A DNA stretch of 63,981 nt, counting the filler, from Kipferlia bialata (lineage: Eukaryota): NCBI GenBank assembly GCA_003568945.1. It is 6 parts of 6 records of this genome, joined end to end, with 100 filler letters (N's around TTAATTAATTAA, not from the genome) between each part and the next. Parts side by side here need not be neighbours in the genome. Positions count along the whole stretch, not along the records: positions 12,006 to 23,902 come from BDIP01001164.1; 5 more parts are not named here. The stretch is one strand, 5' to 3'. The position numbers and the translations under genes were made by a program. This document shows positions 1-63,981 of this stretch, piece by piece. Within the stretch, counting starts at the first letter, position 1, and each line of letters begins with the position of its first letter. The notes below the pieces were generated by a model. The model was not told where the DNA came from, did not search any database, and saw only the letters and a list, made by a program, of their open reading frames with translations.

Positions 1-4
1 AGGA

Positions 5-55
<51 letters not shown>

Positions 56-244
56 AGAGTCACATCGGATACCTGCTCAACCATATATGGAATAATGCTC
101 TATGAATATATATATATATATAAAGAGAGAGAGAGTAAGCCAACCTGCTCATCTCGATATGGTAAATTTATACACGTACATATACCATATCCACATAGAG
201 AGAAATATATACCAGATAGAGAGAGAGATATATAGGTACTATAC

Positions 245-402
245 CTGCTCATCTCGATATGGTTCATGCCCATACCGTCACTGATGAACAGGACAAGGTT
301 GTTCTGGGAAGGTTCAGTTCCTTCCGCGCACAAACACATCCCTAGACACACCAGCATCAGGCAGACCCACATACGCAACACACCCCGTAGGCCGGCACCC
401 AT
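245..402 (-). CDS. Alkaline phosphatase family protein, first exon only (3' partial, runs off window start)
   Basis: MGAGLRG...LMLVCLGMCLCA signal-peptide-like stretch, then NNLVLFISDGMG, matching the alkaline phosphatase N-terminal metal-binding motif (NVILFIGDGMG). Ends at a GAGCAG|GTAT donor. Confidence 0.75.
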
Positions 403-886
403 GAGGCTTATATGTGCAACCTTAGAGATTGAGTGTTGGAAAGTACAATGGAAATGTGTCATTGCTACACCCTCAAGGGCAATTCAATATACAAGTTACT
501 TGAAGACTTTCACCCTGAAGACAAGTTGAAGCAACCAAGTGGCCAATCCCTTCGTGGAACCAATAAGGCGTCGTTCAACCACTCTTCCAATTACCCCTAT
601 GTGGCCCTATCACATGAGAGTGTCAGATATGTGATGATATGTAGAATGGTTTTTACTTTCCTTTCTCTCCCGGTACAACAGGATGTGCAAGTAAGTATAT
701 TCAGACTTCTACACACAGCACTCTTCCCACAACAGAATGTGTAGGGTTGACTAGACTTAGATAATAAACACTATATATATGTATCTTTGGCAGAGAATGC
801 CACTCAACTAGGACAAGTACTACTAACTCAACATAGATGCACTCTGAAATTCCGATGAATCAGAGACTCTGATTCAGAGTCGCTCT

Positions 887-1760
887 TCAGAGTGTGAAGA
901 GCGACACCTTACTGCACTCTCCCCTTCTGATTACGAGTAGCGTGTCAGTGCTGATCATACATGCACACACAGCTCCTGATTCCTCAGCCTCCAGTGGGGC
1001 AATGTTTAGAATATCCCCAGATACAGAATCATACATACTCACAGTCGTCTGTCCACTCCTACAGTCCCCTCCAAACACCATCACCCTTCCACCGAGAGCA
1101 GTATCAGTATCAGTATCATCACTGATGCCGATACCGACAGCAGCCAGTGTGTTCCTATATGAACCTACCCCGCCACTCACAGGTACTTCCAGCTTGTGGA
1201 ACCCTATAGGATCACGGAGAGAGAGGCCCGCCATCCTTCCCCCTGACACTACAAGAATGGTACCGCCCGTGACAACGGTCGAGACTGACAGCGGATAGAA
1301 ACGGAACCCGCCAAGACAAGGTGTGTGAACCTCTCTCCAGGTCTCAGTCTCAGGGTCCAGAATGTGGCAGGTAGACTCCACCTCTTCTACCTCCTTTTTC
1401 AGCTTGGGGTCCTCAAGAGAGTGATATGGCAGGCGGCAGCCCCCCAACAGGATTAGCTTGCCCTCAACGCATGCTAGGCTGGGGTCCGAGCGTCTGAGCG
1501 TCTGAGCGTCTGAGCGAGGTGCGGGCATACTGTCATTGTCACATACTTGCACCCACTGAGGAGACTCAGGGCAGAGAGTATAGCGGAAGAGGGCTGTGGA
1601 TCTGACACCGCCAAAGAACATGCCTTTCCACATGTGGTGGTAGGACACTAGCGCCCAGACGCATCCAGGTGTGGTGCCGAGTACTAGGGTGTAGACATCA
1701 GGATAGGGGTTGTCATAGCTGTCCCAGGGACCGGGTATGGGGTGTGTAGCAAGACTTGGG
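887..1760 (-). CDS. Kelch/beta-propeller-like protein, long terminal exon; upstream exons probably extend to about 3600
   Basis: Open frame after a CAG acceptor at 1761, with kelch-like blades (MFFGG, GKLILLGG..ILDPETETW, GRVMVFGG..MYDSVSG). Small candidate upstream exons at about 2260-2376, 2707-2760 and 3540-3600 are not firmly joined. Confidence 0.6.
1488..1516. repeat. 8-bp tandem repeat (GAGCGTCT) x3 inside coding exon
   Basis: gagcgtct gagcgtct gagcgtct gagcg read directly. Confidence 0.9.
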
Positions 1761-3902
1761 CTGCCAGAGGTATTAAGAGAGAAGTTAAGACTGCAAACTC
1801 TGATGTGAGGGAGTTAAACCGGAAGGTCACATGGGTATATATACTGTGTATGTATGTGAGAGAGTTAAGACTGTACTCTCGGGTTGCCTACTTCTGCATT
1901 CTGGCAGAATGGAATATAGGGATTCTTAATTGATGTGAGAGAGTTGAACAGGAAGGTTACATTGTGTCTATACACAGACATATATTGTATATATGACCTA
2001 CATGAAGACACCCCCCCTCCTAGTGGTTTCTTCTATTCCCCAGTACCAGTATAGGTATAATATACCTAGTACATCTACCACACCCACAGGCCTAATACTG
2101 ATATGTGAATATGTGTGTGCATGTATGTGTGTGCATGTATGTATATATATGTGTGTGTGCATGTATTTGTGTGCATGTATGTCTCACCTGGGTACAGTTC
2201 TGCCACAGGTACCTGGGGAAAAAATGTGTGTAGAGAGAGAGAGAGAGAGAGAGAGTCACCTGGGTACCGTTCTGCCACTACCCTGACTCTCAGTGTACAC
2301 ACCCCATGCCACTCCATGTGAAACAGTGATGACATGGCTGTAGTGTCTCCTGTGGGTCTTGTCTTCATTAGAGACAGGTACCTGGGGATTAGAGGCGTAT
2401 AGAGAGAGCGAGGGAGAAAAATACACATATGTCTATGTGTCTTCATCATAGACAGGTATCTGGGGTAGGGAGGGGGAGGGGGTATAGTAGAAGAGGGTGC
2501 ACAGTGAGAGTAAATGCGAGCAAGAGTACAAGTGACATAGTGGACTCCACTGTCAGTGGAGGCTTGTATATACATATAGTTACACATAGATACACCTACA
2601 TATATATATAGATACATATATACCTATATATATAGACGTATATATGCGTATATATATATATATATATATATATACATGACACAAGCACACAGATAGAAGG
2701 GATTACCTCAAAGTGGTCTGTCCACCACTGGGGCAGCATGATCTGACTGTTAGCCACGGATGAATATATATATGTATAGATAGATACAGAGAGAGGGGGG
2801 GGTGGATCTGACCATTTGCCGGATAGGGAAGGGTATGTGTAGAGAGGGAGAATAGTTACTGTATACACATATATATACATATATATAGATATAGTGGTGT
2901 ATGTCTACCACTGAGGCAGCATGACCTGACTGTTAGCCACGGATGAGTTTATTTAGATAGATATATATATAGAGAGAGAGGGGGGGGGCTTGTCCATTAG
3001 ACAGAGAGAGACAGAGAGAGAGAGAGAGACAGAGAGAGGGGAGTCTGACTATTAGGCAGAGAGAGACAGAGAAACATAGAGGCAGAGAGACAGAGAGACA
3101 GAGAGAGGGGGGGGGGGGATCTGCAGTCAGGGATATCAATGCACACAGGTCAGGGAGAGTAGAGGTGAAATGTAAATGTACGTGGATAACCACACAGTTA
3201 ATGAATATGTATGGAGTGGTATCAGTCGACTTTATGTATATGTATATGAGGTGGGTGATCGTTGGTGTAGGTCGAGGGGGAAGTGTATGCCATCAGTATC
3301 GTAATAGATAATGAATGCATGGAGTATACACTTCCATGTATACAGGTATGTAGTAGCACTTGAGACAGTAATATACACACACACCACATGCATTGGTACC
3401 TTATCAGACACTGTCCACACCGGAATGGAATAACAGAAGTGAACGCAATCGGTGTTGATCGGTCACTTACAGATGAAACATAAGGGGCTAGAAATCGGAT
3501 ATATTGGGAAGGGTTTGAGTGTGAGGAGAGAAGATATGCAAGGTGGAGTCGTTCTTCTCTAGGCTCTCTCTCTCTGCTACGTAGGACTGCCACCAGGCGG
3601 TATGAAGGTATGGTGCGTTATAACGCAGAATACTAAGTGTTTGATTGTGTAGATATCTGCATGTATGACGTATCAAACAACCGACAACAGCGATGATATA
3701 TATATGTTAGATGTATATTATGTATAGCATAAGATACAGTGTCAGTTGGTCACTCCCCCCCCCCCCCCCCTTCCTTTTTTCCCTCCCCCCCCCCCCCCCC
3801 CCCGTTCCTTCCTCCACATCCCTTCCTAATCTTTCCCTATTCTCTTGTGTTTACCACTCACTCTTATATATACCTGTGTATGCATCTCCCCTCTCACCCT
3901 AG

Positions 3903-6900
3903 CTGGCAGAGTCTGTCACAGAGGCAGTCCCGTCAGTGTCAAGGTATGGGATATTTCTATTTACATATGTGTATGATGTGCTGGGATGGCTCTCGTCTCT
4001 GTTTTACCTCTATTCTCAATAACTGATCATCCAGCGTGTCTGACATTCTCACACTCGAGAAGAGAGTGGGTGACTATGACAACCCCATGCGTGTCCCTCC
4101 CCAGCTGATCCTGCATGCACTGCGTAACCCCACTGCAGGTACTGTGTCTGTGTAGTATATACTATATATGTGTTGGGAGTCACATCGGACATTTTCCACT
4201 GAGTACACATACATATTAAACTAATGTGTACGATATATAGTCACAATATGTTCATATATTGACTGTCAGGCCGTCCCACTGGCTCTATTGCCAAGCTCTT
4301 CTCAGTTGTCATGACACCAATGGTCAGGTGGGGAGTGTGTGATGTTCGTTCCACTCACTATAGTATTCAGTGTGTATTTTGTATTATTCCATACTTTCTA
4401 TATGCAAGAAGCTAGTTATATGATGTCATATAGGGATCCCTGACTTCAGGCGCACCCTGTCCACCCTGTGTGGTGGCAATGCAGACGAGAGGCTCTCTCT
4501 GATGGGTAGCATAGTCTCAACGGCTACAAGGTATCCGTTTCAGTATTCCTATATTGTCATAGAGTATACATGTGAGTGTGTTGTGTTACTCACTTCCAGG
4601 AAGGGAGGCACCGTGATACAGGGGAACCTCCGTGGGTCAGGTGACAAGTATTTGTGTTAGTGAAGAACCAGCGCTTGATATTCTATAGCTCCTTCTGACC
4701 TAGGTGTTGATTTGAAGACCATTCCGCTCAAGGGTTCTCTTGTGGCTCTCTATGTGTCCCTGCCCTGTGTCCGCCCTCTTCTAGGGTGCTTGGAAGAGTA
4801 TGAGTCTGGGGAGAGGTACGTTGGAATAATCATCATACACACTGTCTGACACAACCTACTAGTATATGTGTCCACCTCTTTCAATCAGGGGAAGTAGAAT
4901 TCTGTCGGATTCATTCGTATTTGGCTATGATACTCAGCCTGACCCCAGCTTGGAGGAAATATCGGATAAGAGAGAGGCGAGGCGTACTGACATCGCGCTA
5001 GGTAACTCACTTATTTGTTTGTACCAGGACAGTAGTGTGTGATGATATATTCAAGTATACTAGTACCCTATATCCTCTCACCTCCAGTGTTACAGATAGG
5101 TCCCTCTGCCAGTGTGGCCACTATCGCAAAGGTATATCCAATATATATACCGTCACACTATTAGGCGCTCATTAAAATCACGCTTCAGTCTCCGGTCTAT
5201 CTGCCTCACCTTAGGGTCTGATATCGTCCACCCCTTGGCTCAACCTCTTTGGGTACAGGATAGGGAATAACAGGACTGCAGACAGGTAAACAGAGTGGTT
5301 TACTCTACATGTATGTGCCTTTTGCTTTACACAATAAGCTGACCTTCAGAGACACCTCCAGATACAAGTACAAGGGGCACATCGTGTTTTCAACAGGCTA
5401 TGTCACTTACAACAAGCCATATGAGGTATAATGATGTAATTTCTCAATGATACGAACTCAGGCCACTCTTATGCTTATGACATTGTCTCTCTCTCTCTCT
5501 GTGATCAGGGTGTCTTTCCTGAGTCCAGTACGCTATGGCGATTTCCACCCATTTTTCATGCATATCTAATATCAGGACTATTACGACTGGTATTCAGAGG
5601 TGGGTCACATCGGCTGTTGTTCCTCAGAGGGGATTGACCAAAGCGTAGAAAGATGAAGTTGTATTTGTGTTTGCGAATTCATATCTATTCTTGTACTTGT
5701 ATGCTGTATGTATATAGTCTCACTGCAGCCTGAGATGTACCGTGATGAGCCCGGTCCTGTGTCCAAGTTGGCCGATGAGGGTAGACACTTTGTGCTGCAC
5801 ACCACTATCAGTGAGGAGGCTATTCAGAGGTTTGGGTCCTACTAACAATTATATGAATAATTTTACATCCAGATTATGTGGGATACCTCACCCCAGGTCT
5901 TGTGACACCCTCCACCTAGAGTCACTCACTGAGGCAGAGGTACCATCGTAGTCTTAAGTTCATTATTTACCATACCAATTCACCCTTGTGACGCACAGTA
6001 TGTATACCGTACCCACTCCAACTGATGTCAGATGGAGTTTGTGTCTGCCAAGGGGTCTGCCCTTGCCATAGGCAGGGCGGGGTGTGGCAAGACAGCTGCC
6101 CTCATAGCCAGAATGCTGGCAGACAGCGCAGAGGTTGGAGCTAGGTTCGGTGACCGTATAGCTCTCTAGTGTCCCCCCGTGTTTCACCCCCAGGACCCTC
6201 TTCATCTCTCTCTCCCCCAACCTTGTGGGTGAGGTGCACAGGGTGTGTACCGCTGCTACACAAAGCGAGACTGGGACGCCTAGTGCTGACGAGGACGAGG
6301 GTCTAACAAGCCACTTGCTAGCCTTACCTAACCAGATCCACTCCCTGACAGGTAGTATTTTTGTGTTATTATCATTACCATAAGATTGGAGTAGTAGTCT
6401 GATCTGTTCTGATATCCAGATGATCAGTTCCCTCTGTTCACCACTCTGAACAAGCTGCTTCTGATGCTGGACGGGTCCTGCCAGGAGCCCTTCTTCCCCA
6501 ATGCACATGGGACCAACCCCTCCCCCTCTGACATGGGAACTGATGGGCATAGCCTCTCCTGGGACGCACTCAGCTTCTTCCCTGCCACCAGATGTGCCAT
6601 ATCACACACCACAGCACCTAAGATGATGGTCACGTGGCACAAGGTATCTATCCATGTGGTAAAGTACTCTTAACTATGCCTTACTCCAGGTTGGGTTTGA
6701 GGGTTTCAAGGAGGTGTACCCCCAACTGGTCAACAATGTCAAGCAGTCCTGGAAGGCCAGAAGGCGCTGGACAAAGGGAGATGACAGCAGGGCTAGGAGG
6801 ATACCCCCTGCCGAGGTGTGCTGGCATGAGATTGTGACCCATGTCACTGGGTCATTCAGTGTCACATCGGGGGGAGAGAGCACCGCCCATAGTTCACTGT

Positions 6901-9900
6901 CAAAGGTAGGGGTTGCAACAAGTATATATTGGGTCTCTATATGAGAATTTGTGTTCATCTCTGACACCGACAGGACGACCAGAGTGATGTCATGGAGATC
7001 TACAGGGCCTGGGAGAACTACAAGAAGCAGTTCCACCTCTATGACAGATCTGACTGGGTCAGGCACATTGTGGCACAGTATGCATCACACAATGGGTCCT
7101 TTACATCAATGCCCGTGGATAGGATCTACTTCGATGAGGTGAGTGTCCGATGTCAGTATATTCTTTGTGATATACTCATAGTGAGTGGTCTCTCACCCCC
7201 AGGTTCAGGATGTGCCCCAGTGTATCATTGGTATCCTGTTCAAGCTCTGCCCAGCAGCTGCATCCTGCTACTTTATGGTCGGTGAGGATACGTGTAGATA
7301 GTACTTATATACGTCATTCCTATTAGCCATTATCTTACTCTCTTCCCCTTATTTCCAGGTGACACTGCCCAGGCTGTGACAAGGGGTGTCGGGTTCCGGT
7401 TCTGTGACCTGAGGGAGTCCTTCTACCACATGCTCCTCAACAACAGGTGGGAAGGGGTATGCATCATATGTATGTATGTGTATATAGCACGTAATAGTAC
7501 TGACCTCCAGGCTCATCAACAAGAGTACCACCATTCCTCCCCTGATCCACTTCAGAGACAACTTCAGGTTTGGATATATACCAGTTTTACCCCCATTGTG
7601 TTGGCGTTGCGATATTGGTACTTCTCTTTCCTATTGTTGTGCTAGTAGTAAGTTGTGGTGAGTGATCTTACCCTAGGGCTACACGCAACCTGGTCAGGAT
7701 CAGTGCTGTGGTTGCAGCCACTCTCCAGCAGGTACATACGTATACCCAAAAGCACTGGTGATTGTGTATATTCACTAACTCCGGCCGTAGTTGTTCTTAT
7801 ATGCAGGCCTTCCCTGACGTTGTTGACAGACTGGCTACTGAGAGGCCGAGGAGGAAGGAGCATGGGGATGTACCCTCTCTCTGTGTATGCAGCTCTGACA
7901 CTGGGACTGACTCCCTCTTGAGTCTGGTTGGGCTGGGGGGGACTCAGGAGTCAACATCAGGTGTGTGTTTATGACGAGAGTCCACCAATATATATCTTTC
8001 TGTCACTCTGTATGAGTGTGACTAATCTTACCCTAGGGTATGTTGAGTTTGGGTCCCACCAGGTCATTCTCTACAGAGAGGAGGGTGACCTCACGGAGTC
8101 GACTCGCCTGGCTGATCTAGGTGCCACACTATCTCTTTGGCTTCTCAATGTGGTACTTCTATATGACTCTTGTGGGATGATCAGAGTAGTGTATCTCTCT
8201 GACCTCTAGGCAAGCTGGGTCTGAGCATGTCAGTATCTGAGTCCAAGGGCCTAGAGTTCGATGAGGTGTGTATCTATATATTACCATCTATACTAATGAG
8301 ACCTCACCTAACACCCAGGTCATCCTTGTCAACTACTTCTCCAAGAGCCGGGTGGGCTGGGACGTATGGGCCACCCTATCATCTGGCAAGGCGCACAAGG
8401 CAGGGGCTGCTGGGGCACTCTCCCACGCCGAGAGAATGGCACTCTGCCACGAGCTGAAGGTATAGAATCCACTATCATAATTGGTTTTCCATATACTGAT
8501 TCACACATCACGTCCAATACAAGGTCTTCTACGTGGCCATCTCTCGTGCAAGAGACAGACTGATCCTGGTGGAAGAGGACGAGAGTGTCGTATCCAACAA
8601 CTCTCTGGTCATGAAGCTGGTGGAGAGGGGCTTTGTAGAGGAGAGGCCTCTCTCTGTAGTTGTCTCCTCTTCCACCACTACTACTGATACCACTCCCATG
8701 GGTACCCATGAGGACGGTTCCTTCTTCCTCTGCAAGGCCAGGGACTGGGTGACACTGGCAGACTCCCTACTCGACAAGGCGTGCTACTCTGCCACCCTTC
8801 GGTCTGCACAACTGGCACTCAGTACCCTGGAGGGGTGGGAGGAGAGCGGAGCAGAGGAAATCAGAGAGAAGGCTGAGGTACTACAGGCTCTGGCACAGGC
8901 GTATCAGCTGGCCGAGAGTGCGTCAGAGCGCATTAAGAGTGAGAGTGGCAAGCACGACGCATTTGTATCAGCTGCAGCTATGTTCATGGAGGTTGCTGAG
9001 AGAGAGAGGGCAAGGAGAGAGGGAGCAGACGCAGGTGTCTCCATATCCAAGAGAGAGAGGGGGGCCTGTGAGTTGGCCGGTCGCTGTCTGGCTTCGGCAG
9101 GTATGTATATATTCATTATTCTTTCTTGAGTGATATTCCCTCTTTTGCTCTGTCCCTTTGATATAGTTATGGAATGCATCTGTGGCTGATACCAGGTATT
9201 TACGCTGAAGCCGGAGCGATGTATGAGAGGGCGGCCTGTGTCGCACCGGGAGAGACCCCATCCTCCGCTGCCTCCAGGCTGTTGTCTCTGTCAGTGTCCT
9301 CATACACACTGGCCAAGGACTACCTGGGATGCTCTAGGTGGGTCCTGTACTCTAGTATACGTCCACTCTCTATCACGCGGCCACTCTCACCCCAGGACCT
9401 CCTTCCTCCGCCAGAGGCACATCGACACTGTGGAGTATGCTGCCAGAGGAATGAGGACAGTGATAGCATACCACGGAGTGGCAGGGAGAGATGACACCCA
9501 GGCTGGGAGAGAGCTAGAGCACCTCTTAGTACAGGTAGATGCAGTACTCAGTCAGGGTCCACTTCCCACAGAGTCATCTCTCGATGGGAAGGGCCTGAAG
9601 CCTGAGTACCTTTCGGCAGTCACTGCGGCCTATCTTTGCATGTACAGATACTGCATAGGGACAGATGAGGAGAAGTCACTAGTGTATGTAGACTCTTCTG
9701 CTGCCGTTGCTACAGTATGTGCCGAGTTACTCTTCCTGCCCCGTTTCGGTGCTGTTGCTGCAGCCAAGTGTCTGCCCCAGAATGAGTGCAACATTCTCTC
9801 TCTCTTCCTACCGATCCCCCCTTCGATGGACGCAGATGCAAGTGCAGCCAGACACAGTAACAGGGAGGATGCCGCTGCAGAGACAGAGTTTGGGTGGGTG

Positions 9901-10345
9901 CTCGACCAGGTTGCCAACAACTACAGGTGCGGATGTATACATAGCGTGTGTACCATATATAGCCTTACTGACTCTTTCTTTGATTATTATAGAGTATTAA
10001 TGAGGCACTAACCATAGGCGCCAATACTACGTTCAGTCAAAGAAGTTCATCGGCAAGGACATTGAGCCCCATAGGAAGCAGATAGAGATCAACAGAGAGG
10101 GCGAGAGAGCCGTTCTGTCTGCCATTTGGAAGGGGTACAGTGTAGAGAAGACTGAGGTGCTGGTAAAGGAGATTAGGAGTGCGTATGAGGAGTGCTATGA
10201 AAGACTGGGGCGTAGTCACCAGCATCAGCAGATGGAGAGGCAGAAGGAGAGAGAGAGCATCTTCCTAGAGATCAAGAAGCAGAAGAAGGAGCAGTACTTG
10301 GAGAGAAGGAGACTGGAACTCAGGAACAAGAAGAGAAAGAGGTGA
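3903..10345 (+). CDS. TRANK1/LBA1-like superfamily-1 (UvrD-like) helicase, multi-exon; true start uncertain
   Basis: Spliced motifs in order: Walker A GRAGCGKT (6071-6094), IYFDEVQD, YMVGDTAQAVTRGVGFRF, DNFR, AFPDVVDRL, VEFGSHQVILYR, SESKGLEFDEVILVNYF, LCHELKVFYVAISRARDRL. A helical TPR-like region follows, then a basic coiled tail ending at TGA 10343-10345. Confidence 0.85.
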
Positions 10346-10516
10346 CAAGTCAATAGACCGATATTCATACCCAACACACAATGTTACTGAATCCAGTGAT
10401 CGAGATAGATCTACTGTACACGTACATCTATTACACAACACGTAGACCCAGACAAACACCACTCAGATTATGAGGAGTGGATGGAGGTCGAGAGTGCCTA
10501 GTGCTACTTAGTCCCC

Positions 10517-11905
10517 TTAGCGGCCACCGCCCATGAACATGTTGAACATGCCCATAGCAGCGTTCATGCCGCTCTGCTGCTGCTGCTGCTGCTGGCGCCT
10601 CTCCTCCTCCCTCTTCTCCTCGCGGTGCTCTCCCACCTGGTGGGCAATCAGACCGCCGACAATGCCGAGACCTGCAGTGAGGTATGCACCAAGCACTAAA
10701 GAGACGGCCAGACACACTACACATTCAATTATAACACTAATGCGTACCGGCGACACCGGCGACACCGACCATGGCCTGCTTCTTCCAGTCTCCGTCCATG
10801 AAGCCACGGTCCATGGGCTCGGGGGCGGGGACCTGTTAGTTAGTACACATATACGGGGAATATACTTACATGTATATAGAGAGAGAGAGAGGGATGTGTA
10901 CCTGGAACTGGGGGCGCTGTCCGTTCATCTGGTGGGGCAGCTGGCCTGGGCCTGGCTGGCCTACATGTGAGTGAAGAATAGAGTAAACAGAGTAATGTAT
11001 ATATATATGGGGGGGGGGGTACCTGGGGCGGGGTAGAACTGCATCCAGATGTGGAGGTGGGACTGGGCAGAGTTCATGGTGTGCTCGAGGGACAGCCACA
11101 CGTCGTGGGGCTGGGCATCGGCCACTGGTGGTCAGTGAGAGAGAGCGGAAGAGGCTATACGCATACTAAGACTGGTACAAACACACCTGGTCCGAGGGTG
11201 ATGGCGGCAGTTCCAATGCAGTCATCGCCAGTGAAGCTGTCCTTGTCGTAGATCTCAAAGGTGATGACCTAGAGTGAGTGAGTGCACATCCATAGCAGTC
11301 CTATACATTTAAGTGTGTGTATGTATGCTAGTATACCTGGTCGGTACGGGCAGAGTGCAGCTGCATCTTGGTGGTCCAGTTGGGGTGGTCGTTGTTCTCG
11401 ATGGCGTGGGTCTTGTAGTTCTCAGACTTGGGGTCCCACTGGGGCCTGACAATGACAAAGGCATCGGCACCGTCACTGGGGTCAGGGGAAGGGAGGGACA
11501 GAGTTAACTTGCATAATCATGATGACAGATAGGTTGGGGATTAAGGAGTTTCCAGGAAGACATCATCCTGACGAAATGAACTTGGATACACTATTATATA
11601 TGAATATATGTAACATACCGGTCGTCAGACTTCAGGTTACGAGCCTCAACGACAGTCAGAGCCAGGGTTCCGTTGACCACAGCCTGGCATGAGGGAATGA
11701 CACCGGCTAACGCAATACAGCATAAACATCTATACATACACACATAAGTATATATAGTGACATACCTGCTGGGGAGGGTACCCCATCTGCTGCTGAGGGG
11801 GGTAGCCCTGCTGCTGCTGCTGGGGAGGGTATCCGCCCTGCTGCTGAGGGGGGTATCCACCCTGCTGCTGAGGAGGGTAGCCGCCCTGCTGCTGAAATTA
11901 GACGC
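10517..11905 (-). CDS. C2-domain protein with N-terminal QQGGYPP repeats and a Gly-rich hydrophobic C-terminal segment (5' partial)
   Basis: Spliced translation GTLALTVVEARNLKSDDRDGADAFVIV...YKTHAIENNDHPNW...VITFEIYDKDSFTGDDCIG is a C2 domain with acidic Ca2+ loops. Stop at 10517. Confidence 0.85.
11766..11895 (-). repeat. Coding tandem repeat, about 24-27 bp unit, encoding QQQ(G/M)GYPP
   Basis: Five ctgctgctg(a/g)gggg(g/a)gta-type units on the + strand. Confidence 0.85.
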
Positions 11906-12005
11906 NNNNNNNNNNNNNNNNNNNNNNNNNNNNNNNNNNNNNNNNNNNNTTAATTAATTAANNNNNNNNNNNNNNNNNNNNNNNNNNNNNNNNNNNNNNN
12001 NNNNN
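11906..12005. other. Artificial contig linker N44-TTAATTAATTAA-N44
   Basis: Identical 100-nt spacer with stop codons in all six frames. Confidence 0.98.
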
Positions 12006-12049
12006 CTGTGTTTTCTCTCCCGCCCCCCCCCCCCCCCCCCCCACCCCAG

Positions 12050-12304
12050 GTCCAGTCCCCTGTCATTCTCTCAGAGTTCTCTCTCGAGACAGACCCTGAC
12101 TATGCATACACCAGTGAGAGCGTGCTCATCCCACTCACAGAGCTCGATTCAGGTGCCTGAGTATGGCTCTTTCTTGGTTCATGGAGACACTGTGTGTGTC
12201 TCTTCTCTACACAGACTTATCCCAGGTCTCCGTATCATGTACCTCAGGGCCCTGAGAGTAGGACCCCTGGTGTTCTTCAGGTATTCTCTCTCTCTCCCTC
12301 ACAG

Positions 12305-12337
<33 letters not shown>

Positions 12338-12964
12338 GACAGCAGGATCGAGCTGGAGGAGGGCTACAGCGTCGACTTCTCCACGGCTGACATCTACATC
12401 CTGATAGACAGCAGCCTCAGCACCAGAGAGCATCCAAATAGGTGGGGGTGGATGGTACATCATACTCCTCGTGTGTCTCAGGCTTTGTGGACACGTATAT
12501 ACTATATATTCTCACCCACCCACCCCCAGGTACATTGCGTATGACAGCGTGGCTGCTGACTTCCTGATAGGCAATGGGGTGCTGTATGCAAGGACCCAGC
12601 CCGACTCCACAGACTGGTGGTGGTGGCTACCAGGGCAGGGCTCAGACTACAAGTACGGGGGTGATGTATATAGCTGACTTTGGTATCCTACTTGTCTCTG
12701 TGTATTAGTAATACATCTCTCTCTCTCTCTCCCTCACCCTCTAGGTCGAGTGATGACTGGGAGTGGGAGGCGGTCTCACCCTCTGCATTCACGTGGACAG
12801 ACGGCAATGTCATGGAGGTGGGGGAACAGGGACACTGTGTATATGTATACTGTACCCATACTCAGTATATAACAAGTGTACCTCACCCCCAGGTCGTGGT
12901 CCCCCTCAGCGTGCTGGGGATAGAGGCCCTCTCACAGCCGGTCCTAAGCAAGTATGTGGCCTGC

Positions 12965-12995
<31 letters not shown>

Positions 12996-13516
12996 TCCTC
13001 ACCCTAGATACCTCGACTGCCTAGTGGTGGCCAAGTCCCTCAGCAGTGAGGTGCTGCGGTACCTGCCTTCCCTTGACGATGCAGCTGTCGTGAGGGCCAC
13101 AGTGGTACACCCATTCAAGGTATGCATACATATATGTATTATATATGATACTGATACTGATACTGGTGGTTCACCCCTTCAAGGTATGGGGGTGGTGAAT
13201 GGGTCAAACAGAATACTGTCTACTGATGATCTCTCTCTGATGTAATACCATTCTTTGCATCCTCTCAATATACCAATCAGCCCCTCAACCTAGCCCTTCT
13301 GTCAGTATTCTCTCTCTCTCTGAAGTATCTCTGTATCCTCAATATATACTATTTACAGTTATCAGTATCTCCCCCCAGAACCTAGCCCTTCTGTCCGGTG
13401 TGCTGGGTGTAGTGGGCATCATCGGGGGACTGTACTGGTACTACAAGAGAGTGACCGATGGAAGGAGGGCCACGGTGGAGAAGACTCGCATGAAGGTCAA
13501 GTACAAGTACTCTTAG
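12050..13516 (+). CDS. Type I membrane protein, C-terminal part (5' partial): beta-rich DOMON/CBM9-like ectodomain, one TM helix, basic tail
   Basis: Spliced: DIYILIDSS...AADFLIGNGVLY...DWWWW...WEWEAV...GNVMEVVVPLSVLG; TM LALLSGVLGVVGIIGGLYWYY; tail KRVTDGRRATVEKTRMKVKYKYS*. Confidence 0.6.
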
Positions 13517-13721
13517 GGGCAGAGACAGAGGGTGTAGTGGTAGCGATGGTTTCTAGCAGTTGGCCCCGAACCAGAGGTTCAGCGGGGTATTCAATAGACA
13601 ATACTGTATTCTCAAGAGACCCATGATTGAATGATGATAGAACAGGGCAACACGCATTTATCACACCATATCACAAAACACAAAACACGAAAACACATTC
13701 TTCCTCTCTTCTTCCACCATA

Positions 13722-15325
13722 TCACCGTGTCTCTCCACTTGTGGACTCGTCCAGCTTCTGAAGCACCCTGGGGTGAGGGGTATTCAAGGATAATCATATA
13801 TAGAAATAGTGCAATGTGTTGCCAGGGTCCTCCCGACATGCAATATACACATGTAGACTACCCCTGACCTGATCTTGGCCTGGTCCACGGTGCTGAGGTC
13901 TGTGAGTCGGAACTGGTCCTGCGAGGCATATCTAGAGGGTGAGTGTGTGTATATACATAGATACACACTTATATATATATATATATATCTGAATAGCCAC
14001 CCTCTCACTCTCTTCCCCCTACCTCCTAGGGCATGGGCTCTTGTCCGTGAGTGTGTATATATATATGTGTGTGTATATATATATATCTGAGTATGTAAGG
14101 CACTACCTCCTAGGGCATGGGCTCTTGTCTGTGAGGAGTGGGACATACCACATGGGGGGGCACACAAACACCACCTGCATGGGTATCTCCTTGATGATGG
14201 TGTTGGCCCTGGGGGTGAGGTGAGGTAATACACTACACTACACACTCACATCTGGTATATATATATTGATATAGAGTACATAGCTATATACAAGGGATGC
14301 CCTCATACCTGACCCCCTTTGGGTCTGCCAATAACTACGAATATACTGATATAGAGTATAATCAACGGAGTATAGTACTGATATAGTATAATAAATCACT
14401 ATCAATCCACACCTGACCCCCTTTGGGTCTGCCAGCACATTGACAAAGGAGAACTGCACAGGGGGGAAGGCAGGGTCCTGGGGTGAGACAATAAATCAGG
14501 AGAAAGTAGTATACAACATGCATACCTTGAAGAAGACCCTGACCCAGACCTCAATTTAACACTAATGTATATTCATGAAAGAGTATTCACATTATGTAAA
14601 ACCTCTATATATAATAGTGGTGCATGTGTATATAAATGTGTATATCCACCCTACCTTGAAAAAGACCCTGACCCAGACCTCGAACACTCCATAGCCCTCT
14701 GTGGTGATCTCATAGGGGGGGTTGGTCACAATCCTAGGGGTCAGGGGGAGGCAGAGAGCGGGCATAAGAATACCTTTCTACCACCTATCTCCCCACTTTC
14801 ATCACTGCTTCTACCATTGAGAGGTACCATACTGACTGTTCCCCCTCTCTAGACACACACATATATATATATCATACCCTTACCTCACTGGTCCGTCGAA
14901 GGATGCATGCAAGTAGAACACCACCCTGTCCACCCACTTGGATATGTCAGTATTGTCAAGGGCCCTGGGGTCAGGGGTACTCAGTCAGACAGCGGTATAT
15001 AGTCAGCCATACCAGACAGAGATCATAGTATTACACTGCATCTACCCACCTGACAAATGTAGTCCAGGAGAAGAGGTCCGTGTGTCGGGATCCACTGGAG
15101 ACCTGTGATTAGAGGGGGACTAGGGGAGGAACCCGGGGAGGGGGGGGAAGTCTCCCTGTTACATACGGAAAGAGTCTTCCAATAGAGCGTGAATAGACTC
15201 ACCTGAATCTTCTTCTCACACACCACTGACGTGTTCCCAAACACTAACGTCTTCCACACCAGTGCGTTACAGACCTCGTCTCCGTCAGCTGGAGTTTCAG
15301 GGGTGGCATTGGTGCCTATGTGCAC
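13722..15325 (-). CDS. YEATS-domain acyl-lysine reader (Yaf9/GAS41-like architecture), first exon missing
   Basis: Spliced: KTLVFGNTS...FSWTTFVRALDNTDISKWVDRVVFYLHASFDGP...IVTNPPYEITTEGYGVFEVWVRVFF...IIKEIPMQVVF...short C-terminal helix, TGA at 13722-13724. Confidence 0.88.
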
Positions 15326-15552
15326 CTGGAGGTCAAGAGTAACATGCTAGGGGTATAAGAGACTGGCTCTGCTAGGGGTATAAGAGGGCCGGAGAGGGGG
15401 GGGGGGGGGGGGAAAGGGGGAAATAAAACTAAGGGGGGGAAAAAACCCCCCCCCCCCCCCCCCCCCCCCACCATCCCCCATTCCACTCTAAGACTCTGTG
15501 AATCTATATATACACATTCCTTCTTCCTCGAACCGCCCCCGTCCTCACCCAG

Positions 15553-17778
15553 TACACCAAGAAGTACATGGCCCAGTACGGTATAGACAACGTAAGGGGA
15601 GGCAGTTTTACTCAGGTTGGTATTGACTATTGTCTCTTTCTGGTCATGTAATGTGTCTTTACGAGACTCTCTCACCGGTACCGACATAACAATAATATAT
15701 ATATATATACATATACTATAGTATATTATAAATTTATCTATTTATTATCTTGGTATTCCCTTTGTCTCACTACACGATTCTTTCATATTCCCTAAGCGCT
15801 CTCTTTGACATCAGGAGAGGCTTACTGCGGCTGAGAGGGAGGTACTCACCAAGGAGATAGCAACGGCAACAGACAGGTGCAGTGGACTCGTAACTCTCCC
15901 AGGCACAGCGGGACATATACATATATATGTATATATATACATCCCTTTGGTTCTGACCTCCAGGTGCTTCTACTGCCACGAGAGGGGACACATTGGAGCC
16001 AACTGCCCCAACAATGGGGGGAAGGTGGGGTGTCTCTCATTTCGAGAGTATATATGTATTAGTGTATTCAGTTGGGCTGCAAAGGATTTGTGACAGAAGT
16101 ACACTGACCCCACTCACTGCAGGCACCTATGACCAGGAGTAGACAGAGCAAGGGGGCATCAAGGGGAAAGGTGGGTGATATATGGTACATTGTCTAGTCG
16201 TATACTCCCCCCTGACCTCAGGCTGTGGAGTGTGAGAGGTGTGGACGCAACCACCCGACCAGCAAGTGCTATGCCAGTACCGACATAGACGGCCACGACA
16301 TTAGTACAAGTGAGAGTGAGAGTGAGGTAAGTAATGTCTCCCCATGCGTGAAAACAGAGATTAGCTTATTTGTCTACGTAGAGTGCCTATGCTCATCTGG
16401 GTCTCAGGAAGTAACCCCAGGGTGTGTGTCAGAGGTGCGGCAGGGATCACCCCACCCACTCCTGCTATGCACGCTCACACGTGGATGGCCACCCCCTGCC
16501 CTCCACCCCCAAGAGGTCCCAGGCTCAGGGGTCCCAGGGGGACAGAGGGGCATCGGAGCAGGTGTGTGTGTTGAAAGCACTGTTGGGACGTCCCTGATCC
16601 CATTTCAATACTATTGTATCCCACTTACTAACGTCATATGCACCCCCTCTCCCTGTCCTCACCTCTCAGGGAGGTGTATGCATGAGATGTGGACGCAGGC
16701 ACCGCACCGCTGGTCCCTGTAGATACACCACACACAAGGATGGATCCAGGTACTATACACGCATATACGGGTGTATCTGTGTCACTTAGTACTTCCGTTT
16801 CGCCATGCCATGATCCTAATACAGGCTGGATGTCGAGATGTCCTGTACTACTACTTCCAACAAGCCCTCTGTCCCTGATTGCGAGAGGTGTGGGAGAGCA
16901 CACAAGACCCGTCCCTGTGTATACAAGACCCACAAGGACGGTCGCAGGTGTGTCATTATTGCCTAGTTTGACTGTTTTCTTTCAATGCTGTACTTCCCAT
17001 GTCCACCCTAGCCTAGTACCCGTGGCCCAGAGGCCATCCCCCTACCCTGTCCCCACCCCAACATGGGGCACCCAGCCCCAGGTGGTACCTGTGGTACATG
17101 GGAGTCAGACACAGGTGCACACACTATACCGTCCTTTGCAGTCTGGTCACCAGTCTGGTCTGGTCACCACATTGTATAAGAGCCAAAGTCAATATTCAGT
17201 GGTAGCCACCGACTCCTCTTCTGACCGTTAGGTTGTATCATACACCCAGCAGGTCACTGTGGCCCAAGCGGGTTACGCCCATCCGATGACCATGCAGCCC
17301 ATGCCTACCAACCCCTATGGGTCTCAAGGTATGGCCGGAATGAGTCATAGTATGATGCAGGTGCAGGGTACTGTACCTGTGGGTACTCTGCAACTGGGTC
17401 AGCAGGGAGTGCCGCAGTACGGGTCAGTGGTGCCTGCCCAGCTGGTGGGACCAGCTACTGTACCTGTCTATGCAGCACCTGTGAATGTCAACCCCTATGC
17501 TAGGGGTCAGGCAGTGGTTGCTGCCCCCTCCCAGTACGGCCAGGCCACATACACCCGTGTACAGGCACATGCCCAGCAGATCTCACAGGTGGGGTTAACT
17601 AGAGTATATGCACCTATTATTCTATGAAGATAGTCTGACGCAGATTGTACCTTCCCCTACTGCCGCTACCCCAGTGGCCCAGCCTACCCCCACCCCTACC
17701 TCTGGCAAGAAGGCCAAGAAACCCTGGTGCACCAAGTGCAGACGGGCTGGACACTGGATATCCCAGTGCCGCAGCTAG
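15553..17778 (+). CDS. GIY-YIG-like nuclease C-terminal half + CCHC zinc knuckles + four CxRCGRxH repeats + Pro/Gln-rich region (5' partial)
   Basis: Exon 15553-15615 YTKKYMAQYGIDNVRGGSFTQ; then ERLTAAEREVLTKEIATATDR and CFYCHERGHIGANC; CERCGRNH, CQRCGRDH, CMRCGRRH, CERCGRAH units; terminal CTKCRRAGHWISQC RS*. Confidence 0.75.
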
Positions 17779-18078
17779 AGCCACTGTTGTTGTTGGGCTG
17801 TGTATTCGTATTAGACCCGGGTTCCATCAGAATATCTATAGGGTAACCCAGCAGGAGACAACTGACCCTTTGGACAAACGCATATATATTGTTGATCTAC
17901 TAGTGTCTAATGGACCATTAGACTAATGGTATTTCTCCACATCCCAGCTTGGCTATTTAGCGAAGCAGCACATTAAAAGAACCGTGGACACAAAATCCAC
18001 TCCGGCAACCTCACCTAGGGCACTGCTAATCATGAGCCTCATGGTTGGACCCCAGGTGTCTCTGACTGATAGTGACTA

Positions 18079-20937
18079 CTAGTAAAGACTCAATCTACGT
18101 GAACTGCTCCAGTCTGCACTCGGCCAGACAGACAGGGCCTGCCTTGCCACGCTGCCTGGGGTCAACGGCGGGATTGGTATGATTCCACGAAAGATACATA
18201 CGCTGCTGGTGTGGTACTTGACAACCAATATATGTTTGCCAAAGTACATGTCTCTCAACCATGCATACAGAAGAGGGTCAGCTGAAGTATACATGTGTGA
18301 CATGGCCCCTACCTGAACAGGAGAGTGCCGTCTGGCCTCTGGTACATGGTGCCAGGGTTCATGTTGACGCTTGTCCAGCACTGCCACTCTGCTGAGACAG
18401 TGTCGTAGCTGGGGTCAGAGATACATATAGGGGGAGAGTGATACTACAATGAGGTTGTGACGAGGATGACACTGCGTGTGGGAAGTCCATCGACAGTCCG
18501 CCTCTGCCCAATACATCTACAGAGCCGGTGTATGTTAGAAAATACTTGTCATACATGAGAGTTCCCTTGTCCAAAGGGCTCATTAAGGCGACCCTGGTGC
18601 CAAAGACGGCTGTGGACCAGTTGGTACCAGGGTAGGGGATCAGTGATACATCCAGACCACTCTTCTGCTGATCAGACACAGTATACAAGACTCTGACACA
18701 ACAGTCATTCACTCCCCTAGCACTCTTGCTACATGTTACCTCAAGGTTCCCCCAGGCCTCTTCGGTCTGATCCTCCCACCCTGTCCGGGGTGAGTATCGA
18801 AACAGGCCAGCCAACGACGCAGGGTGAGTGTGCCCTCTCACGCTCATATAGGCCGCCCCATTCACTACTCCAAGTTGGGACAGAGGTATGTCTGTTGAGT
18901 AGTGGTGGTTTGACATCCGTTCCTTCTTATGAGCAATTCAATATGACGTATTATAACACACCAGAGCTGTACACACATAGAGATATATATATAGAGAGTG
19001 ACTCAATGAAGACTAAGGTCCAACGTTGCGGTGGTTCAGATATGTACAGATACATAGAACACATAACCCTGACACACCTTCAGCACATGTGACACGGCCT
19101 GCGGCATGGGCATTCTGTCCCACACCCCTTCCATGGTGTCATACCGACAGAAGATGAACTCCATGTGGTCTTTTCTGTGCTGTCGCTGGGCCTCCCTGAT
19201 GCGGCACTGTGCCTCCAAGCCTGCAGGCAACACCAGCGGTGGGTCAGGGTCGTACCCTATGTAGTAGAGACAGTCCTCAATGGCAAACCCAACAGCCAGG
19301 TCAGGGCCCTCCCAGACTAGGGGGGTCCAGGCACCTGGGGATGAGAGGGCCATAGCATGTGGTGTATGATACGAGAATAGGATATCCCCCTGACCTGTGT
19401 CTAGGTCTAGCACTGCGAAGCTCTGTGGTGCTCCATCCTCCCTGTGGGATGCAGCATACCTACGCGGTAAGAGGATAAGACTACTGACATAAGTCACAAT
19501 GTATGGAACTAGGGGTACATACAATCTGCTGCCTATGGCATGGACTGGGCCTCTGTGGTTGTGTAGGAAGGAGGGGGATACACTGAGAGGTGCGCCAGTG
19601 ACCAGGCCCTGGTGCATGAGATATACATGAGATGCGAGAGACACTCCATCCAGACAGAGCCATATGTATACATACACTGAGTCCTGGACATCTCCACACA
19701 CAATCCATACTCACTCAAACAGTCTCTCACTAGGATGGTTACGACTAGCACCCACAGTTGAATAGTGGCAATGAGTACTCATGGCGTACCTTGCTTCCCC
19801 TGGCCGGCAGATGCATGATCAGGCACTCCCCGTGCACTATATTGAGAGAGAAACAGTAGCGCTGGAATGGTAATATAGTGGTACTTGGGTGTATAGGAGC
19901 TATAATAGGACCATATATCACCGGCACCTGAGTCCCCTCTGCTGGGCAGACACAGGTAGTCGGAGGCAGAGAGCATGTGAACAGGCTGCAGCCTTCCCCC
20001 GTGTCTCTTGTTGGCCTGTCCAGACGCACACATGGCCTGGAACCTGGGACACACACTGAACTCTGAGGTGATCCTTAACTCGGGGTGGGCCTGGGATGGG
20101 ATGGTAGCCAGGGATGCCATGAGAGTACCCATATATGTATGTTACATCTCGATCTCAGTAGCAACAGAGTGCATCACCTTTCTGACACACTCAGGATGGT
20201 GCTTGTTCAGAAGGACCTTCTCCTTTGGGGCATTGGGCTCAGTTCTGCCATAGCGGATTGACCTGATGATGAGTATCTCTGATGCAAACAAACACATTAC
20301 ATGAAGACATAGTATCTGTGACAACTGGGCAATGAAAGCTGCGCATTCAAGCGTGTAGTGAACTGATACTTCTACACAGTGAAGTCTACTTGACAGTATC
20401 AAAGTGATACTCTCACCATCTAGGGGGTGGCTTCTTGAGGGCAGACTTGAAAGACAGTACATGGTAACGACCTAGGATGAGGGAGGGATGGTTGTGAGGG
20501 GGAGGGGGGTAATGGATTGTGGATCACTCAGTCACCAAGGCAAATAGAGAGTTGTGGGAGGAGGGACCAGTCAGAAATGAGGGATATGAATAGAAGAGAG
20601 AGACACACCCTTGCTGGAGCAGCCCAGGGTGCACGGATAGTCACACGGGCCCCCACTACTCTTCTTGTGAGCACACCTGACAGCCGTGTGGGAGGCTGAG
20701 GGTGAGGGAGACGGAGGGGGAAAGGGAAGAAAGAAGGGGGGAGGGGGGAAATGGGAGTGGGGACACCGGCGGGGATTGAGGATGGGAGACAGATATATGC
20801 ATACGTACGTATATGTGTCTATGTACTGAACTCTACCAATAGATGTATGATTCCTCCAACTCGGGTCACACCCTGCCCCCCCCACCTGTTGTCGCCTCCC
20901 ATATCCGACCACTCATTCTCTCCATCTCGTCCAGCAT
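18079..20937 (-). CDS. Uncharacterised multi-exon protein, probably a divergent kelch/beta-propeller; boundaries uncertain
   Basis: Exon-like blocks with beta-blade patterns: AIGSR, FAVLDLDT, FAIEDCLYYIG, RYDTMEGVW, VVNGAAYM, RYSPRTGW, AVFGTRVALM. Confidence 0.45.
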
Positions 20938-21571
20938 GTCTTCAAGGGTGTCAAACCGCATGGACCACAGAGAGGCATCGAGGTCAGACGCCTCATAGCC
21001 AGCGGGGACATGAGTCGGAGAGAGAGGGGGGGGGGAGAGAGACGAATAAAGAAAATGAATGTGAGCTGAGTCAAGAGTGGGACGGGGGGGGATGTGAGAT
21101 TAAAGAGGGGTGTTCAAACCATAAATCAGAATGAATTGTTATCAGTCAGCCCCACCTTAGCTTTCCTCCCTGTGGCTGCCTTCCCCGTATTTTTCGGCAT
21201 CGTTGACTGTGTAGCCGACAACACAAGTTAGGAAGCGCGAGAAAACACGAATCACACGAGATACGATGAATGAAGTGAGGGAAGGTGTGCAGTATAGCTT
21301 GGATGTTGTTTTTGGGCCAATTGGCATGTCAACCCTTTCTCAAAGTGTATTGTAGTGACATCCAACGAGCCACTGAGAAAGGACACATCCGCTGCCTTAC
21401 ATCTATTGTTGAGGCAGAGTAAAAACTTGGTTCCTTGTACAGTCATTATAGAAATAGATACTTTGATTCAATTACACATATAAAGAGAATAGAATAGGGA
21501 ATGTGAGCAAGTGAGTGTGCCTAGCAATGTATATGTGCATAGCACTATACTGGTACCCCACATCCCCATCA

Positions 21572-23737
21572 TCAGGCACCCCTCTCCATGTGAGCCTCGA
21601 TGGCCTGCACCCATGCTGCTAGGTGACCCTGCTCAGTGAGTAGGTACCACGTCCTGGGGGGTGTTATGATGCGTATACACGCCATGTCCATGCTGTGTGG
21701 CCCAGCAGGTGCCACAGCCAGCTCAGCATTGGGGGGCAGGCTGATGACACCCCGAGAACTGGCATCGCCTTCCTCGACATAGTATCTGACAAGAGGGTCG
21801 CTCTTCGATATGGTGAACCACCTTCGCTTCCAGTTCTTGATAAAGGACCCTCTCTTTGTGAGCCACCCGCTGTGATGGCCGGGGTATGCTGCTAGGCCCT
21901 TTGGGGGGATGGGGGGTGCAAAGTGAAGCTGAGACAGGTCAATGGAACTATATCCCGATGCTGACGAAGAAGTAGTATCTTCCTTGGAAGGAGCGTTGCC
22001 ACTCTTGTGAGCCTTGAGGTCTCTGAACAACTCATCCATAGCCAAGTCTGTCTCCTTCACACACCGGGCCCCAGGCTCTGCCCGTGCCTGCACATCCAAT
22101 GCACCGGCACCCACCAGCTGGTAGAGCAGCCTGACTCCCCTCCCATCCTTGGCAGACACCTCGGTGTAGAAGGCACCATACCTGGGGGGTCAGGGGTGTG
22201 TCAAGTTGAGGGCACATAGCCCCCACAGATACAACCCACCTCTCTGCCAGGGCACATCCCTCCTCGTACTGGACACCTCGCTCTCTCTCCCCTGGAGACC
22301 CGTCCATAGGATCTACAATGTCCAACTTGTTGCCAACAAGAGCCACAAACCTAGCTGGTAAGACACACTTACACATAGAGATACAGCCCATGCGCATGTG
22401 GCACTGTCTCACCTATCCTGGGACACCCCTCTGGCCATCTTGATGAATCCCTCCGCATACCCCAGAGACACCCTCTCTGTCACATCCAGTACCACAAGCA
22501 CCGCCGCACTCCCCTTGATGTACATTGGGGTCAGGGAGTTGTATCTCTCCTGCCCAGCGGTGTCCCAACAGCTGAACTCCACCTGGGTGCCAGTGTCTGA
22601 GTACGGCACGGTGTGCTTGAGGAAGGCAGCACCTATCGTGGCATGGGAATCGTCCATGAAGGAGTTCCTGGCAAACCGTTGCAGAAGACACGTCTTGCCA
22701 GTGCCAGAGCCACCTATCAGCGCAACTTGGAGGGTTGTCTGAGGGTGAGATATAGACAGGCATGGAGTGGAAGATGGTTAAGGGAATAATGGATGAGGGA
22801 CCATGTTTTACCATGTCAATCAGATACACAGTGTGCCACTACCTGGAATGTAGCTGCCCTCGATATCTGTGCCAGTGTCTGTTCCAGACTGTGCTGCATG
22901 TCCAACTGAGCCTGTCTGACCTACAGGGGTGAGGGGGCAAGTATCTAGTCGGTCTAGCCATAGGCCTCATATTAGTATACACTAGTATATATATAAGGAG
23001 GGAAGCAGAGTTCGGTGGTAACTCACGGTAATATACTCAGGAAGCAGGTTCCCGCAGAGCCATGCGACTGCATATCACAATTCAGTCGAGAATCGGATTG
23101 AAAGATATTGTGGAATGTGAAGGACTACTGTGAAACTAGCAGCTGCTTAGAAGAAGTAAACTCGCTGCATGCGTACCTTCTCATACCGCTCTGAAGCCAC
23201 TGCATTCTGAGTGGCTAGGGTGCTCTGACATGAGAGGGGAGAGGAGGAGGATATGGAGGGAGAGGCAAGTCAGATGGTGAATACATACCAAGCACATACC
23301 CTGATATCCGAGAGCATATCTGCATACTCACCCCCTGCCTGGGCCAAATACACCCTCACTCTCCCCATGTCCTCCCTACTCACACCCCCACTGCCTCCCA
23401 TGGTCTGTATGGCCTCCTTGATAGATGCCATGTCCTGCTGTACTGCCTCTGCTGCCTCCCTCCCCTGCTGCATGTGCCTCACACCCACATCCAGACACAG
23501 CTGGGAGGAGAGAGAGGTCAGCTCACGCTCAATGCCGGTGAACTCATCATCTGCCGCCTTACAGCACAGGACGCGACGGAGAGGGGAGAGAGACCCGTAG
23601 AGATCGAGATATGCACCAACACGCTCTACACAGGCCTTGAGAAGTAGGAGACTCGAGGACTGAGTGTTACCAGATCCATTGGAACCCTCTGAGAGACAGG
23701 TGCTATAGGCATTGATGGGCTCAGAGAGAGCCTCGAC
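21572..23737 (-). CDS. MLKL-NTD/HeLo-like helical bundle + coiled coil + Rab-like small GTPase + PH domain fusion (5' partial, 536 aa visible)
   Basis: Phase-consistent GT-AG exons complement(23300-23737, 23177-23224, 22843-22920, 22413-22738, 22240-22350, 21572-22181). G1 GGSGTGKT, G2 TIGAAFL, G3 WDTAGQE, G4 GNKLD, G5 SAK. PH: HSGWLTKRGSFIKNWKRRWF...RTWYL...AWVQAI. The Rab and PH calls are strong; the MLKL-like call is pattern-based. Confidence 0.85.
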
Positions 23738-23902
23738 CTGGGGTAGGCTGGCGATACATAACTGTTGTGCAATACAACAACGATAGAAAGGGAGGATAGA
23801 GAAGGGGGGAGTATTGTTACGTCAAGGAGAAGATAATGGGTATTGACATTAATGGTAGAAGGGAAGGGGGGGGGGGGGGGGGGGGGAAGATGAATAGAAC
23901 CA

Positions 23903-24002
23903 NNNNNNNNNNNNNNNNNNNNNNNNNNNNNNNNNNNNNNNNNNNNTTAATTAATTAANNNNNNNNNNNNNNNNNNNNNNNNNNNNNNNNNNNNNNNNNN
24001 NN
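23903..24002. other. Artificial contig linker
   Basis: N44-TTAATTAATTAA-N44. Confidence 0.98.
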
Positions 24003-24054
<52 letters not shown>

Positions 24055-24781
24055 CTCACCTTGTCAAGAAGCAGAGATAGTGCCAATTTGAAATGAGGCA
24101 CGACTCTGTCTAGCTCTAGCAGGCTGGTGTCAGGACAGATGTCAACACAATGCATCCGATACTGATCAACTTACAGAGGTTCAACTATCAGAGAGCACGA
24201 GACACACCACACAATGTGGAGTGAATGAAACACAATGGTGAAGGGAAAAGTATGACGATTCGTCGCAGAACAGAACTACAAATAACACCAAGGATGGACA
24301 CAAATTATACATACTTGAATCCGTCCTCAATGAAACTGTGCGGCACATCTAACAGGATCTCATGGCCAGGCTGAAGTGAGACACGGGTCATCCATACATA
24401 GCGTCACTACATGAGAGAGCAGCGAGTGGTATCAGGCATACACATGTGAATACACGTACATGGCTGAGGAAGTAGCTGATCCAGTTGTACTGGGAGCTCT
24501 GACCAACGGCAGAAGACCGCATATGTTCAAGGCAGGCTGTATCGGGGTGACGCTGACGTCTAGATGGTGTCAATACAGTCAAAGGAAGAGACAGGACTCA
24601 TTGAATCACAGACACCTCCTCTGCACCCTCATTGAACACAGTTGGATTCGCGTACAGATGATCTGTAACAGATCCACCCTATAACAATAGAAGAGGTAAC
24701 AGGTGACAACCTCTGCCACAGCACCTCAATAGACAGGTAGCACTGGGCTGTGGAAACGGAATAGGCTCTGGAAGGGAGGGG

Positions 24782-27700
24782 GTGTGTTGGGTGATTGAGG
24801 GCGGTATGTCTGGGATCACTTCCTTTCAGAAGACAGTGTATGTCTCTGCGCCGCCCCTTCCGAAGCCCACAGTGACGTTCCTCAAGAGGCTTCTGGGGTA
24901 CATGGACTCCAGTGGGGTCATCCCTCTCCTACAGGTATCAGTAATTCCAGACTATGGTGGGGTGGGGAGGACTCTATATATCCACTCCTTTCTCATCTTC
25001 TGGATTACCATGGCACACCGTCACCATGTGCTACGGACTTTAAGGGTATACCCCCACCCCTTTCTCCCCCCTCTTTATTGTACACCGAGACCTCTAGGGG
25101 TCTCTCTCTCTCTGACCCCCAGCCTGTGTCATGTCCAGCAGAGAGTGACACCCTGATACTGGAGCCCCCCCCCCCAGTGGGAGCAAAGGTATCGCCTGCT
25201 ATATCTTGTATAATCAGTGTAATCCCCCCCCCCCCTCTCTCGCTCTCTCTTGGACCAACATGGATTACATATAGTGAACAATGCCTATTGAGCAATGTCA
25301 CAGTCTCTGATGTGTGTCTGATGTGTGTCTCATCCTCAGCGGAAGCATCTCCATGTCGACATGCTCCTCAGAACACTCCAGGTGGGTGGGGGCGCCGGTG
25401 TCCTAATAGTATCAGTATCACGTCGCTATGAGTATGAGTATCAGCATCGCCCTTCCTCCCCCCCAGCAGTGCCTGGTAGCCCTACTCAATGGTCAGGGAG
25501 GCATAGCTGTGATTGGACTCAGACCCGGACCTGAGGAGTACGCATGCCCTGATATAGCATGTATATATATTTATTATGTATACATATTCTGATATTCTCT
25601 ATGCCATCTATCATATAGATACTGATCTATGTTCTTCTGCCATCTCTGGAATCTATAGCGTCTTCAATGTGTATTTGTAGATGTTGGTATAGTGATATAT
25701 GTTGATATATATAGTTGTTATCCTATCTTTACTATTACTGGTATGTTTTGTATATGTTTTGTATATGTTGTGTATATTGTTTTACATAATACTATATACT
25801 ATACACATAGACACCTAATTTGTATATACATAGACACCTAACTGATGAAGGCGAGACCTGGGAGACGGCCTTGTTACTCTTCACACAAGACTGGATCTCC
25901 GAGAGGTACGGTAGACGCCATGGTGGGGACTTCTTTCTATCTATCTATCTATATATCTATCTATCTATCTATCAATCTATATATCTATCTATCTATCTAT
26001 ATCTATCCATATCTATCTATCTATCTGTCTATCTATATCTATATATATCTATATCTGTCTTTCTGGACTGACCCCAGGTGTGGGGCACCACCGTAGACAG
26101 TGTGGGACTCGACCACATTGTCACATCCTTGGGTGAGTCACATTGGATATTGGATACTGGGGCATAGTTACACAGACGGCATATAACCCACACCGATTTG
26201 TTGGTTTTGGGTATCCGTTGACCCCAAAACAGTGTGGGTTTTTCCTGTATCTGACTGTCAGGTGTGTACTGTGGAGCATGTACACCCACTCCTCCGCCTG
26301 GCTCATACACAATCACCAATGTGCCGCTGAAGGAGGTAATTGCATCCGTTTCCTACCCCCTACCCCCTTCTCTGTCTACCCTCAGCTGAGAGAGGACCCC
26401 AGCCACGATCTCAGCTCCACCCAGATGAAACTGCTGCTAGGTGCCGTAGGCCTGAGTGGGGTGAGTGCGACTTCTAAGCCATAACTGCCACTGTATATAC
26501 GCCATGGCATGTGTGTCACAGTGGCTGGGTGTGTATCTGTATGTCCCCGACATGGTCTAGGTGTCTCAGCTGTGACCCCAGGAGTCCCTTGACTCCGACC
26601 CCCATGCCTCCGATGCCTCTCTGGTCATACTCAGGGTGATGCAGAGGGTCACACCGGAGTTCAGGTGAGGACAGGGGTGGTATCTCTGTCTGCATCTACA
26701 TCCCTGCCTCTGTTGGCTCCTCCCCCTAGGGTCCAGGCCCCTGATGGCATGGTGTGGGTCAGAGACGCAGGGGTCACCAGGGCGGAGTCCAGTGCACTAA
26801 GGACACCACTCCAGCAGAGGTATCAGGGTCAGAATCATCATATTATACGTGCTATCTGACACTAACTATCTCAGACTATCTACACTGGCTGAAGAGCAAA
26901 GAGTCCTTGAGCGACTGAAGCAATGCAGAATTCAGGTATAGTCTCATAATATTGGAGACCACTGTCACTGATTATCACCAACTGCTTGTCAATATCACTT
27001 CCCCCCATGGTGTGACCAAGTAGTATTGTTTCATTCCTGCATACCCGATAGTCACCGGCAGAGTATGGAGGAAGAGGCGGAGAGAGAGCTGGAGCGAGAC
27101 TCCGTTCCGACTGGTGGTTCAGGTGGTTGCACGGATGTCGGTACGGATAGTTGTGCAGTGTATAGTAGGGATAGCGTTGAAGGGCAAGGGGAAGAAGACA
27201 TAGCGGCCCAGATAGCCGCACTCTTTGAGGGTGACATAGATACAGACACAGACATAGTCATGGAAACCGATGATGACAAGGCACTTCCTAAGGCAGCGCC
27301 TATGTTTGGCCCTAACGATGGGACGGAGACCACAGACGTAGGCATGCCTGGCCAGGTGTATGCTGAAGATGTCGACAGGGAGGAGGGGATAGGCCCAGAC
27401 CAGAGGGTGTATGAATCCCTGAAGGTAGCAGATCGTTCCCTACCGCTACTTTGTGCCTCACGCTGCCTGTTTATAGTGCCCTCATTTATATCTACATATG
27501 TGACCCCATGAATATGTGGCCCTCACCCTACAGGAGAGCCTGGCCAGCAGACTCCCCCAGAGCCTTACATCGGAGGTTGGCCAGGAGGCCCTGAGGTGCG
27601 CCTCCACCCCCAACCCTCCGTCTCTTGCTTATAGTCCCAGTTCCCACTATCATATCCCCAAGTATTCTGTTACCAGGCGTTGGAGTCTAAGTATTCTGTT

Positions 27701-30700
27701 AATGCTATGTTATCCTTACCCTCTAGAATCCTGGCCAGGGCTGAGAGAGAGGCCGAGAGCAGAGGCAGGGCGGGTGAGTCAATGAGTCAGTGAGTCATTG
27801 ACCGTGACGCACTACTGTATATTGGAATAATCCACCCACTGCAGGAGTCTTCTCCAAACAAGGTGTATCTGCCACCAGAGGGGTGTGTAGGGCGGTGTTT
27901 CGGCACCCTGTAACCGTTCTCGAGGCCCCTACAGGTGCGGCATTGGGTGATGATGATGGTGTGGGTAGTGATGGTGGGAGGAGTGCAGTATGCTTGGATC
28001 CATAATGAGATGGTAATTCTTGTAGTGCAATATTATCATTCTTGTAGTGTGATATTGTAATGGGGTTCTCTCTGGCTGAATACTGGGGTGTCTACATTCC
28101 TGCGTCCCTGACTAGTTAGGGTCCGGCAAGAGCACCCAGATCCCCCTAGCCCTGATGCGAGCATTGCGGCAGGGGGGCAGGTCGACCCCCCTCATCCTGG
28201 TCGCCCAGCAGCGCAGACTGCCCACAATGCAGCTGGCCAGGTGCGTGCATGGAGTAGAGAGTAGATGGAGTGTCGGTTGTGTTCGGCAGTATCTGCGGAT
28301 TCAGTGCCGCGCGTGATGAATTATTCGTCATCCGTCCTTCCTACATGGATAGTGTAGTCTCATGTCCCAGGTATGTGGCCTCCCAGGTGGGTTGCCCCCT
28401 AGGTAGCACAGTTGGATACCATGTGGGTGGGAAGGGCCGGTACACAGCAGGTGTCACCCGCATAGTCTACTGCACCTGTGGGGTCCTGACTAGGTATATC
28501 AAGCGTGTGCTTGGATATACACAGTACCCCTTCTCCATACAGCAGTATTATATCCCACCACTACCGCCAGGCTCCTGTCCGGTCTGATCTCTGGGGTGCT
28601 GAGGGGCGGCAGTGCCAAGGCCAGAGAGGCCAGGGAGAGGCAGTATGCCCTGGACGAGGAGGAGGTCTCGGAGGAGGAGGAGGGACACGCAGAGGGGGAG
28701 GGTGATAGTGATGTGGATAGTGAGACAGGTCTGCGCCCAAGAGGTGAGAGAAGGGCACTCTTGACTATAACATATATCATATATATAACATATAACATAT
28801 ATATAACATATATCAAATATATAACATATATATAACAAATATATATAGCATACGGCCGTGAGGATTGTCTACAGGCAAGCCCATCATTATATAGTCTATG
28901 GGTTCTATTGATATTTGCAGTGCCTAGTACCCACCCCAGCCTACCCCCTACCCTTTGAGCAGGACACTGAGGCAGGGGGGGCCGGTGGGACGCACATCCA
29001 CGGGACTGTGCCGGGGGGGGAGTACGCCCTGCCCCTAGGTGTACCGGATGTGGTTATCCTAGACGAGGTTAGGGGGGTTGACATATCACTGGGTAGCGGA
29101 GGTGTGGCCTCTCACGTCTCTCTCACGTGTAGGTGCATGAGCGGACTGTCGACACTGACGTGTGCCTGGCCCTGTGCCACAGACTGACGGCCCTGACACC
29201 CACAAGGGTACGGCTGGCGCAGATATCAACACCTCAGTGCCGGTTGTCTCATCCCTGCCACCTATATATAGATAGATACATATATATATATATTTATATT
29301 TATACATATATGTACCCATGCAGCGTGATATTTATGTGTATGTGTATATGTTTCTGTCTATGTCTACATCGCCTCTCCCTGTCCATGCCTCGTGCCCCCA
29401 CCCCAGGTTGTGCTCATGAGTGCCACACCATGCCATGAGGTGGAGGGGTACTTCGCAGGTGGTGGGCAGGGTGGTTGTCAGCGTCACTATAAGTATCAGT
29501 GTCAGTATCAGTGCCAGTGTCAGTGTCGGTGAGCCTCTTCTCTCCATATCCATGCACCCTCACCCCAGGGCCCAGTGGAGACGTGGATGTCATAGATGCA
29601 GAGGCAGCGCCTGACCCCCAGCCGTTCTCAGGTACCATGCTGTCGACACAATGGTAGTCCGTGTATACGAATATGCATGTATGTGTATATACACTATGTC
29701 TCCCCCCTGACCCATCCCCTGCCAGAGTTGCCCGGGTGTCTCTGGGGTCACGCACACACACCCTCACGCACCTCTACTCTGACGATGCTCCAGTCAGAGA
29801 CTATCTCGACAGGTACTGAGCAGTCTGTGTTAGTCGCATCAACGTTGAGAAACATCACTTCTATATGTATTCATACTGATATCCCAGGGCAAGTAGAGGG
29901 GAATACTTCACAAGGAAGTGTGAAGCAGTGGACCAATTACCCAAGGTATCGAATTGGTAGCTGTTACGTCAATATGTATGTTGTCTTTAGGATCTATACT
30001 CTGCTGACTCCACAGTTACCAGTCTCAATAGACTTCCGTATGCCCTGTGACTCCGTGCCGGACACGGCCTCTCTCTCGTCCACCCTCGTGCCGCCCGGAT
30101 TTACTCCCATCTCTGCCAGCGATGCATATACGCATACGCCTACCCATACCGATGGCGCAGCGTCTGAGAGTGCCCTGCATGACCACCCCTGTCCAGTGCC
30201 GAATGAGTACGAGGTGCCCTCTGAGTATGAGGTGCCCCAGGCTGTGTGCAGAGCGGCATTCCTGATGGTCAGGTATAGGGCTGTCCCTTAGATACACTGT
30301 ATGGGACCTGTTATCAAGGCATCATTACATCTGGGCACTGCCTGATATCAGGGACATTGCACTGAACCAGTCAACTCTACCAATTGTTCGTGACAAGGAG
30401 ATTGTCCCAAGAGGTGTTCTCATCTTTTGTGGAGGAATTGCCCGGATTCAAAAGGTACCCTTCTAGGTTTCATTAGATCTAGTATGGTTCTTAGCTATCC
30501 AGTTGATGCTTGGTACTTCCCCCAGTTTGCAGAGTGGTTGTCTCACCCCGCTCTGGCTCCTCTGGTGCATGTCTGTCCCCTCCACTCCATACTCAGCGAC
30601 GCCACACAGGTACACGCACATACTGCTATATACATGTACAGAGGGTGTTCTTGTGGTGACTGGAATATATATATATGTGTCGATCCCCCTCACTGCCAGG

Positions 30701-33700
30701 CTGCCGTCATGCTACCCGTGCCCAAGGGCACACTCAAGGTATGGGGTACATGTCTCAGCATGAGTATCATCATCAGCATCAGCATGAGCATCAGCATAGT
30801 CCTACATCAGGTTGTCCTCTCCACAGGCCTAGCCGAGACATCCATCACCATACCCGGCATTGATGTGGTGCTGGACCTGTGTGTCACCCACGACACCCAC
30901 TACATACCACTCATCAGACGCGACATACTCAGTGAATGTATCATTGCAAGGTACATGATGGGTGACTGATCTGTCAACGTGATGTATATTGTATACATAC
31001 ATCTCCCATATACTCTCTCTAACGGTAGAGATACTCTGCTACAGAGGGCCGGACGGGTAGGCCGCGTCAGACCAGGTTATATACACATGTGTGTGTAGAT
31101 AGAGTGTTCTTTGACTGTTATCCACATGGTATCATGTAAAGAAATTGTATACTAATACTCTACATATGTATATTTATCACTATGTATGATGGAAACCCAT
31201 TGACGCCGGAGGGTGTCCCTTACCCTGTGGACAGCCTCCGTGACATGTGTAGGGTGTAGCCAGATACTCGCATGGTATCCGTACCCCTAATAGTATTAGG
31301 CTAATACCAGGCCTTGCTGTATCCTTTGTAGACAAGGACGCCCCGTTGCGTAGGCATCTGGTACCTGAGGTCAAGGTGTGGATACCGATGTTCGATGTGC
31401 CTTCTGTCTATAGTCTCATGGTATGCATCTTGTGCATAGTCTCATAGTCTCTGATCTGCCCCCAGAGACACAGCCTGTCGGGCCTAGTGTTGATGACAGT
31501 GGCACTAGGGATGCCAGACATTGTGAGGTGGGGTGGGGTGGGATACGGGCACCCATATATGTATATACATGTAGTGCTTGGTGTGACACACATGCACCCC
31601 CACCCATACTCCCAGGTCGATGCCGTCTCGTGTCTCGAGGGGTGTATTACAGGAGGCCATGACCTCACTGGCACACAGCTCAGTGGTGGTAGGTGGGTGG
31701 GAGGGTGTATACACAGGGTACACGTGACAGTGATGAGTCGTAGCCCAGTGCCCACTCACACGTATTCATTTATATCTATATATACAGTACAGACTTTGTG
31801 TTTAACCATCCAGCCAGACCTCTGGGCGGACATGCCTTAGTACCCTATGGGGCGAGCATTGCCTCTCTCCCCACTGGGATTCACTCCGCAGCACTGGTAC
31901 TCAGGTGGGACAAGACTATATAGTATATGGACGCTATCTATGGGGAGGAAATCGTTGCGGTTGGTCATTTGTATGTGTACACGATGGTCTATACAATGCT
32001 GGGGGACTCACAGCCTGATGCTGATATTGCCTCTGACTGTCAGGTGTGCTGCTGTGGGTCTGTCTGCCATGGGCTGTGTACTAGCAGTCCTGGCCGAGGG
32101 AAGGTTCTCGCCATTCGCAGTAGAGATCGGAAACACAGTCCAGGTATGCATTTCTTATGTATTGGCATGTGTATATATATGCTGTTTGTCTATCAGTCAA
32201 TCCTTTCCTAATAGCCAACATATCTCTGTCACATGTATGTGCAAGTTGATCATAACTAATGACAGGTGGCCTGTGCGAGACGTAGCTTTGCATACCAGAC
32301 ACGGTCAGACCTGGTGGCAGGTACATTATGTATATTATATTATATGTGTTTTATATAGGGCTGTTGACATACATTGTATGTCCCAGCATAGTGTAGTGTG
32401 TCACGGCCACTGACGCTAGGGTACAATGCATATGTCTTTTGGTTGCGTAACCGCCAAGTGTATAGCCAACAACATATGTATCAGTATCAGCATGAGGGTG
32501 CATACCCCGTGTCAAAGGGTGGCAGGCATCCTGCCAGTAAGACCCCTGACACAGAGAGTGAGACAGAGAGTGCGTGGGTGCTGAGTCACGGCCTGTGCTA
32601 CCTGGGTCTGACCCAGGTCCATGATGCCGCACAGATGCTGCAGGGCAGGTGGGGTCGGGGGCTGCGGTGGATACACTGTATACATGTTGTGGGTCTTACC
32701 AACCATACCTTCTCCGTCCCATCCAAAGAAGCAACATAGATACTGATACTGATACTTATACCTGACTCCAGCCTGGCGTATATGGGGATGGCCCCATTCC
32801 CTAAGCGGAGACTAGTGTCTGAGGTAGAGGGCGAGGGCGAGGGCGAGGGAGAGGGCGAGGGTGCCTGTGGCACAGGTGACATCGGTATGGACCAGGGCAA
32901 GGTGTCCGGTGCCATGGAGCACGAGGATACACGGGTATCTACACTGTAATCATATGTGTAGTTGGAAATGACAAGGGATGTCCATGTGTCTGCCGTGTCC
33001 ATGACAACTACACCCCTGACACCCAGGACCTTCCCTGTCGTGACCCCCTTGACCTGCCGTGCTATGCCCCCCATCTGTGTGAGACGTCTCTCCCCTACCT
33101 ACACGGACCCCTGGCTGAGGCGGTGCTACTGCTATGGGCCCTGAGCAGTGCCAGGTGGGGGATGGTGTTACTCTCTTTTACTGGTAATGCTTTCCATCAT
33201 TGTAGTATGATAGTCAATATTCACTACACCCTGTAGCGACTCCCCCTGTCTAACCTCTAGGTATCTGTGTGAGGTCCACCCGTCCACCAAGGCATTCCCC
33301 TCTCCTGCTGTTAGGGGGGCAGCAGAAAGGGCTGATACTGATACTGCCCTCCATGATGCTGATACTGGTACTGGTACTGAGCCCAGTAGTGCCAGTGTGG
33401 GTGTGCTGGAGGGACCAACAGAGAGGTGGGGTGGAGTGGTTGTATACTGTATCCCTCTTGCAGAGTCATGCCTCTATCCCCCTTGGTGCTGATCCCCTTG
33501 CCTATCCCCTTACTATGTAGGTATGCCACCGGGTCCTTGGGGGACAGGCTTCGTGTCCAGCTGGGCCCAGGGCTCAGTGAGGGTGTGGGTCTGTATCCCG
33601 TCAGGGGCAGGACCCAGCAGGGTGAGTCGCAGGGATTGGTGGACGCTGTCGACTAGTGACTGTGTTGCACACACATATGTATTCTGTCATGATGAGTAGC

Positions 33701-35528
33701 ATGGCGTCTGCCTATGTCCTTATGTCCTTATGTCCTTATGTCCTTATGTCCTTATGTCCTTATGACCAGGATCGCACTCCTTCGTGGCTGTTGTGGACCC
33801 CCGCCCCCCTCCTCCAGCTGACCCCCCCTACCCCTGTGCCCCAGCTCTGTTGCACTTACAGGCAGCCCAGACATCTAGGTGGGGACTCTACACTCTACAC
33901 TCTAGGCTCTACACTCTAGACTCTAGACTGTTGTCTGTAGACTCTTGTTGAGCAAGTCGCTGATGTGTATTCTATCACATTGGCACTGACATCAGACAGC
34001 CCTCTGCGTATGCTCTGCCTGCCTCGCGTCTGCTGCTGGCATGTCATATGGACAGTATGCATATGGAGGAGGGACAGGGGCAGAGGGTGGATGGCCCTCC
34101 CGGCAAGCACCCCCCCTCTCCCACCCCCACCTGCATGATGGCCCCTCCCTCGGTGGTGCCCCTCTTCCCAGGGGCATACCCTCTCCCCAAGTGCGGCTGG
34201 GTTGTCTTGCTTACGTGTATATACGTGTATATATAGTCTGCTGATCTTGTCCTAGTCTTGACACTCTGAAGCCCAAGTATATCCGAGATCCATCTCTCTC
34301 TGCTTCTCTCGCTCTCTCTCGCTCTCTCTCTCTATATATATATATATGTGTGTGTGTTTCTCTCTCTTACCCCAAGAGACCCGAGGGACACTCCAGTCAT
34401 AGAGCGCAGCAGTACCGTTTTGCCTCTAGGTAAGCAAAACACTCACACTGTATTCCTGGTTGCACCAAACGGTTAATTAGTGGTTGATCGTCTTGAGTAC
34501 AAAAGTGTACCAATCCCCTCTCCATCCCATTCCAGTCCATGCCAACCTGGGGTGCCTGGTGGTGCCTAGCAAGGTGGTTTGCAAGGAAGGTGGGTGGACG
34601 TGACTGCTGTCATCGGTGGCATAGGGGGATGTGGTATAGGGGGGGGGGGGATGTGGCGATGTGGTACCATCCATTGTGTTCTATATGACCATCCTCATAT
34701 CTATTCTGACACTCCCTCCCCCCAGCCTGTGTCCCTGTGTGCCACGCCCCCTCCCTACTGTCTAGCAGGGTCTCCCAGGCAGTGGTGTACATGCTGAGGA
34801 GGCAGGAGGGGAGGTGAGGGCAGGCAGACGGCAGAGCCGCTTTCCGGTTATCAGTCAGTGCTTTATCAACCCAGTGTTGGTGTGGTTACCAGTATGCATC
34901 GGTCTTTCATTTTTGCTCATGTCCCAACCCCAGCTCTGGGTCCACCCTGTCGTCAGGCAGCATCCAGGTGTCATTCAGCCCAGCTGCTGATGGGTTTACA
35001 GGCCATCCTAGGTATGGGAGGGTGTGCATAGATGGGTAGGTACTCATAGTCCCCATCTCACTTGTCAGAACGTGGATAGGAGGACCTGCGCAGTGCAAGC
35101 GCCTGGAGATTGCAAGGTATACGGATATATATATATATAGAGAGAGAGAGAAGTGGGGTACAAGGGGTATAGGGTGAGACCTGGTTCAGCCACAGTGTAT
35201 CTATGTCGCTCACTTACCCCCTCAGACGTGTTGTGAGCGCTGGTCTCAGGGCGGTGACAGAGACAGTCTTTGACGCTAGTGCCCTGGGAGGGGGGGACTC
35301 TGGGAAGGGCCTCTCCCACAAGGCAGCAGTCGAGGCACACCTATCACGCGTAGACACACAGATACAGGTGTGTAGAGAGAGAGAGGGCTGGTCCATTGTC
35401 AGCCAATCCATTCCACATACTATATGGGCACTCTAACACAGGTGTTGGCAGCAGAGCACAAGATACCTGAGGTGACAGGCAGGGACGCAGTGTATAGAGC
35501 ACTTATAGCTGCATTGTCCCATGGCTGA
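24782..35528 (+). CDS. Large DExH/DEAH-box RNA helicase (HrpA/DHX clan) with long N- and C-terminal extensions; start uncertain
   Basis: Spliced motifs: VTVLEAPTGSGKSTQIP (about 27910-28146), VAQQRRLPTMQLARYVA, VGYHVG, RIVYCTCGVL, VVILDEVHER, VVLMSAT, VLIFCGG, PLHS, VVLSTGLAETSITIPGIDVVLDLC, QRAGRVGRVRPG. Exons are phase-consistent from about 26730 into motif I. Stop TGA 35526-35528. Confidence 0.85.
25936..26057. repeat. Intronic (CTAT)n/(CTATAT)n microsatellite
   Basis: Read directly. Confidence 0.9.
33713..33764. repeat. Intronic 8-bp tandem repeat (TATGTCCT) about x6
   Basis: Read directly. Confidence 0.9.
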
Positions 35529-35897
35529 ATGGTCAGGGGAATTGAGGACACGATCCTGCCAATGAGGCAAGAGTACGGCCAGATAGGCTGTATATGTACT
35601 GTATATCGCTCTATTCAACAGGCGGTCAACGCATAGAGGACCCGTGATCCCAGTCTGAGTACACTGTTCTCAGTGTAGTGCCAGCATGGGTGCAGGGCCA
35701 GTCTGAGTGGGCCTTGACATAGGGGCCTGTACCCTGCGTCTGAAATTGTGACGCCGATGGAGAGAACATAGGACCTCTCTGTTGACCACTCCTCACCTTG
35801 GTGAAATGTGGACGCATTGTTGCATGCTCAGTTAGTGGAGTATCGAAGCGAGTGGAATAGATTGAGGGTGTGGAGGAAAAACTCTCATAAACAATGT

Positions 35898-35997
35898 NNN
35901 NNNNNNNNNNNNNNNNNNNNNNNNNNNNNNNNNNNNNNNNNTTAATTAATTAANNNNNNNNNNNNNNNNNNNNNNNNNNNNNNNNNNNNNNNNNNNN
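35898..35997. other. Artificial contig linker
   Basis: N44-TTAATTAATTAA-N44. Confidence 0.98.
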
Positions 35998-37008
35998 TCG
36001 AAGGAGAGGCAGGCCCTGCTTGGGTGCCGTGTGCCCCAGCTGTTGAGGGCAGCACAGACACCATCACACACTCTACTGTGCTATAGGTGGCGTCTCTACT
36101 GTAATGGTCTATGCCTATACAGTCGGCGTGGCATCTTTGGTGACAACGTGTAAACAGTACGTTGGACTGTATACTCTACAGAATGGTTCGTCCTCCACTA
36201 AGTTGGTCACAGAATCACCTGGTTCAGTTGCGTCTAGTGGTTACTGTCATGGCACACCCATACTGGGTGACCCATCAGTGATGGGCCATCACCTCACATG
36301 CCACGACAGATGTCACGCAACAATTAGTGAATGGCCAGTTCATCAAAACGAGATATTTCAACACTCTAAGGCCATATGCTATTATATATATTGTGTGTAT
36401 GGGAAGACCCCAATGAGACGATCAACGCTAGCTTCAGGAACTTTCATAAGTCTTAGCTAGTGTGTGAGACGAAGCGGGGGGACTTATTCATCACTACTTG
36501 AAGGGAGACGTTGCAAATAGCCTCGAGGTCAATTCTTCGCAGATGTCACCATTTGACTCTGCACCAGGTGACCCTAGTTCCAGGGGTTGTGACGTCGTGA
36601 TAAACACGGTCGCGCCGTTCCCCACCCCTTGTTTACTTCTACTACACAAAATACGGCGTACAAAGAGCAGTACAGATGGATCGGATAACTCCATCAGTGG
36701 GAGAAGAATGAAAAAAAGACCAACAACCCTTACCAAGACCTGTATGGGATAGAATGTGTGATATTTCAGTAGTGCCTGGATAATATATGTATTTTGCGTG
36801 AATTCTCAATGGAGTTTGAACAATGACCGAAACACAGTTTCTACTCAAACACTGAACAGACACCTGCCCTGGAAATACTAATGGGCATGTGTGGGCATAT
36901 GATACATGATACATAATGGATAATCACTCCGAAAATCGACTATCATTGGAGCCAGCAAGACCGACTCCAGCAATTTGGATCCCCCAAAAAGGATAGAGAT
37001 CCCATATC

Positions 37009-40000
37009 CTATAGAAGATGATCTCTGCCTAGCTCTAGTGCAATGCGCTTAGGGGGGCGGGACCTAGAGTCAATGGTAATGGGGTCACATGATGACTATC
37101 CACGAGAATTCACGCAGAACTGTATTTGTACAACAGTTTAGTAGTACATATATGAACAGACCCCCACCTGCACGTGTGGGGTAGACCCAGTCCCACCCAT
37201 GCCTCATCAGAGAGGGGCAGGGAGGGGGAGGCACCTAGGGACAGGAGGCCGGAGACATACTGGGGGTGAGGGACACGTCAAAAACACATGATATAATGAT
37301 ATGCATACACCCATACCTCACTGTCCTCTGTGACTATGGCTGTAGTCAGTGCCGTGCACAGGGCATGGGAGAGAGAGGGGTCAGCGGCAACGTCCTCCCT
37401 GGTCAGCCCCTGTCCCATGACATGCGTCATCAGGGGTAGACCAAGGGTGGGGGGGAGGGTGGTTACTATCACTGAGGCATAGGGGAGAACAGGGGGGGGC
37501 TTGGACCTGGTTCCACTAGGGGTGGAGGTGGGGCGAGAGGGAGAGGAGGGGAGGGTGAATGGGGACGTCAAGGTGTCGCCACCCCTCTCTCCCTCTGCAC
37601 CTGCCTGTACTGACACCGATGGCTGGTATAGCAGGAAGGGACTGTCAGCCAGAGAGGCAGAGAGTGTAGGGGGGTCTCTCTGGCATATCTCGCAGGATGC
37701 CGCAGCAGCTATGTACTCTGTCAGCTCCCTGACCCCGGCCTCTGTCTCTGTCTCATACCCCTGTGTGTACAGACCCCCTGCCTCGGCCTCACCCTCTGCC
37801 TCACCCACCCCCAGGGCTGTATACAGCATGGGAAGGGCAGGGGGGAGGGGCCTAGTTGGGTCACTCACTCTACAGTCACCACCCCCTCTAGCCCTCTGCA
37901 CTACACCCCTTGCCCTCCCTACTGCTGGGTGTCTGGGGCCTAGGTCTGTGACAAGGCCTGCCAGACAGGCAGCTATGCAGGAGAGGGCGGGGGAGGAGGG
38001 GGAGAGACCACCAGGTGACATGGCAGGTGTGTCCTCTACCCCAGCTATACCCTGGTATGTGCCATCACTAGTGGTGTCACCTGCACCTTCACCCCACAAG
38101 CACTGTAGATACACACCAGTCAGTGCCCCAATACACTTGGCAGGACCGAACCCCTGCACTGCATAGTCGAGTATGCACTGACAGACAGCGGCAGAGGCAG
38201 AGGCAGGGTCGGGGGTGGGGTGGGGGGGTGATAGGAGGACGGCCAGGGAGAGAGAGTGACACAAGGCATCCAGTGAGATGGAGCCATGTCTGTCTCTAAC
38301 ACCATGGCCAGTGGACACACTCCGCCTAGCTACTCCCTGTCTGTGACCCCTGGCCTGTGTCTGTGTCCTACTTGACCCTCTGTCCATATCAACATCCATG
38401 TCCATATCCATGTCTACATCTGTCTCTGCCTTAGCAGCATCGAGTACCATGCCCACCCACTCCAGCCTCTCTCTCTCCCCTCCCCCTCCCCTCACCACTG
38501 CCAGGTCCAGCACAGTCTGACAGGGCAGGGGGAGGGGGGGAGGGGGAGGGAGGAGACCCCCTGAGGGGTATACAGCAGGCTGTCTCTGGTCAGGTGATGC
38601 ATGGTCTGTATCAATGCGACCCCCCACCCTGACCCCCTCGGATAGTAGCACTCTGCCACACTCCACTCTGCCTGGGGGTGGGTATGGGGTGTAGAGACAC
38701 ACGCATGATCATGAAGGCATACGATACATATATACACACTATACACCCACCTAGCAGACATGCCAGAGACAGGGCAGACAGAGGGGTGTGTACACCCTCC
38801 CCCTCTCCAGACCCATGTGTCACACGGGTATGCATCACCCTATGCAACAGGGATTCCTCTCTCCCTGCTGCCCCCTGCGCCCTGCAGTGCTGCAGTACTA
38901 GGGACAGACACACATCCCTACCTGGGGGTGGGGGCGGGAGAGAAAGGGAATATAACGGCGTGCTAGCGATCATCCAAACACACATGCGTATATGTATTCA
39001 TGGAATGGGTTCTATCCATGAGCGGTCAATATATCAATCTGTAAACCATTACTAAACATATCCACCCCGATACCTGTGTGTATGCAGGTGTGCACCAGGG
39101 CTGGTGTCATCACCCTGTTGAGGTGGGTGTGGGTGTACTCTGAGTCCAGCAGCACCTGCAGCCACTCTGTCTGGTTGTGATACACAGCCACATCAAGTAG
39201 AGATGGCCCAGGGGGGGAGGGGGGAGGGGGGAGAGGGAGAGTGGCGGCCAGGGAGGGAGAGGCCACGGCCAGCAGACACCTACCCCTCCCTATGCATGCA
39301 GGCCCTGCCCTGACAGCATGGTAGAGGGCTGTGTGGCCTTGATTGTCTGGGGCATCCACCTCTGCACCTCTAACAACCAGACTACACACCACGGCATCCA
39401 TCACATCTATGGCAGTGTCATCAGTGGCACCCCCTCTGTGTGTACCATGTGCACTGCCACTGACACTCTGCATGGCATGGTGTAGGGCAGTCATGCCCAG
39501 GGGGTCGGTGTCGGTCACACACACACCCTCGCCCTCTCCATCACCCATGTCTAACAGGGCCAGGGCACAGTCGCCATTGCCTGGAGGTGAGGAGGCACTG
39601 GTACCTATATCCATCATTCTAAGTCTATCACCATGTACATAATCCACTCTCCCCCCACCTGTCTGTATAGCATGCATCAGAGGTGTGAGGCCTGCCTGAC
39701 TCCTGGTGGATAGGAGGGAGGGGTGTGATGCCACCTCCTGGCACATCAGCGACACAGAGCCTGGAGGGTCAGGGAGATCATGATGTATAGAGACATAGAC
39801 AGACACTATTACAACCATAGACCATAGGCATTCCCACCTGCCGATATGCACCGGAATAGCATGTCTCTCTCCCCATGTATAGACTGCAATGCATCCCCTG
39901 TCTGGCTGGATAGCATGTCACATGACCCAGTCACAGTGGTGGAGGCAGGCCCTAGCACACTGGCCATCTCTATCTGCGGCACAGACACAGCCATGGACCT

Positions 40001-53483: not shown

Positions 53484-55021
53484 ACCCCAGCCTCATGGAG
53501 CTCTCCTCCGTGATTGGTGCTCTCAAGGCCAGGATGAAGGGCAAGAAGGTATACATTTATGTATATTATATATATATATATATAAGTAAGTATTAATCTA
53601 TATATAAGGTATATATTTATATATATACATTTATATGAATGAAGGGCAAGAAGGTATATACATGTGTATATTATATATATATGTGTGTGTGTTTAGCTAC
53701 AAGTATATTAGATATATGCTGCTTTCATTGGGCACTATATGGGTGTATATGCGTGGATGCTTTTGATGAAGGCATATTTGATTGTGTTTGAATGTACCTA
53801 TGTATATAGTTGTGTGTATCTATATCCCCTCCACTGCTATATATATATATACATGTATGTATGCATATACTGATACAGTGTGGAAGGGAAGGTCCCTTTC
53901 GATTCCTGTATATATGTCTATAAATGTATGTACATTAATTGGTCTAATGATTTGTTTCTGTTTTGTTGTCTATAACCACAATAGCCAATCTAATTGTAGG
54001 CTGGAAGGGGTCCGTTCGTTGGATTCAAGAACTCAAAGCTGACAACACTCCTGGAGCCTGCTCTTACTGGTAAGTGATAGAATAGTATTTCACATATTTG
54101 TTAACAAGTAGTATTGATATATGTATGGTGTCTCTCTTTTCCCATTCCTCTCACTTATTGTGTAGCCCTCTCTTGTTTACACTTTATGACTATTCCTCTA
54201 TGTATATTCAACACGCAATCAACTATTGTATCGTGCTGTATGTATCGTACTCAATGTTAAGTCATATAATATATTTATATAGATGAGTTATTCAATATTA
54301 TTGAGTGATTGAGACATTTCTATTATTATAATAGCCCAGAAGAATTGAACTCAATACAGGAAGCAGTAAGACCCTTATGCTTGTGACCCTGTGTTCCGAT
54401 GCAGAGTCTGTGGCAGAGAGCGTCAACAGCCTCAGGTATATATATATATATATATATATACACTCTATGTATACTATATAGTTTATATAGTATATGCAAG
54501 AAGCGTCAACGGCCTCAGGTGCATATATACTCTTTGTGTGCTATTTAGTCCATAGTATATATATGTGTCAGATGTAGAATAGTGTTTGTGGTATGCAGAG
54601 TCAGTGTTAGGGAGACGATATGTTGGAGTGAATCCTTTGTTTTACCAGTCAACACCGTCAGATTTACATATTGGGCATTTTCTACTATGTATATGACCTC
54701 AAGTATGATCACTCATAGCCGCAATATGACTGGTTCCATTATGTTGACAGTTATATCTGCCCAATATAGTTATATTTCAATAGTTATATATATAGCAATC
54801 ACACTGACATCCATACTTCTTTGTGCATATGATTATTTGTATGTATATTATGTATATATATATATACTACCTATATTATATGTGCTCTTTTATCTAGATC
54901 ATGAGACAAGTGTTTTGATATATATATGTATTATTATGAGTATGACCTGACTGTCAGGTTTGCCCGTAAGGTTGCCGGCTGCGAGGCCGGTAAGGCAGAG
55001 CGCAATGTCTCCCAGCAGTAG
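48043..55021 (+). CDS. Kinesin-14 (C-terminal motor, KIFC1/Kar3/Ncd type), about 20 small exons (5' partial)
   Basis: Coiled coil, then neck [123 protein letters not shown] 55019-55021. Confidence 0.93.
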
Positions 55022-56397
55022 ACGTCTGAGCGTCTGAAACGCCCTAGAGCGTGTCCTGTGTTTGATGTTTTTGTGTATTTCTTGTCTGACAGCGAGTCTC
55101 TCGCTATATGCTAAGTCTTCCTGAGCATAGTCAGTGTGCCACCGTGATTGATTTATTGATTTGAATTGAATTGATTCATTGTGAGTATGTTCCAATGTAA
55201 CAGGCCTGCAAAGTAGATTGCATGCTGTTCTACAATAGACACCATTCTGTGGATACTTCTTCTACTTGGGTTCTTGTCCATTAGTCATTGAGCGAGTATC
55301 CTGTATCCTGATTCAATAGACTTTACTGGGGTTAAGATGCGAAACAGGATTGAATTCAATATATATATATATATATTTTTATGTACGAATATATTGGGGA
55401 ACGCTGCTTCCCGGAGTTGCCATACAATGAGAATAATTGCAATTTGAAGCAACTAGAGTGTGAGAACTTCACTGAGAAGTATGAAGTTGATTCAAACTAT
55501 ATGCTATTCACCCATATGTTTCTATTTGTAATACAAATTTTGTATCCCAGTTGGAGCCGGTTGGACTCCAGGTTGGAGTCCAACCGCAAGTCCTTAATGA
55601 CCAGTGAAACCACCTGGAGTACACTTACTCCTGATTATGGAATCAATGATGTATCATCATTCAATGATTCATTGTATACAACTACCGCAATCGGAGTCCG
55701 ATTATCGCACCCTGGTGTTCGAATCGCTGGCAATAGAAGACAACCTGCATCGATAGGTCACCTCTCATAGGTGTGTCGTGACTAGTTCAAACCCCCATCC
55801 CAAATAGTGCACTTCAATTGACAATTGTATATCGCGTTGCGGACAGATTGTTGTCAAAACACTCCCATATGTGGAATAGTTCTGGCGACATGTCACAGTC
55901 TGTGGATCACACTGTGATCATCACAGTGCCATCGAAAAGGCATCTGTGATTCAATAGTGAAGATGTTGTCTCATTATGGCTGTGTCTGTTTTGTGAAATA
56001 TGCCATAATTTATGGTCGTTTGGAGAGAACGTGAGACTCACGTCGTGAGTAATACTGGTTCCCACACTAAATTGGCTATGAATCTATAGTGATATGAGTC
56101 TCATGTTGTTGATTCGCTTGGCCGCAGATACGCCATCTCAAATATACTGTCTCATAAATGAATAGTCGTTGAATAGCCGTTGACACTGGAAGTGGATATA
56201 TAGACACACATGCCATGAATTATAGGAGATTGTGGCATAAGCCACACATAGAGGGAAGGAGAGAGGGAATGAGTCATATCTGGCAAGTATAACTCAGTCA
56301 CTCATTGGCATCTATATCAATATCCTGGGCTGCTGCCTTCTTGGCCTTGGTGGGAACAGGGGGTCTTAGCACAGGTACGATACTTATACTCATTGCC

Positions 56398-56445
56398 GTC
56401 AAGCAACAATGCGTCAAGCAATATTGCGTCAAGCAACAATGCGTC
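56398..56445. repeat. 15-bp direct repeat x3 (GTCAAGCAAYAWTGC)
   Basis: gtcaagcaacaatgc gtcaagcaatattgc gtcaagcaacaatgc. Confidence 0.9.
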
Positions 56446-56481
56446 CATGCACACACAGAGTGTTGAGGATACCTTCCAAGG

Positions 56482-56553
56482 TCTCTTGTGATATGCGGAT
56501 AAGGTACCTGACTTCTACTCAGGGGATTCCGGGTTCGAATCCCGGCATGAGTA
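56482..56553 (+). pseudogene. Degenerate tRNA-Arg(TCT): pseudo-tRNA or tRNA-derived element
   Basis: Perfect anticodon stem CCTGA/TCAGG with loop CT-TCT-AC; perfect T arm CCGGG-TTCGAAT-CCCGG; acceptor stem has two T:T mismatches; D stem does not pair. Confidence 0.7.
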
Positions 56554-57034
56554 CACTTCAACTTCTTCAGTGTAAATGGTCACTCCTCTCTATTTCGCGC
56601 TATGGCACACTTGACAAAGAAGAGGCTAAACAGTTGTTTATATCTACATGTCTATTCAAGCATACACAACATAAGAACAAAAACTCTTGTGCAGAACCCA
56701 ATCATATATACGACTGATCATCGATCATTGGCTATTGATCTCTCTGAAGGATGTGTACCCGGACTGTGTCTCAATCCTCCTCATTGATGAGCCTAACTAT
56801 CTCCGCATACTTGCCCTCGATACCTGGTATGAATACACCAGAATATGAATGCAATAAATATTCCTATCCATCTCAGAGGAGTATACCCCTCCTATATGTG
56901 TCTGAATGGCCACCTATTATAATAATATGACTATTATAAGTGTACGATAAGTGTATGATAATAGAATCGGTATCGAACAGAAAATACATATTACACTATA
57001 AAAATGATGAATGAACACATGAATGTAAAACGTT

Positions 57035-59868
57035 TCACGTACGTCGAAGCCTCTCATCGAAGAGTGCTGTCCTCTCACACAGATGGTCCACAGCTCTGCT
57101 GCTAAGCTCGACATCCGCAAAGAACCCTGTCACTGAGGACGCTGAGGAATACCGCTGAGATGAGAAGAATTAGGGGACATTGTATACACATACATAGTGT
57201 ACGAACATACATATACATGTATATGGAGCCACCCCCAAGTACTGGTATCAGTATATATACTGATATGTCAGAGGGCATGTTGTATATATGAATATACCTG
57301 TCCGCTCAACTTCAAGTTCTTTGGTATGGTGAGGGGCAAAAGGTCATCCCTAGACAGAGCACGACCTCCCACCACTTCTCTCCCTTCTCTCTCTTCTCTC
57401 TCTTCTCTCTCCTTCTGACTGTCAACCTGAGACGTCAGAGACGACACAGTGAGGCCCACATCTCTCCCCCCGCCCTTCTCCCTAGCCGCAGTCCCACTGC
57501 CTGTGCTACCACCAAGGGTGTCTGTGGAGGTATCCATAGGGGAGGCCGGAATGGACATCTGGGTTGCAGCTGTGGTGAGTCCAGTATCCCTGGACAGTAT
57601 CGACAGGGGCTTACGGCCGGTGGCGAAGGTAGAGCCAGAACCCCTAGTAACCCTTGCTCCTGGGACCTGTCGCCTCTTAGCTCGGGTGGGTGTATACACA
57701 GCAGACAGCTGGGAGAAGGCAGCCTCAGAAGCCCCATCCCCCCCCTCACCTGCACGCCTTCTCTCCCCCCTCTCCCCGCTAGCCCTTGGCCTCTTGAGCC
57801 CTAGGGGTACAACGGGCACCCCACCCTCAGATCCTTGAGACACCACCCCCACCTCACCACCGGAGCCAGAGAGACAAGACATGGACAGAGAGTCACCAGT
57901 CCCACTAGCAGTAGTAGCAGAAGGGCGCACTGGGGATGCACGACGGGAGGACATGGGAGTAGGAGTATGCACACACGGTCTGGGAACCTCCACCTCCCCC
58001 AACACCTCCCTGTCTCTATCCACAGGTCTCTCCCCCTCCCTCCCGCTCCCCACAGAGGATATGATAGGGACAGAATACACCACGGTCACGGGGTCCTCAG
58101 CATCCCCTCCCGTCTTCTCAGTATCCACTGCTGCGGGGGGGACATCAGAGTCAGGAACAGTGAGGGAAGTGGGAGGAGTTGTGACACATGGGACAGGAAG
58201 AGTGACTGGAGGATTGCCAGTTGAGAGAGAGGGAGGGTGCACAACCCCCAGCTTCTCCTTCCCCTCCTCCCCTCTCTCCTCCTCCTCTGTGTCCTCTCCC
58301 TCACTCAGCACCACCACCTTCTCTCTCTCCTCTCTCTCTTGGTAGCTATCCTCCATGTCGACAGTCCCCTCATCCCCTTCTCCCTCACCCTCTCCCTCTG
58401 TCTCCCTCTGTCTCTCTACCATAGTCAGGTCACTACAGGACCCCACTGGAAGTATGGTCTCTGCTGCAACGCCCTCTACCTCCCTTCCCTCCACCTCCAC
58501 CCCCTTAACCTCCAGTCTGTCGGGCTCCACTGGAATCGCAACCCCAGCCCTCGACTCCCTCTCCCCCACCTCACCCTCCCTCTCCCCCTGAACCATAGTA
58601 TTGTCACTCTCTCTCTGCGTAGTGTCCGAGGTGTCGTGAGAGAGATATGGGGGTGATGTGCAGTCGTAGTCTGGGGCCGCCCCCGCCTGTCCCTCCTCAT
58701 ACAACATCACAGCCAACAGGATGGAGGACACATCCTAGATATAAGAGGGGGGGAGAGGTGTGTGAGAGAGGAAGAGGATAGTTCGCCACAGACACCGAAT
58801 GCAGGACACATCATACATAGAGAGAGATATCCTATGACTTGCATTACTACATAGACAGACAGATATCTATAGAGAGAGACCGACTGAAGGTTCAACCACT
58901 TCTAGAACATGATATATATGTATGTATACACATATGCATATCAATATATATACACATACACGGTACCTGACTGGTCAACCACCTCGTTGCAATTCCAGTT
59001 TTGTCCCAGGCATAGTAGCCCTGTATATGAGTATCAGTAACCGAATATATGTATTATATATAGTTCTGTCCCAGGAGGTAGCTAGTTGGAAAGGAAGGGT
59101 GACCATTGTATATGTGATAATACATTTTATCCACAAATACCAATACAAGGGAACCACAGATAGAATACCATGGTAGGTTACACAGGTATAATACACCATA
59201 TATGTGAGCAAAGTAGAGTCATTGAATGTCAATGATCGTAATACATATGGTAGCATACCCTGAATTTGTTCCAGTCCCTCTCTATGGCATGGATATCTGG
59301 GAAGGGGGGGAGGGGGCCATCATGGGAACCTATGTGTCAGAGAGTACAGAAATATACACCGAGAGAATGACGGGGTTAGGTGGCACAATAGGAACCTGGG
59401 TAATTGCAGGGAGGTCGAAGAGAGAGTAGAGAATTGGAGAACTGACGTCACGATAGTAAATAGATACACACACCATGGGAACCGGTGCATTTAAAAGACA
59501 GAAAGAGGATCAGTTGGTTATCCTCACTGAAGACGTATAAGTGCGCATAGAGGGAGACCCCAACTTGAAGACATGGGTTATGATATCCAATGATAGTGCA
59601 TGTGCAACAGATGTACCTGATCCATGTTTCTGCCTGTGAGACTCATACCGGAGGAAGCACCTGGAGAGTTAGAGGGTGTGACAGCCATTCACTTGGCGGG
59701 GAGGGGGGGGGGGGGGGGGGGGGGGCAGATACAATATACCTCTGTGAACGTGGCCCTCTCTACCGCATACGATATTATATATATATATATATATACATCC
59801 TATGTATATCTTTACCTCTGTGAACGTTGCCCTCTCCTTGTCGTTGAGGTGCTTGAGCAGGTCATATA
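57035..59868 (-). CDS. Uncharacterised multi-exon protein with a 1.4-kb acidic/Ser-Gly low-complexity exon (5' partial)
   Basis: 487-aa ORF 57268-58731 bounded by splice sites; last exon ...ALFDERLRRT*; small upstream exons up to the contig end. Confidence 0.6.
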
Positions 59869-59968
59869 NNNNNNNNNNNNNNNNNNNNNNNNNNNNNNNN
59901 NNNNNNNNNNNNTTAATTAATTAANNNNNNNNNNNNNNNNNNNNNNNNNNNNNNNNNNNNNNNNNNNN
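59869..59968. other. Artificial contig linker
   Basis: N44-TTAATTAATTAA-N44. Confidence 0.98.
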
Positions 59969-60396
59969 TCACCCACCCTGCTTTGAGAGAGATGGGGGGG
60001 GGGGAGAGAGAGAGAGAGAGAGAGCAACCCAGGTCAAGTCCAATTACACACTGCCCGAACGTAGGGATACCTTCCCGTCAGTGGTATGGAACTCATATCC
60101 AGAGGTGGGTCAGAATAAGCCACTATTGTCAGAGGCCACTAGTCTCTGGCATTGATGTATGGATGTACTGAATGAAAGGATACTCTGTCACAGTGCAATG
60201 TATCAACTCGATTCTCCACTCATCAGACTCGATCAACATAGATCTAGAGCGTCTAGGCCTAGCACTATTGATATAAAAATATCAGAACTTCAACATTTCC
60301 CTCAGTGTCCTCCATTGCAGAACACAAGATTTATGTGCATCTGATAGATAACATCACAGGGTAAAGTGAAGGAACACAAAACAGAATACTCATAAA

Positions 60397-63300
60397 TCAG
60401 TCCCTGAGCAGCATCTCGACCTCGTCCACCCTGTCCCCCTCTGAGTCTGGGTCACCCTCACTAAGGAGAGAGACATCGTCCCTACCTGCACTACCCCCTC
60501 CTAGTGTCACGTTGTGGGAGAGACCGTCGTCTGCATCTATGCCCATATTGTGCATCTCTGCCTCAATGGCAGAGAGGGAGAGAGACATCAGGTCGTCAGG
60601 GTCCAGCCCTATATCGAGGGCATCCCTCTCCCCGGTAGACACACCACTCTCCGCGGCAGCAGTAGTAGTGGAGGGAGAGGGTGCCTGGGGGGAGTCAAAC
60701 CCTGGAAGGTCTCCCTCCCCCCCTCCATCCGCACCCCCTGTGTTGACATTGACCTGTGTGCCACCGAGGTCATCATACCCCTCCTCCTCCTCTTCCTCGC
60801 CATGCTCTCTCTCCCCCTCCTCCCTATCACCCTCCTCATACAGAGCAGTGTCATTAACAGTGCCCCTCTCTCTCTCCATGGGAGAGGCAGGGAGGATGCT
60901 GCCAGTGGTGTCAGGCTCAGGGGACACCACCTCTGCGCCCTCTGCACCCATGCTATAGGACACACCCCTAGAGGCAGAGGCCGTCCTCGACACACTCCTG
61001 CTACCCCTGCCCCCTCTCTCCATGACGGTACTGGCCAGGCCCAGTGACTGTGAGTGGTCTCTGTGTCTGTGTTGGGAGTACTCAGCAGAGGTCAGGGGAG
61101 ACATGTCCAGCTGGGAGCGGGGGAGGGGGTAGGAGGGGGAGAGAGAGGGAGAGAGGGACCGGCTGGCACTGCGGGAGTGACTGCGCACGGGGTGGGACTC
61201 CACCTGAACCAACTGCTCTCGCACCTAGGGGTGAGACTACACACTTAAGCACCCAAGCATGCATATTGTATGTAGAAGTAATACTGAACTGCTAGTGATA
61301 CCTGGGCGAGTGCAGTTCTCAAGTGAGCTGCTTCCTCCCTCTCTGCGTCTCTCTCTCTCTCCAACTGGACAACTCTCTCCCGCTCAGCAACCAGGAGCCG
61401 GTGGACCTGGGAGTGAGGGGAATGCTTAAATTGCTGGTCTATACCTATATAGATTCACATATATATACTCTCTCGCTCTATACATATACTATATATTCAT
61501 GTGTTCCAAATCCCTACCTGTGCGTGCCCCTTTGAGAGTATGCTTCGACCATATACGATACACCATATATACTAGTACTGATATTTTCCACACATTTACC
61601 ACACATACCTGTGCGTGCCCCTTTGTCAATCTCTGCACGTCTGCCTGCTGCTTCAGCAGTCGTGTCTCCAGCTTGCGTCTGTATGCGTCTGCCTCAGCCT
61701 CCTTGGCCCTGGATGCCTTGACCTCCTGCACTAGGTACTTGAGACGCCTGGGTTGAGTGACCATAGGACTCACTATAGAAACACCAATTATCAGGAACAG
61801 CTGCTGGACACGGTATTCGTTTCAATAGTACATTGAACGAATGTCTTGATGGCTTATACACACCTCAGTTCCCCAGCATCTCCCTCTTATAGTGTCTTGA
61901 AGGGTAGTATCCACATGTCACTCGTAAATACAATAGTAATACATACCTGAGTGCCCCCAGCATCTCCCTCTTATGTCTCTTGAAGGGTATTATATATACA
62001 TGACACTAATATCTGCGATAATAATGCATACCTGAGTGCCCCCAGCATCTCCCTCGTATGTCTTAAAGTGTATTAGACATGACACTAATATCTGCGATAG
62101 CAATGCATACCTGAGTGCCCCCAGCATCTCCCTCTTGTGCCTAGACACCATCGATGTCTTGTCCTTCTGCATGGAGGTCAGGGACTGTCTCAGGGAGTCG
62201 GCCTCGGCAGCAGTCTTGGCACACTGCTTGCGCATCTTGACAACCTGAGGATTGGACATATATATGTATATTGCATACAAATGAATACACTACACTACAC
62301 ACACTACTATAGACAGCGTGTGTACCTCGTGGTTCATCTCTGCCACGCCCTGTGCCTTGGCCGCCTCCCTTCTCTCTCTCTCGCCCTCCAGCTCCTGCCT
62401 GACCCCAGGGCTACTCATGCCCAGCACACCCTCCCCCACCCATCGGTGCCTGTCTCTCTCACTGGCAGCCAAGGTGTTGACGATGTCCTCATATCTGGGG
62501 TGAAAGAGTACTATATATACTATATAGAGATATTATATAGAGATACTATATACATATATGTAGTACTATGTACATATATATACCTGTCATACTGTTGTGT
62601 CAGCAGCTCCCTCAGCCTGGCATTGTCTGCCTCCAGGGCCTCACTCCCACTCACCCTCTCCCCCTTCCCCTCCCCTCTCTTAGCTACCCCAGGCGATGCC
62701 CTACCCCCCCTCCCTGTGGCTGCCTCCCTGGGCGTCCCCTCCCCCGTGGCCCTCCTCCGCTGCCTCACTGCAGAGGGGGGTCTCTGACCTCTAGGTACAG
62801 AGGCAGAGGGGGTGGCCTGCACCTTAGTCCCTCCACCTGCCCTCCTACTACCCTTGGTACCCTTAGTACCTCTAGAGGCCATAGGGGTGGCCCTAGACAC
62901 CCTACTGGTCTCTCTGACGCCCCTCCCAGTCTGGCCTCTGTGTGTGGTGGATGGTCTCTCACCCTTGCTCTGCAGTCCAGTCCTACCGGTGCTGGTAGCG
63001 TAGGCTCCAGTGGCATATAGTGGAACCGACGATCCATGGTGCCGGGTCTCGTCTCCTCTCCCCCACCCCATGCTCTCCGCTAGACACCCCTCCCCACCTG
63101 CCTCTCTCTCCCCCTCATAGAGAGGGGAGGAGAGAGAGACCGACCCTGCATGTGCCATCACACTCTCCCTCTCTGCCCTTCTCTCCCTCTGACTGCCTGG
63201 GATGGGTATCGGTCTGGCTGTGTTGCGGGTGTCTAGGCCAAAGGATAGACTGCCTGTGGAGACAGGACCAGACTCATCCAGCCTCCTTGTCTCTCTCCCA

Positions 63301-63872
63301 CTGTGTACACTCTCTCTCCCAGTGTCACCACCCCTGCCACTGCTATATAGTCTGTCCATCAGACCCACCCCTCCCCTCTGCCTGGCAGGCTGGGTGGCCG
63401 GGGGTGCCCGCATGGTATGGGCCACACTGGATACATACAGGGACTCGTGGGGTCGGGGGGCAGAGAGAGGGGCTGCCCTACTCATGCCACTCTGTCCATA
63501 GCCACCATCAGAACCCTTGTCCCCCTCTCCCTTGACCTGTAGTCTGTCGAGGGCCCCTGGTGTCAGCGTGTCTATACACATGCACATATATATATATATA
63601 TATACCAGCATATACACACTGGTACTTGTACCTGCTATGATGTCCTCCAGTTCAGTCCGTCTGGTGTTCACACCTGAGGGTGAGAGAGGCATAGAGTAAG
63701 ATAGAGCAGGCGAACACCACTCTGTTCTCACACACAAGCTGTGACAGTCCTTAGTTGTGTGTTGTATATGGCAGTATTCAGGTAAGCCCACATAGTAACA
63801 ATCCCTCCCCTACCTGGTGCCCTGTAGTGCAGGTGTCCATTGCCATGGGAGGGGGCATGGGGTGCATGGGGC
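60397..63872 (-). CDS. Uncharacterised coiled-coil protein with low-complexity termini (probably 5' partial)
   Basis: Long exons about 62583-63559 and 60397-61224; heptad-like central exons (EALEADNARLRELLTQQY, AEADSLRQSLTSMQKDK, EAEADAYRRKLETRLLKQQADVQRL). Confidence 0.65.
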
Positions 63873-63981
63873 CTGGGTCAGAGGGGGGAAGGGTGATAGT
63901 ATAAGGTATATAGAGACACATCATCAGAACGAGAAATGGGGGGGGGGGGGGGGGGGAAGGAAAAAAAAAAAAAAAAAAAAC

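What the first reader, a model, noticed from the sequence alone, without database searches (positions are those of the whole stretch)
21572..23737. MLKL-like four-helix bundle fused to a Rab-like GTPase and a PH domain: candidate GTPase-switched membrane-damage/cell-death effector
Seen: six phase-consistent exons join three parts. First is a helical N-terminal region (VEALSEPINAY...LLLLKACVERVGAYLDLYGSLSPLRRVLCCKAADDEFTGIERELTSLSSQLCLDV) plus a coiled linker. Next is a GTPase with all five G boxes intact, then a PH domain. The ORF track splits these and hides the fusion. Established: MLKL-NTD/HeLo/RPW8-type bundles are membrane-permeabilising executioners in animal necroptosis and in plant and fungal immunity, usually controlled by a (pseudo)kinase, NLR or amyloid partner. 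Inference: the hydrophobic periodicity, the LRRVL-x7-F helix turn and the brace-like coil resemble MLKL-NTD. That would make a one-polypeptide system with the GTPase as switch and the PH domain as membrane targeter. I do not know this architecture from the literature. The first helix (first exon) is lost at the contig end.
Basis: partly seen in the sequence, partly recalled or inferred. Interest (0 to 1): 0.88.

Follow-up and report, generated by a model that had tools for sequence, protein, structure and literature searches.

The report
MLKL-like bundle fused to Rab5-like GTPase
A spliced gene of the bacteria-eating protist Kipferlia encodes an intact Rab5-like GTPase and a PH domain, likely joined to a helical bundle that probably belongs to the family of the cell-killing protein MLKL, so it would be a GTP-switched membrane-damaging protein, although that activity is untested.

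Summary
The six exons are real and give one open 536-codon frame. Transcript-like contigs bridge introns 2-5. Intron 1, which joins the helical exon, is not bridged but is a typical 75-base GT-AG intron. NCBI already models this Kipferlia bialata gene as one protein, named 'Ran GTPase', with no N-terminal domain noted. The GTPase is Rab5-like, keeps G1-G5 and has no prenylation cysteine. The PH domain carries a phosphoinositide-binding-type basic motif. The MLKL reading has two sub-threshold but converging supports. Pfam MLKL_N is the best match (E 0.016-0.044, 14-15 bits against a cut-off of 27), and the ESM Atlas returns MLKL_N/RPW8-type clusters by features and by structure (TM 0.68 and 0.58, under its naming bar). 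My AlphaFold models were too poor to test the fold. Helix 1 is missing from the assembly. No relative of the bundle was found, and no paper with this layout. Best reading: an MLKL-type bundle controlled by a Rab5-like switch in place of a pseudokinase, acting at endocytic or food-vacuole membranes. Bundle identity about 0.8; membrane damage untested.

The parts
23447..23737 (-). MLKL_N-like helical bundle, helices 2 (part) to 4; first exon held in the assembly
   Evidence: Pfam MLKL_N profile 32-125 of 142, E 0.016-0.044, below cut-off; Atlas features and structure; transcript-like contig covers 23445-23740
23300..23446 (-). Brace-like helices, rest of the same exon
   Evidence: Predicted helical in a low-confidence model; not covered by any contig; 'brace' is an inference from position
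23225..23299 (-). Intron 1 (75 bases), the junction on which the fusion depends
   Evidence: GTATGT..TGTCAG, last 30 bases 87% pyrimidine against 60-77% in the four bridged introns; not bridged by a contig
23177..23224 (-). Exon 2, amphipathic coil linker
   Evidence: Spliced to exon 3 in one contig; hydrophobic moment
22843..22920 (-). Exon 3, amphipathic coil linker
   Evidence: Spliced to exons 2 and 4 in one contig
22413..22738 (-). Exon 4, Rab5-like GTPase G1-G3, switch I and II
   Evidence: Pfam Ras E 1.3e-26; motifs
22240..22350 (-). Exon 5, GTPase G4 (NKLD)
   Evidence: Spliced on both sides in one contig; motif
22118..22181 (-). Start of exon 6, GTPase G5 (EVSAK) and end of the Pfam Ras match
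21899..21916 (-). Proline-rich PPIPPK motif in a Ser-rich linker, a possible SH3-binding site
   Evidence: Motif found; role inferred from recalled consensus
21587..21877 (-). PH domain with basic beta1-beta2 motif GWLTKRG..WKRRWF
   Evidence: Pfam PH E 5.4e-09; closest solved SBF1, DAPP1, PLEKHA5, GRP1; motif
21572..21574 (-). Stop codon; the protein ends in ..MERGA, with no prenylation cysteine

Best explanation
The gene encodes an intact Rab5-like GTPase and a PH domain, likely joined in one chain to a probable MLKL-type four-helix bundle, and the GTPase would act as the switch that holds or releases the bundle on endocytic or food-vacuole membranes. Shown: splicing of exons 2-6, the GTPase motifs, the PH domain and the lack of a C-terminal cysteine. 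Inferred from profile and language-model likeness (about 0.8): the bundle is of the MLKL/HeLo kind. Inferred from the exon layout (about 0.93): it is in the same chain. Inferred from known families: the PH domain binds phosphoinositides and replaces the Rab lipid anchor; the Rab sits where MLKL has its pseudokinase, behind brace-like helices; nucleotide exchange on the target membrane frees or clusters the bundle, which then perturbs that membrane. In a bacterivore the likelier target is the vacuole around engulfed prey or invaders, with cell death as one possible outcome.
For: One open frame, with four of five junctions bridged. MLKL_N is the top Pfam family for the exon in 5 of 5 constructs that hold most of it; none of the other 119 of 120 long window ORFs lists it (two lists were cut to five rows). 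The match lacks exactly profile positions 1-31, where the transcript contig shows a missing upstream exon. Atlas features: top hit 0.91, with MLKL_N-bearing clusters at 0.89 (26% of members) and 0.86 (62%); among named clusters MLKL_N, RPW8 and MCAfunc sets score 0.80-0.88. Atlas structure: row 1 is the MLKL_N part of a basidiomycete NLR cluster (TM 0.68 over 106 residues), and chordate MLKL (0.58) and PigL_N (0.52) also appear. Models of fungal MLKL-like domains score 0.51-0.64 against MLKL (10.1101/2022.03.16.484565, section 10). The 21 best solved relatives of the GTPase are Ypt51, RabF2b and Rab5 chains; the catalytic Gln is kept. In plant MLKL the brace and pseudokinase bury the bundle (10.1101/681015, passages). 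MLKL also works on endosomes and routes bacteria to lysosomes (PMC8816944, abstract).
Against: The Pfam score of 13.7-15.1 bits is well under the cut-off of 27, and the hit vanishes in the full-length scan and in a 70-residue piece. 18 of the other 119 ORFs also get some weak family at E 0.001-0.1. All Atlas structure rows are under its naming bar; the best TM (0.74) is bacterial DUF8429, and Acyl-CoA dehydrogenase also appears. The Atlas states that shuffled proteins reach 0.9 in 4-10 of 100 cases, and its searches count as one source. The held bundle fragment is net acidic (9 K/R, 15 D/E), and helix 1 is unseen. No relative shares the bundle, so conservation cannot be shown. Intron 1 is not bridged. 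No functional data exist.
Confidence: 0.4

Rival explanations
1. It is a non-lytic trafficking protein, a 'large Rab', in which an MLKL-derived or MLKL-like bundle and coil serve only for oligomerisation or partner binding on endosomes.
For: Rabs with long N-terminal extensions exist among the hits (RASEF-type P0049, P0051, P0053), as do PH-Rab fusions (P0005, P0056). The held fragment is net acidic. Atlas neighbours include MCAfunc and DUF7792 clusters. MLKL itself has RIPK3-independent endosomal roles (PMC11893596, passages). The fungal review cautions that killing cannot be assigned without the N-terminal helix.
Against: None of 78 long Rab-like hits has a similar N-terminus (best E 0.28). 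The order bundle, brace-like helices, nucleotide-binding fold mirrors MLKL and all-in-one NLRs (PMC12881547, passages).
Confidence: 0.25
2. It is a guard or integrated-decoy suicide switch: the Rab5-like domain is bait for microbial effectors that attack host Rab5, and its modification frees the bundle to kill the infected cell.
For: The switch regions keep Rab5-type motifs while the domain is a long branch (2.12 changes per column) and has lost its lipid anchor. Unchecked notes from other genomes report HeLo-like bundles fused to a CAAX-less Rho, a dead G-alpha and Roc-COR (leads only).
Against: All G boxes and the catalytic Gln are intact, which fits a working switch. Switch I and II are not strikingly better kept than in other Rab comparisons (for example 8/16 and 13/22 to fungal Vps21-type rows). 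No paralogue family was found, whereas immune receptors are often expanded (recalled). A long branch may only reflect fornicate divergence.
Confidence: 0.2
3. The N-terminal part is a generic helical bundle or coiled coil unrelated to MLKL, and the weak hits come from helical periodicity.
For: All scores are sub-threshold. phmmer finds no MLKL among solved structures at E up to 10, nor any relative in 1.84 billion representatives.
Against: Pfam and the Atlas converge on one family named in advance. The truncation point fits the profile. Several differently named members of the superfamily (MLKL_N, RPW8, PigL_N) are retrieved together.
Confidence: 0.1
4. The helical exon belongs to a separate upstream gene or a short isoform that stops just inside intron 1, and the Rab-PH protein is made apart from it.
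For: No contig bridges 23299/23225, and 23226-23444 has no reproducible cover. The exon frame runs 10 codons into intron 1 to a stop.
Against: Only 75 bases separate the exons, with a canonical donor and the most pyrimidine-rich acceptor tract of the five introns. All six frame-keeping donors to this acceptor keep the bundle fused. The exon 2-3-4 contig is open from its first codon and ends at the acceptor. NCBI's model makes the same join.
Confidence: 0.05

Closest known systems
Animal MLKL and plant MLKLs (AtMLKL1-3)
   Same: N-terminal four-helix-bundle-like domain, then brace-like helices, then a nucleotide-binding signalling fold.
   Different: A Rab5-like GTPase with intact motifs stands in place of the pseudokinase, and there is an added PH domain. 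Bundle likeness is below the family cut-off, and helix 1 is unseen.
Fungal all-in-one NLRs with HeLo-like or basidiomycete MLKL-like (BaMLKL) N-termini
   Same: Best structural row in the Atlas (TM 0.68); bundle and NTP-binding switch in one chain.
   Different: The switch is a small Ras-fold GTPase, not NACHT or NB-ARC; no repeat sensor domain and no amyloid motif was noted.
Rab5/Vps21/RabF GTPases
   Same: G1-G5, IGAAF in switch I and RY.SL.PMY in switch II; best solved matches.
   Different: About 35-43% identity in the core at best, a long unresolved branch, no C-terminal cysteine, and embedded between two other domains.
Large Rabs (RASEF/Rab45; Rab44 and CRACR2A recalled)
   Same: Long N-terminal extension with a coil ahead of a Rab domain; RASEF-type hits.
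   Different: They carry EF-hands and end in the Rab domain; no similarity to this N-terminus.
Roco proteins (Roc-COR)
   Same: Ras-like GTPase inside a multidomain protein; the Pfam Roc model also matches.
   Different: No COR domain, and the Ras model scores higher (129 against 93 bits).

Membership tests
MLKL N-terminal domain (Pfam PF22215; HeLo/RPW8 superfamily) | Profile score at or above the gathering cut-off (27 bits) | tested here: not met
   13.7-15.1 bits, E 0.016-0.044, on a fragment that lacks profile positions 1-31
MLKL N-terminal domain (Pfam PF22215; HeLo/RPW8 superfamily) | Four-helix-bundle fold superposing on MLKL | tested here: inconclusive
   Atlas model TM 0.68 and 0.58 to MLKL_N parts, under the naming bar; own models had pTM 0.29-0.30
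MLKL N-terminal domain (Pfam PF22215; HeLo/RPW8 superfamily) | Short perpendicular helix between helices 3 and 4 (as described) | tested here: inconclusive
   An amphipathic LSPLRRVLCC segment sits there; the models show a break before it but do not resolve it as its own helix
MLKL N-terminal domain (Pfam PF22215; HeLo/RPW8 superfamily) | Amphipathic, membrane-engaging helix 1 | not testable with these tools
   The exon is outside the contig; only 10 further codons are visible in a contig's loose end
MLKL N-terminal domain (Pfam PF22215; HeLo/RPW8 superfamily) | Membrane permeabilisation on release or oligomerisation | not testable with these tools
   Needs experiment
MLKL proper | C-terminal (pseudo)kinase domain | tested here: not met
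   No kinase family in the Pfam scan of the whole protein
Rab GTPases | G1-G5 nucleotide-binding motifs and catalytic Gln | tested here: met
Rab GTPases | Rab5-type switch motifs | tested here: met
   TIGAAFL and RYNSLTPMY against Vps21/Rab5-type rows; top solved matches
Rab GTPases | C-terminal cysteine motif for geranylgeranylation | tested here: not met
   Ends in ..MERGA after the PH domain
Rab5 subfamily | Groups with Rab5/Vps21 in a tree | tested here: inconclusive
   Quick tree of 75 of 79 proteins: long branch in an open node that also holds Rab5-type and other rows
Ran GTPase (NCBI name) | Closest to Ran | tested here: not met
   No Ran among the 60 shown of 71 solved matches; all are Rab/Ypt
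Roco proteins | COR domain after the GTPase | tested here: not met
   A linker and a PH domain follow; no COR family
Phosphoinositide-binding PH domains (GRP1/DAPP1 type) | Basic K-xn-(K/R)-x-R motif in strands 1-2 (motif definition recalled) | tested here: met
   K456, K465 and R467 of P0001; DAPP1, GRP1 and TAPP1 among 11 solved matches; lipid binding itself untested

The most novel reading that the evidence does not exclude
An anaerobic, single-celled metamonad has built a one-chain executioner in which a working Rab5-type GTP switch replaces the MLKL pseudokinase and a PH domain replaces the Rab lipid anchor. It would punch holes in phosphoinositide-marked vacuole or cell membranes on GTP loading: a small-GTPase-gated necroptosis-like effector far outside animals, plants and fungi.
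Probability: 0.3. Interest if true: 0.88.

Novelty: new variant of a known kind. Interest (0 to 1): 0.62.

Why it matters
A survey of 67 protists reported no homologs of necroptosis regulators, searching MLKL by sequence homology only (PMC7539657, passages). A real MLKL-type bundle in Kipferlia would extend this executioner fold to a deep, anaerobic branch of eukaryotes. Known controllers of the bundle are pseudokinases, NLRs and amyloids (PMC12881547, passages). A small GTPase in cis would be a new control logic and an easy one to test, since nucleotide-locked forms are standard. It would also bear on whether these bundles began as tools for the endocytic or food vacuole rather than for suicide.

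Tried and rejected
No whole genome is held for this window, so paralogues could not be searched directly. No RNA holder is listed on record; X1 is RNA by guess. Searches for relatives of the N-terminal part found only the protein itself: 1 of 991 candidates, 1 of 3291 and 1 in 1.84 billion representatives. There were none in prokaryote genomes or viral contigs. Ten metagenome loci matched only the coil part at 35-42% identity, with E-values relative to candidates; I took them as chance and did not examine them. Two single-sequence AlphaFold models (pTM 0.29 and 0.30) gave uninformative fold searches: Foldseek had nothing at E<=0.001, and VIA-align had best Z 7.3 and 5.8 to long helices, with MLKL not listed, which excludes nothing. 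PADLOC and NCBIfam gave nothing for the bundle. A loose-ended short match at about 23340 first suggested a paralogue; it did not recur and was dropped. I looked for a link between MLKL-like domains and Rab binding in plant PUB13: the passages (PMC4446532) show RabA4B and PI4P binding to PUB13 but name no domain, so I did not use it. PMC9490929 (passages) gave nothing on Rab5. The names 'Ran' and 'Roco' were rejected. Earlier-finding look-ups by place and by sequence were empty.

Full report
Setting. The window is six pieces joined by N-spacers; the finding lies at the end of the piece 12006-23902. The encoded protein is in public databases as a 549-aa Kipferlia bialata protein named 'Ran GTPase' (GIQ83754.1; a cluster of one member on an 11,897-base contig). 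K. bialata is a free-living, bacteria-fed fornicate with many GU-AG introns and a draft genome in 11,564 scaffolds (PMC5874029, passages).

Gene structure. The six exons give one frame of 536 codons and a stop, with all five introns GT..AG. Contigs of run X1, whose RNA nature is a guess by the tool, skip exactly introns 2, 3, 4 and 5; skipping four introns makes a transcript origin very likely. One contig links exons 2, 3 and 4, and another links 4, 5 and 6. Intron 1 is not bridged, and 23226-23444 has no reproducible cover. The case for it is indirect. It is 75 bases long, starts GTATGT, and has the most pyrimidine-rich acceptor tract of the five introns (0.87 against 0.60-0.77). All six frame-keeping donors to this acceptor leave the bundle fused. 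NCBI's model makes the same join. I put the fusion at about 0.93.

The missing start. A third contig covers 23445-23740 and continues for 30 bases found nowhere in the window. Read by hand on the coding strand, these are ten in-frame codons without a stop (TDRKCTLLCQ). So there is an upstream exon off the contig, and NCBI's first 13 residues, drawn from 23849-23738, are not supported. A Cys-x2-Leu-x3-Val pattern at this point resembles helix 2 of MLKL-type bundles as I recall it; I did not test that.

GTPase and PH. Pfam gives Ras E 1.8e-37 and PH E 3.6e-08. G1-G5 are intact and no C-terminal cysteine follows. The 21 best solved matches are Ypt51, RabF2b and Rab5 chains, and no Ran is among the 60 shown of 71. 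The switch motifs are of Rab5 type, with the catalytic Gln (35 rows compared). A quick tree of 75 of the 79 proteins (four dropped for G-domain matches under 110 residues or above the E-value limit; the careful search did not finish) leaves it as a long branch in an open node, so Rab5 orthology is not established. The PH domain is closest to SBF1, DAPP1, PLEKHA5 and GRP1 and has the basic strand 1-2 motif that I recall as the mark of phosphoinositide binders.

The N-terminal bundle. Pfam MLKL_N is the top family for the exon and four overlapping constructs (E 0.016-0.044, 13.7-15.1 bits, cut-off 27). It covers profile positions 31/32 to 119/125 of 142; a 70-residue piece and the full protein lose the hit. 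As a control I scanned all 120 window ORFs of 110 codons or more. Only this one lists MLKL_N, but 18 of the other 119 have some best family at E 0.001-0.1, so a weak hit as such is common. What gives it weight is that the family was named in advance and that the unmatched profile part is the part the assembly lacks. The ESM Atlas, one further source, gave a first hit of 0.91 to unnamed basidiomycete proteins, and MLKL_N-bearing clusters at 0.89 and 0.86. Among named clusters it returned MLKL_N, MCAfunc, DUF7708 and RPW8 sets at 0.80-0.88, with one unrelated set at 0.80. The Atlas's own model (whole protein pTM 0.40) aligned residues 14-123 to the MLKL_N part of a fungal NLR cluster at TM 0.68, to bacterial DUF8429 at 0.74 and 0.68, to chordate MLKL at 0.58, to PigL_N at 0.52 and to an unrelated acyl-CoA dehydrogenase at 0.50; every row is under the naming bar. 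Published models of fungal MLKL-like domains score 0.51-0.64 against MLKL (10.1101/2022.03.16.484565, section 10 read whole). My two single-sequence models were too poor to test the fold. Their helix boundaries (about 2-19, 25/31-47, 52 onward) fit helices 2, 3 and 4 plus brace, but this is weak. I estimate 0.8 that the domain is of the MLKL/HeLo kind.

Relatives. None was found for the bundle. Of 78 other long proteins matching the GTPase-PH part, none has PF22215 precomputed or a similar N-terminus. Two unnamed ones are PH-PH-Rab with terminal cysteines, in the reverse order. That search scored only the 7,993 candidates with most shared words and lengths 301-961, so it is not exhaustive.

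Mechanism. The layout copies MLKL (bundle, brace, nucleotide-binding regulator), where the regulator and brace bury the bundle (10.1101/681015, passages). Here the regulator is a Rab5-like GTPase without its lipid anchor, followed by a likely lipid-binding PH domain. I infer recruitment to phosphoinositide-rich endocytic or food-vacuole membranes and nucleotide-dependent release of the bundle (0.40). MLKL has documented non-lethal endosomal and antibacterial roles (PMC8816944, abstract; PMC11893596, passages), so membrane action need not mean suicide. Rivals are a non-lytic large-Rab scaffold (0.25), a decoy-triggered suicide switch (0.20), an unrelated bundle (0.10) and a split gene (0.05). 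The held fragment is net acidic and helix 1 is unseen, so pore formation rests on family analogy alone.

Literature. Full-text searches found 0 papers for MLKL + four-helix bundle + GTPase + protist, 0 for HeLo-like + small GTPase + fused + cell death, and 1 for Kipferlia + MLKL, which reports no necroptosis homologs in 67 protists (passages). Listings showed no such architecture by title or abstract start. In four papers searched for the word (passages only), 'GTPase' did not occur. The library lacks most subscription papers, and I read no supplements; domain tables there could hold this layout. Unchecked notes from other genomes describe HeLo/MLKL-like bundles fused to a CAAX-less Rho, a dead G-alpha and Roc-COR. 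They suggest a recurring theme but are not support.

Verdict. This is a new variant of a known kind: a probable MLKL-type bundle with a small GTPase as in-chain regulator in a metamonad, so far a single orphan gene with an incomplete start. Interest 0.62.

Noticed in passing
window 11906-12005, 23903-24002, 35898-35997, 47887-47986, 59869-59968: The window is six separate pieces (five of about 11.9 kb) joined by N44-TTAATTAATTAA-N44 spacers, so sequence beyond 23902 is not the gene's upstream region.
   Followed up: yes
window 23738-23849: The public model's first 13 residues come from intron-like, pyrimidine-rich sequence and disagree with the transcript-like contig; its name 'Ran GTPase' also does not fit.
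   Followed up: yes
window 23270-23299: If intron 1 were retained, the frame would stop after 10 codons and give a bundle-plus-brace product without the GTPase, which could be an unregulated short form; no evidence that it is made.
   Followed up: partly
P0005 and P0056: Two unnamed proteins from environmental assemblies have PH-PH-Rab order with C-terminal cysteines, a separate Rab-PH fusion type.
   Followed up: partly
window 56482-56554: tRNA-Arg (TCT) gene.
   Followed up: no
window 890-1813, 8500-9126, 39015-39917, 42561-43298, 47499-47885: Other coding pieces: Kelch repeats, a weak UvrD-like helicase end, ankyrin repeats, a weak kinesin motor match and a helicase C-terminal domain; none is on the finding's contig.
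   Followed up: no
window about 23300-23340: A short contig match with a long loose end appeared but not; possibly a paralogue, more likely chance.
   Followed up: partly
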